11,881 nt of DNA. Source: a virus (taxonomy: Duplodnaviria; Heunggongvirae; Uroviricota; Caudoviricetes). This document shows positions 1 to 11,881 of this stretch, piece after piece. Below the pieces are notes generated by a model that did no database searches, was not told the origin of the DNA, and worked only from the letters and a program-made list of their open reading frames with translations. The stretch lies in IMG/VR virus record IMGVR_UViG_2579778791_000016, positions 1 to 11,881 of that record; one strand, written 5' to 3'. How positions within the stretch are numbered: position 1 is the first letter of the stretch; every line of letters begins with the position of its first letter. Made by a program: the position numbers and the translations under genes.

Positions 1-199
1 CCTCATAGTCGTCTTCGCTATCGCCATCAGGCACATCGTTTTTACTTCTCCTCAGATACGATATGTAAAAATCGCGCCAGGCATCCAGATCCAGTTGCCC
101 TCGCTTATTCGATATCGGGGCACCCGGCAATTTCTGCAATCTGCGAAGCTGGCGATCGGTCAGACTTAAATGCCTGGCAACTTCAGTCTGCGTAGCCAC
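1..199 (-). CDS. Terminase small subunit (Nu1-like), N-terminal part only; the gene continues beyond the window start
   Basis: Minus-strand frame opens with GTG at 199..197 preceded by an AGGTGAGGA Shine-Dalgarno and an in-frame TGA. Translation (M)ATQTEVARHLSLTDRQLRRLQKLPGAPISNKRGQLDLDAWRDFYISYL has the winged-HTH pattern of lambda Nu1 (lambda: KKQLADIFGASIRTIQNWQEQGMP). The start lies about 185 nt from cosN, as in lambda. Not in the ORF track because it runs off the window. Confidence 0.5.
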   Translation of the reverse strand, partial: MATQTEVARHLSLTDRQLRRLQKLPGAPISNKRGQLDLDAWRDFYISYLRRSKNDVPDGDSEDDYE

Positions 200-246
200 T
201 CCTCACCTCGCAAAAACTCTCACCTCACAATCACAACAAAACCGGT

Positions 247-345
247 CATGTCCGGTTTACATGTCTGTTTTTTGTTCATGTCCGGTTCACAGAAGACCTG
301 TTTTTATATTTTTCATATAGTTAACTTGAAGAGAAACCGGACATG
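247..345. other. cosB-like terminase binding region: three copies of the 11-mer CATGTCCGGTT (247-257, 277-287 direct; 335-345 inverted) between cosN and the terminase small-subunit start
   Basis: Exact 11-nt repeat seen three times, two direct and one inverted. The position and arrangement mirror the lambda R-sites, but the sequence differs from lambda cosB. Confidence 0.5.
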
Positions 346-382
346 GATCCCGGAAAATTTTCATAAATAGCGAAAACCCGCG

Positions 383-394
383 AGGTCGCCGCCC
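383..394. other. cosN cohesive-end site (12-nt GGGCGGCGACCT on the minus strand)
   Basis: Minus strand reads GGGCGGCGACCTCGCGGGTTTTCGCTATTTATGAAAATTTTCCGG, matching the lambda left end as recalled for about 45 nt. The flanking 400-560 region also resembles the lambda right end (e.g. TTTACGTTAAGTTGA...ATCAATTAAT). Confidence 0.65.
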
Positions 395-905
395 CGTAGC
401 CTGCCGGATCGCCGGAAAGGACCCAATAAAATGATAATAATTATCATTTATATAAATACCATCACACATCCCACGTACACCATAAAACCACGACAAATAA
501 TCAATTTTGTCCAAGTCATGCATTAATTGATCTGTGTCAACTTAACGTAAAGACATCTTAAGACAATACAAATCAGCAGCACTGAACACGGAAAAACACA
601 ATGTCATCAAAAAATAAAGCTTCCCAAACCAGATGATTAATCAAATCCATATTGCCCTTGAACGTAAGGGATCGGGTAATTTTTCGGCATGGGTTATTGA
701 AGCCTGCAGGAGAAGGCTGGCAACAAATGCAAAGCACCTGCGCCCGGCCAGCATGAAAAATAACGAGAAATGAACGTTCGGTTACAGGAACCGGTAGCTA
801 CTGTCTTCTAACAATATTTCATCTTCATATCCGGCGAAACAAGACTTTACCCTGCAGGGATGTACTGAATAGCAACAGAGTGATAATTAACTTCTGATAA
901 AATAA

Positions 906-1232
906 TCAGGGTGCTGAAGGACTAAAGATAAATGTTTTCTTCACGCCTTTACGCGGCTTGTCCTTCTCAAATCGCCATTTTGCCATCGCCTTTACAACCT
1001 GCTCATCAAACAGATGGTGCGGCTCTGAACGGATAAACTCAATTCGGGTGACAGTACCATCAGCACCAATATCAAACTTCACATCAACCCGTCCCTTTAT
1101 ATAATTTGCCGCGGCATAGGCCGGATATTGTGGTAATGCCTTAACCAACTGTCGAGGCATATCTGTTTTATGTTGCGTACAGCCCATAACCAAAGAAGAC
1201 AACAAAATAATTAACGGAAGATTTCTTTTCAT
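906..1232 (-). CDS. Lipoprotein with a TonB C-terminal-like domain (accessory gene)
   Basis: ORF 906..1247. Probable start is the ATG at 1232 (MKRNLPLIILLSSLVMGC, a signal peptide with lipobox and Cys) preceded by GGGA. The C-terminal half YPAYAAANYIKGRVDVKFDIGADGTVTRIEFIRSEPHHLFDEQVVKAMAKWRFE fits the TonB_C pattern (YP..A...GxV.V.F.I...G.V..I.I..S.....FD..V..A...WRF). The alternative ATG at 1247 has no Shine-Dalgarno. Confidence 0.6.
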   Translation of the reverse strand: MKRNLPLIILLSSLVMGCTQHKTDMPRQLVKALPQYPAYAAANYIKGRVDVKFDIGADGTVTRIEFIRSEPHHLFDEQVVKAMAKWRFEKDKPRKGVKKTFIFSPSAP

Positions 1233-1252
1233 TTTTATTCCCGGCATAGATA

Positions 1253-1269
1253 AGAATAAGTCTTATTCT
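1253..1269. promoter_or_regulatory. Perfect 8-1-8 inverted repeat AGAATAAG-T-CTTATTCT in the 5' leader of the TonB-like gene; candidate operator
   Basis: Seen directly in the sequence, 21 nt upstream of the ATG at 1232. The AT-rich hexamer-like arms are loosely reminiscent of a Fur box but are not a match. Confidence 0.3.
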
Positions 1270-1907
1270 AACAATGCAGCCCTGTCGGTCATCAATCCTC
1301 TGCTTAATGGCAATGACAATTATCCGACTTAAATCACAAATCAGACACATGACATAACAGAGCTTGCGAGGTAACACATCGTCCGGTTTCTTCCACCATC
1401 GCACCGGACCAGCGACCATGAGGGGACAACGCCGCGCTCCGTTAACACGGTAAACCCCGGTGTGTATCGTTTTTGATTATCCCCGCACACTCGCGCAGAG
1501 GAGTCTCCCTCTCGGGCTGTGGTCTCTGTTGATGCGGGAATACGGCGACGATACAGTGCATAGTTATGTCAGGCTAAAATGCCTTTATCAAATCTGGGTA
1601 ACGCAATCTGCCATTGTTGGCTCCGGTTGTGGTGATGATGTCAAGCAAGCCCATCTTGACTATCTCAACTAGTCGATTCATGACATATGTCACATTTATA
1701 CCAACCAGATCATTGCGTTGAGTTTACAACTCAATAATTCTTGGTTGGACGTCAAGTTTTGACGGTATTCGGGTGGCAGTTGATAGCAATCTTGGAACCG
1801 TCCACCTAATAGCTGCTTGTGTGGCGTTTAAATTGTGGAGTGCTCGCAACAGAACTTTTCTTTCTTGTTTGCGAGCGATGTTTAGCAACTTTTAAGAGAG
1901 TTAAGTC

Positions 1908-2138
1908 ATGGAGTTTTTGAAAGAGCATCATTTGCCTTCAATAATTTTTGGAATTTTTTCCGCCATTTTTTGGATTATTTCATGTTTTGCATCTTCCAAA
2001 GAACACCCACCAAAAACGGAACAAGGCAGTTTCTCATCACTGGGTTGTTTTAAAGCCATTGAAATACAAAGTAAATGGAATAAACGGGCTGCTTTTTGCG
2101 CAGCGTTAGCTGTTCTTGCTCAAGTATTTAGCTTTTAG
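1908..2138 (+). CDS. Small membrane protein of unknown function (76 aa), opposite strand to the late operon
   Basis: ATG start with a weak GAGAG Shine-Dalgarno, hydrophobic segment LPSIIFGIFSAIFWIISCFA, and a strong intrinsic terminator immediately downstream. AT-rich. Occupies the position and orientation that bor has in lambda but is unrelated to Bor. Confidence 0.4.
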   Translation: MEFLKEHHLPSIIFGIFSAIFWIISCFASSKEHPPKTEQGSFSSLGCFKAIEIQSKWNKRAAFCAALAVLAQVFSF

Positions 2139-2155
2139 TTTCAAAAGTGTAAATC

Positions 2156-2192
2156 AGAACCACTCGTATAGCGGGTGGTTCTCTGTTTTATT
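2156..2192 (+). terminator. Intrinsic terminator (11-bp stem, 5-nt loop, then CTGTTTTATT); probably bidirectional, also ending the late lysis transcript
   Basis: AGAACCACTCG/TATAG/CGGGTGGTTCT hairpin with one G-U pair. The plus strand has a T-run after it; the minus strand has a partial U-run (UGAUUUACACUUUUG). Confidence 0.55.
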
Positions 2193-2254
2193 CGTGTTGC
2201 GACTAAAACTAACTAAAATCACGCATATGAAAGATAATGGGAAAATTATCGCTA

Positions 2255-2692
2255 TCATCGAAGGCATTGCGTCCTAATGTACTCCTGCAAGTAGTTAACC
2301 TGCGCGGTTATCCTGTCGATTCCACTTCGGAGACGGTAATAATTGAGTTCAGCATCTGCTGTAAGTCCTGGGGTTTCTCCATTGCCCATGCCGCTGGCTC
2401 CGGTCGTTGACTTTGCACAGGTGGCGGCGACTTGCAGGCGCTTACGCCCAGCAGAAACATCAGCACGGAGACTTTCGATAGTCGCATTAGCATCAGCAAG
2501 CTCCTTTGTGTATCTGGCGTCAAGTTCTGCTACATCACGTTGCCGCTTCTGCATATCAGCGATGATGGATGTGGCTTTATCGCGCTGCTCTTTGTAGGCG
2601 ATGGCGTTATCACGGTAATGATTAACAGCCCATGAAAGGCAGACGATGAGGCAGATGACCAGAACGTAGATAATCGCGGTTACTCTGCTCAT
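2255..2692 (-). CDS. Rz: Rz i-spanin (inner-membrane spanin subunit)
   Basis: Translation [31 protein letters not shown]...[11 protein letters not shown] is close to lambda Rz as recalled. The start ATG at 2692 overlaps the R stop (ATGA). The ORF-track start at 2704 is four codons upstream. Confidence 0.85.
2308..2493 (-). CDS. Rz1: Rz1 o-spanin lipoprotein, embedded in the +1 frame of Rz
   Basis: [41 protein letters not shown]... has a lipobox plus a proline-rich stretch like lambda Rz1 (VVGCTSK...PPPPPAW). Lies wholly inside Rz in another frame. Start chosen at the ATG at 2493; ATGs at 2487 or 2523 are alternatives. Confidence 0.75.
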
Positions 2693-3186
2693 TGTTGCCC
2701 CCACAAACAGACTTCACGCTCAATCTCACGGCGAGTCATCAGCCCTTTCCATTGCTTACCGCCAGCGTATGTCCAGCGCCGTAGCTGATCACATGCGCCT
2801 TTGATATCGCCCTGGTTTATTTTGCGAAGAAGCGTCGATGTTCTGAAATTGCCAGCGCCCACGTTGTAAACGAACGAGTAAAGAGCGCCGCGCGTTGTTT
2901 CCGGTATATCGACGTTGATGTACGGGTTTATTTGTCTGGCGACCGTGGCAAGGTCTTTATTCAGGAGGGCTTTGCATTCTGCTTCGGTATACGTTTTACC
3001 GGGCATGATGTCTTTTCCGGTGTGTCCGTGACATACAGTCCATACGCCAACGATATCTTCGTATGGTATGTAGCTGACACCTTCCAGGCCATCGTCACCA
3101 CTCGGACCAGTGATGAGCACAGACGCTATGGCAACAGCCCCACCACCAATAGCAGCAGCAACAGCCTTGCGTAATGACGGCGACAT
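2689..3186 (-). CDS. R: SAR endolysin (phage-21-type lysozyme with N-terminal signal-anchor-release domain)
   Basis: [30 protein letters not shown]... has a Gly/Ala-rich SAR helix followed by a lysozyme domain, and is near-identical to phage 21 R as recalled. Start overlaps the S stop (TAATG). Confidence 0.9.
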
Positions 3187-3392
3187 TATTCACCTCTCGC
3201 AGCCTTACGCTTATCTTCTTTAATCTTGAAATAAAGGTTTGTCAGATACGTCAGCAGGCCAAACAGCAGACTCCCCAGCACACCTATTGCCACCCACTGG
3301 GACGGAGAGACTTTGTCCAGCAGCTGCAGTAACCAGTATCCCGTCCCCACCGCTGACGTGGTGTATGACACACCTGTTGTGATTTTTTCCAT
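3186..3392 (-). CDS. S: Pinholin (class II holin, S21-like)
   Basis: [68 protein letters not shown] has two transmembrane segments and a basic C-terminus, closely resembling S21-68. GGAG Shine-Dalgarno 10-14 nt upstream. No in-frame upstream start, so no dual-start antiholin is apparent. Confidence 0.85.
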
Positions 3393-3435
3393 CTGATGTA
3401 TGTCTCCGTCACCGCCGACAGAAAATGAAAGTAAA

Positions 3436-3473
3436 GAAAAACAAAAAAGCCGCCAGTGTCACCCACTGACGGC
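3436..3473 (-). terminator. Intrinsic terminator 44 nt upstream of the holin start codon
   Basis: Minus strand GCCGUCAGUG-GGUGA-CACUGGCGGC (10-bp stem with one U-G pair) followed by UUUUUUGUUUUUCUUU. Confidence 0.6.
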
Positions 3474-3648
3474 CAACGCCGGGAGCCGTGATTATGGCAT
3501 TCAGGCTCTGCTAAAAATGCCAGATAACATTCCGGCCAACCCCTGATTCAGGTTATAAATGACACAATATCTTGACAACATCCGTCACTGTCTGTCAGAA
3601 AATGTACTGCCAAGTATAAGTATCATGTGAAGTACATCTACCCGTTTT

Positions 3649-3684
3649 AGCCAGCGTCCTTCAGAGTGGGCGCTGGCTTTTTTT
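3649..3684 (+). terminator. Plus-strand-specific intrinsic terminator abutting the nanS-p stop codon, antisense to the late operon
   Basis: Plus strand AGCCAGCG-(12-nt loop)-CGCUGGCU followed by UUUUUUUAUUAU. On the minus strand the same hairpin is preceded by an A-run and followed by AAAACGGG, so it should not terminate late transcription. Confidence 0.5.
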
Positions 3685-3685
3685 A

Positions 3686-5536
3686 TTATGCTGCCGGTGC
3701 ATTTATCTCCAGCACCAGACTTTCTATCTCAACACCATACGCTGCATTTTTGGTAATATCCGTCAGCGTCAGCGCATTCAGCCCCAGTGTCAGACTGTCT
3801 TTTATGACCTGGAATGCCGGGCCAGCCACTCCATTCAGTTTCGGAGTAACCGTGGCACTGCCGGCGGTGAACACCAGCTCCAGCGTCTGCCAGTCGTTAC
3901 CGTAATCGCCGAACTCCCCCAGCTTCGTGTTTCCGGCTTTCCTGTGATGCATCAGATTCACTCTGCCGTCAGTGGTCTGAGTGAAGTGCGACATCAGGAA
4001 CGGATTACCGGTACCCGTCATCGCCACACCATCAGGAACGGGAGCGTCCGTATACAGATAAATCCCCAGCCCGAACTGATTGTTGGTCAGTGCGCCTGAG
4101 AGGCGGAACTTACAGGTCAGTCTGCCGCCCTGTGTCAGCAGGGTAATTGCGTCATCCACCGGATGCATCAGGGACCAGGTTTTATTGCTCTGCTTGGTGA
4201 TCTTAAATACACCATCTGACAACTGAATTCCGCCGTCCTTAATGGTCCAGCCCTGCGCAGCAGCATCTCCGGCTGTCGGCATCAGGGAGATTGTGCGTAT
4301 GGATGCATCTTCAGACGGCCCCGATGGCGTGTTGCCGCCGGGCGAGGGTTTGATTTCCGGTGCCTTACCACTGATGAAGGCTGAGGTGCGCCCGGCTGCG
4401 TTCAGAATAGCGGTTGCCAGACGATCCGGAATAATGCTCCTGCGCGCCCATGAACTGAAATGTGTCGGGCGGTTTGATGATACCTGGTTTCCATTCGTTC
4501 TCGATGCCGCACCGTAATATCCTGATGCCGGAATATCCGGATCTTCTGCCGGCGCGTTAGTGGCGGTATTGACGCCGTTACCGTCTGTCATGAAGGGCAC
4601 AAAATAAACGCCCTCACTCTCCCTGTTTTTATACCCGCCGTACACGGTGTCGTACTGGGTAGCGTATGTATTTTTCCAGTAATACGTCGTGTCACCACAA
4701 ACCCACGGCACATCTGCAGCACTGCCACCATGACACTGCGCGTTAAACACAGAGAGGTCAGCACGAAACTGCGTCAGCATGGCTGTAAACAGCGCAGGTT
4801 GCTGTGCGTAGGTGGCGGCGCTCATGTCAAACTCACCCTGCATCCAGCAGACGGCCAGCAGAACGTTTTTGGGATTTTTCTGCAATGCCGCTTTTGTGCG
4901 GGAAATCAGATCCTGATATAACGGCTTGCCCACCCCCCAGCGTGCCGAATCCTGACTGGCCCCCGTGGACTCGCTGAATGTCCCCTCCGCGCCCTGGGTA
5001 AATGCCGAACCACCACGACAGCATGGTACCAGCAGGATCCCCGCGTTATTCGGGATATACGGGAGCAGTTTTTTGGCAATATGTAAACCCTGACCGACAC
5101 AGCCGTACTGCCCTTTGCTCAGGTCAGCCCTCGGATGATTCAGCGTACTCATATCCTGCACATCATGCAGACAGTGGTCAGCCGGAATAATATCGTTATA
5201 TCTGCAGGCAGCCCCGCCCGGCGTCACTGTACTGCGGCGCGCCAGCTGTTTAATGCGCGGATCCGGAGCATCGTATGAATCCGGCAGCGGAAGCCCTTCA
5301 CCGTAAGCCATGGCATTGGACTGCCCGGCCAGTACGATGACGTAGTACCAATCCGGCTCAGATGAAGGGCCGACCTGTGCCTCTCCTTCAATAGCCACCG
5401 CCTGCATCAGTGTGTACGGCGTAATGGCAACCGGTCCGCCGTATGGCTGCCAGCCCTCTTTCAGTTTGTGTGTCAGCTTTTCCGCAAGGTCTGACGGCGA
5501 CGCCGCCCTGACAACATCGTAATGTTTAATCGACAT
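3686..5536 (-). CDS. nanS-p: Prophage sialate 9-O-acetylesterase (NanS-p / YjhS-like; N-terminal DUF1737-like region plus SGNH/SASA esterase domain)
   Basis: 616-aa ORF with ATG at 5536 and GGGAGA Shine-Dalgarno. Contains the SGNH block-I motif VIVLAGQSNAMAYGEG. Sits immediately upstream of the lysis cassette, as the nanS-p genes of Stx and related lambdoid prophages do. Confidence 0.75.
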   Translation of the reverse strand: MSIKHYDVVRAASPSDLAEKLTHKLKEGWQPYGGPVAITPYTLMQAVAIEGEAQVGPSSEPDWYYVIVLAGQSNAMAYGEGLPLPDSYDAPDPRIKQLARRSTVTPGGAACRYNDIIPADHCLHDVQDMSTLNHPRADLSKGQYGCVGQGLHIAKKLLPYIPNNAGILLVPCCRGGSAFTQGAEGTFSESTGASQDSARWGVGKPLYQDLISRTKAALQKNPKNVLLAVCWMQGEFDMSAATYAQQPALFTAMLTQFRADLSVFNAQCHGGSAADVPWVCGDTTYYWKNTYATQYDTVYGGYKNRESEGVYFVPFMTDGNGVNTATNAPAEDPDIPASGYYGAASRTNGNQVSSNRPTHFSSWARRSIIPDRLATAILNAAGRTSAFISGKAPEIKPSPGGNTPSGPSEDASIRTISLMPTAGDAAAQGWTIKDGGIQLSDGVFKITKQSNKTWSLMHPVDDAITLLTQGGRLTCKFRLSGALTNNQFGLGIYLYTDAPVPDGVAMTGTGNPFLMSHFTQTTDGRVNLMHHRKAGNTKLGEFGDYGNDWQTLELVFTAGSATVTPKLNGVAGPAFQVIKDSLTLGLNALTLTDITKNAAYGVEIESLVLEINAPAA

Positions 5537-5620
5537 CGAATTTCTCCCGTGTAGAGGAACAGAGTTAAAAAGCCGGAAGCGGAATCAAATCACAGGATGA
5601 CCATCTGCCAGTGGCAGGTC

Positions 5621-5649
5621 ATAAAAAAAAGGCTGCGCAATGCGCAGCC
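5621..5649 (-). terminator. Strong intrinsic terminator upstream of nanS-p; likely 3' end of the upstream cargo unit
   Basis: Minus strand GGCUGCGCA-UU-GCGCAGCC followed by UUUUUUUUAU. Confidence 0.65.
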
Positions 5650-6078
5650 AGAACTCACAAGGAAAATGATAAAAGGAATAACACTAGTGATGTACGCATG
5701 GCGCCTCCCGCTAAGTTCTGCAATGATCAAACAGAACTCGCTACGTGCCCTTAAAACTCGATCATTTAGCCCCTCCAAGGAGGATTCACCATGCGGTTGA
5801 TTTTTTAATAAACAGTAAACAAAAAAGTCAAGAATTATTCATTCTGTTCTTTCATCATCGGCCACAGCAATACCACAATGCCGCAGACCAGAGCGCCATC
5901 AGTCAGTACCAACATTATCCTGCTGGTGAAATCCATCATCACCATCACTAAAAGCAGGATCACAACAGCAAGCAGACACAGTTTATAAAACAATGTTCAG
6001 AAAACGCATTCAGCATGCCTAAGGTTCTATTCCTACGAATAGCCAACTTGCAACTTAAAATATTATTTATGCAGCCAA

Positions 6079-6795
6079 TTAAATTCTGGTCCTTACAATA
6101 TCAACCTGAAGATTCTTATCTTGTGCTGATTGATAAATGACAAACCTTTTACTACCTGCATTGAAAGAAGTAGACAAAACCAGACAATTATCATAACGAG
6201 CAAGAACATAATACCAACCATCATTATAATTAATCATTTCATATTCTTTCTTAAACTGTGGTTTGTAATATCCTGTCAGAAATGAAAAAAGCCAAAAATA
6301 TGCCACAAAAGCAATCATCACAATCTCAAAAAAATGTTTTTTTATAAATGGCTTATCATAGAAGCATGATACCGATAAAAATCGCCCATAAGATCTTATC
6401 GAAATTGTAACCGCCAGCGCAATCGCTGCTGACAGTAGCAAAAGAGGTACCTGAATCTTCTGTCTCAATATAGAAAACTCAATAATTGCCGGCACAAACA
6501 ATAATTCCACAGCAAAATAAAGGCGAAATACATTTAGCTCTTGCATAGAATGTTTTCTTTTCACTGCGAAAAAGAATACAACACCAATACCCCAACCGAT
6601 AAGAAATATAGCAATGACGATAACTGCAAAAAATAAACTTCTGGCAACATCATCAACACCTGCACCTACAATCCACCATGGGAAGCCGTAGTAAAAAGAA
6701 GTACCCCATCCATAGAAATAAGCACTCCCCCATCCAAGGCATCCCATGTAGGCAATAAAAAGTGAAGAACTCCTGAGCAGCGCACCATCCTTCAT
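6079..6795 (-). CDS. Uncharacterised polytopic membrane protein (about 5 predicted transmembrane helices plus a roughly 65-aa C-terminal soluble domain); AT-rich cargo gene
   Basis: Only long ORF in a markedly AT-rich block (track 6079..6837). Hydrophobic segments include LFIAYMGCLGWGSAYFYGW, LFFAVIVIAIFLIGWGIGVVFFFAV, FRLYFAVELLFVPAIIEF, LLLLSAAIALAVTISI and IVMIAFVAYFWLFSFLTGYY. Probable start is the ATG at 6795 (MKDGALL..., GGGGTGG upstream), because the first ATG at 6837 lies inside a promoter-like -10 element. No recognisable family. Confidence 0.6.
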   Translation of the reverse strand: MKDGALLRSSSLFIAYMGCLGWGSAYFYGWGTSFYYGFPWWIVGAGVDDVARSLFFAVIVIAIFLIGWGIGVVFFFAVKRKHSMQELNVFRLYFAVELLFVPAIIEFSILRQKIQVPLLLLSAAIALAVTISIRSYGRFLSVSCFYDKPFIKKHFFEIVMIAFVAYFWLFSFLTGYYKPQFKKEYEMINYNDGWYYVLARYDNCLVLSTSFNAGSKRFVIYQSAQDKNLQVDIVRTRI

Positions 6796-6832
6796 AACCA
6801 CCCCAATACAAGATGATAACATTGGCTTACAA

Positions 6833-6862
6833 CTCATAACAAAAGCAATTCAATGCCGTCAA
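6833..6862 (-). promoter_or_regulatory. Candidate sigma70 promoter of the membrane-protein cargo gene (TTGACG-N18-TATGAG)
   Basis: -35 TTGACG at 6862..6857, -10 TATGAG at 6838..6833, between the Q-proximal terminator and the gene. Judged by eye only. Confidence 0.3.
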
Positions 6863-6933
6863 GAGGTTACAGGCTAAAAAAACTCTATTACATAGCAGCC
6901 AGCATGTTTACCGTACAAGTACAACTCAGGGCA

Positions 6934-6961
6934 TAAAAAAAACCCACTCGGCAGCGGGTTT
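6934..6961 (-). terminator. Intrinsic terminator about 45 nt downstream of the Q stop codon (candidate tR')
   Basis: Minus strand AAACCCGCU-GCCG-AGUGGGUUU (G-U wobble in stem) followed by eight U. The plus strand also has a partial T-run after the hairpin. Confidence 0.65.
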
Positions 6962-6994
6962 ATACATTTTTTACAACATACCAAATTTGCATGA

Positions 6995-7023
6995 AGTATA
7001 TGGCTTTTAATCCAGTTTTGCAA
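6995..7023 (-). promoter_or_regulatory. Near-consensus sigma70 promoter overlapping the 3' end of Q (candidate late promoter pR' with qut)
   Basis: TTGCAA (7023..7018) - 17 nt - TATACT (7000..6995) on the minus strand. The Q stop codon (7009..7007) lies inside the spacer. A -10-like TGGTATGTT sits in the initial transcribed region. Confidence 0.45.
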
Positions 7024-7696
7024 TATTTTGCTGTAAAAATGCTGCCTTTTGTTTTGAACGTGTTCTCGTCACAAGCAATAAAGCATCACTATCAAGCTGT
7101 AGAAAAATGTGCTTCATTGCAACCCAGCGTTCAGTAAATGTCTCGGACCAGTTTTTTGTTGTCACTCCCACCAATGATGCCAGTGTCTGGTATTCATAGG
7201 CCTCACGCCCTGCAAGTTCGCTCTTCACATCCTGTGCAGCCAGCCAGATTAACGTCTTCAGGCGATCCAGTGTCTTACCTGCAATTTTTCTGTTACTTAA
7301 CAAATCTTTAAACTCGCTCCATGCCCATTGCGTTATGGTGACCTGATGCCCCCATCGAACGCTTTCGCTGTAACACCAAAGCAACCATGCTTTCTGATGT
7401 TCATCGAGAGACAAAACCGCGCGGCGCCATGAAGAGGTTGAGAATTCAACCGGGCTGACCAAAGCAATGGATGAACCTTTTGCGTACGACTGCTTACCGG
7501 AAGTCGGCGTATTATCCCGCGTAATCATCTTGCCAGTTACCACATCCAGAATGCGCGGCTTCTTTCGTTTGTATGTACCAGTATCAAATTGTGCATGCTC
7601 CTGCCAGGCTTCGAGCTGGCCTTTCGTTGCTCCGTTCAAGTCAGCAGTAGCTGCCATAAGTTGCTCACGAACATACTGTAAATATTGGGTATTCAT
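7007..7696 (-). CDS. Q: Q-like late antiterminator (long-form Q family, about 230-250 aa)
   Basis: Positioned after ninI and before the late/lysis genes, with a promoter and terminator at its 3' end. Start taken at the ATG at 7696 (MNTQYLQYVREQ..., AGGA Shine-Dalgarno 8 nt upstream) rather than the track start at 7780. Family assignment rests on context and size, not on recognised motifs. Confidence 0.5.
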   Translation of the reverse strand: MNTQYLQYVREQLMAATADLNGATKGQLEAWQEHAQFDTGTYKRKKPRILDVVTGKMITRDNTPTSGKQSYAKGSSIALVSPVEFSTSSWRRAVLSLDEHQKAWLLWCYSESVRWGHQVTITQWAWSEFKDLLSNRKIAGKTLDRLKTLIWLAAQDVKSELAGREAYEYQTLASLVGVTTKNWSETFTERWVAMKHIFLQLDSDALLLVTRTRSKQKAAFLQQNIAKLD

Positions 7697-8172
7697 GCAG
7701 TAAATCCTTTCTATATTTTGGCATAATTCTTCAACATTCGGTAATCGTTCAAAACCGAATCGGGGAAACGACATAAGCACAGGAGCCCCCAGCGACAGCG
7801 AAGGAGTTCTGATATATAAGACTCAGACATCATTCATTCCCCGGTTCTCCAATATCTGTTTCACTCATCATCCATAACTACCTGTAATTGCCCCCCCTTT
7901 TTTTGTAACAGTTCTTATATTGCTATATAGAATAGCCATTACTAATGCATTTAAATTTAATAAAATAAAAATTATAAAAAAACATAAAACACCACGCAAA
8001 CACACTTAATAAAAACACCGTTACATTAAAAGATAATAAAAACCACAATAAAAAACAAATAAATCAATTGTCTCACGCAATTATAAAACATCATATTGAT
8101 TACGCACCTTGTATTACAAACTCATGTATGTAAAATACGCGCACCATTCAAAAAAAAGGAAGACAATAACAT

Positions 8173-9132
8173 ATGAAAAAAAGTGTCATCGCTGGCGTCT
8201 TTATTGCTCTGTCATTTACCACGTGTTCAGCTATCGCGAACAGCCTTGCATTATCATTAGCAAATGATGATGCAGGGAAGTTTCAACCAATACTTAATGA
8301 TATTTATGGCAATAAACATGAAAACAGAGATGATTACTCACAAGGCTTATTTCTGGGATATAGCCACGATATCTCAGACTCGAGCCAATTATCTCTCCAT
8401 ATTGCGCAAGATATTTACTCTCCATCAGGCAGTAATAAAAGACACAACACAGCCGTAACTGGAGACAGAGCTTTTAGTGCATACACTCACACTGGTATTG
8501 AATGGAACTCCCTTGCGAATGACTGGATTCGCTATCGATTAGGTACTGACATAGGTGTTGTTGGCCCCGACGCAGGCGGTCAGAAAGTACAAAATAAAGC
8601 TCATGAGATTATTGGGGCAGAAAAATATCATGCATGGGATGATCAAATAGAGAATCGCTACGGTTATACTGTAAAAGGGATGCTATCCATGACACCAAGT
8701 ATGGATATTTTAGGTGCTAATGTTGGATTATACCCTGAAGTTTCTGCTGTTACTGGAAACTTATTTCAATATGTAGCATATGGCGCAACCATTGCCATTG
8801 GTAATGATAAAACCTTCAATTCGGATAATGGCTTTGGTCTGCTGGCTCCCCGTGGTTTAATGCATATGTCCGATACAAGCGGATTCAAATACAAGATTTT
8901 TGCAGGTATGGAAAGACGAGATGTCAATCGCAACTATACTCTCGAAGGAAAAACAATACAGACGAAACAAACAACAGTATCGCTAAACAAAACTGTTGAT
9001 GAATATCAAGTTGGCGCAACAATTGGGTATGCACCTGTAGCCTTCACACTAGCATTTAATAAAGTAACATCAGAATTCAAGACAGGGGATGACTATTCAT
9101 TTATAAATGGAGCAATCACCTTCTTTTTTTAA
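8173..9132 (+). CDS. lpxR: Outer-membrane beta-barrel protein, probably lipid A 3'-O-deacylase LpxR family
   Basis: Signal peptide MKKSVIAGVFIALSFTTCSAIA, predicted mature size 296 aa (the size I recall for mature LpxR), C-terminal aromatic beta-barrel signature ...GAITFFF, AAGGAAG Shine-Dalgarno. AT-rich gene with a long AT-rich upstream region, opposite in orientation to the flanking phage genes. Confidence 0.55.
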   Translation: MKKSVIAGVFIALSFTTCSAIANSLALSLANDDAGKFQPILNDIYGNKHENRDDYSQGLFLGYSHDISDSSQLSLHIAQDIYSPSGSNKRHNTAVTGDRAFSAYTHTGIEWNSLANDWIRYRLGTDIGVVGPDAGGQKVQNKAHEIIGAEKYHAWDDQIENRYGYTVKGMLSMTPSMDILGANVGLYPEVSAVTGNLFQYVAYGATIAIGNDKTFNSDNGFGLLAPRGLMHMSDTSGFKYKIFAGMERRDVNRNYTLEGKTIQTKQTTVSLNKTVDEYQVGATIGYAPVAFTLAFNKVTSEFKTGDDYSFINGAITFFF

Positions 9133-9161
9133 CTGAATTGAATTCAATCAAAATAACATAA

Positions 9162-9214
9162 GTCCAACAAAAACATAAAGTGCGAAATGAATGCCAGCTC
9201 CATTTATTTCGCAC
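9162..9214 (-). terminator. Intrinsic terminator in the ninI-lpxR convergent intergenic region (minus-strand orientation)
   Basis: 14-bp stem GUGCGAAAUGAAUG/CAUUUAUUUCGCAC (one G-U pair) with a 7-nt loop, followed on the minus strand by UUUAUGUUUUUGUUGG. Confidence 0.5.
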
Positions 9215-9343
9215 TATAAAAGATTAAAAGTTGCAATAAAATAATAAAATGACTCAGTTACGAAAACCAATAAACTGTGGCCAGTAGTGAGTCGCTCATC
9301 ATCGGGCTTTTTGGCGAATGAAATTTAGCTACGCTTTCGAGTC

Positions 9344-10009
9344 TCATGCGCCTTCTCCCTGTACCTGAATCAATGTGAGGTTTCCGCAGAACACTGCGCC
9401 AGTATCGATATACATCTGGTTGGCAAATTTGAGTGGTTTCACTGCTGGCGTATGACCAAAGATGAACGTGTCCGCGCCTTTGATTTCTTTCACGATCCCG
9501 TCTTGTGAGTTGCTGATTCGTTCGCGGTTCCAGATTACCTGCTGATGATCAACTGGCTTTCCAAACTCGTATTTATCACAAGGATAATCGGCGTGGCAAA
9601 TGACATATTTTTTATCTTTGCTCACCAGTTCGATGATTAACGGAAGTTCTTCTGCTTTATGGGCAAGAACTTTAGCCAGAGTCTCTTTGTCGTAATCGAG
9701 ATTAAAGAACCAGCCACCGCCATTAAGCAGCCAGTGATTAACGTTTCCACGCTCTGATAAGCCATCAATCATCATTTGCTCATGGTTTCCACGCACAGCT
9801 CTGAACCAGGGGAATGTGATTAATTCCAGACATTCGACGTTCTCTGTACCGCGATCAACCAAATCGCCAACCGAGATGAGCAGGTCTTTTTTGGTGTCGA
9901 ATCCAATCGTATCCAGTTTGTTCATCAGGTTCGTGTAGCATCCGTGCAGGTCGCCAGCTACCCAAATATTTCGGTATTTGCTGCCATCAATTCTTTCGTA
10001 GATATTCAT
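9344..10009 (-). CDS. ninI: Ser/Thr protein phosphatase (lambda NinI / lambda-PPase homologue)
   Basis: 221 aa with metallophosphatase motifs GDLHG, GDLVDRG and GNHE; near-identical to lambda phosphatase as recalled. Start overlaps the ninG stop (ATGA). Confidence 0.9.
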
Positions 10010-10620
10010 GCAGCCTCACTTCTGCTGTTTCGCAGGTCTTTGAGTTTCTGTTGGTACTCTGCCTTGATCGCCTTGCACTCTTCGACAGTCCAGCGATGGC
10101 GGTTATGGTTTGATTCGATTTCGTCTACTGCTTCCTGCCTGATGCGGCTAATCAGTTCGACGCGATACGGAACGAGATTTCCGCTTTTGTGCTGGTTGCA
10201 CACCACGCATTGCTTGTGAATATTGCGTTCATCAAATCGGAGTTGAGGTGCCGCAGCAGTTGTCCGGTAATGTCCGGCATCCCACTGAGCAGACGTGAGC
10301 GTTCCGCACGAGATACATGGTAAGTCGCGGTCTCTTTCTCTGATGAAGGCGTTTACGGCTTGTTGGGCTTGTTTAATCCAGTAACTGCGGGGCTTTAAGG
10401 CGAGTTTTCGAATCTTAAGTTTATCTTTCTGTTTCTGCTCCTCTCGTCGTCGTTTCTTCTCTGCTGCTTTTTCCGCTTTTTCGCGTTCTTTACTTCGTCG
10501 TTCGAGTGCTATCTTGGTTCCACACTCTGGAGAGCACCACCACTGATTAGCGAATGCAGGGTGAAACCATTCCCGACATTCATCGTTTTTACATCGTCTT
10601 CGCGCTGGTTTAGCCATCAT
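10006..10620 (-). CDS. ninG: NinG / Rap recombination-associated protein
   Basis: 204 aa, [34 protein letters not shown]...; near-identical to lambda NinG as recalled. Confidence 0.9.
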
Positions 10621-10780
10621 CTTCTTCCTCGTGCATCGAGCTATTCGAATCGCTCATCAGCTCTGCACAGCAGTGCTCACACACGTGAACTTCCAGCACA
10701 TGCAGCTTCTGACCGCAATTAGCGCACGTTAAAGCCCGCTCGACGCTTTCTTGTTCGTAACTTCGATTTGGGTCAATCAC
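10610..10780 (-). CDS. ninF: NinF
   Basis: ...[43 protein letters not shown]...EEEDDG matches lambda NinF. Probable GTG start at 10780 overlaps the ninE stop (GTGA); the track ORF extends upstream to 10822. Confidence 0.8.
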
Positions 10781-10959
10781 CTTGTATTCCTCGCACGATG
10801 TCTTAGCCACCGGATATCCCACAGGTGAGCCGTGTAGTTGAAGGTTTTTACGTCAGATTCTTTTGGGATTGGCTTGCGTTTATTTCTGGAGCGTTTCGTT
10901 GGAAGGTATTTGCAGTTTTCGCAGATGATGTCGGTGAAACTTCGTCGTTGTCGCCTCAT
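10777..10959 (-). CDS. ninE: NinE
   Basis: 60 aa, [60 protein letters not shown], near-identical to lambda NinE. ATG overlaps the upstream stop (ATGA). Confidence 0.85.
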
Positions 10960-11415
10960 GTCGCCCTCCTGACGCCCTGCCCGATCGCCATCAATGCCGC
11001 TTTGGATACGATAGTAAACATCCGTCGAGGACTAATGAACGGTCGCCAAATCAGCAGCATGGAGCCTTTGCTGTTTCCCTTCTTCTCCAGCCCTGTCGAT
11101 GGTTCGATAAAATTAATCCGTCCATCAGTGATAATACGAACTTCGTCAACACTCTCCAGAGCCTTGCTGAACCATCCGACAGACATATCCTCTGGCACAA
11201 GCATCACTACCGTCTGTCGCTGTTGTATGCACTGCTCAGCGGCTTTTTCCACCCACGGCCTGATATTGCTGTACGGTGGGTTATTCCAGATTGCACCGTG
11301 GCTTATCCACTCAGAATTTAGCGCGTCGTCAGCCTCAGTTAGCCAGTGAGCGCACAGAGCGTTTTTGTCGCTCGCTGCCGAATCCAGCCAGAATCCAAAC
11401 TCAATATCCAGTGCA

Positions 11416-11866
<451 letters not shown>

Positions 11867-11881
11867 TTTATGGTCACTTTT

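Follow-up and report, generated by a model that had tools for sequence, protein, structure and literature searches.

The window, i.e., the whole 11,881-nt stretch of viral DNA analysed here, carries at its beginning a packaging site and the 5' part of the gene that follows it, both on the minus strand, i.e., opposite to the lambda map. From homology, it is probable that positions 200-424 (-) constitute the cos site of a lambda-like Escherichia coli prophage and that the small terminase subunit (TerS) of this prophage has its DNA-binding domain encoded at 1-199. Besides window positions, coordinates are given in bp counted, as in lambda, from the first nucleotide of the predicted cohesive end. 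Column variability refers throughout to 37 aligned cos variants (263 protein relatives in IMG/VR, 41 distinct cos variants, 4 rearranged ones left out).

Organisation of the cos site

Read on the minus strand (window 480-1) and aligned with the junction of the lambda right and left ends, the region corresponds to a complete lambda-type cos. The cosQ sequence GGGTCCT (418-424 (-), bp -30 to -24), an element involved in packaging termination (PMC4669245), has the sequence and spacing of lambda 48473-48479, and in the phage 21 record M81255 it falls within the stretch labelled 'R4'. The predicted 12-nt cohesive-end sequence GGGCGGCGACCT, i.e., the core of cosN (383-394 (-)), is that of lambda bp 1-12. 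Both cosQ (0 of 7 columns varying) and the cohesive end are invariant in the 37 variants, and the sequence to the left of cosQ is mosaic. The sequence-only reading had recognised about 45 nt of lambda identity around cosN; the block in fact comprises 48 of 48 identical positions (350-397 (-), lambda bp -3 to +45) and includes, besides GGGCGGCGACCT and the cosN flanks, the I2 region, where the IHF site annotated in phage 21 corresponds to bp 30-44 (window 365-351). With cosQ (424-418) included, identity to lambda amounts to about 91% across 104 nt, and similarity ends at bp 46-49, immediately ahead of the first repeat.

From there on, as the same reading had it, the sequence diverges into three exact copies of CATGTCCGGTT within 99 nt, two direct and one inverted. 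The copy equivalent to R3 (335-345 (-), bp 50-60) occupies the R3 position of lambda and phage 21 (both bp 50-65) and of N15 (bp 48-60), the copy equivalent to R2 (277-287 (+), bp 108-118) is inverted with respect to it at a centre-to-centre distance of 58 bp, and the third copy, in the R1 region (247-257 (+), bp 138-148), has the orientation of R2. Columns vary in 0 of 11, 2 of 11 and 1 of 11 cases, respectively. Since the expected number of occurrences of a given 11-mer in 2 x 11,881 nt is about 0.006 (our own arithmetic), a chance origin of the three repeats is excluded. A degenerate copy with one mismatch, CATGaCCGGTT (240-250 (-), bp 145-155), is in the R3 orientation, as is lambda R1; overlapping the exact copy at 247-257, it forms (250-240) a 20-bp palindrome, AAACCGGACATGACCGGTTT, flagged as a terminator-like hairpin. 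A further copy with two mismatches at 260-270 is unconserved in relatives and was dropped, as were the mechanically predicted ORFs running across cos (170-370 (+) and 287-523 (-)), where RefSeq annotates none.

Between R3 and R2 lies a predicted IHF site, the core of which, TAACTATATGAAA (311-323 (-), bp 72-84), matches I1 of lambda and phage 21 in position and partly in sequence, i.e., TAACTTAATGTTT in lambda and TAACTTTTTGTTT in phage 21. On the other strand, it agrees with 7 of the 9 specified positions of WATCAANNNNTTR, as many as lambda I1, and it is followed by an A/T-rich tract reaching to about bp 94 (window 301). Across this I1-like element, 3 of 26 columns vary. The region thus has the make-up of a complex cosB, with R3, an I1-like site and an inverted R2, and a third site deviating from lambda R1 in orientation and spacing. 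The interval 247-394 on which the sequence-only reading had centred leaves out both cosQ (418-424) and the gene start (199).

The small terminase subunit and the known cos systems

The terS gene begins with a GTG at 199 (bp 196), directly downstream of the Shine-Dalgarno sequence GAGGTGAGGAG, and runs off the window after 66 N-terminal residues (1-199 (-)), which correspond to the DNA-binding domain. The same GTG is annotated by RefSeq in a genome that matches 480 nt at 100% identity, from which the full TerS was read as 169 aa and where intact large terminase, head-tail joining, portal, protease, decoration and capsid genes follow. The gene order is therefore of the Nu1 type, with terS directly after cosB and then a gene for a gpA-type large subunit. 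The latter, which lies beyond the window, is 66% identical to gpA in the identical prophage, which fits an unchanged cosN; the earlier proposal of a conserved nicking site is borne out by the sequences of cosQ, cosN and I2, which differ little or not at all from lambda, and by the enzyme.

The two parts of TerS differ in their relationship with known proteins. In BLASTP, residues 73-164 align with Nu1 (46% identity) and no other part does so, residues 59-164 align with N15 gp1 (43% identity), and phage 21 gp1 is alignable from residue 64 onward only (40% identity); the N-terminal 55-60 residues have no BLAST similarity to Nu1. Likewise, the Pfam family Phage_Nu1 (PF07471) matches with 67.9 bits (cut-off 30) through profile positions 62-163 only, i.e., the C-terminal part. 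PHROG 57 (terminase small subunit) covers the whole length of TerS and is also matched by the N-terminal part alone (E 1.6e-10). Searches by sequence in the PDB and in NCBIfam gave no match, and the 819 members of the TerS protein cluster bear no other names than 'terminase small subunit' or 'Nu1-like'. An AlphaFold model (23-sequence alignment) gives residues 1-55 pLDDT values of 85-91 and folds them into a strand, helix 4-10, helix 15-22, a loop and helix 38-54. On the basis of this model, the N-terminal domain is a winged helix-turn-helix of the lambda-TerS/Rpp/MerR type, homologous to but different from that of Nu1, in agreement with the early impression of an N-terminus unlike Nu1 that retains a helix-turn-helix pattern. 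Once the recognition helices are aligned, SIRTIQNWQE in lambda and DPRTIERWQS in phage 21 correspond to TDRQLRRLQK here (residues 14-23), and the positions setting specificity, namely Q20 and E24 in lambda and E20 and S24 in phage 21 (PMC4669245), are R19 and K23.

For comparison with the known systems, the anatomy of phage 21 was taken from the annotation of M81255, that of lambda from PMC9026076 and the alignment, and that of N15 from PMC9026076 and PMC4669245. The alignment with the lambda and phage 21 cos regions, which had been put forward as a check, reveals a cosB divergent in sequence that keeps the lambda architecture. With respect to lambda, cosQ and the 48 nt of cosN and flanks are shared, R3 and R2 stand at the same coordinates with R2 inverted (about bp 109-125 in lambda) and an I1-type core between them (bp 75-87 in lambda by our own count), terS starts at bp 196 instead of 191, and the fold of the DNA-binding domain is the same. 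The systems differ in the R sequence (CATGTCCGGTT vs CGTTTCC(G/T)TTCT in lambda), in a domain unalignable by BLAST and lying outside the Pfam Nu1 match, in R3 starting 3 bp closer to cosN, and in the third repeat, which is here 30 bp from R2 and in the orientation of R2, whereas lambda R1 lies further downstream, about 44 bp away, and has the orientation of R3. With respect to phage 21, cosQ and the 12-nt cohesive-end sequence are again the same, the coordinates of R3, I1 (bp 72-86) and inverted R2 (bp 107-122) match, and the R core CATGTCGG resembles CATGTCCGG of the window; the latter, however, has one extra base and a 3' half GGTT instead of GRCC, and neither the orientation nor the 30-bp spacing of the third repeat is that of phage 21 R1 (bp 150-165, R3 orientation). 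N15/Monarch represents a third-party specificity on a lambda-like cosN, as the window probably does; N15 has no I1, no R2 upstream of the gene and no R1, and the N15/Monarch R sequence is GGTTGTTGTTT, next to another class of domain (MAVLLNKSD...; Monarch is represented here by the E. albertii loci L008 and L009).

As such, none of the three described combinations is found in the window, i.e., CGTTTCC(G/T)TTCT with helix SIRTIQNWQE (lambda), (C/T)(A/G)TGTCGG(T/A/G)(A/C)C with helix DPRTIERWQS (phage 21), or GGTTGTTGTTT with a domain starting MA(V/F)LLNKSD (N15/Monarch). A shared cosQ and cosN combined with differing cosB and TerS recognition helices is well established for lambda, 21 and N15/Monarch, and the same principle of cosB recognition is exploited by phage-inducible chromosomal islands (PICIs) via Rpp (PMC4669245, PMC9026076, PMC6739421). 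Judged by sequence, the present cos site is an ordinary case of this known kind of variation, outside the three described specificities. No description of a cosB class with CATGTCCGGTT was found in the searchable, non-subscription literature.

Repeats and DNA-binding domain across relatives

Among the 37 variants, the repeats vary in 3 of 33 columns and the two spacers in 18 of 32 (Fisher p = 5e-5, a value to be read with the reserve that the sequences are related and the columns non-independent). In two E. albertii loci (L008 and L009), the C-terminal 100 residues of TerS are nearly identical to those considered here, but the domain is N15-like (MAFLLNKSD...) and cosB has GGTTGTTGTTT repeats in the order forward, inverted, forward. 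The joining of this C-terminal part to a domain and a cosB of N15/Monarch type indicates that cosB and the domain swap as one unit, the module boundaries being at bp 46-49 and about residue 55-67.

Agreement between the two was further assessed in 80 IMG/VR loci with the exact 19-mer ACGGGGCGGCGACCTCGCG of lambda cosN. Wherever an adjacent TerS is recognisable (61 sites), the class of R3 is that of the domain, namely lambda in 40, the class of the window with its MATQ-type domain in 13, N15/Monarch in four and phage 21 in four, and mixed combinations amount to 0. As cosB and the domain are about 130 bp apart, linkage alone could yield the same pattern, so that the class match is supporting and not decisive. 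Other cosB classes on the same cosN occur in this sample as well (L431, L449, L474 and L460).

Beyond E. coli, a homologue search with the 66-aa domain gave E. coli fragments only, a locus search in genome contigs gave four loci, two of them TerS genes cut by an IS element, and a locus search with the family alignment gave the same E. coli copies and nothing further. Relatives emerged from a full HMMER scan of 1.84 billion representatives, where 44 proteins reached E <= 0.001, about 25 of which are of TerS size and start with MATQxEVAxHLdLSDRQvRnL. Upstream DNA was read for the E. coli phage 705R4, the Aeromonas phages phiARM81ld and PCAh2, the Pseudomonas phages Y8 and LPPA33, the IMG/VR loci L190 and L254, and the metagenomic sequences P0021, P0023, P0024, P0025 and P0026. 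Across genera, the domain's relatives are 54-64% identical; those in which cosQ allows the end to be placed all keep either CAT(G/T)TCCGGTT or yATTTCCGGTTCCGGT, the TCCGGTT core lying at about bp 53-62. The record of phiARM81ld, for instance, begins at GGGCGTTAGACC and has this core at bp 56-62 (bp 54-60 in the window).

The nearest relative, P0021, has the same recognition helix except for D15E; its cohesive end is N15-like and its spacers are unalignable, and still it presents ATGTCCGGTT at bp 51-60 and AACCGGACATG at bp 108-118. For the divergent relative L297, whose spacers are unalignable, these two sequences are recorded at the same coordinates, as in the window. In P0023, CAyTTCCGGTT is found forward, inverted and forward at about bp 52, 110 and 143 (own reading). 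P0021 and P0023 thus both have the inverted copy about 58 bp downstream of the first, with the remaining cosB unalignable. In L299, CACTTCCGGTT stands in the orientation of lambda R1 at about bp 143-153 (own reading). Three relatives of greater divergence (P0037, P0029 and Roseobacter CRP-811) lack CCGGTT ahead of the terminase gene; another specificity would account for this. In a scan with the 14-mer TTTCCGGTTCCGGT, two of the 80 matches adjoin a TerS of this class and the rest are almost all chance, so that the motif alone is non-diagnostic in a large collection. As had been proposed at the outset, a cosB different from that of lambda together with its small subunit would form a recognition pair, and this is supported on comparative grounds, i.e., conservation in the 37 variants, the 61 of 61 class match and the TCCGGTT core in distant relatives.

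Like N15 and Monarch, the domain family occurs with two forms of cosB, namely a complex one (window, P0021 and P0023) and a simple one. In the simple form, R3 is the only R site ahead of terS, which starts at bp 76-80, and the gene itself contains AACCGGAA in inverted orientation (bp 248-261), encoding (E/K)-P-E amid an otherwise variable acidic linker. In N15, an intragenic accessory site, rR2, was proposed at bp 249-260, the simple cosB consisting of R3 and rR2 (PMC4669245). The members with a complex cosB are without the intragenic copy, as reported for Monarch. Unequal crossing-over was the step proposed by Feiss for the origin of the simple cosB, and one E. coli variant (L086) is without the R2-R1 segment, the loss to be expected if direct repeats cross over unequally. 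The family thereby offers a second, independent complex/simple pair on which the Feiss model of cosB evolution can be tested.

Packaging specificity and second cos sites of PICIs

Packaging specificity decides which cellular DNA enters phage heads, and pathogenic E. coli often contain several lambdoid prophages together with satellites sharing one nicking site. By homology with lambda and phage 21, TerS dimers would insert the recognition helix of the winged helix-turn-helix into the CATGTCCGGTT sites. An IHF-induced bend at the I1-like site would allow R3 and inverted R2 to be bound together, and the third copy or palindrome (bp 138-155) may provide accessory binding. The gpA-like large subunit would thereby be anchored on the lambda-identical cosN and introduce nicks staggered by 12 nt, packaging would proceed from cosN through cosB to the terminase and head genes, and cosQ would serve termination at the next cos. 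Binding, bending, nicking and exclusivity alike are inferred. Neither the R sites nor the recognition helix are those of lambda, 21 or N15/Monarch, and for this reason the unit most likely defines a packaging specificity of its own while sharing the nicking site.

Exclusivity cannot be assumed, since the R core CATGTC(C)GG resembles CATGTCGG of phage 21 and N15 terminase packages lambda DNA, asymmetrically (PMC4669245). The architecture and function could thus be as proposed and the specificity nonetheless not separate, with full or one-way cross-packaging with phage 21 or lambda. A single inserted base separates CATGTCCGG from the R1/R2 core of phage 21, the family variant CATTTCCGGTT resembles lambda R3 (CGTTTCCGTT), and TCCGGTT is present in lambda itself at bp 41-47. 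Against this, an inserted base puts the site out of register, most positions of the recognition helices differ, both known specificity positions among them, mixed combinations of R3 and domain are missing among the 61 sampled sites, and the pairing of this cosB in PICIs with another cos of a different class suggests that the classes are non-interchangeable. Such overlap is considered unlikely. It is clearly improbable that the site is a relic cos of a defective prophage, no longer packaging, where the repeats would persist through recent divergence. Many lambdoid prophages of E. coli are defective, and degraded relatives are known, e.g., with TerS truncated by an IS3 element (L006 and L007), the above deletion (L086) or a replaced degenerate copy at the R1 flank (L021 and L025); besides, the E. 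coli copies are all closely related, which makes conservation statistics alone weak evidence. However, between bp 1 and the terS start the window copy does not differ from the commonest intact variant, the genes for TerS, large terminase, portal, protease, decoration and capsid are intact in the 100% identical genome, the spacers have diverged and the repeats have not, and the same class is found in the genomes of PhiR12 phages.

A role of the repeats mainly in transcription or in the transcript, e.g., as late-mRNA hairpins, terminators or operators for a regulator of the terminase genes, and not in terminase binding, appears so improbable as to be almost negligible. On the minus strand, the CCGG-containing repeats do form two hairpins resembling terminators (258-239 and 353-337), but shuffled sequence is expected to give 1.2 +/- 1.1, no promoter-like site is present in 200-430, and neither an Rfam family nor a tRNA is found in the window. 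Nor would hairpins explain why the distance to the cohesive end is fixed, why the repeats are spaced by about 58 bp with an IHF-like site between them, or why the core is kept beside the domain family in distant phages.

The most likely reading, a separate packaging specificity, concerns a class that has hardly been studied although it is common in nature. The 480 nt of cos and TerS sequence are present over at least 80% of their length in 1147 of the 5426 complete E. coli genomes (about 21%), compared with 5 of 50,697 phage records in INPHARED with this cos and TerS, namely PhiR12_1 to PhiR12_5. In these phages, identity in the cosB region amounts to 96%, with all three repeats intact; the sequence-only reading had named absence of the repeats from related functional phages as a refutation, and here they are present. 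The host fields of PhiR12 name K-12 MG1655 and E. coli C, suggesting that the phages were propagated on indicator strains, the records are not linearised at cos, and a search for a paper on these phages found none. The particular prophage copy found here may be defective; genes for its head and tail are not seen in the window. With the R site and the recognition helix both known, the class provides a further natural example of DNA reading by winged-helix small terminases.

The same cosB is also found apart from a terminase gene. A scan with the pattern CATGTCCGGTT-N(40-55)-AACCGGACATG, where the spacer is 47 nt in every match, yielded 72 matches with cosN just upstream, 61 of them followed by this TerS and 11 not; the latter lie in PICIs with two convergent cos sites, in which this cosB has no terminase gene. 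In E. coli CFT073 (NC_004431.1, L430 11037-11840), the island, flanked by roxA and phoQ, encodes an integrase (int), a regulator, a primase, an SSB, PerC, and capsid-like and decoration-like proteins. One cos of this island, EcCICFT073, precedes rppA and has an unrelated cosB; the other has R3, I1, R2 and R1 of the window type (R1 10/11), is 79% identical to the window from bp -40 to +160 and is followed by no terminase gene. The two-cos arrangement is present in 81 genomes. According to published work, no phage cosB was identifiable in EcCICFT073, cos2 was dispensable for transfer by lambda and phi80, and the only laboratory helpers tried, besides the resident inducing phage 4, were lambda and phi80 (PMC6092414, PMC6739421). 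We infer that the window-type copy is cos2.

Taken as a whole, the proposal has several parts, i.e., (i) CATKTCCGGTT R sites and the MATQxEVAxHL-type TerS domain make up a lambda-like specificity beyond those of lambda, 21 and N15/Monarch, (ii) complex and simple cosB switch within it in parallel to Monarch and N15, and (iii) the second cos of EcCICFT073-family PICIs is this cosB, such that helpers of the class could package them without Rpp. All parts together are put forward tentatively, at somewhat short of an even chance. If true, the dual cos of this family would mean a dual helper range, which is a candidate answer to why EcCICFT073-type PICIs have a second cos and, in consequence, to which prophages can mobilise them. 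Together with the prevalence of the class and the pairing of R site and domain across genera, this link to the second cos of PICIs is what gives the locus its main interest. A second type of PICI (STEC2018-607, L429 and L310; 11 genomes) combines a window-type cosB with one of Monarch/N15 type and has no rpp, and in L440 and L450 a GGTGGTGGTGG-type site is paired with a phage 21-like site.

Diversity and possible kinship of cosB classes

The loci L431, L449, L474, and L460 hold the lambda cosN 19-mer without a mismatch and continue into still different sequences in the R3 region, e.g., ATCAGATCCGTTCTTCTTC; the cosB classes outnumber those described. Considering the R sites themselves, i.e., CGTTTCCGTT in lambda (L003, bp 53-62), CGTGTCGGTA and CATGTCGG in phage 21 (L090), and CAT(G/T)TCCGGTT in the window's family (window 335-345), they look related across classes when their sequences are compared, and TCCGGTT itself is present in lambda at bp 41-47. 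On the minus strand of the window, CCGG-containing repeats build two terminator-like hairpins (239-258 and 337-353), a count no higher in the window than the chance expectation.

Simple, chimeric and rearranged relatives

In relatives with a short, single-site cosB, an inverted AACCGGAA lies within terS at bp 248-261, i.e., some 170-181 nt after the start of the gene (L092, L173, L174, L175, L091, L190, L254, L301, and L302), which mirrors the rR2 of N15 at bp 249-260; members with a complex cosB are devoid of this intragenic copy. Two loci from Escherichia albertii and Escherichia sp. (L008 and L009) encode a chimeric small terminase, where a DNA-binding domain of the N15/Monarch type is associated with a GGTTGTTGTTT cosB and the C-terminal part is nearly identical to that of the window's protein.

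Natural rearrangements of cosB were observed at (i) L086, where the deletion covers precisely the segment separating R2 from R1, a pattern that fits unequal crossing-over, (ii) L021 and L025, where the sequence after R1 is replaced, and (iii) L012, where the leader has an 18-nt deletion. In Shigella flexneri and E. coli (L006 and L007), an IS3-family insertion truncates TerS of this class at about residue 68 and these prophages are thus degraded. Of note, the 66-aa TerS DNA-binding domain was matched by 19 separate stretches of a single protein of 2465 aa (P0022) in an HMMER scan (E 1e-16).

Paired cos sites in phage-parasitic islands

The PICI EcCICFT073 of E. coli CFT073 (NC_004431.1; L430, 11037-11840) exhibits two convergent cos sites. 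While one of them is followed by rppA, the other bears the window's cosB, i.e., R3 CATGTCCGGTT, I1, R2, and R1 (10/11), and no terminase gene is present there. This arrangement is common to 81 of the 5426 complete E. coli genomes scanned, and the window-type cosB may account for the published "cos2" of this island.

A second type of PICI, seen at L310 (4131-4800) and L429 (E. coli STEC2018-607; 13001-13670) and present in 11 genomes, is integrated at tRNA-Pro. It carries genes for int, primase, SSB, and PerC, along with those for one capsid-like and one decoration-like protein, and is devoid of rpp; its convergent cos sites combine a cosB of the Monarch/N15 type with that of the window. Dual cos sites also occur at L440 (3796 and 4678) and L450 (2363 and 3245), pairing a GGTGGTGGTGGTTTTGTTG-type site with a phage 21-like one (GCATGTCGG). 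It may be that PICIs in general pair cos sites of differing cosB class.

Remainder of the window

Window 633-11817 corresponds to a lambdoid late region, in which neither stx genes, tRNA genes nor any Rfam match was found. Following the RefSeq annotation of an identical genome, from which gene names were taken, it comprises on the minus strand a SASA-family esterase (3686-5536), a holin (3186-3392), a lysozyme (2689-3186), an Rz-like lysis protein (2255-2692), and a TonB-family lipoprotein (906-1232), and on the plus strand a DUF3950 protein (633-773).

Follow-up and report, generated by a model that had tools for sequence, protein, structure and literature searches.

The lipoprotein Llp of phage T5 resides in the inner leaflet of the outer membrane and binds the periplasmic face of FhuA; its acylation confines this interaction to the plane of the membrane, and uptake of ferrichrome and colicin M is blocked as well (bioRxiv 10.64898/2026.03.26.714494). 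Inhibition of TonB-dependent transport by periplasmic TonB fragments (residues 33–239, 103–239 and 122–239) is described in two further sources (bioRxiv 10.1101/2020.01.05.895219; PMC9841981, citing Howard 2001). According to the same sources, the transport inhibited by such engineered fragments includes that of ferrichrome and ferric citrate, and the effect is attributed to blocked contacts between TonB and the transporters. The contact between TonB and the Ton box is also pursued as a drug target (PMC9841981). In case of phage TonB-domain lipoproteins, a full-text literature search found no study, the sole mention found being a "putative TonB-like protein" in a comparison of IBD E. coli (PMC3155842). 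The gene analyzed here is annotated but uncharacterised; its proposed mechanism is testable and, in our judgement, moderately interesting.

Gene, start codon and place in the prophage

The gene is located in the window, i.e., the whole analyzed stretch of 11,881 nucleotides of IMG/VR record IMGVR_UViG_2579778791_000016, and is defined together with its surroundings by the following features:

906–1232, minus strand: coding sequence of the TonB C-terminal-domain lipoprotein, 108 aa, stop codon at 906–908 (ORF list; PGAP)
1239–1242, minus strand: Shine-Dalgarno-like GGGA, 6 nt before ATG 1232 (by inspection)
1179–1232, minus strand: lipoprotein signal peptide MKRNLPLIILLSSLVMG and lipobox Cys18 (codon 1181–1179), with Thr at +2 (by inspection)
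921–1157, minus strand: TonB C-terminal domain, residues 26–104, corresponding to E. coli TonB 153–231 (Pfam, TIGRFAM, phmmer, AF2, Foldseek)
383–394, minus strand: cosN, GGGCGGCGACCT, which together with cosQ anchors the gene to the right end of the map
417–423, minus strand: cosQ, GGGTCCT (by inspection, and in analogy with cosQ as annotated in phage 21)
1385–1560, minus strand: non-coding block ahead of the gene, conserved in an alignment of 14 upstream variants

An earlier sequence-only reading had assigned the gene to an ORF at 906–1247 on the minus strand. This frame is present in the ORF list; however, ATG 1232, five codons inside it, is almost certainly the real start. It is preferred because GGGA lies 6 nt upstream, whereas ATG 1247 has no Shine-Dalgarno sequence; moreover, ATG 1247 is replaced by GTG in most close relatives. 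The inner start was also chosen by PGAP, whose "TonB family protein" (WP_000828067.1) has coordinates identical to 906–1232, and by the annotators of phage 21, where AGGA at the place equivalent to GGGA is annotated as ribosome binding site.

The same reading had placed the gene between the lysis cassette and cos, as is indeed the case, with Rz/Rz1 (2255–2704, Rz about 1 kb away) on one side and cosN on the other. Its comparison with the place of bor in lambda does not make the gene a bor replacement, since phage 21 carries both bor and the TonB-domain gene. Wherever its phage context was examined, the gene follows the lysis genes immediately and runs in the direction of the late genes; phage 21, a Klebsiella phage and an HNH/Terminase_4 phage all have it in this slot. 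It is best explained as an accessory ("moron") gene carried by lambda-like prophages. A consensus scan of the interval between Rz and the gene revealed no strong minus-strand terminator.

The distal edge of the conserved non-coding block (about 1560) represents a mosaic junction. Structured RNA within this block was rejected (folding z-scores of −1.05 and −1.35, not significant), and no Rfam match was obtained even at E up to 10. A hidden gene was likewise discarded: most changes in the sole ORF common to both clades, which lies on the opposite strand, are non-synonymous, and one variant has it frameshifted. A small ORF annotated in phage 21 (CPT_21_72, 45 aa) is shortened to 21 aa in the window.

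The gene is found in 1616 of 5426 complete E. coli genomes (about 30 %), is intact in 1612 genomes and always carries the bare label "TonB family protein". It is also present in phage 21 and, as locus E2348C_RS06665, in EPEC E2348/69, the phage-21 clade being three times commoner than the window-type clade, and the module occurs with different immunity regions. Members of the family from E. coli and Klebsiella phages share 41–49 % identity. Comparison with the phage 21 homologue yields a dN/dS of 0.13 at a dS of about 1.5, indicating purifying selection. Truncated and chimeric variants of the family exist in databases. A scan of genome contigs gave a single match, a 418-nt contig in a Modestobacter assembly that probably represents contamination. 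As a parallel, a lipoprotein with a TolA C-terminal domain adjoins a family member in a K. oxytoca locus harbouring both, and is also encoded by phage mEp460_ev081.

TonB C-terminal domain and lipoprotein signal

A lipoprotein with the TonB C-terminal fold, as proposed by the sequence-only reading, is borne out by both profile search, the check which that reading had named as decisive, and structure prediction. The protein matches PF03544 (TonB_C; E=2.7e-15, 57.0 bits vs. a cut-off of 24.6) and TIGR01352 (56.9 bits vs. 27.1), with TonB_C and TonB_2 being the only families returned by the Pfam scan. Alignment to TonB chains of the PDB by phmmer is gapless over 79 residues (E=1e-16, 38–44 % identity), so that the domain comprises about 80 aa (residues 26–104) rather than the about 60 aa originally estimated. 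The AF2 model (pLDDT >95 over residues 30–105) consists of the elements E28–30, H38–42, E47–55, E61–70, H76–83 and E94–103. Its best Foldseek matches are 1u07 (TonB-92), 2gsk_B (BtuB-bound) and 2grx_C (FhuA-bound), at probability 1.00, TM 0.88–0.92 and an rmsd of 1.0–1.4 A, the TonB structures in complex with BtuB and FhuA included. The 91 residues of the mature protein make up a TonB C-terminal domain in full, matching residues 145–235 of TonB. A structure search of BFVD yielded no other viral protein with the TonB-tip fold at E up to 0.001, and none of the defence families of PADLOC-DB 2.0 matched at E up to 0.01.

Among 25 phage and chromosomal sequences, Y36, F75 and W86 of the YP motif and aromatic core are invariant, while P37 and F103 are conserved in at least 90 %. 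Two other positions of TonB are not kept in the phage family: the equivalent of Q160, the classic Ton-box suppressor position, is L33 in the window protein and is occupied by L, Y, H, P, T or S across the phage proteins, and that of R166 is Tyr in all 17. Judged from these exchanges, partner specificity may differ from that of TonB.

The N-terminal part of TonB is missing. Models of full-length TonB (NCBIfam PRK10819) score 49.5–74.2 bits, below their cut-offs of 265–448, and PRK10819-type models match only over the last 80 or so profile positions. In an alignment with eight chromosomal TonBs, the anchor and spacer of ~130 residues are exchanged for an 18-residue lipoprotein signal and an 8-residue tether; PF16031 (proline-rich spacer) is on record for TonBs and for no short homologue. 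Because membrane anchor and proline spacer are absent, energisation by ExbB/ExbD and the proton-motive force appears very unlikely.

The lipoprotein signal, MKRNLPLIILLSSLVMG followed by C, fits a charged n-region, a hydrophobic h-region and a lipobox by inspection. In all 17 short homologues the lipobox closes with G-C and its Cys falls in one common alignment column, and their +2 residue is T, S, A, V or G, never Asp. In E. coli, Asp at +2 is the signal for Lol avoidance, and lipoproteins without it are sorted to the outer membrane. By this sequence rule, outer-membrane sorting is predicted for the family. Tether length is constant across the short homologues aligned.

Putative promoter region and inverted repeat

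The region directly upstream of the gene contains the following elements:

1265–1273, minus strand: extended −10 element TGT-TAGAAT, TGTTAGAAT (consensus scan)
1287–1292, minus strand: weak −35-like hexamer ATGACC with a 16-nt spacer (consensus scan; doubtful)
1253–1269, no strand: perfect 8-1-8 palindrome AGAATAAG-T-CTTATTCT (exact in the sequence)
1249–1267, plus strand: weak Fur-box-like 19-mer GATAAGAATAAGTCTTATT, 13/19 positions agreeing with GATAATGATAATCATTATC

Three clades (window-type, phage-21-type, P0044-type) share the extended −10 in the form TGTYAGAAT, the P0045-type clade having TGTTAGTAT in its place, although synonymous divergence among the clades is saturated. Judged by this conserved element, the gene probably has its own promoter. 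The −35-like hexamer is doubtful because it is variable in close relatives (ATGGCC, ATGATC, ATGCCC).

The perfect 8-1-8 palindrome noted earlier exists at 1253–1269; however, it overlaps the extended −10 instead of lying in the transcribed leader. Its arm at 1262–1269 shares five bases with the −10 hexamer, while the arm at 1253–1260 is clade-specific. Perfection alone is weak evidence, because chance predicts 0.23 perfect 8-1-8 palindromes per window and at least one in 19 % of shuffles, and the window holds four of them; its position over the promoter-like extended −10 is not chance. A role as RNA hairpin or terminator was dismissed, since by inspection the stem would comprise seven A-U-rich pairs, lack a U-tract and leave the Shine-Dalgarno sequence uncovered, the predicted start site lies inside the stem, and the scan gave no terminator-like site.

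The suggestion of the sequence-only reading that the palindrome serves as repressor site fares unevenly. An operator for a non-Fur repressor in the window-type clade, be it a phage protein of the CI/Cro type or a host factor, would agree with the perfect 17-bp dyad, whose geometry is that of a lambda operator and whose centre lies near the predicted start site, and with its perfect conservation in 74 of 80 close loci. On the other hand, the remaining six have changes in one arm that the other arm does not compensate, and the −10 alone accounts for the left arm. The phage-21 clade, which is three times commoner, lacks the right arm, so that the palindrome there falls short of the conservation that the sequence-only reading had itself set as a refutation criterion. 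Furthermore, no second copy of AGAATAAG-N-CTTATTCT with up to three mismatches turned up when the window and a full prophage of 36.7 kb were searched, the latter having the identical module and including the cro/cI immunity region; the module also travels with different immunity regions. Such an operator is therefore regarded as improbable. Most likely, the palindrome is a clade-specific by-product, made up of the −10 and a short inserted inverted copy of it.

Resemblance to a Fur box, earlier called only loose, was scored against the Fur consensus in the 19-bp form GATAATGATAATCATTATC and the 7-1-7 form TGATAATNATTATCA. For calibration, seven known Fur-regulated promoter regions of E. coli K-12 reach 12–16/19 and 9–13/14, respectively. 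The description as loose is adequate for the window, where the 13/19 site has a background P of 0.038 per 100 nt (random phage windows) and the best 7-1-7 match (9/14) lies elsewhere than the palindrome, whose half-site is AGAATAAG, not TGATAAT. It fails at the family level, since the P0044 and P0045 relatives contain a perfect Fur box (TGATAAT-N-ATTATCA, 14/14) directly after the same −10. Because this perfect box overlaps the promoter in distant relatives, the family promoter looks ancestrally iron-regulated, i.e., iron-repressed. In the window, the box would have decayed to 13/19, and Fur may or may not bind there.

Proposed function and comparison with known systems

Since periplasmic TonB fragments are dominant-negative in published work, we infer a decoy function for the phage protein: tethered to the outer membrane and unpowered, it would occupy Ton boxes and thereby blunt the entry of TonB-dependent phages and colicins, a reading for which we consider the balance of evidence to be even. 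With a tether of 8–13 residues, the domain would stay close to the periplasmic side of TonB-dependent transporters, where it would pair with exposed Ton boxes as TonB does and, being uncoupled from ExbB/ExbD and the proton-motive force, would compete with the host TonB. Among the energy-dependent steps damped would be the irreversible adsorption of TonB-dependent phages (T1, phi80 and relatives) and the entry of their DNA, as well as import of group B colicins and siderophore-microcins, at the cost of less siderophore and B12 uptake. Expression would result from late-promoter read-through during lytic growth and probably also from the extended −10 promoter of the gene itself. Several points speak against the decoy: Q160 and R166 of TonB are not conserved in the phage proteins; in TonB, the N-terminus of the domain should face the inner membrane, and a short outer-membrane tether may not suit the canonical docking orientation; induction under iron starvation would worsen that starvation, an apparent cost; the promoter invoked is a consensus match; and PADLOC contains no model for the protein.

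Another reading is a purely late-lytic role. The gene would be read only from the Q-antiterminated late transcript and act in the last minutes of infection, e.g., by shutting TonB-dependent receptors like T5 Llp, so that the dying cell neither becomes superinfected nor costs the phage progeny. The Llp precedent, the consistent orientation and position behind the lysis genes and the lack of a strong terminator in between agree with this. However, the extended −10 is kept across clades with saturated synonymous sites, a perfect Fur box in relatives makes little sense for a gene read just from pR', and a TonB block would add little in lysed cells that are already de-energised, rendering an exclusively late role unlikely. 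Alternatively, the protein could act as positive or signalling modulator, binding Ton boxes or another partner (a colicin TonB box, ExbD, peptidoglycan) and tuning particular transporters, e.g., in FecA-type signalling, or capturing only incoming colicin TonB boxes. The systematic differences at the receptor-contact positions Q160 and R166 as well as the Fur-type control in relatives, which ties the family to iron physiology, point in this direction. Nevertheless, the short outer-membrane tether makes contact with ExbD in the inner membrane unlikely, and we know of no partner but Ton boxes for this face of the TonB fold at the outer membrane; overall, a modulator is considered quite unlikely.

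Assignment to envelope or lysis functions, i.e., a lipoprotein that binds peptidoglycan or helps or times outer-membrane disruption, could build on the end-to-end match to PHROG 1267 ("Rz-like spanin", E=2.9e-42), on the lipoprotein nature of the product and on the adjoining lysis cassette. It is highly improbable in view of the TonB fold and the complete Rz/Rz1 pair already present (Rz, PF03245; embedded Rz1 lipoprotein, ORF 2308–2523). Spanin function proper was rejected on anatomy: the C-terminus KGVKKTFIFSPSAP is not hydrophobic and lacks the transmembrane segment of unimolecular spanins, a proline-rich region is missing, and the gene is neither embedded in nor next to an i-spanin gene. 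The PHROG name rather looks like annotation by position. That the gene is a decaying, functionless fragment of a captured host tonB, in line with the old annotation "partial tonB-like membrane protein", would suit the restriction to the C-terminal third of TonB and the truncated and chimeric database variants, but is scarcely credible given the low dN/dS, the acquired and conserved lipoprotein signal, the 1612 genomes with an intact gene and the divergence of the family across E. coli and Klebsiella phages.

Extending the decoy reading, one may tentatively speculate, with more doubt than confidence, that phage copies of the receptor-docking domains of both host envelope energy transducers (TonB, and TolA in mEp460_ev081 and K. 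oxytoca) serve as decoys. Ancestrally Fur-controlled, the TonB version would come into play just as iron starvation derepresses the receptors and would sequester Ton boxes, making lysogens broadly tolerant to TonB-dependent phages, colicins and siderophore-microcins. This would amount to a receptor-independent superinfection exclusion directed at energy coupling in about 30 % of E. coli genomes.

If the decoy proves true, nearly a third of sequenced E. coli would damp the whole TonB import route instead of a single receptor. This would affect (i) the host range of TonB-dependent phages, with relevance to phage therapy and phage typing, (ii) sensitivity to colicins and to the siderophore-microcins of probiotic strains, and (iii) uptake of siderophore-antibiotic conjugates via TonB-dependent transporters. 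The protein would also demonstrate, as an example evolved in nature, that the contact between TonB and the Ton box can in principle be inhibited.

Among known systems, Bor/Iss of lambda and phage 21 resembles the phage protein in being an outer-membrane lipoprotein moron from the interval between Rz and cos. However, the two families are unrelated, bor lies on the other strand, and the two genes are not alternatives, since phage 21 has both. The promoter region shares with Fur-repressed promoters (fepA-fes, fepD-entS, fepB-entC, fhuA, cirA, exbB, tonB) an AT-rich dyad over the −10 and start site; on the same measure, the 13/19 of the window equals fepA-fes and exbB, a value also reached in 3.8 % of random 100-nt phage windows.

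The domain has the same fold as the C-terminal domain of E. coli TonB (about 150–239; PDB 1U07, 2GSK chain B, 2GRX chain C) and retains the YP motif and the aromatics matching Y163, F180, F202, W213 and F230, and its mature length of 91 aa matches that of the TonB-92 fragment. In contrast to TonB, it lacks the last four residues, differs at Q160 (variable) and R166 (always Tyr) and bears a lipoprotein signal in place of the N-terminal transmembrane anchor and proline-rich spacer. In this respect it resembles the engineered periplasmic fragments, being a TonB C-terminal region uncoupled from the inner-membrane motor. Those fragments are soluble, over-expressed and 118–207 residues long, whereas the phage protein, for which we infer inhibition, is natural, minimal, lipid-anchored and under selection.

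With T5 Llp and Cor of phi80, N15 and HK022, which mediate superinfection exclusion by inactivating FhuA, the protein has in common that it is a small phage-encoded, predicted outer-membrane lipoprotein. It differs in its TonB fold and in Pfam assignments restricted to TonB_C and TonB_2, no relation being detected on these grounds. Llp and Cor are FhuA-specific and remodel plug and loops, while for a decoy with the TonB domain one would expect action on the Ton box shared by many transporters and no block of reversible adsorption.

Prophage setting and identity of the gene

The window represents the right end of a lambda-like E. coli prophage, with the following order of features, read along the minus strand:

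7007-7780, minus strand: antiterminator Q
6079-6837, minus strand: 252-aa multi-pass membrane protein between Q and the esterase, without Pfam or PADLOC match
3686-5536, minus strand: SASA-family sialate esterase
3186-3392, minus strand: holin
2689-3186, minus strand: endolysin
2255-2704, minus strand: Rz, with the Rz1 lipoprotein ORF embedded
906-1232, minus strand: TonB-domain lipoprotein gene
633-773, plus strand: DUF3950 gene, convergent
417-423: cosQ
383-394: cosN, followed by the start of the small terminase subunit

The slot of the 252-aa membrane protein, from Q to the esterase, corresponds to the toxin-gene position in Stx phages. A gap of ~1 kb separates Rz from the TonB-domain gene, which follows the lysis genes, precedes the packaging genes and is co-oriented with them; the same slot is found even in an unrelated HNH/Terminase_4 phage. 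Positions 700-1500 share 100 % identity with two complete E. coli genomes and 99.9 % with EPEC E2348/69. The whole window is mosaic: it follows the FDAARGOS_1059 prophage no further than 5529, and its coverage by any single complete genome does not exceed 86 %.

The sequence-only reading had placed the gene where lambda carries bor. Since phage 21 encodes bor as well as a TonB-domain gene downstream of it, the gene is not a bor substitute. ATG 1232, not ATG 1247, is the likely start codon: GGGA is present 6 nt upstream of it, ATG 1247 lacks a ribosome-binding site and is replaced by GTG in 66 of 80 close relatives, and the inner start was chosen by PGAP and the phage 21 annotators alike.

Versus the phage 21 homologue (70 % protein identity), dN/dS amounts to 0.13 at a dS of ~1.5. 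A gene-only search retrieved the gene from 1616 of 5426 complete E. coli genomes (~414 with window-type and ~1201 with phage-21-type loci), in all 1616 annotated as 'TonB family protein'; phage carriers are phage 21, Stx1a phages, ev017, Perceval and a Klebsiella phage. By its dN/dS, spread and constant slot, the sequence is marked as a conserved accessory gene and not a decaying fragment. The protein is matched end to end by PHROG 1267 (E=2.9e-42), labelled 'Rz-like spanin, lysis'. This label was probably assigned in error, by position, and will spread through phage annotations, because a separate Rz/Rz1 pair is present, the protein has a TonB fold, and PHROG 1267 members are TonB-domain lipoproteins. 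The first 67 residues of the protein (70 % identity) are also encoded on a 418-nt contig (NZ_SJEX01000172.1) in the assembly of the actinobacterium Modestobacter excelsi, almost certainly due to contamination of that assembly.

Two further reading frames were observed on the opposite strand. A 76-aa ORF (1908-2138, plus strand; PGAP hypothetical WP_157778920.1), without Pfam or PADLOC match, encodes two hydrophobic segments, is followed by a strong terminator-like site with a 12-bp stem (2156-2182, plus strand), and occupies the bor slot and orientation of lambda and phage 21. Just upstream of Q, a 319-aa outer-membrane LpxR homologue (8173-9132, plus strand; lipid A 3'-O-deacylase family, PF09982, E=7e-40) is likely to represent a lysogenic-conversion gene modifying lipid A.

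Domain, fold and predicted anchor of the protein

Profile search confirmed the TonB C-terminal domain (PF03544, 57 bits vs a cut-off of 24.6; TIGR01352, 56.9 bits vs 27.1), which spans ~80 residues and not the 60 aa initially assigned. Residues 26-104 align without gaps to residues 153-231 of E. coli and Salmonella TonB (phmmer, E ~1e-16); full-length TonB models yielded only 50-74 bits (cut-offs 265-448). The proposed TonB fold was likewise recovered by structure prediction: the AlphaFold2 model (25 sequences) reaches pLDDT >95 across residues 30-105 and superimposes with an rmsd of 1.0-1.4 Å and target TM-scores of 0.88-0.92, best matches being 1U07 (92-residue TonB fragment), 2GSK chain B (TonB-BtuB) and 2GRX chain C (TonB-FhuA). 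The model does not fit 1QXX, an intertwined dimer of shorter TonB fragments.

Alignment with eight chromosomal TonBs revealed that ~130 residues, comprising membrane anchor and proline-rich rod, are replaced in the phage protein by an 18-residue signal peptide ending in the lipobox LVMG-C and an 8-residue tether; the mature protein is the counterpart of TonB 145-235. The cysteine, a non-Asp residue at +2 and the tether length are kept in 17 of 17 short homologues from at least three clades (identity down to 40 %). In E. coli, lipoproteins without Asp at +2 are sorted to the outer membrane, and by this rule an outer-membrane, periplasm-facing lipoprotein is predicted. The position of TonB Q160 is variable in the phage proteins (Leu in the window protein), and at that of R166 all 17 phage proteins have Tyr and all eight TonBs Arg. 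Both positions are receptor-facing (Ton-box suppression, FhuA contact), and their substitution may indicate a partner range different from that of TonB.

Promoter-like element and Fur-box resemblance

The perfect 8-1-8 palindrome AGAATAAG-T-CTTATTCT at 1253-1269 is present exactly to the base. Its perfection alone says little, since 0.23 such dyads are expected per window of the same composition and 19 % of shuffles contain at least one. The dyad is not part of a transcribed leader: it shares bases with a promoter-like extended -10 (TGT-TAGAAT, 1273-1265, minus strand), which has a weak -35, and it includes the predicted start site. The dyad is perfect in 74 of 80 close relatives, the other six carrying a single uncompensated change in one arm. 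Conservation does not extend across all homologous loci: in the phage-21 clade the dyad is absent from 71 of 71 scorable loci (of 74), which are nearly identical to each other. These read ...TTGTCAGAATAAGAC-CCGT-AGGAATAAAAATG, where the left arm, being the -10, persists and the right arm is missing. The window palindrome is best read as the conserved -10 with an inverted copy of it inserted in this clade.

Resemblance to a Fur box was scored as matches to a 19-bp consensus or to the 7-1-7 box (x/14). In P0044-type (TTTTGTTAGAAT / TGATAATCATTATCA / ATGGAGG...GTG) and P0045-type loci (TGTTAGTAT / TGATAATTATTATCA / ATTGAGGA...GTG), two further clades carrying the gene, the same extended -10 is directly followed by a Fur 7-1-7 box that matches perfectly and also forms an 8-1-8 dyad. 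A P0047-type locus matches at 12/14 and several Klebsiella-type loci at 14/19. Among 1225 phage-DNA windows of 100 nt, the background chance per window is 0.0024 for 14/14, 0.0065 for 12/14, 0.007 for 14/19 and 0.038 for 13/19; seven K-12 promoter regions known to be under Fur control reach 12-16/19 and 9-13/14. With the extended -10 and a perfect box in distant relatives, the family promoter looks ancestrally Fur-repressed. The resemblance had been called only loose, which holds for the window site (GATAAGAATAAGTCTTATT, 1249-1267; 13/19) and not for the family. The decayed window box is compatible with a weak Fur site and is no evidence for one; phage-21-type loci have lost the box.

The window contains four perfect 8-1-8 dyads (0.23 expected). 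GGCTGCGCAATGCGCAGCC (5631-5649) is G+C-rich and located ~95 nt upstream of the esterase gene, CTCTCCTGATTCAGGAGAG is found at 11848-11866, and a perfect 10-1-10 palindrome, AAATGATAATAATTATCATTT (429-449), lies few bases upstream of cosQ. The latter contains the exact Fur 7-1-7 motif TGATAAT-A-ATTATCA (16/19 to the 19-mer); lambda (J02459, 48452-48466; 2153-2167 of the fetched locus L183) carries TGATAATCATTATCA at the same place, and 22 of the other retrieved loci match the motif exactly. Upstream of the TonB-domain gene, a block of ~175 nt (1385-1560, minus strand; L001 3213-3375), which is not coding and has neither a significant fold nor an Rfam match, is conserved between window-type and phage-21-type loci, while divergence is far greater in the ~110 nt that separate it from the promoter. 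A mosaic junction lies at ~1560, on whose upstream side the block is linked to any of at least five unrelated sequences.

Proposed function and relation to known systems

A complete TonB docking domain without energy-coupling means, the conserved lipid anchor with its short tether, purifying selection and the conserved promoter-like element suggest, at about an even chance, an unpowered decoy of TonB. The protein would sit in the inner leaflet of the outer membrane, pair by strand with exposed Ton boxes and compete with scarce host TonB, so that TonB-dependent entry of phages, colicins and microcins would be reduced at the cost of less iron and B12 uptake. Transporters rather than the inner-membrane ExbD are argued as target because the anchor is predicted to be of the outer-membrane type. 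TonB-dependent transport is inhibited by periplasmic fragments of TonB down to the length of 122-239 (bioRxiv 10.1101/2020.01.05.895219; Howard 2001 via PMC9841981). A Ton-box pentapeptide lowers colicin killing and phi80 infection (PMC9841981), and the inner-leaflet lipoprotein Llp of phage T5 engages a TonB-dependent transporter at its periplasmic face, acylation aiding binding (bioRxiv 10.64898/2026.03.26.714494). For such a decoy, being induced when iron is scarce would be plainly costly.

A purely late-lytic role would agree with the gene orientation and is nevertheless unlikely, being at odds with a conserved promoter element that is overlaid by a Fur box. A selective or signalling role is likewise unlikely. 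For the palindrome, an operator of a regulator other than Fur is improbable, since neither the window nor a full prophage, immunity region included, contains a further copy of the dyad. A lysis or envelope function, for which the PHROG label is the sole basis, is very improbable, and a dead fragment, contradicted by the observed selection, is barely conceivable.

A possible parallel to the decoy proposed for TonB was observed in K. oxytoca GCA_030795405.1, where a TolA C-terminal-domain lipoprotein (PF06519, lipobox SLAG-C; 699-1160 of L189) is encoded 2 kb from a TonB-domain lipoprotein gene. Lambdoid phage mEp460_ev081 has the gene for a 'TolA protein' 45 % identical to it (LR597641 40533-40961; L191 5004-5432) in the interval from Q to the lysis genes. 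This suggests a corresponding decoy for the Tol system.

The TonB-domain gene is already annotated, albeit generically; full-text literature searches yielded no functional study, and neither a PADLOC model nor a BFVD structural neighbour was found for the protein. The gene would hardly astonish specialists on TonB or on phages, but it is widespread, cleanly testable and of practical relevance. Like Llp and Cor, the protein would be a phage outer-membrane lipoprotein that acts on TonB-dependent transporters; unlike these, it consists of an energy-transducer domain captured from the host, and its target would be the Ton box that the transporters share, not one receptor.

Follow-up and report, generated by a model that had tools for sequence, protein, structure and literature searches.

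The window analysed here is a stretch of 11,881 nt from a Caudoviricetes record of IMG/VR (IMGVR_UViG_2579778791_000016), with the minus strand as its late strand. Over positions 2600-7900 the sequence shares 98.5% identity with the late region of phage 434 (OL657226.1) and 97% with phage 2B8. The late region opens with Q (7010..7696, minus strand), which codes for a late antiterminator of the Q82 family (Pfam PF06323, E = 1.4e-90; "Q82-like" in the 434 annotation). The 3' end of Q is overlapped by a candidate pR' (6995..7023, minus strand), a putative promoter proposed from a promoter scan (9/12 match) and from reading of the sequence. Immediately behind it lies the terminator T1 (6932..6961, minus strand), supported by scan, fold, alignment and the 434 annotation.

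Cargo follows on the same strand. An ORF for a putative membrane protein (6079..6837; ORF list and 434 annotation), without any match in Pfam, occupies the interval between T1 and the small RNA PasD2 (5623..5794), and small ORFs are found between this ORF and nanS-p in minus-strand gene order. The nanS-p gene itself (3686..5536, minus strand) encodes a sialate O-acetylesterase of the SASA family with DUF1737, SASA and DUF6645 domains in Pfam, in agreement with the 434 annotation. The spacer between nanS-p and the lysis genes contains the small RNA PasC on the plus strand (3607..3684) and the holin-proximal intrinsic terminator T3 on the minus strand (3437..3474), detected by scan, stringent scan, fold, 434 annotation and covariation.

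The lysis cassette consists of three minus-strand genes: S (3186..3392), a class II (P21-type) pinholin of 68 aa (PF04971, E = 1.2e-32; "holin class II, pinholin" in 434), R (2689..3186), a SAR endolysin of the phage lysozyme type (PF00959, E = 1.5e-45; 434 annotation), and Rz (2255..2704), an i-spanin gene with embedded Rz1 (PF03245, E = 1.1e-34; 434 annotation). The order pasD, esterase, pasC, holin is the arrangement published for phage 2B8. Taken as a whole, the architecture of Q, pR', tR', cargo and lysis cassette is standard for lambdoid phages, and the accepted view of Q-gated late expression is left unchanged by our analysis.

Outside this region, the window and phage 434 diverge downstream of Rz. 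In this part of the window (909-1247, minus strand, and 1845-2141, plus strand) no bor/iss-like gene is present; its place is taken by a 113-aa late-strand ORF with a TonB C-terminal domain (PF03544, E = 2.7e-15). A gene for the lipid A deacylase LpxR (8173-9132, plus strand) runs opposite to the late strand in the interval from the nin region to Q. Its placement is the same in phage 434 and in prophage PP2 of E2348/69, and it is among the "PasD conserved genes" of the Storz preprint (bioRxiv 10.64898/2026.05.13.724894).

Three terminators between Q and S

The late strand was searched from the Q stop to the S start with strict thresholds: 7 or more pairs, of which 4 or more G-C, dG of -10 kcal/mol or lower, and 6 or more T in 8. 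T1, T2 and T3 were the only hits; 200 dinucleotide shuffles gave 0.03 hits on average, and none of them reached three. All three sites display the anatomy of intrinsic terminators, namely a G+C-rich hairpin with a U-tract directly behind it on the transcribed strand. The stem of T1 (6961..6940; hairpin AAACCCGCUGCCGAGUGGGUUU) has 9 pairs and runs into the U-tract (-13.3 kcal/mol, z = -4.3). T2 has a stem of 8 pairs, 7 of them G-C (5649..5631), followed by U8 (-17.5 kcal/mol, z = -3.9). In T3, the stem (3474..3448) comprises 11 pairs, including 7 G-C, and encloses a 5-nt loop (GGCCGUCAGUG-GGUGA-CACUGGCGGCU; -21.6 kcal/mol, z = -3.4). Its tail UUUUUUGUUUUU forms the U-tract (3447-3437), which ends about 44-45 nt upstream of the S start codon at 3392.

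The first-pass annotation of this DNA had placed late-strand hairpin and U-tract terminators after Q, before nanS-p and before S. Scan, folds and shuffles agree with it, and its coordinates are accurate to 1-2 nt. All three sites carry the label "terminator" in the GenBank record of phage 434 (OL657226.1, 42034-42059, 43343-43371 and 45673-45709), so the observation is correct, but not new. Since the terminators separate the Q82-family Q from the pinholin/SAR-endolysin/Rz cassette, transcription of the lysis genes from pR' must pass all three, as had also been proposed.

Late control in lambdoid phages (lambda, 21, 82, Stx phages) shares most of these features: a Q of the Q82 family, a promoter that overlaps this gene at its end, a -10-like element in the first part to be transcribed, a short leader ending at T1, and late genes, those for lysis included, placed behind terminators that should be passed by Q-loaded polymerase only. 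Unlike in these systems, the window has three terminators between pR' and S rather than one, and two of them belong to cargo modules. A simple terminator scan of the lambda Q-to-S region gave no match, and tR' itself was missed too. Luk and Szybalski (1983) reportedly described tandem terminators for the late leader of lambda.

T1 lies 46 nt past the Q stop. The candidate pR' consists of TTGCAA, a 17-nt spacer and TATACT, and reading of the sequence places a -10-like TGGTATGTT element in the region that would be transcribed first. The same layout of the candidate promoter is found in the cargo-free locus L148. T1 occupies the canonical position of tR', roughly 30-55 nt past the predicted start, and it aligns stem for stem with tR' of Min27 (933W-type) and with the pre-S terminator of phage 2G7b, in which no same-strand gene separates this terminator from S. 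As the first terminator past the candidate pR' and its putative sigma-dependent pause element, and as the homologue of tR' in relatives, T1 is tR', the terminator that would end the short pR' leader RNA. A gene of the Q family lies immediately upstream of promoter and terminator, as is typical of a Q-dependent late operon.

The leader from pR' to T1 is a possible counterpart of StxS, which in Stx phages is the leader RNA of pR' (PMC7547250). Like StxS, the window's predicted leader is a short pR' transcript, expected to be constitutive and ended by T1, whose hairpin aligns with tR' of Min27; unlike StxS (258 nt), it would be only about 55 nt long. No evidence for Hfq binding or a regulatory role of the window's pR' leader was found. 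The leader region (6931-7000, minus strand) gives a weak Rfam match to STnc240, a Salmonella small RNA (28.2 bits, E = 0.9). Term-seq data of EHEC Sakai are deposited as GEO GSE143631, as given in PMC7547250.

The terminator before nanS-p is genuine, but the view of it as a simple cargo-flanking element has to be corrected: T2 is the intrinsic terminator of the strongly expressed PasD2 and forms its 3' end. The minus-strand segment 5794-5623 is identical at 172 of 172 positions to PasD2 of EPEC E2348/69, where this Hfq-dependent small RNA was validated (PMC8550237). PasD2 is a relative of STnc100; the Rfam family (RF02076) matches positions 5620-5824 with 41.4 bits (E = 2.7e-6), which is below its gathering score of 47. 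Scan and fold agree with the assignment of T2 to an RNA of the PasD/STnc100 type. A good promoter-like site (TTGACT, 16-nt spacer, TATTAA) is situated just upstream of PasD2 at about 5829-5802. In Min27, too, relatives of PasD/STnc100 precede esterase genes (L085 4251-4274).

In the account of PMC4104026 and PMC8065619, which cite Juhala et al. 2000, morons are cargo genes that bring a promoter and a terminator with them and have been inserted at sites downstream of pR'. The cargo of the window resembles them in that nanS-p, the membrane-protein ORF and small RNAs are situated between Q and S and flanked by terminators, and in that the esterase is expressed in the EPEC lysogen (PMC8550237) and the lysis genes are not. 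It differs in two respects. First, nanS-p has a terminator downstream (T3), but a promoter scan found no separate sigma-70-like site between T2 and the nanS-p ATG (5537-5622, minus strand). The gene is possibly transcribed by read-through of T2 from the PasD2 promoter, in which case PasD2 would serve as a leader or attenuator for the esterase. Second, the T3 hairpin and the S leader are conserved across different nanS-p-linked contexts and are not tied to one cargo gene.

Transcription of cargo and lysis genes

The spacer between nanS-p and S harbours a feature that was absent from the first-pass annotation. PasC (3607-3684, plus strand) is identical at 78 of 78 positions to PasC of E2348/69, for which coordinates and a northern probe are given in Table S6 of PMC8550237. 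It lies antisense to the late strand and ends in a terminator of its own, a plus-strand hairpin (3649-3678) followed by U7 that abuts the nanS-p stop codon; the segment 3640-3690 folds with -22.7 kcal/mol (z = -5.1). It follows that any late-strand RNA extending from nanS-p as far as T3 contains the full complement of PasC. The stretch between the PasC promoter and the S ATG, in which T3 lies, is the same in the window, phage 434 and E2348/69 PP2 but for AG / TTG at about 70 nt upstream of the T3 hairpin. In the identical T3 segment of PP2, the hairpin corresponds to NC_011601 743631-743657 and the U-tract to 743658-743668.

Phage 434 and PP2 contain an extra 154 nt at window positions 3685-3690 (L001 7216-7370, L002 5267-5420), because they have two PasA/C-type antisense modules in tandem and the window only one, of the PasC type.

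T3 belongs to no described RNA, and no Rfam family covers it at E <= 1. The window holds exact copies of PasD2 and PasC of the EPEC/EHEC PasD/PasA/PasC system (PMC8550237; bioRxiv 10.64898/2026.05.13.724894), yet T3 is part of neither. We considered T3 as the terminator of PasA/PasC, since the Storz preprint (bioRxiv 10.64898/2026.05.13.724894) locates pasA/pasC between the esterase and holin genes, and rejected this candidate: judged by the coordinates, northern probe and sequence in the literature, PasA/PasC is encoded on the other strand, and PasC and T3 are 130 nt apart.

RNA of the late-strand spacer is present in the lysogen. In RIL-seq, the segment 3594-3612 (minus strand; NC_011601 743494-743512) is found as RNA1 in chimeras with PasB, with 19 chimeric fragments in activating and 798 in non-activating conditions. 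Transcripts thus pass the nanS-p stop codon and need to be stopped before S. The nanS-p 3'UTR / S leader may be a target of PasB. Among the RIL-seq entries listed, none concerns RNA of the S 5'UTR, the esterase 3'UTR or the spacer downstream of Q.

Published RNA-seq of E2348/69, whose prophage segment is identical, allows expression to be followed along the late strand. Mean normalised counts are 11017 for PasD2, 3879 for PasA and 102 for the esterase, and 3.5, 3.2 and 1.0 for holin, endolysin and Rz, respectively (PMC8550237). Expressed per nucleotide in PP2, these values amount to about 64 for PasD2, 0.055 for the esterase, 0.017 for the holin, 0.0065 for the endolysin and 0.0023 for Rz. Counts per nucleotide drop about 1000-fold over T2. 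The drop over T3 (about 3-fold to the holin, 8-fold to the endolysin and 24-fold to Rz) is weakly supportive, because it depends on about 3 counts in a repeated sequence. The EPEC data fit insulation of the lysis genes in the lysogen.

In Stx lysogens, pR' is constitutively active and its transcripts are terminated at tR' (PMC7547250). Polymerase loaded with Q reads processively through hairpin terminators, over tens of kilobases (PMC9388147). The nozzle mechanism behind this was shown for Q-lambda and Q21 (PMC9388147); the Q of the window belongs to the Q82 family.

T3 is probably an intrinsic terminator that marks the left edge of the lysis cassette and serves both insulation in the lysogen and gating by Q. 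We infer termination at T3 and its Q-dependent read-through; Q-modified read-through and lysogen insulation are both well-founded inferences. In the lysogen, polymerase without Q would stop on the late strand about 45 nt before S. The transcripts stopped there would be nanS-p mRNA, most likely the substrate of T3 in the lysogen, together with whatever reads through from the highly active promoter of PasD2. With unmodified transcription halted before S, the pinholin, SAR endolysin and spanin genes would stay silent. After induction, Q would load onto polymerase paused just past pR', and the modified polymerase would cross T1 (tR'), T2 (which ends PasD2) and T3 one after another, confining lysis-gene expression to the presence of Q. 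The most likely function of T3 is therefore to keep transcripts of prophage cargo out of the lethal lysis genes until Q overrides it.

Leaky expression of pinholin and SAR endolysin would kill the lysogen. A terminator in front of the lysis cassette would explain how prophages can keep actively transcribed cargo between Q and S and still spare the host. Sialate esterase and very abundant small RNAs belong to this cargo, as does Shiga toxin in relatives.

Structural selection on the T3 hairpin

Loci encoding close relatives of the holin were sampled from IMG/VR (80 loci), yielding 33 distinct variants of the region from -90 to -29. Every variant (33/33) has a hairpin with T-rich tail 43-55 nt before the ATG of a P21-type holin gene. 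The context upstream of the hairpin varies and can be a PasA/C module, a small-ORF stop codon (933W type) or, in PP4 of E2348/69, an esterase gene that has decayed.

The T3 hairpin is under structural selection. Across the 33 variants, 91.7% of cells are paired, and changes on both sides of the stem are found in 6 of 11 pairs. The covariation score of 0.380 compares with 0.271 in shuffles and was reached in none of 500; slid controls gave at most 0.197. The helix of the T3 family was also predicted independently by RNAalifold.

The sample was then widened by 62 loci, taken from one genome per species; its 141 loci, from many genera of Enterobacteriaceae, group into 51 clusters by upstream sequence. 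In 29 of the 51 clusters a terminator on the late strand lies no more than 150 nt from the holin start, compared with 1 of 51 on the opposite strand and 0.7 in shuffles. These terminators fall into two position classes, about 37-55 nt and about 88-120 nt before the holin. The remaining 22 of 51 clusters have no terminator under the criteria used, so the feature is common, not obligatory. A terminator just before the lysis cassette is widespread and strand-specific, without being universal.

Individual phages illustrate the arrangement. In the Stx2 phage Min27, four late-strand terminators are lined up in series: tR', one after tRNA genes, one before nanS-p and one before S. In phage Ayreon, the depositors annotated a terminator that follows a DNA methylase gene and precedes the holin gene by 42 nt. 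Exact copies of the T3 module, taken as the 168 nt that immediately precede S, are present in 699 of the 5426 complete E. coli genomes; positive genomes contain a median of 4, and RefSeq leaves the module unannotated.

Annotation of the three sites in the 434 record and publication of PasD2 (T2) and PasC as small RNAs precede this work. Added here are covariation of the holin-proximal hairpin family, its strand-specific enrichment, the corrected identity of T2 and recognition of the antisense PasC. In practice, annotation of prophage regions can be improved for T3, PasC and PasD2.

Alternative readings of T3

T3 could also be a relic of the leader. The first-pass annotation had suggested that it is an ancestral tR' displaced by insertion of nanS-p; in a broader form, T3 would be the ancestral tR' or the second member of an ancestral tandem pair, left beside S when cargo was inserted downstream of pR', where morons are known to insert (PMC4104026). 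In two loci free of cargo (L100 and L148), the holin gene comes directly after a Q of the Q82 family, and two terminators already lie between pR' and the holin; T3 may therefore go back, in the distant past, to a second terminator of the leader. Their second terminator lies 110-120 nt before the holin start, consistent with the more distant position class of the systematic scan (about 88-120 nt), but T3 is only about 45 nt from S. Moreover, the counterpart of tR' in both position and sequence is T1, which already occupies the canonical site. T3 lies about 3.5 kb downstream of that site and does not align with tR' of Min27 or with the 2G7b terminator; forcing it onto tR' hairpins requires a 19-nt insertion, and there are no common flanks. 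Finally, the T3 hairpin family is found only downstream of nanS-p-type cargo, which suggests that T3 travels with the nanS-p module. The displaced tR' is thus not borne out, and descent of T3 from a leader terminator is in general improbable.

The terminators of the cargo-free loci are situated at 2122-2153 and 2359-2382 in L100 and at about 2247-2275 and 2357-2374 in L148, with a conserved TTCTATTTCAGGCTCC motif after the second.

Another reading moves the role of the hairpin to the finished transcript. It would act mainly as a stabilising or processing structure on the 5' side of the S message, or as the end of the nanS-p 3'UTR, with termination being secondary. Such a role would agree with the fixed distance between hairpin and S start across variants (43-55 nt) and with the nature of the 3'UTR ending at T3, which is antisense to the whole of PasC and, according to RIL-seq, is contacted by PasB. 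It would agree as well with members of the L016 type, in which the hairpin is intact and kept with covariation despite a degenerate, poor U-tract (tail CCUGUUGUUGUG). On the contrary, a canonical U-tract directly follows the stem in most variants, and hairpins with T-tract are enriched on the transcribed strand only. We therefore hold a mainly post-transcriptional function to be rather unlikely, in favour of T3 as an intrinsic terminator. Members with a poor U-tract (L016 type) may be weak terminators, or their hairpin may have a role other than termination.

The L016, L052, L057 and L077 types have in common that the hairpin is kept at about -75 to -43 from the holin ATG and the tail is degenerate (CCTGTTGTTGTG / CTTGTTGTTGTG).

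We put forward only as a speculative idea, with little probability assigned to it, that hairpins of the T3 type are modular "lysis-cassette guards" selected in their own right, which at the same time form the 3' end of a long nanS-p 3'UTR, perfectly antisense to PasC/PasA and contacted by PasB. If true, such a guard would couple the small-RNA network of the lysogen to silencing of lysis genes, or to a sponge RNA derived from the 3'UTR.

It is unlikely that T3 ends a separate late-strand small RNA transcribed, like PasD2, from its own promoter in the spacer, with the block to read-through as a by-product. The setting would suit such an RNA: the locus is rich in Hfq-binding small RNAs ending in terminators (PasD2, PasC), convergent small RNAs at moron sites have been described for EHEC prophages (PMC4104026), the tail of T3 is long and U-rich as in Hfq-bound RNAs, the window, phage 434 and E2348/69 agree fully over roughly 130 nt upstream of T3, and a 175-nt late-strand RNA folds with z = -2.7. 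However, no late-strand sigma-70-like promoter with a match of at least 9/12 occurs in 3600-3475, the two elements of the best candidate (TTGTCA ... TATAAC) being 15 nt apart. The RIL-seq chimeras of the spacer RNA (RNA1 with PasB) are those of a target and not of a small RNA, and neither Pas study reports a small RNA at this place. In addition, the homologous hairpin of the 933W type begins about 10 nt past the ORF stop codon, so that no space is left for a small-RNA gene. Together, these points make this reading a very doubtful one.

Follow-up and report, generated by a model that had tools for sequence, protein, structure and literature searches.

The late genes of a lambdoid prophage occupy the minus strand across the window, by which we mean the whole stretch of 11,881 nucleotides that was analyzed. 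The antiterminator gene Q (7007-7780, minus strand) is followed by a segment running from 5794 to 5623 on the minus strand that is 100% identical to the small RNA PasD2. Next comes a sialate O-acetylesterase gene of the nanS-p type (3686-5536, minus strand), coding for 616 amino acids with the Pfam domains DUF1737, SASA and DUF6645. Its stop codon is the complement of 3686-3688. The lysis cassette starts with a class II holin gene S (3186-3392, minus strand, assigned by Pfam) and continues with lysozyme (2689-3186, minus strand) and Rz (2255-2704, minus strand); the holin, lysozyme and Rz genes are all intact. A gap of 293 nt separates the esterase stop from the holin start, and the hairpin described here is located within it. 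A plus-strand open reading frame of 48 amino acids at 3400-3546, annotated in phage 2B8, overlaps a late-strand terminator; as it found no other support, it was discarded as a source of plus-strand transcription.

Folding, a terminator scan and a cross-locus comparison defined the hairpin, on the plus strand, as an 11-bp stem with an 8-nt loop at 3649-3678. The initial annotation had located it properly, with an end one base short at 3677. The 5' arm AGCCAGCGTCC (3649-3659) and the 3' arm GGGCGCTGGCT (3668-3678) enclose the loop TTCAGAGT (3660-3667), and of the 11 stem pairs, 8 are G-C, 2 are A-T and one is the T3657.G3670 wobble. A T-run on the plus strand covers 3678-3684, is followed by ATTA, and ends two bases from the esterase stop codon of the opposite strand. 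Among 19 terminator-like sites in the window, where shuffled sequences led us to expect 10.4 +/- 3.4, this hairpin ranked top. For the plus-strand RNA of 3622-3690 the folding energy is -23.3 kcal/mol (z = -3.65), a value that none of 200 shuffled sequences reached. A promoter-like match reported by the promoter scan at 3660-3689 (TTCAGA-18-TATTAT) lies inside the terminator and was regarded as a chance match.

In a bidirectional terminator, each strand would have a U-tract following the stem. Here the late strand has a C.A mismatch in place of the T3657.G3670 wobble, its z-score is only -1.8, and AAAACGGG instead of a U-tract comes after the stem. The terminator is for these reasons one-directional and acts on the plus strand only. 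Stem, T-run and late-strand asymmetry thus bear out the first reading of the sequence, which had proposed a plus-strand-only intrinsic terminator beside the nanS-p stop codon. The same reading had named a function as late-strand RNA stability element as the outcome that would speak against it. The inverted repeat does fold on the minus strand too, immediately after the stop codon, where it could serve as a 3'-end stabilizer or processing site of the esterase mRNA. However, the mismatch, the low z-score and the missing U-tract on that strand all argue against such a role, and both the conserved T-run and the experimentally detected RNA (see below) belong to the plus strand, which makes it extremely improbable.

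An alignment of window positions 3441-3720 with the pasC locus of the EPEC strain E2348/69 (PP5) yielded 100% identity. PasC is a small RNA of lambdoid prophages in pathogenic E. coli described by Pearl Mizrahi et al. (2021, PMC8550237), with the same sequence, site, antisense orientation and terminator as found in the window. PMC8550237 Table S6 gives its ends as 1290909 and 1290832 of NC_011601 (minus strand), and the identical alignment places these at 3607 (5' end) and 3684 (3' end) of the window. Located on the plus strand at 3607-3684, and assigned by the mapped ends and the probe, PasC is 78 nt long by its coordinates and was published as 79 nt. Window positions 3632-3656 are matched exactly, in reverse complement, by the PasC Northern probe CGCTGGCTAAAACGGGTAGATGTAC. 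RIL-seq fragments of PasC end at 1290831/1290832 (PMC8550237 Table S3, mapped here), corresponding to 3685/3684 and coinciding exactly with the T-run. A small plus-strand RNA ending near 3684, as had been anticipated from the sequence, has therefore already been observed by RNA-Seq, Northern blot and RIL-seq on the identical E2348/69 sequence, with ends at 3684/3685 (PMC8550237).

Besides the full-length match to PasC of E2348/69, the window provides the expected site, on the opposite strand between a sialate esterase gene and a holin/lysozyme cassette of a lambdoid prophage. A recent preprint described the gene order PasD, sialate esterase, PasA or PasC, followed by holin and lysozyme (10.64898/2026.05.13.724894). 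The order in the window, i.e. Q, the PasD2-identical small RNA, the SASA esterase, PasC, holin, lysozyme and Rz, agrees with it, and with LpxR and Q also present the published arrangement is complete. In PP5 of E2348/69 the holin side is broken by ISEc13, in contrast to the intact lysis genes of the window. Taken together, hairpin and T-run very probably constitute the Rho-independent terminator of pasC, a small RNA gene of approximately 78 nt opposite the Q-dependent late operon. The element is already published as PasC; it is an unannotated known gene and nothing new in kind. Searching the entire window against Rfam (E <= 1) gave no match, including at 3580-3690; evidently PasA and PasC are without an Rfam family. 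The annotation gap comprises Rfam 15, RefSeq/PGAP and the phage annotations examined, in all of which pasC is unmarked, and a reader of the sequence alone therefore rediscovers its terminator as an "orphan".

The mapped 5' end at 3607 also allowed us to evaluate the promoter elements upstream. The TTGACA hexamer on the plus strand, which the initial annotation had misplaced by 9 bases at 3581-3586, is found at 3572-3577. There it occupies -35 to -30 relative to 3607, which makes it the better candidate for the -35 hexamer of the pasC promoter, from position and conservation alike; almost every PasA/PasC locus retains the hexamer, as does the second module of PasA loci. Transcription of pasC would accordingly begin about 30 nt downstream of TTGACA. 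A second suggestion, CTGTCA-N17-TATAAG, had been positioned correctly (3592-3597 and 3615-3620). As a promoter it had to be rejected, because TATAAG falls within the mapped RNA 3607-3684. The very short antisense RNA that had been envisaged exists, with a length of approximately 78-79 nt (3607-3684) instead of the ~58 nt implied by that promoter.

The sequence holds no canonical -10 hexamer at the right distance from TTGACA, and the promoter scan reported no sigma-70-like site at its threshold on the plus strand of 3560-3625. Reading of the A-rich stretch at 3595-3603 (plus strand) yielded the sole -10 candidates. TCAGAA (3595-3600) has the right spacing of 17 bp and would be the -12 to -7 hexamer, with a consensus match of 2/6, while GAAAAT (3598-3603) matches the consensus at 4/6 positions but requires a 20-bp spacer. 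A comparison of the module 1 and module 2 promoters (see below) likewise found no common sigma-70 -10 hexamer with canonical spacing. We found no published mapping of the transcription start site of pasC; the preprint 10.64898/2026.05.13.724894 contains no discussion of a promoter and suggests processing for PasA. By coverage-based estimates, PasC and the EcOnc52 peak each begin four bases past the AAAAT of their own module, and this placement suggests a shared architecture.

PasA and PasC were described as variants of common origin (Zhu, Shabalina & Storz, 10.64898/2026.05.13.724894). PasA, a paralog of PasC found in PP2 of E2348/69 as well as in phages 434, H-19B and Stx1 phages, has the upstream region in common with window positions 3441-3611; the differences are an indel of one base and a single substitution near 3538-3539, and 3540-3611, including TTGACA, is completely identical. 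Both RNAs carry the block GUGAAGUACAUCUA and the base of the terminator stem, and they differ at about nt 7-17, in the inner stem and in the loop. Two forms of the locus became visible in the alignment, one with two tandem modules and one, as in the window, with a single module. Each module of the tandem form consists of TTGACA, CTGTCTGT, a stretch rich in A and a hairpin with T7; PasA loci thereby possess a second TTGACA...hairpin-T7 module of 154 nt before the esterase stop, in contrast to the single module of PasC. The PasA probe matches the module 1 hairpin of phage 434 and of PP2 of E2348/69, and a minor PasA species of 236 nt ends at the second terminator beside the stop codon (743264, one base inside the end of the coding sequence). 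The manually curated record of phage 434 lists two terminators on the same strand here, one of them adjoining the esterase stop. In the single module of the window the 5' part resembles module 1, while the terminator and the 3' flank resemble module 2. From this sequence comparison, PasC looks like the 5' part of PasA fused to the terminator of the second module.

Further antisense RNAs bound by Hfq are known from the same site in EHEC. EcOnc51 and EcOnc52 were named as PasA homologs (PMC8550237 Table S6), and both were reported as Hfq-CRAC peaks of strain Sakai, EcOnc52 at 1181998-1182075 on the minus strand (Tree et al., 2014, PMC4104026 Table S2), where no Northern result is listed for either RNA. 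EcOnc52 (Sp4) adjoins the stop of the esterase gene ECs_1088 in antisense orientation like PasC, and EcOnc51 (Sp12) corresponds to the first module of the PasA type; both are sequence variants and not PasC. AgvB and AsxR (RF02702, RF02703), the sponges of GcvB and FnrS, are also short (51-60 nt) Hfq-binding prophage RNAs, antisense to the late operon and downstream of pR'. However, they are located upstream of the esterase gene, convergent with an STnc100/PasD-type small RNA, and the 3' domain conserved among them, GUAUCUCAUGC...GCCCGAACCCAYUCGGGC, bears no relation to PasC. Alignments of the published AgvB, AsxR and EcOnc03 sequences with PasC gave nothing beyond a chance AGUAUC..AUG. Membership in the AgvB/AsxR family was dismissed, since the 3' domain of ~42 nt is lacking, neither RF02702 nor RF02703 matched at E <= 1, and site and sequence differ.

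For an estimate of conservation, 43 PasC-type and 53 PasA-type loci were compiled from the window, from loci in phages and genomes, and from IMG/VR contigs fetched by a fixed 17-mer, a retrieval that biases the sample towards conservation of that block. The body of PasC was conserved in the 43 loci apart from nt 7-8 and three singletons; among the variants, a stem wobble is once replaced by a Watson-Crick pair, and the loop is altered once. All 43 PasC-type loci carry a T-run of 6-7 T, preceded by CC in the 6-T run of phage 2B8. Seven basal stem pairs are invariant across the PasC, PasA, PasA-2-like and module 2 hairpins, and the inner pairs vary. Stem pair 8 shows a compensatory switch between G-C and A-U across PasC, PasA and second-module hairpins, at a diversity too low for a strong covariation test. 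Of 5426 complete E. coli genomes, 208 contain the full-length PasC-type sequence. The intergenic region as such was found in 699 of the 5426, with a median of four copies, as well as in 28 phage records, among them phages 434, H-19B, 2B8 and Stx1a phages.

In all loci examined the terminator adjoins the esterase stop codon, and in PasA loci the equivalent terminator is the one that ends the minor 236-nt read-through species. Both observations would fit an insulator or backstop whose sole task is to stop antisense transcription from the lysis side short of the esterase gene, the RNA thereby released being without function. Against this stand the conservation of the RNA body in the 43 loci and the properties of the released RNA, which is abundant, stabilized by Hfq and ligated to specific partners with a common complementary motif. 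We consider a pure insulator very unlikely. Protection against antisense read-through into the esterase gene is a genuine side effect, though a secondary one; as a by-product of termination, plus-strand transcription would be kept from entering the esterase gene in antisense direction. Beyond the antisense or insulator role originally proposed, PasC, which does not overlap the esterase coding sequence, is documented as an Hfq-bound, trans-acting small RNA.

The documented behavior of PasC is that of a trans-acting, Hfq-bound small RNA with many partner mRNAs. In E2348/69, from the identical sequence, it was seen by RNA-Seq and Northern blot at ~79 nt (PMC8550237). The hfq deletion lowered its abundance under activating condition (log2 fold change of -2.13, adjusted p-value of 0.015; PMC8550237 Table S2). 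A total of 31 interactions with 1728 chimeric fragments were recorded on Hfq (PMC8550237 Table S5), with PasC mostly as the 3' partner (PMC8550237). Partner RNAs originate both in the core genome and in virulence loci (PMC8550237); they include bfpB, eae-cesT, pflB, yfiD, espD, escJ, rpsE and lpp as well as galE, fabZ, wzxE, spr, the rne 5' UTR, mazF and zapG (PMC8550237 Table S3). The stem and the U-tail may both stop RNA polymerase and provide the Hfq-binding 3' module, with the U-tract at the 3' end (3679-3684, plus strand) as the presumed site for the proximal face of Hfq, in line with the conserved T-run and the RIL-seq ends. The function of PasC was stated to be not elucidated (Zhu, Shabalina & Storz, 2026, 10.64898/2026.05.13.724894), and we found no published regulatory outcome for any of its targets.

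The pairing region of PasC was approached with the regions of the ten RIL-seq partners of highest odds ratio, picked before their sequences were inspected. Using 12-nt windows of PasC, complementarity to these partners above shuffled-target controls peaked at nt 24-40 (z down to -5.9). This segment, AAGUACAUCUACCCGUU (3630-3646, plus strand), is unpaired and lies just 5' of the hairpin, and it is the seed predicted by our computation. As a 17-nt probe it reached a mean of -14.9 kcal/mol on the ten partners compared to -10.4 kcal/mol on 388 natural control segments (Mann-Whitney p = 6e-5). The 5' arm of the terminator showed no enrichment among the ten partners (p = 0.9). The predicted target sites have a GGGUAG(A/G)UGU(U)AC-like motif in common, and the five checked by coordinates (wzxE, dinD IGR, mazF, yhcM-yhcB and pflB) map to the RIL-seq fragment ranges or immediately 3' of them. 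In pflB and zapG/yhcB, the Shine-Dalgarno sequence and the AUG fall within the predicted site, and pairing of nt 24-40 with these targets would be predicted to repress translation. Short complementarity to multiple mRNAs, as required of a trans-acting small RNA, was thus found by computation only, and it is weak for bfpB (-11.0 kcal/mol) and eae-cesT (-8.2 kcal/mol), which stay at background level (control mean of -10.4 kcal/mol). The bfpB and eae-cesT regions are the two most abundant PasC partners, with a low odds ratio. The published PasA seed overlaps the terminator arm, and by analogy to PasA, Zhu et al. inferred a PasC seed different from ours, overlapping the terminator arm (10.64898/2026.05.13.724894). 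The layout thus predicted for PasC, an unpaired seed followed by terminator and U-tail, is canonical for an Hfq-dependent small RNA.

PasC is transcribed from the plus strand between two late genes of the minus strand and is fully complementary to the late transcript there. It might act also, or even mainly, in cis, on the stretch of the Q-antiterminated late transcript between the esterase and holin genes. Upon induction, a duplex of 78 bp between PasC and the late mRNA might be cut by RNase III and might uncouple the expression of the esterase and the lysis genes, or the late transcript might sponge PasC; convergent transcription could further interfere with either promoter. Such contacts find some precedent in PasA, which RIL-seq captured together with the 3' ends of the two esterase mRNAs, E2348C_0688 and E2348C_1246 (PMC8550237 Table S7), and late-strand RNA of the same intergenic region was found on Hfq (pasA.E2348C_0689.IGR; PMC8550237). 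For PasC itself, however, no esterase or holin RNA is among the partners in Table S3 (PMC8550237), and its detection was made in uninduced lysogens, with late transcription being low. We regard this cis action on the late transcript as unlikely. With slightly more weight, and still as tentative proposals, we put forward that PasC may in addition act in cis, by tuning or delaying the lysis genes, by affecting the fate of the esterase mRNA on induction or by being titrated by the late transcript, and, separately, that the real seed may be AAGUACAUCUACCCGUU rather than the terminator arm.

What the window adds to the published trans-acting PasC is a pasC gene beside an intact lysis cassette and a PasD2-identical small RNA, with little further biology. 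The partners of PasC on Hfq include mRNAs of the type III secretion system (T3SS), of bfp, pflB and rne and of ribosomal proteins. PasC belongs to the set of prophage-borne small RNAs that tie lambdoid and Stx-type prophages to the regulatory networks of their hosts.

PasA-type loci carry, between PasA and the esterase stop codon, an extra module of 154 nt, consisting of TTGACA, CTGTCTGTGAAAAAT, a hairpin and T7. This second module was found in phage 434 (L001, 2520-2689), in prophage PP2 of the EPEC strain E2348/69 (L005, 2766-3000) and in Sakai Sp12 (L109). By alignment, PasC looks like the 5' part of PasA joined to the terminator of the second module, and the junction appears as if a deletion had occurred between TTTKAGCCAGC repeats. 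In Sakai Sp4, where the second module alone is left beside an IS629 element, the position of this module coincides with that of the Hfq-CRAC peak EcOnc52 (Tree et al., 2014, PMC4104026). The PasA terminator was found broken by insertion sequences after ...GTCAGTGCT in two IMG/VR contigs (L046 and L090). Zhu et al. (2026, 10.64898/2026.05.13.724894) mention a variant without terminator, "PasA-3", which is probably accounted for by these interruptions.

On the minus strand, immediately upstream of the esterase gene, positions 5623-5794 are 100% identical to the 172-nt sRNA PasD2 of E2348/69; its terminator hairpin lies at 5649..5631 (-). Rfam assigned STnc100 to this stretch with 41.4 bits, which is below the gathering score of 47. 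Further upstream, a sigma-70-like promoter (TTGCAA-17-TATACT, 7023..6995, minus strand) overlaps the 3' end of the antiterminator gene Q; after it come a terminator at 6961..6940 (-) and a weak match to STnc240. The region 6931-7023 (-) looks like the pR'-tR' short leader of lambdoid phages, an RNA of the lambda 6S / StxS type. Between this region and PasD2, a 252-aa ORF (6079-6837, minus strand) gave no match in the Pfam comparison. A homologue of the lipid A deacylase LpxR (8173-9132, plus strand) lies as a moron between ninG/phosphatase and Q, in opposite orientation to the phage genes; LpxR is named among the conserved neighbours of PasD in the Pas preprint (10.64898/2026.05.13.724894).

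On the late strand, a strong intrinsic terminator of 11 pairs followed by TTTTTGTTTT was located at 3448-3474 (-). The holin gene begins 55 nt downstream of it, and its counterpart in the phage 434 record carries a terminator annotation. A 48-aa ORF on the plus strand (3400-3546), a hypothetical protein in the phage 2B8 annotation, is probably not a gene, since it overlaps this terminator and has no support beyond that annotation. RIL-seq recovered a late-strand RNA of the intergenic region that holds the terminator on Hfq, as pasA.E2348C_0689.IGR (PMC8550237). The late-strand terminator would halt non-antiterminated transcription ahead of the lysis genes.

Follow-up and report, generated by a model that had tools for sequence, protein, structure and literature searches.

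PasD2, a divergent STnc100-related small RNA, and a DUF3927/TciB-like gene in the late region of a lambdoid prophage

PasD2, encoded by prophage PP2 of EPEC E2348/69 at NC_011601.1 741157-741328 (+), is an sRNA of 172 nt (Pearl Mizrahi 2021, PMC8550237 table S6). It has been confirmed by northern blotting, depends on Hfq for its stability and is among the most interaction-rich RNAs in RIL-seq, and its terminated product is abundant, stable and Hfq-bound in lysogens; the published start is an RNA-seq estimate and not a mapped 5' end (PMC8550237). The RIL-seq partners of PasD comprise both core and virulence mRNAs, with aceE, gltI, coaE, yhdW, spr, cesF and perB as candidate targets (PMC8550237). 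The proposed seed, UGUGAG, is complementary to the CUCACA motif of these targets (PMC8550237 fig. S5 and table), a motif only weakly supported by MEME (E values of 2.4e3 with PasD1 and 6.5 with PasD2; PMC8550237).

Several described systems stand close to PasD2 in sequence or in position. EcOnc13, from prophage Sp3 of EHEC O157:H7 Sakai, gave an Hfq crosslink peak at 901332-901382 and a northern signal of ~187 nt (Tree et al. 2014). Zhu, Shabalina and Storz reported that Q and LpxR are encoded within 10 kb of pasD and that in phage 2B8 pasD lies directly upstream of the esterase gene, and concluded that PasD and STnc100 have a common ancestor (2026, bioRxiv 10.64898/2026.05.13.724894). STnc100, a prophage sRNA of Salmonella and E. 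coli, is found like PasD2 after tciB/DUF3927 and before nanS-p or lysis genes. The convergent AgvB/AsxR sRNA pairs occupy the same PR' moron niche, between a moron gene and a conserved downstream ORF (Tree et al. 2014), and in PPyecE_EH1910 AgvB abuts STnc100 on the opposite strand.

The window analysed here, by which we mean the whole stretch of 11,881 nt, corresponds to the section of a lambdoid prophage that serves late regulation and lysis, and it reads along the minus strand. The nin genes and an LpxR-family moron on the plus strand are followed by Q, PR'/tR', a gene for a 247-aa protein and the region under study, and then by nanS-p and the genes for holin, endolysin and spanins. Over positions 5400-6200, phage 434 (OL657226.1) and many chromosomes of EHEC and EPEC match the window with 100% identity. 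In all likelihood the region under study consists of two separate, previously described features of the lambdoid late-region "moron" site (Table 1). These are the sRNA PasD2 and a DUF3927 gene, both of which are already known. We also note another published sRNA gene, PasC, at 3607-3684 (+), the convergent partner of PasD2 beyond nanS-p. A search for an AgvB/AsxR-like sRNA or a bidirectional terminator beside PasD2 gave neither an Rfam match nor a plus-strand T run, and the candidate was rejected; from the paper text we found no link between HnrS (EcOnc10-12) and the window.

Table 1. Coordinates of the features discussed, in window positions.
Feature	Coordinates	Strand	Remarks
LpxR-family moron	8173-9132	plus	upstream of Q
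Q82-type antiterminator Q	7007-7696		PR' and tR' come next
247-aa membrane protein	6079-6822		function not assigned; precedes DUF3927 gene
DUF3927/TciB-like small membrane protein gene	5835..5993	minus	52 aa, TTG start; Pfam and PHROG
Putative -35 element TTGACT of PasD2 promoter	5826..5831	minus	conserved layout
Putative -10 element TAAAAA of PasD2 promoter	5802..5807	minus	7 nt upstream of G5794
PasD2 sRNA gene	5623..5794	minus	172 nt; divergent STnc100-family member; identity to NC_011601.1 741157-741328
P1 5' arm GCAUGGUG	5787..5794	minus	pairs with 5696-5703 in minimum-energy fold and Rfam STnc100 consensus
Segment S1 AAUGAUCGAG	5757..5766	minus	single-stranded; predicted to pair with apical loop of P4, giving a pseudoknot
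Hairpin P4	5714..5738	minus	stem 5738-5732 with 5720-5714; loop 5731-5722 partners S1
P1 3' arm CGCCAUGC	5696..5703	minus	contains AUG of 14-codon ORF
14-codon ORF MRTSLVLFLLSFSL	5655..5699	minus	inside PasD2; judged non-conserved as coding
Proposed PasD seed UGUGAG	5654..5659	minus	overlaps UGA stop of 14-codon ORF; just upstream of terminator
Intrinsic terminator, PasD2 3' end	5623..5649	minus	stem 5649-5631; U8 5630-5623
Imperfect palindrome	5598..5621	minus	just after terminator; no assigned function
Sialate O-acetylesterase nanS-p	5536-3686	minus	

When the minus strand from 5794 to 5623 was aligned with PasD2 of E2348/69, 172 of 172 nt were identical, and no difference was seen in flanking genes, terminator or proposed seed. 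As in the window, the E2348/69 locus has Q, WP_001302581.1 (the 247-aa protein), WP_000499454.1 (DUF3927), PasD2 and the esterase. The published northern probe matches 5639-5662 (+) with one mismatch, the very one that its authors reported for PasD2. Q and LpxR are likewise encoded within 10 kb in the window, with the esterase gene directly downstream of PasD2. The promoter, 14-codon "ORF" and terminator, which the initial annotation had listed as separate elements without considering PasD2, are on this sequence identity a single sRNA gene.

PasD1 carries four substitutions relative to PasD2, together with an inserted T that puts the 14-codon ORF out of frame. EcOnc13 is a PasD1-type copy at the homologous position, with the holin gene next to it in Sp3 as against nanS-p in the window. 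In the Sakai copy its crosslink peak covers nt 107-157, the U-rich/seed region, which also contains most of the supposed 14-codon ORF; the northern estimate was ~187 nt and not 173 nt. Among 5426 complete E. coli genomes, 679 carry full-length PasD, about evenly divided between PasD2-like and PasD1-like copies.

No Rfam family matched the window at gathering thresholds. In E-value mode, minus-strand positions 5824-5620 gave a full-length match to STnc100 (RF02076, model 1-206; 41.4 bits, E 3.8e-7), short of the gathering score of 47 bits. By Rfam's criterion PasD2 is not a member of STnc100, and from the model match we regard it as a divergent relative. The two RNAs have in common the promoter layout, the conserved 5'-body helices P1, P2 and P4, and the pairing between S1 and the P4 loop. 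In PasD2 the CCGGGAGGCACCCGG hairpin is missing 7 nt, the P2 loop is shorter and the 3' seed/terminator module is unrelated to that of STnc100. Bona fide STnc100 copies (145 and 120 bits) follow a DUF3927 gene in phages PPyecE_EH1910 and Evi.

The element TTGACT (minus strand, 5831..5826), noted initially as weakly promoter-like, is present and very likely belongs to a promoter. A generic consensus promoter scan of the region did not call it; its significance derives solely from its conservation across relatives. We compared 43 unique upstream sequences anchored at the G of GCAUGG, and the family layout proved to be TTGaCt/TTGtCt, 18 nt, TAAAA[AG], 6-7 nt and G(+1), with T(T/A)AAAA as the most conserved upstream block and an extended TGn before the -10 block in STnc100-type copies. 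This layout precedes PasD and STnc100 copies even where their upstream sequences are of several unrelated kinds, and TTGACT is probably the -35 element of the PasD promoter. The predicted +1, G5794, agrees with the published RNA-seq start of PasD2; the ~187-nt EHEC northern estimate leaves some slack in the assignment of the start site.

The predicted fold of PasD2 has an energy of -58 kcal/mol (z -3.07). In 48 unique bodies helix P1 keeps all eight of its pairs, and bases change there only where a G-U or U-G wobble results; this conservation is one-sided and is not covariation, the 5' arm having been fixed by the search pattern. P2 is retained in PasD, where a C-G pair has become U-G and the loop is 3 nt long. 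The P4 stem carries compensatory changes at two positions (G-C/A-U and A-U/U-A/G-C), and S1 and the P4 loop covary in no fewer than four sequence classes. The S1-loop helix has a mean length of 7.24 nt; exchanging loops between types lowers the mean to 5.26 nt (sd 0.28), and none of 1000 swaps reached the observed value. The 5' body of the PasD/STnc100 family thus contains a covariation-supported pseudoknot, in which the segment after P2 is predicted to pair with the apical loop of P4.

The 14-codon ORF was found as first described, with its ATG at 5699, its TGA at 5655, the translation MRTSLVLFLLSFSL, and GGGAGG, 4 nt before the ATG, at 5709..5704. It had been called strongly ribosome-bound, a description that goes back to no observation and was based on the Shine-Dalgarno-like hexamer alone, which is predicted to be base-paired. 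To follow the frame across relatives, variation was needed that a first set of 80 DUF3927-derived loci, all at least 98% identical, was too uniform to supply. A pattern scan with 15 specified bases over species-representative genomes returned only chance matches in unrelated phyla; a longer gapped pattern run on viral contigs recovered family copies, and with reference loci these gave 208 PasD/STnc100-family copies, 102 of them unique.

Of the 102 unique relatives, 100 retain the AUG, and 47 unrelated peptides follow it, most of them running into or through the terminator. The peptide MRTSLVLFLLSFSL is restricted to the PasD2 type (44 loci); in the PasD1 type (48 loci) a 1-nt insertion leads to an unrelated 36-aa frame through the terminator. 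The ORF therefore does not show the conservation of reading frame that the initial annotation had named as its test. The AUG is conserved because it is located in the 3' arm of helix P1. GGGAGG is part of the conserved STnc100 motif CCGGGAGGCACCCGG, shortened in PasD; it pairs with CCUCCU at 5783-5778 in the minimum-energy fold of PasD2, and neither it nor the AUG is left unpaired in that fold or in the centroid. We conclude that the ORF, its AUG and the GGGAGG are very probably by-products of RNA sequence and structure.

These same features bear on whether PasD2 might be a dual-function RNA, which would act by base-pairing and also be translated from the AUG at 5699 into the hydrophobic 14-aa peptide, for instance when P1 opens. 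The close spacing of GGGAGG to the AUG and the near-universal retention of the AUG speak for such a reading, as does a RIBOseq study of EDL933 in which an STnc100 copy (STnc100_1), probably the one at the homologous locus, had a footprint/transcript ratio of 2.16, a value that could mean ribosome contact. That ratio does not discriminate, because the non-coding sRNAs CyaR (2.16), MicA (1.69) and RprA (2.82) score alike in the same study; moreover, the EDL933 copy is of the frameshifted PasD1 type. The confinement of the peptide to one variant and the diversity of peptides across the family weigh against translation, P1 with its wobble-compatible changes accounts for the retained AUG, and both the hexamer and the AUG are sequestered in the predicted folds. 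The spacing between hexamer and AUG also differs, with 4 nt in PasD as against 13 nt in STnc100, and in the Sakai copy Hfq crosslinks extend across the body of the ORF. We therefore consider a dual function very unlikely. Equally slight is the chance that PasD2, unlike PasD1, has gained a translatable 14-codon micro-ORF ending in its own seed and is a young dual-function sRNA; if this were so, ribosomes would gain access only when P1 and the anti-Shine-Dalgarno pairing open, and the RNA could not be translated and pair with a target at the same time.

Upstream of PasD2, the proposed small hydrophobic ORF turned out to be a real gene. The 36-aa frame, from ATG 5945 to 5835 on the minus strand, extends in frame to a TTG at 5993 to give 52 aa, with two hydrophobic helices. 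Pfam PF13064 (DUF3927) matches the 52-aa form with 53 bits (E 3.4e-14) and the 36-aa form with 51.2 bits, against a gathering cut-off of 25 bits, and the PHROG match is phrog_1470, "TciB-like" (E 2.5e-17). RefSeq labels the product a DUF3927 family protein (WP_000499454.1), and the curated phage 434 record names it TciB. The longer form is the real product: the Pfam match begins at residue 7, and the hydrophobic N-terminal helix made up of the first 16 residues is conserved, though with substitutions, in homologues (MFYKLCLLAVVILLLV versus MTVKLRLAVAALLLFL), including relatives with a GTG start. Among 20 aligned homologues D21, F22, T23, R25 and I26 are invariant, and the resulting D-F-T-x-R-I motif, DFTSRI in the window, is a conserved loop joining the two hydrophobic segments.

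TciB of phage P1 belongs to the same profile family (PF13064, phrog_1470) and has the same size, helices and DFTSRI motif. The window gene differs from it in coming after a 247-aa membrane protein and not after the TerB-like TciA, and in starting at a TTG without an evident ribosome-binding site. This TTG is the start codon in 98 of 98 loci of the window type. A second type, seen at 25 loci, starts with GTG, and this codon shares bases with the stop codon of TerB-like tciA (GTGA), which reads as a translational-coupling arrangement. Comparison of the window type with the GTG type over 47 codons gave dN/dS values of 0.42-0.68, suggesting weak to moderate constraint, and truncated DUF3927 alleles exist. 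The literature searched yielded no functional data on DUF3927 or tciB and no toxicity data.

The layout had been likened to a type I toxin, and with a small, very hydrophobic protein beside an abundant sRNA the module could be imagined as a type I toxin-antitoxin-like pair in which DUF3927 or the 14-aa peptide is the toxin and the neighbouring RNA the antitoxin. In an unbiased scan, DUF3927 was indeed directly upstream in 13 of 13 PasD-like copies; it was missing upstream in 89 of 112 STnc100-like copies. PasD neither overlaps the DUF3927 mRNA nor is antisense to it, being co-directional and downstream, and neither a promoter scan nor Rfam detected an antisense promoter or an RNA-family match over 5835-5993. 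The coupling of DUF3927 to TerB-like tciA in relatives, the truncated alleles, and the membership of this two-helix protein in a phage "moron" family and in no known toxin family all argue in the same direction, and we regard a toxin-antitoxin function as extremely unlikely.

The terminator proposed at the end of the region is real, with an 8-bp stem containing seven G-C pairs, a 3-nt loop and eight T, and its 3' end at 5623 is the published end of PasD2. Two terminator-like patterns were found in the region where 1.6 are expected, and it is the one at 5649..5623 that coincides with the end of the published RNA. The imperfect palindrome that follows was also present as described; its hairpin (-10.8 kcal/mol, z -1.95) is only marginally better than shuffles, 10 of 200 of which fold as well, and as a terminator it was rejected on both strands.

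A further suggestion had been that the 14-codon ORF and the terminator act as a leader-peptide transcription attenuator controlling nanS-p. The likeness to attenuators of the trpL and leuL type lies in the short ORF close to a strong terminator upstream of nanS-p, its stop falling 5-6 nt before the stem, and a repeat, GAGUUCUG, at 5740-5733 and 5655-5648 does offer two alternative partners for CAGAACUU. The helix between CAGAACUU and the second copy, which overlaps the seed, ends at 5650, so that it abuts the terminator stem without overlapping it; the stem is present in all predicted structures, and no minimum-energy or centroid fold contained an antiterminator competing with it. Since PasD2, in contrast to trpL and leuL, also lacks a conserved frame and any run of regulatory codons, since the same RNA and terminator occur with holin and not nanS-p downstream (E2348/69 PP4, O157 Sp3/CP-933K), and since the terminated product is itself a stable, abundant, Hfq-bound RNA, attenuation has next to no probability.

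We also observed that 3' ends are exchanged among these RNAs. Identical 5' bodies bear different 3' seed/terminator cassettes, and the PasD-type terminator and palindrome are found on STnc100 bodies as well, the palindrome travelling with this terminator even in such fused copies.

The published data and the sequence comparisons can be combined into a picture of PasD2 as an independent transcription unit that would begin directly after the DUF3927 stop codon. The expression of PasD2, its Hfq binding and its targets are taken from the literature; the promoter, the insulation of nanS-p and the read-through by Q are our own reading of the locus. A sigma-70 promoter (TTGACT, 18 nt, TAAAAA) would set the start of transcription at about G5794. 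The first ~100 nt would fold into the conserved pseudoknotted body closed by P1, and the 3' third would comprise the U-rich Hfq-binding stretch, the proposed seed UGUGAG and the intrinsic terminator ending at 5623. In lysogens PasD2 would be transcribed independently, bind Hfq with its U-rich tract and poly-U tail, and pair with CUCACA-type sites in mRNAs, a motif whose statistics are weak. The 52-aa DUF3927 protein, with its two predicted transmembrane helices, is presumably co-expressed with the upstream cargo gene.

Transcription from the PasD2 promoter would be kept out of nanS-p by the PasD2 terminator. Read-through of terminators by Q-modified polymerase is established lambdoid biology, and in lytic growth such polymerase arriving from PR' would read through the PasD2 terminator.

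PasD2 carries no annotation in the RefSeq records inspected or in the phage 434 record, and in the RefSeq records antisense hypothetical ORFs overlie it. The two long ORFs at 5590..5778 (minus) and 5745..5951 (plus), doubted from the outset, are not conserved and are not genes, and a 62-aa ORF over PasD2 in phage 434, labelled "membrane protein", is spurious, being frameshifted in PasD1 loci. The elements listed by the initial annotation are thus all present where it placed them, and its interpretation of them, a toxic peptide or an attenuator, was largely wrong.

The value of these observations is mainly for annotation, an experimentally shown and abundant regulatory RNA of EPEC and EHEC prophages having been left unannotated in those records. 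Recognising PasD2 spares the pursuit of a phantom peptide or attenuator. For the family as a whole, a conserved pseudoknotted 5' body is common to STnc100-family RNAs while their 3' seed cassettes swap.

The conserved 5' body shared by the PasD and STnc100 sRNAs appears to be pseudoknotted. In these bodies (window 5714-5766, minus strand, and the STnc100-family copies at loci L207-L326), the segment lying 3' of hairpin P2 is complementary to the apical loop of hairpin P4, and the two partners vary together in compensating classes (segment/loop: AUCAGC/GCUGAU, CUGGUG/CACCGG, AAUGAUC/GAUCAUU, and AAUGACC/GGUCAUU). The mean helix formed between segment and loop is 7.24 nt, as against 5.26 nt when the loops are swapped, and none of 1000 swaps matched the observed value. 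This pairing is absent both from the Rfam consensus line and from nested-structure predictions.

A second set of complementarities involves the PasD2 seed. The sequence GAGUUCUG is present in two copies on the minus strand, one forming the 5' arm of P4 (5733-5740) and the other overlapping the seed (5648-5655), and CAGAACUU (5713-5720, minus strand) is complementary to both. When the 3' half of PasD2 is folded alone, it is the seed-overlapping copy that pairs with CAGAACUU (-33.2 kcal/mol, z -4.4); such pairing could mask the seed.

Existing records cover PasD with protein annotations. In the GenBank record of phage 434, a 62-aa 'putative membrane protein', CPT_434_70, overlaps PasD2 and runs through its terminator, and its frame is shifted in PasD1 loci. 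Antisense to PasD, RefSeq has either a hypothetical protein of 132 aa (WP_012578864.1) or a pseudogene; PasD itself was left unannotated in every RefSeq record inspected and in that of phage 434. CPT_434_70, WP_012578864.1 and the antisense pseudogene all look like annotation artefacts. The initial annotation had considered the long minus-strand ORF here unlikely to be real, a view borne out by the breaking of its frame in PasD1 loci.

Features in and around the late region
Feature	Position	Strand	Remark
ORFs annotated over PasD	window 5590-5778; locus L004 1801-2199	-	existing records
PR'-like promoter (TTGCAA, 17 nt, TATACT)	window 7023-6995	-	
Strong terminator after PR'-like promoter, just downstream of Q	window 6961-6940	-	
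PasC sRNA gene	window 3607-3684	+	identity to E2348/69 PasC 78/78
Imperfect palindrome just 3' of PasD2 terminator	window 5598-5621	-	kept with PasD-type terminator

A further published prophage sRNA in the window, PasC, is encoded on the other strand from the late operon, in the interval separating the nanS-p stop codon from the holin gene. The published PasC probe matches exactly at 3632-3656, and the terminator consists of GCCAGCG...CGCTGGC followed by T7. At this site phage 434 and E2348/69 prophage PP2 have a tandem pair of related hairpin elements, one of which is PasA, whereas the window, which is 154 bp shorter here than either, has a single PasC-type element in place of the pair.

Near Q, the PR'-like promoter and its terminator (6940-7023, minus strand) would yield a short leader RNA resembling lambda 6S or StxS; the Rfam STnc240 match in this region is weak (28 bits vs a cut-off of 55).

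In phage PPyecE_EH1910, the anti-GcvB sRNA AgvB (96.5 bits; locus L086 1707-1768, minus strand) lies between tciB and nanS-p, where it meets STnc100 tail to tail, a convergent layout that the window lacks beside PasD2. In some DUF3927 homologues (proteins P0048, P0066, P0071; Escherichia albertii), a 7-residue unit (LEAGGWR) or CGIVGLWD has expanded in tandem within the loop or the second helix; in-frame repeat growth is therefore tolerated by this small protein.

The palindrome beyond PasD2 accompanies the PasD-type terminator in all contexts seen, and its stability represents a marginal gain over shuffles; a terminator role was ruled out for both strands. Among the STnc100-family copies (L207-L326), several unrelated 3' seed/terminator cassettes are found on the same 5' body (e.g. 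L208, L218, L213, L251, L232, and L253), and the PasD1-type terminator with its downstream palindrome is also joined to STnc100 bodies. These combinations suggest that the 3' cassettes of the family have been swapped through recombination at the conserved CACCAUGC junction.

Follow-up and report, generated by a model that had tools for sequence, protein, structure and literature searches.

The CDS at positions 6079–6795 on the minus strand (stop codon included) of the window, by which we mean the whole stretch of 11,881 nucleotides that was analysed, encodes a 238-residue inner-membrane protein of the TfpB/STM1630 family, an assignment supported by PHROG 1521, PF27470, an AlphaFold2 (AF2) model and dN/dS values. 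The gene is already known, being a catalogued accessory gene of the classic phage 434, and it stands outside the replication, morphogenesis and lysis machinery of the phage. Our best explanation, held with moderate confidence, is that it constitutes a self-contained moron of a 434-type prophage, with a product that has a non-enzymatic role in the envelope and in the fitness of the host. As a moron it is an ordinary one, and was correctly spotted as such in the original prediction.

The longest form of the ORF, 6079–6837 on the minus strand, would give a protein of 252 residues. Nearly all homologues are 236–238 residues long and begin with MKDG, and a Shine-Dalgarno sequence (GGGGTGG) precedes the ATG at 6795 only; the true CDS is therefore 6079–6795 (238 residues) and does not start at 6837. 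The ORF is intact. It had been described as AT-rich between Q and the late genes, which is confirmed by its 36.1% GC against 46% for the Q gene and 55.6% for nanS-p, with a GC3 of 30% in the ORF and 61% in nanS-p. The dN/dS of the gene lies between 0.05 and 0.18 across eight comparisons, and the ORF is a genuine gene under strong purifying selection, not a chance reading frame.

Upstream of the gene, the late antiterminator Q is encoded at 7007–7696 on the minus strand (Pfam Phage_antiter_Q, E = 2e-90), corresponding to the 690-nt version annotated in RefSeq, and its 3' end is 93.9% identical to the Q gene of phage 82. A pR'-like late promoter (TTGCAA-17-TATACT, 6995–7023, minus strand), found by a consensus scan and in line with the usual lambdoid layout, overlaps the stop codon of Q. 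It is followed by an intrinsic terminator at 6933–6961 on the minus strand, with a 9-bp stem and U8 (-13.3 kcal/mol, z = -3.7), that is also marked as a terminator in the phage 434 annotation. Because this hairpin follows a pR'-like promoter directly downstream of a phage-82-type Q it should be tR', and by established lambdoid logic the Q-modified RNA polymerase would reach the TfpB-like gene first, in addition to whatever transcription the gene has of its own. Downstream, at 5835–5993 on the minus strand, lies a gene for a small DUF3927/TciB-like membrane protein of 52 residues (Pfam PF13064, E = 3.4e-14; PHROG 1470). No terminator was detected between the two genes, which are probably co-transcribed, judging from this arrangement. 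The cassette is closed by a strong intrinsic terminator at 5623–5649 on the minus strand (8-bp stem with 7 GC pairs, U8, -15.9 kcal/mol, z = -4.0), which lies within a doubtful 62-residue ORF (5590–5778, minus strand) that the phage 434 annotation lists as a putative membrane protein and that has no family match in the NCBIfam and PADLOC scans. The next late gene, at 3686–5536 on the minus strand, encodes a nanS-p-like sialate O-acetylesterase (Pfam DUF1737, SASA and DUF6645). The cargo is consequently not a single ORF as first described, since two genes precede the terminator, and of the bracketing terminators proposed both exist as hairpins with U-runs, but the gene is not insulated by the first of them, behind Q, and the downstream one follows the DUF3927 gene. 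DUF3927 was also considered as an obligate partner and rejected, as it is found beside the TfpB-like gene only in close Escherichia lambdoid loci. A second AT-rich cargo gene (GC3 31%), on the plus strand at 8173–9132, encodes the lipid A 3'-O-deacylase LpxR (Pfam LpxR, E = 6.8e-40). The window has a separate and complete lysis cassette of holin, SAR-endolysin and Rz, it contains no pilin gene, and an Rfam scan over its length gave no RNA families.

Two hypothetical σ70 promoters can be placed in front of the gene. P1 (6833–6862, minus strand) has the -35 hexamer TTGACG at 6862–6857, a spacer of 18 nt with a TG at 6841–6840, and the -10 hexamer TATGAG at 6838–6833, and the alternative P2 (6813–6842, minus strand; TTGTTA-18-TATCAT with an upstream TG), from a consensus scan, is less conserved in the paralogues. 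Both are weak matches when the sequence is considered singly (9 of 12 positions), and promoter-like sites are no commoner here than in shuffled sequence. A motif TTGAC[GT]-N15-TGn-hexamer is present 66–70 nt upstream of the start codon in six lineages, among them an ETEC plasmid, a chromosomal island and contexts that cannot be aligned. The proposed σ70 promoter has in its favour a conserved motif that travels with the gene; its single-sequence score is weak.

The inferred protein is 100% identical to CPT_434_68 of phage 434 (UMO75332.1, RefSeq WP_001302581.1), and window and phage show 99.3% identity across 3645–11784. The protein had been regarded as impossible to place in any family, which is refuted by a match to the PHROG 1521 profile at E = 2.1e-154 over all 222 profile positions and by the precomputed annotation of Pfam PF27470 (TfpB) on the identical protein and on all 103 homologues; both are curated families with no assigned function. 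Our local scans of NCBIfam, PADLOC and a copy of Pfam-A that does not contain PF27470 gave no significant match to the protein, a Pfam scan of 64 family members at E ≤ 10 gave scattered noise only (DUF2070 in 21 members with E ≥ 0.14, bPH_10 in three and TraS in one), and a profile search of all PDB sequences gave no matches. Literature searches on TfpB, tfpQ, DUF3927, PF27470 and phrog_1521 retrieved nothing relevant, and usable papers were found only for STM1630 and TfpY. The gene is present in 678 of 5426 complete E. coli genomes, about one in eight, and in only three of 50,697 phage records.

Hydropathy indicates about five transmembrane helices, with many glycines in them. An AF2 model built on an alignment of 64 diverse homologues (pLDDT 77, pTM 0.70; an earlier one, based on 34 close homologues, reached a pLDDT of 58 and was not usable) has helices at residues 3–36, 47–78, 89–111, 116–136 and 155–181, followed by five strands forming a C-terminal β domain of about 55 residues, so that the five helices and the small C-terminal domain of the original prediction hold good. 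The architecture is shared throughout the family, which according to the alignments and the model comprises proteins of about 236–250 residues with an N-terminal AY.YGWG...G.PWW patch, five helices and the β domain. The only strongly conserved patch in the family consists of helix 1 and the following loop (AY.YGWG...YYG.PWW...) together with R52, while the fourth helix and the loops are highly variable. The residues conserved family-wide comprise Ala, Gly, Tyr, Trp, Pro, Phe, two Arg and two Ser at the N-terminal edge, and a conserved catalytic set of His, Asp, Glu or Cys is absent across the alignment; the protein is therefore expected to bind or gate an envelope partner and not to act as an enzyme. 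The loops 79–88 and 137–154 are rich in Lys and Arg and lie on the same side of the membrane, suggesting a cytoplasmic N terminus and a β domain located in the periplasm, with the conserved patch and R52 presumably at the periplasmic face. A Foldseek search with the model against PDB and BFVD gave nothing at E ≤ 0.001. An MscS-like channel was considered after weak matches to MscS, YnaI and MSL10 and a superficial '[FY][RK]P...EY' junction, and was ruled out by an hhalign comparison with the MscS core, to which the last helix plus β domain would have corresponded, at a probability of 0.07.

The interval between Q and the lysis genes is filled differently among lambdoid phages. In phage 434B the TfpB region is replaced by quuD-nmpC::IS5 of DLP12 and the phage is still propagated as a plaque-forming phage; the gene is therefore dispensable for lytic growth and accessory, as is to be expected of the compositionally foreign cargo that had been proposed for the interval between Q and nanS-p. 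The 933W-type prophages have the order Q, methylase, tRNA-Met, tRNA-Lys, TfpB, LpxR, nanS-p and holin, and here a 68% identical paralogue occupies the stx2 slot, which supports the description of the locus as stx-equivalent. Foreign GC content, dispensability in 434B and the terminator at 5649–5623, downstream of the DUF3927 gene and not directly after the TfpB-like ORF, are the moron features of the gene.

Most members of the family are found outside phages. Among the prophage copies, the one in Yersinia lies downstream of Q, the one in C. freundii downstream of tail-fibre genes, and those in Klebsiella at prophage ends next to umuDC/SRAP. Copies on ETEC plasmids adjoin eltAB, the LT toxin genes, with STb enterotoxin genes also as neighbours, 106 Shigella plasmids including pINV carry a copy, and another copy adjoins iroBC. 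In Pasteurellaceae and Neisseriaceae the copies are embedded among housekeeping genes, the one in A. actinomycetemcomitans having a PAP2 phosphatase and polysaccharide genes as its neighbours. This occurrence as a single gene in many unrelated contexts is taken as evidence that it works on its own. The three closest clades, namely the window, the 933W-type prophages (one with PmrD) and the C. rodentium chromosome, have LpxR adjacent or at most 1.4 kb away in three different arrangements, and the divergence of the two proteins is parallel (73–75% identity for LpxR, 66–68% for TfpB). In most clades LpxR is not near the gene, namely ETEC, pINV, the iro island, Salmonella, Yersinia, Klebsiella and Moraxella.

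The only family member with experimental data is STM1630 of Salmonella, which like the window protein has 238 residues and shows 46% identity to it; the identity of the orthologue was confirmed through the deletion primer sequence. The Salmonella copy is syntenic in three S. enterica subspecies and the gene is also kept in C. rodentium, with a dN/dS of about 0.06. A -10 element of its own has been mapped for STM1630, which is bound by H-NS and expressed both in macrophages and in SPI-2-inducing medium. Transposon mutants have been reported as attenuated in calves and chicks, and a deletion alters intramacrophage replication. Hypermotility was found in one screen, some effects of which were ascribed to polarity in a follow-up paper. 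These phenotypes are modest and partly inconsistent, and as the calf and chick mutants adjoin effector genes polarity could be involved there too. The direction in which the data point is regulation connected with infection, more than defence against phages.

From these observations we infer the following course of events. In the lysogen the gene would be transcribed from its own extended -10 σ70 promoter about 65 nt upstream, with probable silencing by H-NS that is lifted under stress or by signals from the host, on the pattern of the Salmonella orthologue, and these transcripts should include the DUF3927 gene and stop at 5649–5623. After induction, RNA polymerase modified by Q would start at pR' and read through tR' into the gene, as for stx. 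The protein is expected to alter a property of the envelope that is important to the bacterium in animal hosts.

The main rival is superinfection exclusion or another anti-phage function, in which an inner-membrane protein made in the lysogen and late in infection would block the entry of incoming DNA, or abort infection by disturbing the membrane; this is possible, if tentative. It agrees with a single autonomous gene placed in accessory hot spots of prophages (the Q-to-lysis slot, the position after the tail fibres, and the prophage ends by umuDC/SRAP), and with a polytopic protein in which TM4 and the loops vary around a conserved periplasmic patch. The Moraxella member is encoded within a locus for type IV pilins, and pili of this type often serve phages as receptors, while the neighbouring DUF3927 family carries the PHROG label 'moron... 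resistance to colicin'. The host-associated distribution and the mobile contexts fit such a role equally well. PADLOC-DB v2 has no defence family for the TfpB-like protein or for the two ORFs downstream, the match to the entry-exclusion protein TraS is weak and insignificant (E = 0.05, in one of 64 members), and paralogues lie by toxins on virulence plasmids and not in defence islands. Stable synteny in the Salmonella subspecies and C. rodentium, together with the housekeeping surroundings in Pasteurellaceae and Neisseriaceae, is unlike the fast turnover of defence genes, and induction of the Salmonella orthologue in SPI-2 conditions and macrophages likewise speaks against it.

The neighbourhood of LpxR raises the question of a partner in LPS or lipid A remodelling, where the periplasmic aromatic belt and Arg52 would be placed at the outer leaflet of the inner membrane to bind LPS or a lipid-linked glycan, and the protein would act together with LpxR in the outer membrane. 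The repeated linkage in the three closest clades and the parallel divergence are in favour of it, as are the genes beside the A. actinomycetemcomitans copy and the conserved aromatic, Gly and Arg residues at the predicted periplasmic interface; we consider it unlikely, because the linkage could be co-mobilisation of two AT-rich cargo genes, most clades have no LpxR nearby, and Pfam, PDB profile and Foldseek searches gave neither sequence nor fold similarity to LPS enzymes or transporters. An accessory protein of type IV pili or of the type II secretion pseudopilus, resembling TfpY/FimB, is very unlikely. Homologues in M. lacunata, M. equi and M. oblonga do lie between pilin genes beside the Piv recombinase, TfpY-like proteins are likewise membrane proteins of about 235 residues with a periplasmic C-terminal domain, and an ETEC paralogue adjoins the genes for LT, a toxin that leaves the cell through a type II secretion system. 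But TfpY-like proteins have three transmembrane helices and a large α/β domain against five helices and a 55-residue β domain, and no pilin gene is found in the window or by any enterobacterial, Pasteurellaceae or Neisseriaceae copy. A function late in the phage cycle, with the first gene of the late operon adjusting the state of the membrane or the time of lysis, for instance by modulating the holin, would suit the position directly after pR'-tR' and ahead of the holin-endolysin-spanin cassette as well as a membrane protein with glycine-rich helices. It is the least probable of these readings and hardly to be expected, as 434B grows without the gene, the lysis cassette is complete in itself, the majority of the family is not in phages, and there is no similarity to MscS-type channels or holins and no Pfam or PHROG match to lysis families (holin, antiholin, spanin).

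A further and rather improbable proposal is that the TfpB/STM1630 proteins are a hitherto unrecognised class of inner-membrane effectors in mucosal Gram-negative bacteria, each encoded by a single mobile gene. The conserved periplasmic aromatic/Arg patch would bind a lipid-linked envelope molecule or a subunit of a surface organelle (for example LPS or lipid A in concert with LpxR, or pilins in Moraxella) and thereby reshape the surface, altering innate immune recognition and the availability of phage receptors. If true, this would account for the association of the gene with toxin and effector loci such as the stx slot, LT, STb, sseJ and pINV. The family unites scattered 'hypothetical proteins', namely gp68 of phage 434, STM1630, Moraxella TfpB and ORFs flanking LT and on pINV, to which the conserved promoter motif and the repeated LpxR linkage are added here. 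The gene is widespread and yet unstudied, and it is present in a founding model phage. K-12 lysogenic for 434 offers the most tractable setting for the function, and 434B can serve there as the control that lacks the gene by nature. Should the function prove to be remodelling of the surface or exclusion of phages, it would matter for lysogenic conversion in EHEC, ETEC and Shigella.

Compared with known systems, the gene has the same position as CPT_434_68, flanked by Q and the DUF3927 gene, without any substantive difference. The deposited start of CPT_434_68 is nine codons further upstream (247 residues) whereas the homologues favour 238 residues, and the deposited labels are just 'putative membrane protein' or 'hypothetical protein'. 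STM1630 resembles the window gene in being AT-rich, horizontally acquired and a single gene with its own promoter, and it adjoins sseJ and steB; it differs in being chromosomal and syntenic across subspecies, whereas the window gene is in a prophage, and its promoter, at a distance of about 220 nt upstream, has no homology with the Escherichia motif. Moraxella TfpB is the protein after which PF27470 is named. That of Moraxella bovis shows 27% identity over residues 9–236 (E = 7e-20, tblastn), and the alignment indicates that the M. bovis and M. lacunata proteins have the same layout of helices and β domain as the window protein. In the M. lacunata locus the homologue has a truncated pilin on one side, with an IS110-family (Piv-like) recombinase beyond it, and a full pilin on the other. 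Moraxella TfpB is encoded within an invertible pilin segment next to piv, whereas no pilin is near the window gene. The protein, a subject of the 1990–91 papers of the Marrs laboratory, is not known to have an assigned function.

Assignment to the TfpY/TfpZ/FimB-like proteins was rejected on the published architecture of TfpY-like proteins, with three transmembrane helices and a periplasmic α/β domain of about 140 residues. They are similar to the window protein in size, in being inner-membrane and non-enzymatic with a periplasmic C-terminal domain, and in having no relatives of known function detectable by HHpred, but they are always encoded next to a major pilin gene, while in the TfpB family only the Moraxella members have pilin neighbours. 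Like stx among the late-operon cargo genes of the stx and LT-II type, the gene sits directly after pR'-tR', and with the lambdoid morons bor and lom it shares a foreign composition and a terminator; its candidate promoter, if active in the lysogen, would be a further likeness. It differs from both groups in its product, which is an integral membrane protein instead of a secreted toxin or an outer-membrane lipoprotein.

The AT-rich ORF between the Q and nanS-p genes encodes a member of the TfpB family, and is not novel as an object since it is already annotated in a classic phage and belongs to a curated family. The protein is 100% identical to CPT_434_68 of phage 434, annotated as 'putative membrane protein', and to RefSeq WP_001302581.1, annotated as 'hypothetical protein'. 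The original prediction had regarded it as impossible to place in any family, which did not hold: it matches PHROG 1521 (unknown function) with E = 2e-154, and Pfam PF27470 (TfpB) is the precomputed assignment in all homologues. The family is small, as a profile search run exhaustively over 1.84 billion representative proteins gave only 70 matches, and its hosts are exclusively animal-associated Proteobacteria (Enterobacteriaceae, Pasteurellaceae, Neisseriaceae and Moraxella). The locus is found in 678 of 5426 complete E. coli genomes (at least 80% coverage), and among 50,697 phage records in 434 and 2B8 only. A 3-kb contig labelled as a Veillonella sp. MAG (L018) also has a 100% identical copy with DUF3927; the label most probably stems from an error in binning.

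The window corresponds to the right arm of a lambdoid prophage of the 434 type in minus-strand reading, with 99.3% identity to phage 434 (OL657226) across 3645–11784, and its gene order was confirmed with Pfam. NinB, Dam and NinE/F at the head are followed by NinG (10620–10006, minus strand), the NinI phosphatase (10009–9344, minus), LpxR on the opposite strand (8173–9132, plus), YlcG, a Q of phage-82 type (7696–7007, minus; 3' end 93.9% identical to 82 Q), the TfpB-like ORF (6795–6079, minus), a DUF3927/TciB-like gene of 52 aa (5993–5835, minus; Pfam E = 3.4e-14, PHROG 1470), the nanS-p-type esterase (5536–3686, minus) and, beyond it, a class II holin, a SAR endolysin and Rz. The esterase is intact (616 aa) in the window as in phage 434, and frameshifted according to RefSeq in E. 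coli O26:H11 11368 (L001 4133–5997). Left of about 2576 the window and phage 434 diverge, and a lipoprotein-like ORF of 113 aa (906–1247, minus) with a TonB C-terminal domain (Pfam E = 2.7e-15) stands where phage 434 carries the Bor/Iss lipoprotein.

The longest reading of the TfpB-like ORF is 6079..6837 (252 aa), and the start is placed at 6795 (238 aa) because nearly all of 103 homologues have 236–238 aa with first residues equivalent to MKDG, the ATG at 6795 alone has a Shine-Dalgarno sequence, and the ETEC paralogue has a GTG start at the matching position. The GC content is 36.1% (GC3 30%), against 46% in Q and 55.6% (GC3 61%) in nanS-p, in agreement with the distinct composition predicted for it. 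Strong purifying selection (dN/dS 0.05–0.18 in eight pairs) likewise bears out a real gene in the stx-equivalent slot.

In lambdoid phages the Q gene is followed by pR' with the Q-utilisation site, tR' and the late genes. A promoter-like TTGCAA-17-TATACT at 7023–6995 overlaps the stop codon of Q, and a hairpin with U8 is located at 6961–6933 (-13.3 kcal/mol, z = -3.7), likewise marked as a terminator in the phage 434 annotation. By their fit to this layout the two signals are predicted to be pR'-tR'. The terminator proposed after Q should therefore not insulate the TfpB-like ORF, which would be the first gene met by the Q-modified polymerase, like stx in Stx phages. No terminator was found directly behind the ORF, and the DUF3927 gene comes between it and a strong terminator at 5649–5623 (-15.9 kcal/mol), so the cargo is not the single ORF that had been described. 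A 62-aa ORF (5590–5778, minus), a membrane protein in the phage 434 annotation and with no family match, holds the latter hairpin in its 3' part and may be spurious.

Phage 434B, a clear-plaque derivative propagated like the other phages, carries DLP12 quuD and nmpC::IS5 in place of Q82, TfpB, DUF3927 and nanS, and tblastn with the TfpB-like protein gave no match in it, indicating that the gene is dispensable for lytic growth. The moron in the stx-equivalent slot is real and had been correctly spotted.

About 70 nt 5' of the start codon are common to the window and the ETEC plasmid, and further upstream all is different. A TTGAC[GT]-N15-TGn-hexamer motif is present 66–70 nt 5' of the start codon in six lineages, in two of which (933W-type prophage and iro island) the remaining upstream DNA is not alignable. 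In the window it reads TTGACG (6862–6857), TG (6841–6840) and TATGAG (6838–6833) on the minus strand, and a generic scan gave an overlapping second candidate at 6842–6813. Single-sequence matches are weak and the scan shows no excess over shuffled sequence; the gene's own candidate promoter is therefore predicted from the comparison between lineages. The Salmonella promoter, about 220 nt upstream, is non-homologous to the Escherichia one.

Hydropathy and an AlphaFold2 model (alignment of 64 diverse homologues; pLDDT 77, pTM 0.70) concur on the five membrane helices and small C-terminal domain of the original prediction, with long helices at residues 3–36, 47–78, 89–111, 116–136 and 155–181 and five strands at 184–235. 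The K/R-rich loops 79–88 and 137–154 share one side of the membrane, which by the positive-inside rule suggests an N-in, C-out topology with a periplasmic beta domain. At least 80% of the 64 members share S10, S11, A15, A25, Y26, Y28, W30, G31, G37, P39, W40, A51, R52, R91, P102, F167, G175, Y195, L198 and F218, which cluster in helix 1 and the predicted first periplasmic loop; variability is high in helix 4 and in the loops. The conserved positions contain no evident catalytic set, pointing to a role in non-enzymatic binding or gating. Foldseek gave no significant match for the model in PDB and BFVD, nor did a PDB sequence profile search give any. The weak PDB matches of the C-terminal part were to SH3/Sm-like barrels and MscS-family channels; an MscS-like channel was rejected, with an hhalign probability of 0.07 to E. 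coli MscS and no match of any member to an MscS Pfam model.

The relatives stand in varied contexts, indicating that the gene works alone; DUF3927 is found with it only in close Escherichia lambdoid loci. In 933W-type prophages (L043–L045, 3700–7000) a 68% identical paralogue lies in the stx2 slot, in the order Q, methylase, tRNA-Met, tRNA-Lys, TfpB, LpxR, nanS-p, holin; LPS-modification cargo genes here replace the toxin, and L044 also has a PmrD homologue. The Yersinia copy is immediately behind Q, the C. freundii copy behind tail-fibre genes, a distant branch of Klebsiella and Enterobacter copies at the ends of prophages, flanked by a SRAP gene and umuDC, and the Pasteurellaceae and Conchiformibius copies amid housekeeping genes. 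The Salmonella copy (46% identity), verified as STM1630 through a published deletion primer encoding NSSMLLAYLGGLGWG, adjoins sseJ, and the copies of C. rodentium (66%) and of S. enterica subsp. diarizonae and arizonae are syntenic with it. A 59% identical paralogue on ETEC plasmids (L034–L038, about 2987–5714) is divergent from and 870 bp away from eltAB, the heat-labile enterotoxin operon, with the STb gene about 3 kb off; 57% identical ones adjoin iroBC or are carried by 106 Shigella (invasion) plasmids, including pWR501 (L127, 135269–135985), there amid IS elements and annotated as hypothetical. In L129/L130, labelled Klebsiella quasipneumoniae, a 54% identical paralogue is beside AraC-type regulator, DsbA-like and STb enterotoxin genes, near a two-partner secretion locus, in a region that resembles ETEC plasmids. 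Moraxella homologues (27–36%), the classical tfpB of the pilin inversion region, lie between pilin genes and adjoin an IS110-family Piv-like recombinase. Among E. coli paralogues, the most divergent one (39%; L004–L006, 4300–6711) is on a Rep3 plasmid-like element, directly 3' of an IS110-family transposase; Moraxella Piv, beside tfpB, is of this recombinase family too, which may be coincidence.

STM1630, of unknown function, is bound by H-NS, is expressed by strain 4/74 in SPI-2-inducing medium and in macrophages, is silenced in ST313 by two SNPs in its own -10 element and is dispensable for growth in LB, and its deletion in 4/74 raises intramacrophage replication (Canals et al. 2019, PMC6785131, S1 Text). 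Transposon mutants are attenuated in calves and chicks according to Morgan et al. 2004, as cited in PMC6785131. A deletion was 1.7-fold hypermotile in a motility screen (PMC4219756), some effects of which a follow-up with unmarked deletions ascribed to polarity (PMC4534456).

The reading we favour, at roughly even confidence, is an accessory, non-enzymatic inner-membrane envelope factor that the lysogen would express from the gene's own candidate promoter and, once induced, by Q read-through, and that would be of advantage to the bacterium in animal hosts. Superinfection exclusion or defence, proposed from the cargo layout, is possible at about half that weight. A partnership with LpxR in LPS remodelling is rather unlikely. 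The three closest clades all neighbour LpxR: in the window the two genes diverge with the Q module in between, in 933W-type prophages they are convergent direct neighbours, and in C. rodentium (L128) they diverge at 178 bp. LpxR identity (73–75%) tracks TfpB identity (66–68%); the remaining clades lack the linkage. This linkage is a new observation; the two AT-rich cargo genes may have been mobilised together, or they may be tied functionally to lipid A remodelling. The LpxR gene of the window, a lipid A 3'-O-deacylase gene with GC3 31%, sits between a truncated Q fragment/NinI and YlcG-Q, with a region of 28–31% GC ahead of it (7781–8172).

A late lysis modulator would suit a first gene behind pR'-tR', and is the most improbable of the readings given the propagation of 434B; a pilin or pseudopilin accessory protein, suggested by the Moraxella locus, is scarcely more probable. 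The family joins scattered hypothetical proteins beside major virulence loci, and is testable in the phage 434/K-12 system. A relationship to the TfpY/FimB pilin accessory proteins was considered. According to Qaderi et al. 2025 (PMC11841053), these combine three TM helices with a large alpha/beta domain in the periplasm, an architecture that differs from the AlphaFold2 model, and a pilin gene is near TfpB members only in Moraxella; the protein is not assigned to that family. As a membrane adaptor with a periplasmic domain, it may nevertheless act in a loosely analogous way.

Follow-up and report, generated by a model that had tools for sequence, protein, structure and literature searches.

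The 11,881-nt stretch of DNA analyzed here (the window) very likely carries, on its minus strand and overlapping the end of its Q gene, a late-gene control module of the phage 82 class, with a sigma70-dependent pause and Q-mediated read-through of the terminator tR'. We infer the start, the pause, Q binding and read-through from homology to the biochemistry of phage 82. Read as its reverse complement, the window corresponds to the late-control region of phage 434 (genome announcement, PMC9119081), with 99.9% identity over the Q region (GenBank record OL657226). The module is the late-gene control of phage 434; many E. coli O157 prophages have it too, and it is found nearly base for base in a prophage of O157:H7 and in many other strains. 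A sequence-only reading of the window had proposed a lambdoid pR'/qut/tR' arrangement at this place, and this proposal is supported by a Q protein of the Q82 family, the conservation of register among related loci, the terminator and the lysis genes downstream. All the elements that it had noted are present at the positions it gave, on the minus strand.

Layout of the late-control module and late region

The module consists of the following elements, listed in the order of transcription.

7007-7696, minus strand: Q antiterminator gene, 229 aa, start MNTQYL..., Pfam PF06323 (Q82 family)
7018-7023, minus strand: pR' -35 hexamer TTGCAA, within the last Q codons (...I-A-K-L-D)
7001-7017, minus strand: 17-bp spacer AACTGGATTAAAAGCCA, carrying the Q stop codon; by homology, the expected site of the Q-binding element (QBE)
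6995-7000, minus strand: pR' -10 hexamer TATACT
6994-6989, minus strand: TCATGC, the bases between the -10 hexamer and the start
6986-6988, minus strand: predicted transcription start AAA, +1 being the A at 6988, in register with the 82-type AAA
6975-6983, minus strand: candidate sigma70-dependent pause element, extended -10-like TGGTATGTT (+6 to +14), in the same register as the 82-type TGATATTTT
6963-6966, minus strand: predicted pause site TGTA (+23 to +26), RNA 3' end at U+25/A+26; an identical TGTA is present in 82-type sequences
6935-6961, minus strand: tR' intrinsic terminator, hairpin AAACCCGCU-GCCG-AGUGGGUUU (6961-6940, +28 to +49) followed by T8; marked in OL657226
6942-6935, minus strand: T8 run TTTTTTTT, +47 to +54
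6934-6988, minus strand: predicted terminated leader RNA of ~53-55 nt, AAAUUUGGUAUGUUGUAAAAAAUGUAUAAACCCGCUGCCGAGUGGGUUUUUUUU, derived from +1 and the U tract

The Q protein matches PF06323 at E = 2e-90, with 216 of the 220 profile positions covered; this is the Q82 family, one of three unrelated families of Q proteins (PMC9388147; PMC9371919). The PDB holds no solved relative of the window Q, and no structure of a Q82-family protein exists. The Q frame ends ...Q-Q-N-I-A-K-L-D-stop, with the TAA at 7009-7007, and the promoter overlaps it. In lambda, the pR' promoter lies downstream of the Q stop codon, without overlap.

On the minus strand, ninB to ninI are followed by Q, and the lysis genes S, R and Rz lie on the same strand as pR', downstream of tR'. 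In the 434 record, Q bears the label 'Q82-like', this terminator is marked, and the late promoter is unannotated. An LpxR-family lipid A deacylase moron (8173-9132, plus strand) sits between ninI and Q on the opposite strand, and just after ninI the 434 record gives a short N-terminal fragment of a lambda-type Q (~9250-9345, minus strand). Both the LpxR insertion and this fragment suggest that an ancestral lambda-type Q gave way to the Q82-type module and LpxR.

The predicted Q-dependent late region contains morons, internal terminators and the lysis cassette.

2255-6837, minus strand: predicted Q-dependent late region
6837/6822-6079, minus strand: membrane-protein moron, downstream of tR' and followed by small ORFs
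5649-5631 and 3474-3448, minus strand: internal terminators
5536-3686, minus strand: SASA/NanS-like esterase, a moron
3392-3186, minus strand: S21-type pinholin, lysis cassette
3186-2689, minus strand: SAR endolysin, lysis cassette
2704-2255, minus strand: Rz, lysis cassette

A second possible origin for late transcription had been named inside this region, namely the TTGACT element near 5828. That the true Q-responsive promoter lies there or elsewhere is extremely improbable. TTGACT (5828-5823, minus strand) matches the -35 consensus at five of six positions, but no acceptable -10 follows at 16-18 bp (ATTAAA, TTAAAA and TAAAAA all lack the T at position 6), the site is not among the matches of the promoter scan, and it has no accompanying Q gene, QBE-like spacer or TGnTATnnT element. 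It coincides with the 5' edge of a match to the small RNA STnc100 at 5824-5620, and is better explained as the edge of an STnc100-like sRNA than as an alternative Q promoter. This match (5620-5824, minus strand; RF02076) spans the full length of the family at 41.4 bits, just short of the gathering score of 47 (E = 2.7e-6). It runs to the strong terminator 5649-5631, and the SASA/NanS-like esterase gene follows directly. In related phages, sRNAs of the PasD/STnc100 type are reported to lie immediately ahead of the esterase gene, PasD itself being in phage 2B8 (bioRxiv 10.64898/2026.05.13.724894), and an STnc100 copy is transcribed at about the corresponding place in EDL933. The stretch 5620-5824 is probably an sRNA gene of this type.

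Between the esterase and holin genes, two strong terminators converge, one at 3649-3678 (plus strand) and the other at 3474-3448 (minus strand). At the esterase-holin position of EHEC and EPEC prophages, convergent anti-sRNAs (AsxR/AgvB) and PasA/PasC have been reported. No Rfam family was matched on either strand of 3448-3678.

Conservation of register in the Q82 family

The promoter had been described as near-consensus. TTGCAA-17 bp-TATACT is indeed present on the minus strand with its -35 hexamer inside Q, but the description is generous, as the promoter scores only 9/12, and 13 other sites in the window score equally. Scans for promoter-like and terminator-like sites were re-implemented, and their counts of 18 and 19 were reproduced. 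The 18 promoter-like sites compare with 19.9 +/- 4.8 expected, so there is no enrichment, and 33% of dinucleotide shuffles of the window contain a promoter-like site followed by a terminator-like site within 15-60 nt (on average 0.39 per shuffle). By itself, the promoter/terminator pair is an insignificant pattern, because a third of the shuffles hold one; the module becomes significant because it stands at the end of a Q gene and has homologs. The window holds a second such pair at 10082-10183 on the plus strand, antisense within ninG, which is most likely fortuitous.

These numbers could suggest that tR' merely ends the transcription unit of Q (early-right), and that the hexamers and the -10-like repeat arose by chance. 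The chance density of promoter-like sites, the frequency of pairs in shuffles, the fortuitous pair within ninG and the 434 record, which marks a terminator and no promoter, would all fit that account. We nevertheless regard it as highly improbable in view of the homologous loci. We compared 19 non-redundant Q82-family loci from at least eight genera (Escherichia, Citrobacter, Raoultella, Superficieibacter, Scandinavium, Enterobacter, Franconibacter, Leclercia and others), whose Q proteins are 60-100% identical. They align without gaps from -35 to +26, with the -35 hexamer, the spacing, the -10 hexamer, the AAA and G(+7)nTATnnT(+14) in exact register. Mean column identity across the 19 loci is as follows.

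-35 hexamer: 0.98
-10 hexamer: 0.95
+1 to +5: 0.88
Pause element: 0.85
+15 to +17: 0.81
Q coding sequence: 0.77
Beyond +27: 0.43

TTGC of the -35 hexamer is invariant in all 19 of these diverged loci, as are -11A and -7T of the -10 hexamer and G+7, T+9, A+10, T+11 and T+14 of the pause element. Codons overlap the -35 hexamer and most of the spacer, so coding constraint confounds their conservation. The stretch from -12 to +17 is non-coding, and its conservation is therefore strong comparative evidence of function: it is conserved as much as or above the Q coding sequence, the 17-bp spacing is fixed, and every locus has GnTATnnT in the register that biochemistry defined for 82 pR'. Chance matches would not persist in this way while the sequence downstream falls to 0.43 identity, which disfavors the reading of tR' as a mere end of the Q transcript.

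The same palindromic TTGCAA could instead serve mainly the plus strand, where TTGCAATATTTTGC (7018-7031) would be the CII site of an antisense promoter of the paQ type. The sequence is an exact TTGC-N6-TTGC, OL657226 annotates a CII site and a paQ -35 here, and the motif is retained in the Q82 modules of the E. coli type. Yet the degenerate pattern behind the annotation is about as common in the window as chance predicts (4 found, 3.5 expected), the motif falls in the Q-Q-x-I-A-K codons, about half of the diverged loci have lost it, and no convincing -10 follows on the plus strand. We consider this role unlikely. It is compatible with the pR' reading, since CII binding would also occlude the pR' -35 hexamer; were the site real, CII would drive an antisense Q RNA and occlude pR' at once.

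The assignment of pR' to the 82 class is based on 82-type leaders (PhiR47_2 and many IMG/VR contigs), which read TTGCAA-N17-TATATT-N6-AAATCTGATATTTTGCCAATGTTGTAC. When their first A is counted as +1, TGATATTTT occupies +6 to +14, followed by GCC at +15-17 and, further on, U at +25, as published for 82 pR'. Because the phage 82 record X92588 ends at the Q stop codon, the 82-type sequences were equated with phage 82 pR' by published positional facts and not by deposited sequence; the phage collection has no separate GenBank record of the phage 82 pR' leader. The published GCC and U+25 fit when +1 is set at the AAA of these leaders, and the same register puts the predicted start of the window at ~6988.

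The module aligns with the pR' regions of Q82-family loci, and its promoter, start and -10-like element match the 82-type base for base. Like the window, phage 82 has a Q of PF06323 (88% identical, X92588), a TTGCAA -35 hexamer inside the end of Q, a near-identical 17-bp spacer, the AAA start, the extended -10-like element at +6 to +14, an AT-rich segment, TGTA at +23 to +26 and an intrinsic terminator ahead of the lysis genes. The window spacer shares 14-15 of its 17 bases with 82-type spacers, and the spacer is 17 bp long in 45 of 46 leader variants; the QBE of phage 82 is located between -35 and -10 (PMC4914094). The two differ in the -10 hexamer (TATATT in phage 82, TATACT in the window), the pause element (TGATATTTT versus TGGTATGTT) and the bases at +15-17 (GCC versus GTA), and the sequences are unrelated from +15 on. 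The hairpin of 82-type leaders is predicted at ~+50 to ~+77, with an RNA of ~80 nt, versus a hairpin start at +28 and ~54 nt in the window. In the 82-type PhiR47_2, ~0.3 kb separates tR' from the holin gene, versus ~3.6 kb of morons in the window.

The -10-like sequence in the initial transcribed region had been suggested as the pause element, and the comparison supports this, as it stands in the same register as the 82-type element and its core bases are invariant in the 19 loci. Studies of 82 pR' found that its pause-inducing element is extended -10-like and nearer to consensus than that of lambda, that sigma70 engages once the RNA is 21 nt long, and that the pause lies at +25/+26, with U at +25 (PMC5001585). 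The pause is modulated by the GC-rich GCC at +15-17 and by an AT-rich segment before the pause; single changes in GCC halve the pause half-life, and changing GCC to AAA cuts it ~5-fold (PMC5001585). The window leader has an AT-rich segment at +16 to +27, and its TGTA at +23 to +26 fits T(-3)N(-2)Y(-1) of the scrunched-pause consensus (PMC9191641). The GCC element is absent, however: the window has GTA at +15-17, and a related locus of a gut Enterobacteriaceae (L015) has GTC. GCC is a modulating and not a family-defining feature. Because only G+15 of it is kept, the pause in the window may, by analogy, be weaker, shorter-lived or shifted relative to that of phage 82.

The terminator and compact leaders

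The strong terminator that had been noted downstream of the promoter consists of a 9-bp hairpin and T8, and ends at 6935. The 9 pairs of the hairpin give -12 kcal/mol, and the 55-nt leader RNA as a whole has a folding energy of -15.3 kcal/mol (z = -3.6 versus shuffles). A 5' mini-hairpin (+8 to +27) in the minimum free energy fold was dismissed, as it is made of weak A-U and G-U pairs. Homologous hairpins of the form ACCCGC...GCGGGT are present in other Q82-family leaders.

The leader had been called unusually short, and at ~54 nt, versus termination at +193 in lambda, it is indeed short. It stands out less than suggested, since the Q82 family has several compact leaders; within the family, the start of the hairpin varies from +28 to about +100 and the length of the leader from about 50 to >120 nt. 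In a compact class of 4 of 18 species-level loci, the hairpin begins at +28 to +30: L006 (Superficieibacter), L014 (Scandinavium), L015 (gut Enterobacteriaceae) and L016 (Citrobacter). In each of them the hairpin directly follows the predicted pause site, and the stems are of the ACCCGC/GCGGGT type, as in the window; they differ from it in that their Q proteins are only 63-69% identical to the window Q, and all four are uncharacterized. Locus L015 (Enterobacteriaceae bacterium MGYG-HGUT-00110, 2160-2260) has a Q that is 63% identical and nearly the whole 434-type leader, TATGTTGTCAAAATTTTATAAACCCGCC; its compact leader sequence, TATGTTGTCAAAATTTTATAAACCCGCCACCGAGCGGGTTTTTT, is almost the same as that of the window. 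Because L015 shares the leader despite 63% Q identity, the compact leader is an old conserved variant and not a recent deletion. It is real and common, not the oddity of a single phage, and is presumably functional.

Counting sequences with 95% identity or more over 181 nt, we found the 434-type module in 620 of 5,426 complete E. coli genomes, about 11%. Among the carriers is O157:H7 EDL933, where the module lies ahead of holin and lysozyme genes. In ~1,000 further genomes, the shared part is the Q end and the promoter to ~+14 only. Phage 2B8 (L004) encodes a lambda-type Q (PF03589), and its pR' is lambda-like. Its positions 2390-2520 are 94% identical to window positions 6960-6800, from inside the terminator onwards only, and its copy of the hairpin, AACCTGCCGCCGAGTAGTTTTT, looks decayed. 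Because the similarity to 2B8 begins inside the terminator, tR' is a mosaic recombination joint between unrelated Q modules.

The lambda module, with its pR'/qut/tR' and 6S RNA, follows the same scheme of a constitutive promoter, a promoter-proximal sigma70 pause, Q loading and read-through of an intrinsic terminator. It differs in an unrelated Q family (PF03589), a pause at +16/17 and termination at +193 (PMC4914094). Another parallel is StxS of Stx phages in EHEC prophages (PMC7547250), where early termination from a constitutive pR' in lysogens likewise gives a short stable RNA; it is a 74-nt Hfq-bound RNA processed from a longer leader, and the Q protein there is of another type (144 aa). 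By analogy, a ~54-nt leader RNA made constitutively in lysogens could act in trans as an Hfq-binding small RNA, but we consider this doubtful. A point against a transcript from pR' is that RNA-seq and ribosome profiling of EHEC (PMC5331693) list no ncRNA near the matching position in EDL933 (~901.6 kb), although RNAs of 54 nt were perhaps missed.

At gathering thresholds, Rfam gives no match anywhere in the window. A permissive search placed STnc240 over the module (7000-6931) at 28.2 bits, against a gathering score of 55. STnc240 is the core-genome yoeI-yeeY sRNA and is unrelated to prophages (10.1101/2021.10.18.464853); for this reason, and because the terminator and an A-run account for the score, this match was rejected.

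Proposed mechanism and significance

We propose that pR' is transcribed constitutively by the host sigma70 RNA polymerase, with +1 at about 6988. Retained sigma70 would re-bind TGGTATGTT (+6 to +14) in early elongation, and the polymerase would enter a scrunched pause at ~+25/+26. Without Q, it would escape and stop ~30 nt later at the hairpin and U8, leaving the ~54-nt RNA. Once accumulated, Q would bind the promoter spacer, engage the paused complex and travel with the polymerase, which, so modified, would resist tR' as well as the terminators at 5649-5631 and 3474-3448 and transcribe the morons, the lysis genes and beyond. Since the terminator hairpin begins only 3 nt after the pause, Q would have to be fully engaged at the pause, which is consistent with the accepted loading model.

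In conclusion, phage 434, a classic phage, now has predicted positions for its late promoter, pause element and tR', of which the promoter and the pause element were previously unannotated, and a widespread prophage of pathogenic E. coli carries the same module. The module was correctly spotted and is essentially ordinary, otherwise confirming textbook biology. Across enterobacterial modules of the Q82 family, the cis-elements of 82 pR' keep an exact register, and the length of the leader is free to vary. The compact variant is a handy natural minimal template for the mechanism of Q82, for instance for testing whether Q82-family proteins act as a closed RNA-exit nozzle (PMC9388147).

Follow-up and report, generated by a model that had tools for sequence, protein, structure and literature searches.

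PagL, the lipid A 3-O-deacylase, is a barrel of the outer membrane that cleaves an acyl chain from lipid A and reduces its recognition by TLR4; it differs from LpxR in barrel size, in its Ser-His catalysis and in attacking position 3 rather than 3′. Lambdoid phages also carry cargo genes known as morons, bor and lom among them, which are lower-GC genes for outer-membrane proteins of benefit to the host, placed between phage genes and expressed in the prophage state. LpxR of Salmonella Typhimurium (PDB 3FID) is encoded by a chromosomal gene that the sRNA MicF represses (PMC4651636). The closest described relatives of the locus analyzed here are lpxR of Escherichia coli O157:H7 (Z0955 in EDL933, in the prophage CP-933K region; WP_000750155.1) and gene CPT_434_65 of Escherichia phage 434 (OL657226). 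The O157:H7 gene has been noted since 2006 and was studied by mutation in 2018. As summarized in two later papers, an lpxR mutant of O157:H7 Sakai displays less lipid A deacylation (Ogawa 2018, via PMC6863877 and PMC6393859) and elicits stronger TLR4-mediated inflammatory and phagocytic responses (Ogawa 2018, via PMC6863877). Expression of O157:H7 lpxR requires Pch and Ler, according to PMC6393859. The gene has been placed in the LEE/Ler modulon by independent-component analysis (PMC9263587), drops together with LEE genes in adhered cells (PMC7649339), falls with LEE genes in yhaO and yhaJ mutants, where it is named Z0955 (PMC4699771), and is associated with LEE across genomes (PMC6724679). 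It is found in about 97% of surveyed genomes of the major EHEC serotypes (PMC6863877), and LpxR was tested in 2019 as a vaccine antigen, with candidate MC001.

LpxR is a real virulence-associated cargo that lowers the endotoxicity of lysogen lipid A and shares its regulation with the type III secretion system. All of the LpxR biology relevant to our locus is already published, and both RefSeq and the phage 434 record name the gene correctly; the presence of lpxR here therefore brings no new biology, and the gene is an already described one of pathogenic E. coli. What we add is a map of the cassette borders, a correction concerning ninH, and a count by which an upstream C-run varies in length far more often than A-runs nearby.

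The DNA that we analyzed (hereafter the window) is an 11,881-nucleotide stretch of the IMG/VR virus record IMGVR_UViG_2579778791_000016. At 8173-9132 on the + strand, it carries an ATG-initiated ORF of 319 codons plus a stop, whose product ends in GAITFFF, while all adjacent phage genes lie on the − strand; the original prediction of a 319-residue protein encoded on the opposite strand and ending in ITFFF was accurate. The product matched the Pfam family PF09982 (LpxR) at 6.8e-40 (137.4 bits, cut-off 26), with residues 10-318 covering profile positions 2-320 of 323 and hence the full length. Its residues 24-319 aligned with residues 2-296 of Salmonella LpxR (3FID) at an E-value of 3.6e-153, with 220 of 296 aligned positions (74%) identical over the mature protein end to end. 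The protein is 100% identical to those of O157:H7 (WP_000750155.1) and phage 434 (UMO75329), and RefSeq labels it "lipid A deacylase LpxR family protein". Since NCBIfam models gave no match to the product, the name LpxR rests on Pfam, PDB and RefSeq. These searches also refuted the idea that the product is a member of some other outer-membrane family (a PagL, an OmpT-like protease or a porin) and resembles LpxR only superficially: LpxR was the sole Pfam family and 3FID the sole PDB match at E <= 0.01, no sequence relationship to PagL was detected in either database, and identity to 3FID extends from end to end, leaving that idea a negligible probability. Judged by its sequence, the ORF is a genuine LpxR lipid A 3′-O-deacylase, as had been proposed, and not a member of the PagL family. 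It is almost certainly the prophage-borne lpxR of attaching-and-effacing E. coli, carried by a lambdoid prophage, in its nin-Q region, as a self-contained cargo cassette ("moron").

The N-terminus of the product, MKKSVIAGVFIALSFTTCSAIA followed by NS, resembles a signal peptide by eye, and we predict that residues 1-22 (MKKSVIAGVFIALSFTTCSAIA; 8173-8238, + strand) are removed by cleavage before N23. With the precursor-to-mature numbering offset of 22 taken from the O157 protein (PMC6863877), mature LpxR has 297 residues, very near the 296 or so first estimated. The product thus combines a predicted cleavable signal peptide with a C-terminal aromatic β-signal (ITFFF), both of which are outer-membrane targeting features. 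The alignment with the 3FID chain begins at residue 24, near the predicted cleavage site.

The active-site residues listed in PMC6863877 and PMC6260217 are all kept: N9, D10, D11, S34, K67, Q118, H122, E128 and Y130 in mature numbering, or N31, D32, D33, S56, K89, Q140, H144, E150 and Y152 in the precursor. Their described roles comprise the catalytic His122 with E128 and Q118, the Ca2+ site formed by N9, D10 and T(S)34, and substrate contacts through K67 and Y130 (PMC6863877; PMC6260217). Salmonella LpxR has the same family, length, fold and C-terminal ITFFF and shares His122, the Ca2+ ligands N9 and D10, and K67, Q118, E128 and Y130, but it carries Thr at position 34, where both the window's protein and the O157 protein carry Ser, and one extra loop residue separates the two sequences. 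Simulations suggest that T34 is dispensable for holding Ca2+ (PMC6260217). The conservation check called for by the original prediction accordingly came out in its favor, with Ser34 for Thr as the one substitution.

From these features and the published work, we propose that LpxR would be exported via its signal peptide to the outer membrane and form a 12-stranded β-barrel there, where its Ca2+-dependent hydrolysis of the 3′-acyloxyacyl ester of lipid A would strip off two fatty acids. His122 would activate water, while Asn9, Asp10 and Ser34 would hold the ester-polarizing Ca2+. Tetra-acylated lipid A would result, which is a weaker agonist of TLR4/MD-2, and a lysogen would therefore trigger less inflammation and phagocytosis. 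That every catalytic residue is kept, that the ORF is intact and near-invariant across 620 complete E. coli genomes and that 48 of 54 IMG/VR loci encode the same protein together argue against a reading in which the LpxR-fold barrel is latent or inactive in this host, a passive passenger of the Q module that leaves lipid A unaffected. Such latency would find some precedent in Salmonella LpxR, which Reynolds 2006 reportedly described as largely latent under ordinary growth, and would accord with expression that is conditional on Ler and Pch. Deletion of the identical protein in Sakai, however, cuts lipid A deacylation and raises TLR4 signaling according to PMC6863877, and we consider a latent barrel highly unlikely. 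Returning to an active LpxR, we take the published function and regulation of the identical O157:H7 enzyme to hold directly for the window's gene as well. The suggestion that the gene is an immune-evasion cargo agrees with the published work on the O157:H7 protein, as summarized in PMC6863877 and PMC6393859.

Comparison with other lambdoid phages delimited an AT-rich lpxR cassette of ~1.4 kb, at about 7843-9276: homology to phage 82 (rus-orf45-Q) stops at about 7842 and that to lambda Q sets in at about 9277. On the ninI side, tblastn of lambda Q revealed a remnant of a lambda-type Q gene (9273-9347, − strand) encoding residues 1-25 with 88% identity, its DNA matching lambda positions 43890-43956. 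This remnant overlaps the ninI stop and was found in 52 of 52 near-identical loci; the annotations of phage 434 and O157 list it as an N-terminal fragment or a pseudogene. On the other side lies a ylcG-like small ORF of 40 residues (7711-7833, − strand), which is annotated in phage 434 and RefSeq genomes, is homologous to phage 82 orf45 and sits directly upstream of the late-gene antiterminator Q. The latter is a phage-82-type protein of 229 residues (7007-7696, − strand; Pfam PF06323, 2e-90, ORF residues 32-247). Whereas the longest Q ORF (7007-7780) reaches a GTG at 7780, RefSeq and phage 434 use the ATG at 7696, which is probably the start. Between Q and the lysis genes, the window also encodes a nanS-p-type esterase.

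Upstream of the Q remnant are genes for a ninI-type Ser/Thr phosphatase (9344-10009, − strand; 94.6% identical to lambda NinI) and for NinG (rap; 10006-10620, − strand; 98.5% identical to lambda). The gene order in lambda is NinG (204 residues)-NinH (68)-NinI (221)-Q. The original prediction held that lpxR occupies the place of ninH between ninI and Q. A tblastn search indeed found ninH absent from the window, but its place in lambda is the ninG/ninI junction (~10006-10009 here), where ninG abuts ninI directly. Because lambda ninH lies between ninG and ninI, lpxR does not displace it; lpxR instead follows the truncated lambda-type Q. Like bor and lom, this lpxR has its own upstream region, a hairpin past its stop codon and a lower GC content than its surroundings. 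Unlike them, it is flanked by a truncated Q and a functional one, runs antisense to early transcription, and responds to virulence regulators whose genes lie elsewhere in the host.

The cassette is present in 620 of 5,426 complete E. coli genomes, in one chromosomal copy each. The window as a whole was matched by no complete E. coli genome (best coverage 86%). The layout Q remnant/lpxR/ylcG recurs in 52 prophage loci of IMG/VR, of which 50 also have the same Q gene, as well as in phage 434 and O157. O157:H7 shares the whole arrangement of ninG-ninI, Q remnant, opposite-strand lpxR, ylcG and Q, and its lpxR upstream region is 97-99% identical to that of the window; strain PV15-279 differs by a run of six rather than seven Cs, by a few upstream SNPs and A-run indels, and by its lack of the nanS-p-type esterase. 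In phage 434, the module DNA is 99.1% identical and the neighboring genes match the window from ninB to the SASA esterase and holin, the differences being a C6 run and a few indels. Phage 434 is a free phage, whereas the window may come from a prophage or a phage; the presence of the module in phage 434 shows that a classical, viable lambdoid phage can carry the cassette. A single-protein scan of genome contigs returned only one locus, a chromosomal Citrobacter lpxR adjoining phoPQ, whose upstream DNA is not homologous to that of the cassette.

The original prediction described roughly 390 bp of AT-rich DNA (7781-8172) upstream of an AT-rich gene. GC contents of 39.5% for lpxR and 28.6% for 7834-8172, as well as 27.8% for 9133-9276, against 49% for the nin genes and 45.9% for the window, bear out the composition. 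The extent needs revision: with the Q start at 7696 and the ylcG-like ORF occupying 7711-7833, the first 53 bp (7781-7833) lie within that opposite-strand ORF, and the intergenic region is therefore 339 bp (7834-8172), bounded by the ylcG-like start and the lpxR ATG. On the + strand, this region should hold the lpxR promoter and the 5′ UTR. Its last ~110 nucleotides before the ATG are conserved even in cassettes diverged to 83-84% identity. A ribosome-binding site, AGGAAG (8157-8162, + strand), was read from the sequence, and the phage 434 record annotates one at the corresponding position; the site is invariant in 10 aligned loci, as is the A8 run (8150-8157) that precedes it.

Consensus promoter-like sites in 7600-9400 numbered five, compared with 6.2 in shuffled sequences, and thus showed no excess from which a promoter could be placed; the high-affinity H-NS motif TCGATAAATT, with two or fewer mismatches allowed, had no site in 7834-8172 and no enrichment in the window. 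Ler acts by countering H-NS. The view that the upstream region is silenced by a xenogeneic silencer such as H-NS fits, indirectly, with its 28.6% GC and the reported need for Ler and Pch. Without Ler, H-NS would silence this region; through Pch and Ler, as the published work describes, it would be switched on together with the LEE virulence regulon. Since lpxR opposes the early rightward transcription of the phage and has its own AT-rich upstream region, reportedly under Pch/Ler control, it would be expressed from the repressed prophage and benefit the host. Rfam models, even at permissive thresholds, detected nothing inside 7781-9343. By contrast with the MicF-repressed Salmonella gene, the window's lpxR shows MicF pairing no better than chance at its ribosome-binding-site region and a modest match within the coding region, a perfect 9-nt complement at 8263-8271 (−13 kcal/mol) that 6.6% of shuffles equal.

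A C7T7 homopolymer pair lies exactly where it had been predicted, at 7891-7904 (+ strand), and is the only run of at least five Cs followed by at least five Ts in the window. Its suspected length polymorphism was found as well. In 10 aligned loci, the C-run ranged from C6 to C9 while T7 was invariant; in the 620 genomes, C7 was present in 435 (70%), C6 in 91 (15%), C8 in 68 (11%) and other forms in 26. A control stretch that includes A8 and A7 runs was exact in 614 of 620 genomes (99%). As a terminator, C7T7 was rejected for being unstructured on both strands (z 0.13 and 1.49).

The run would be a slippage hotspot. A stronger reading makes 7891-7897 a contingency (phase-variation) element through which expression of lpxR, or of ylcG-Q on the opposite strand, would vary between cells. 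A C-run other than C7 is seen in 30% of the 620 genomes, as opposed to the nearly constant A8/A7 control; C6, C7 and C8 are all represented in a single haplotype whose 1483 nt show no other differences; and diverged cassettes differ most precisely at the tract (C3T2C5T5 and C5T3). Yet these same diverged cassettes retain an intact gene, which suggests that no one length is required. Tract length does vary among close isolates, as at phase-variable loci, with sequencing or assembly error in G/C homopolymers a possible source, and other A-runs of the region vary too in the 10 aligned loci. The tract itself is intergenic and, as far as predicted sites show, occupies neither a reading frame nor a promoter spacer: the C-run precedes the lpxR ATG by 276-282 nt and ylcG by ~58 nt, and the promoter-like site closest to it (7905-7933) is downstream, so spacer length would be unaffected. 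In E. coli with functional mismatch repair, moreover, runs of 6-9 are on the short side for slippage to be efficient. A contingency element is thus unlikely, and quite unlikely is its specific form, in which the C6-C9 run acts as a slippage switch that shifts the phasing of an H-NS/Ler nucleoprotein complex relative to the promoter or tunes ylcG-Q on the other strand. If true, lysogen populations would hedge between high and low lipid A deacylation, or prophage induction would be tuned through ylcG-Q.

Downstream of lpxR, RNA folding identified a 15-bp hairpin (9179-9215), 47 nt past the stop codon, with a minimum free energy of −20.3 kcal/mol (z −4.31; equaled by none of 200 shuffles). It is conserved at 99-100% in 52 related loci and is followed by a U-run on the − strand only; a consensus terminator scan did not report it. 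Its shape suggests that the hairpin, with its minus-strand U-run, might halt stray transcription from the nin genes, and during lytic growth N-modified polymerase would presumably read through the hairpin and antisense lpxR to ylcG-Q. The lpxR feature as first drawn ended at 9214, a position that coincides with this hairpin.

The window reads as the minus-strand right arm of a lambdoid prophage, with the gene order NinB, Dam methylase, NinE, NinF, NinG (10006-10620), a NinI-type phosphatase (9344-10009) and Q (longest ORF, 7007-7780). Late genes follow Q: a 252-aa membrane protein, a 616-aa SASA/DUF1737 esterase, and then holin, endolysin and Rz. The sole long ORF in the opposite direction lies at 8173-9132 (+) and encodes 319 aa ending in GAITFFF. 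A reversed gene of this length and ending (ITFFF), between the nin region and Q, is what the original prediction had described. GC content is 39.5% in this gene and, in the noncoding DNA on either side, 28.6% (7834-8172) and 27.8% (9133-9276), compared with 49% in the nin genes.

By every feature testable here from the sequence, the gene belongs to the LpxR family. PF09982 (LpxR) was the sole Pfam family matched (6.8e-40, 137 bits vs. a cut-off of 26, residues 10-318). The match to 3FID, the crystallised Salmonella LpxR, extended from residue 24 through the last residue (E 3.6e-153), with identity at 220 of the 296 aligned positions. Using the active-site residues listed for the O157 homologue (PMC6863877) and in PMC6260217, with a precursor offset of 22, we found N9, D10, D11, S34, K67, Q118, H122, E128 and Y130 all present; position 34 is Thr in Salmonella LpxR but Ser in the O157 and window proteins. 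What reads as a typical signal peptide (cleavage site AIA|N) opens the protein, and its C-terminal FFF matches the beta-signal usual for outer-membrane proteins. Because of these matches and residues, the two outcomes that could have overturned the proposed LpxR identity, a different outer-membrane protein family or loss of the active site, do not hold. PagL resembles the window's LpxR in outcome only.

The gene is already named and studied, as its product is identical to an experimentally investigated EHEC protein by sequence. That product matches RefSeq WP_000750155.1 ("lipid A deacylase LpxR family protein"; E. coli O157:H7) at 100% identity, and CPT_434_65 of phage 434, annotated "outer membrane beta-barrel lipid A deacylase LpxR", is likewise identical to it. 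DNA at 7781-9343 shows 99.7-99.8% identity to many EHEC and EPEC chromosomes and 99.1% to phage 434. The region upstream of lpxR was found in 620 of 5426 complete E. coli genomes, always as a single chromosomal copy. The gene is called Z0955 in EDL933 (PMC4699771) and, according to a review citing Reynolds 2006, is present in O157:H7 and absent from K-12 (PMC4651636). PMC6863877 and PMC6393859 summarise an O157:H7 Sakai lpxR mutant with reduced lipid A deacylation, and stronger TLR4-mediated NF-kB/p38 signaling and phagocytosis, and state that lpxR transcription needs both Pch and Ler (Ogawa et al., 2018). The suggestion of immune-evasion cargo agrees with the reported mutant phenotype. Independent transcriptome work assigned lpxR to the LEE/Ler modulon (PMC9263587), its expression falls along with that of LEE (PMC7649339), and population genomics associated LEE with lpxR (PMC6724679). 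The gene occurs in 97.3% of 224 EHEC genomes and has been tried as a protective antigen (PMC6863877).

Sequence, homology and published work give the following course of events. Judged by sequence and homology, LpxR would be exported and its barrel inserted in the outer membrane, where, by the mechanism described for 3FID, it would hydrolyze the 3'-acyloxyacyl ester in a Ca2+-dependent manner, with His122 activating water (PMC6260217). The resulting lipid A would be less stimulatory and TLR4 signaling weaker, as reported in PMC6863877. Expression accompanies that of LEE through Pch and Ler, as PMC6393859 and the other two expression reports indicate (PMC9263587, PMC7649339). In its pattern the gene corresponds to the "morons" known from lambdoid phages.

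We delimited the lpxR cassette from both sides. The window is homologous to phage 82 (rus-orf45-Q) from within Q up to ~7842, just beyond the start and RBS of a ylcG-like ORF, where this homology ends; homology to lambda begins at ~9277; alignment thus places the cassette at about 7843-9276 (1434 bp). On the lambda side lies a remnant of a lambda-type Q (9273-9347, -), comprising its first 25 codons at 88% identity and overlapping the ninI stop just as lambda Q does; it is annotated as a Q fragment or pseudogene in phage 434 and RefSeq. On the other side, the ylcG-like ORF (7711-7833, -; 40 aa) is homologous to phage 82 orf45. A naive ORF call hides this gene because the longest Q ORF, from a GTG at 7780, overlaps it; curated records (phage 434, RefSeq) place the Q start at the 7696 ATG, which fits the Pfam match beginning at ORF residue 32. 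The cassette is therefore flanked by a defunct lambda-type Q on one side and a live ylcG-Q pair of the 82 type on the other.

The Q remnant, cassette and ylcG occur together in all 52 near-identical IMG/VR prophage loci, and in 50 of them the same Q gene is matched too. What lies past the remnant is variable: it is ninI in about half of the 52, and in L018, the one ninI-less locus examined, a NinH-RusA-YbcO-NinX set replaces it. Since these parts travel together while the neighboring gene varies, we take Q remnant-lpxR-ylcG-Q to be the block that lambdoid phages exchange by recombination, with the Q stub, constant whatever lies beyond it, marking the recombination joint. NinH adjoins the remnant in some cassette relatives. 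A search across the window confirmed that ninH is missing, as originally noted; the accompanying view that lambda has ninH-Q at the lpxR site was mistaken, because the lambda order is NinG-NinH-NinI-Q. The window's NinG and NinI genes overlap by four bases at ninH's lambda position.

The AT-rich upstream region, previously put at ~390 bp, is indeed AT-rich but spans 339 bp (7834-8172), as 7781-7833 belongs to the ylcG-like ORF. Ler is an established H-NS antagonist, and this role and the base composition suggest that H-NS may silence the upstream DNA, in which no H-NS consensus site was found. The predicted C7T7 tract lies at exactly 7891-7904, with no other such run in the window, and its suspected proneness to slippage was borne out as length polymorphism. 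Among ten aligned loci, the C-run was C6, C7, C8 or C9 while T7 was invariant; exact-match counting in the 620 genomes gave C7 in 435, C6 in 91, C8 in 68 and others in 26. An equally long control stretch with A8 and A7 runs was exact in 614 of the 620, so generic homopolymer miscalling does not explain this variation. Fourteen IMG/VR cassettes identical over 1483 nt with the tract masked carried C7 (8), C8 (4) or C6 (2), indicating that base substitutions of any kind accrue more slowly than changes in the tract. At the same position two diverged cassettes read C3T2C5T5 and C5T3, and conservation persists over the ~110 nt preceding the ATG. A regulatory role for the hypervariable C-run appears improbable: it lies 276-282 nt from the lpxR ATG and is not within the spacer of the promoter-like site closest to it, the tract formed no structure in folding analysis, and nearby A-runs vary too.

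Beyond the gene, 47 nt past the lpxR stop, lies a very stable 15-bp hairpin (9179-9215, z -4.31). Because a U-run follows it on the minus strand alone, it looks more terminator-like for nin transcripts than for lpxR. It may mainly stop un-modified transcripts that enter from the nin genes; lpxR would then be insulated in the lysogen, and Q would still need N-mediated antitermination. For lpxR itself it would be only a 3' stabiliser or weak terminator. As lpxR is antisense to the only pR-to-Q route, lytic transcription would have to cross it. Within the gene, nt 4-12 of E. coli MicF, an sRNA reported to repress Salmonella lpxR via a coding-region site, have a perfect complement in the N9-D10-D11 codons (8263-8271, +; AAUGAUGAU). 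The duplex (-13 kcal/mol) was equaled by 6.6% of shuffles, making this complementarity at the active-site codons suggestive only.

LpxR genes were also seen outside this cassette. A second one, 71% identical, lies on another viral contig (L066 and L067, 835-1794) by IS3 transposase fragments and a DUF4376 gene, which we take to be tail-fibre-associated; if so, phages picked up LpxR-family genes at more than one position. A chromosomal LpxR of Citrobacter sp. ANG330 (L013, 2995-3960), 73% identical, lies in an AT-rich patch ~600 bp upstream of phoP-phoQ, and its upstream DNA has no homology to the E. coli cassette and no C/T tract.

Elsewhere in the window, a Dam-family N6-adenine methyltransferase gene (10956-11552, -) lies between ninB and ninE, as in phage 434, whereas lambda has ninC and ninD there. 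The late region (3686-7000, -) resembles that of Stx-converting phages in its 82-type Q, small membrane proteins and esterase before holin; it contains no stx or tRNA genes. The esterase is nanS-p-like (SASA/DUF1737/DUF6645), and the 252-aa multi-pass membrane protein (6079-6837, -) has no Pfam match. Downstream of the lysis cassette, a likely further cargo gene (906-1247, -) encodes a 113-aa protein that has a TonB C-terminal domain and, possibly, a lipobox-like signal (LVMGC). Finally, the prophage sRNA family STnc100 was matched over its full length at 5620-5824 (-), scoring 41.4 bits where the gathering score is 47 (E 2.7e-6). According to a 2026 preprint, STnc100 is related to the EPEC sRNAs PasD1/PasD2, and >98% of PasD hits have Q and LpxR within 10 kb; a PasD-type sRNA is thus probably encoded in the window, upstream of the esterase gene.
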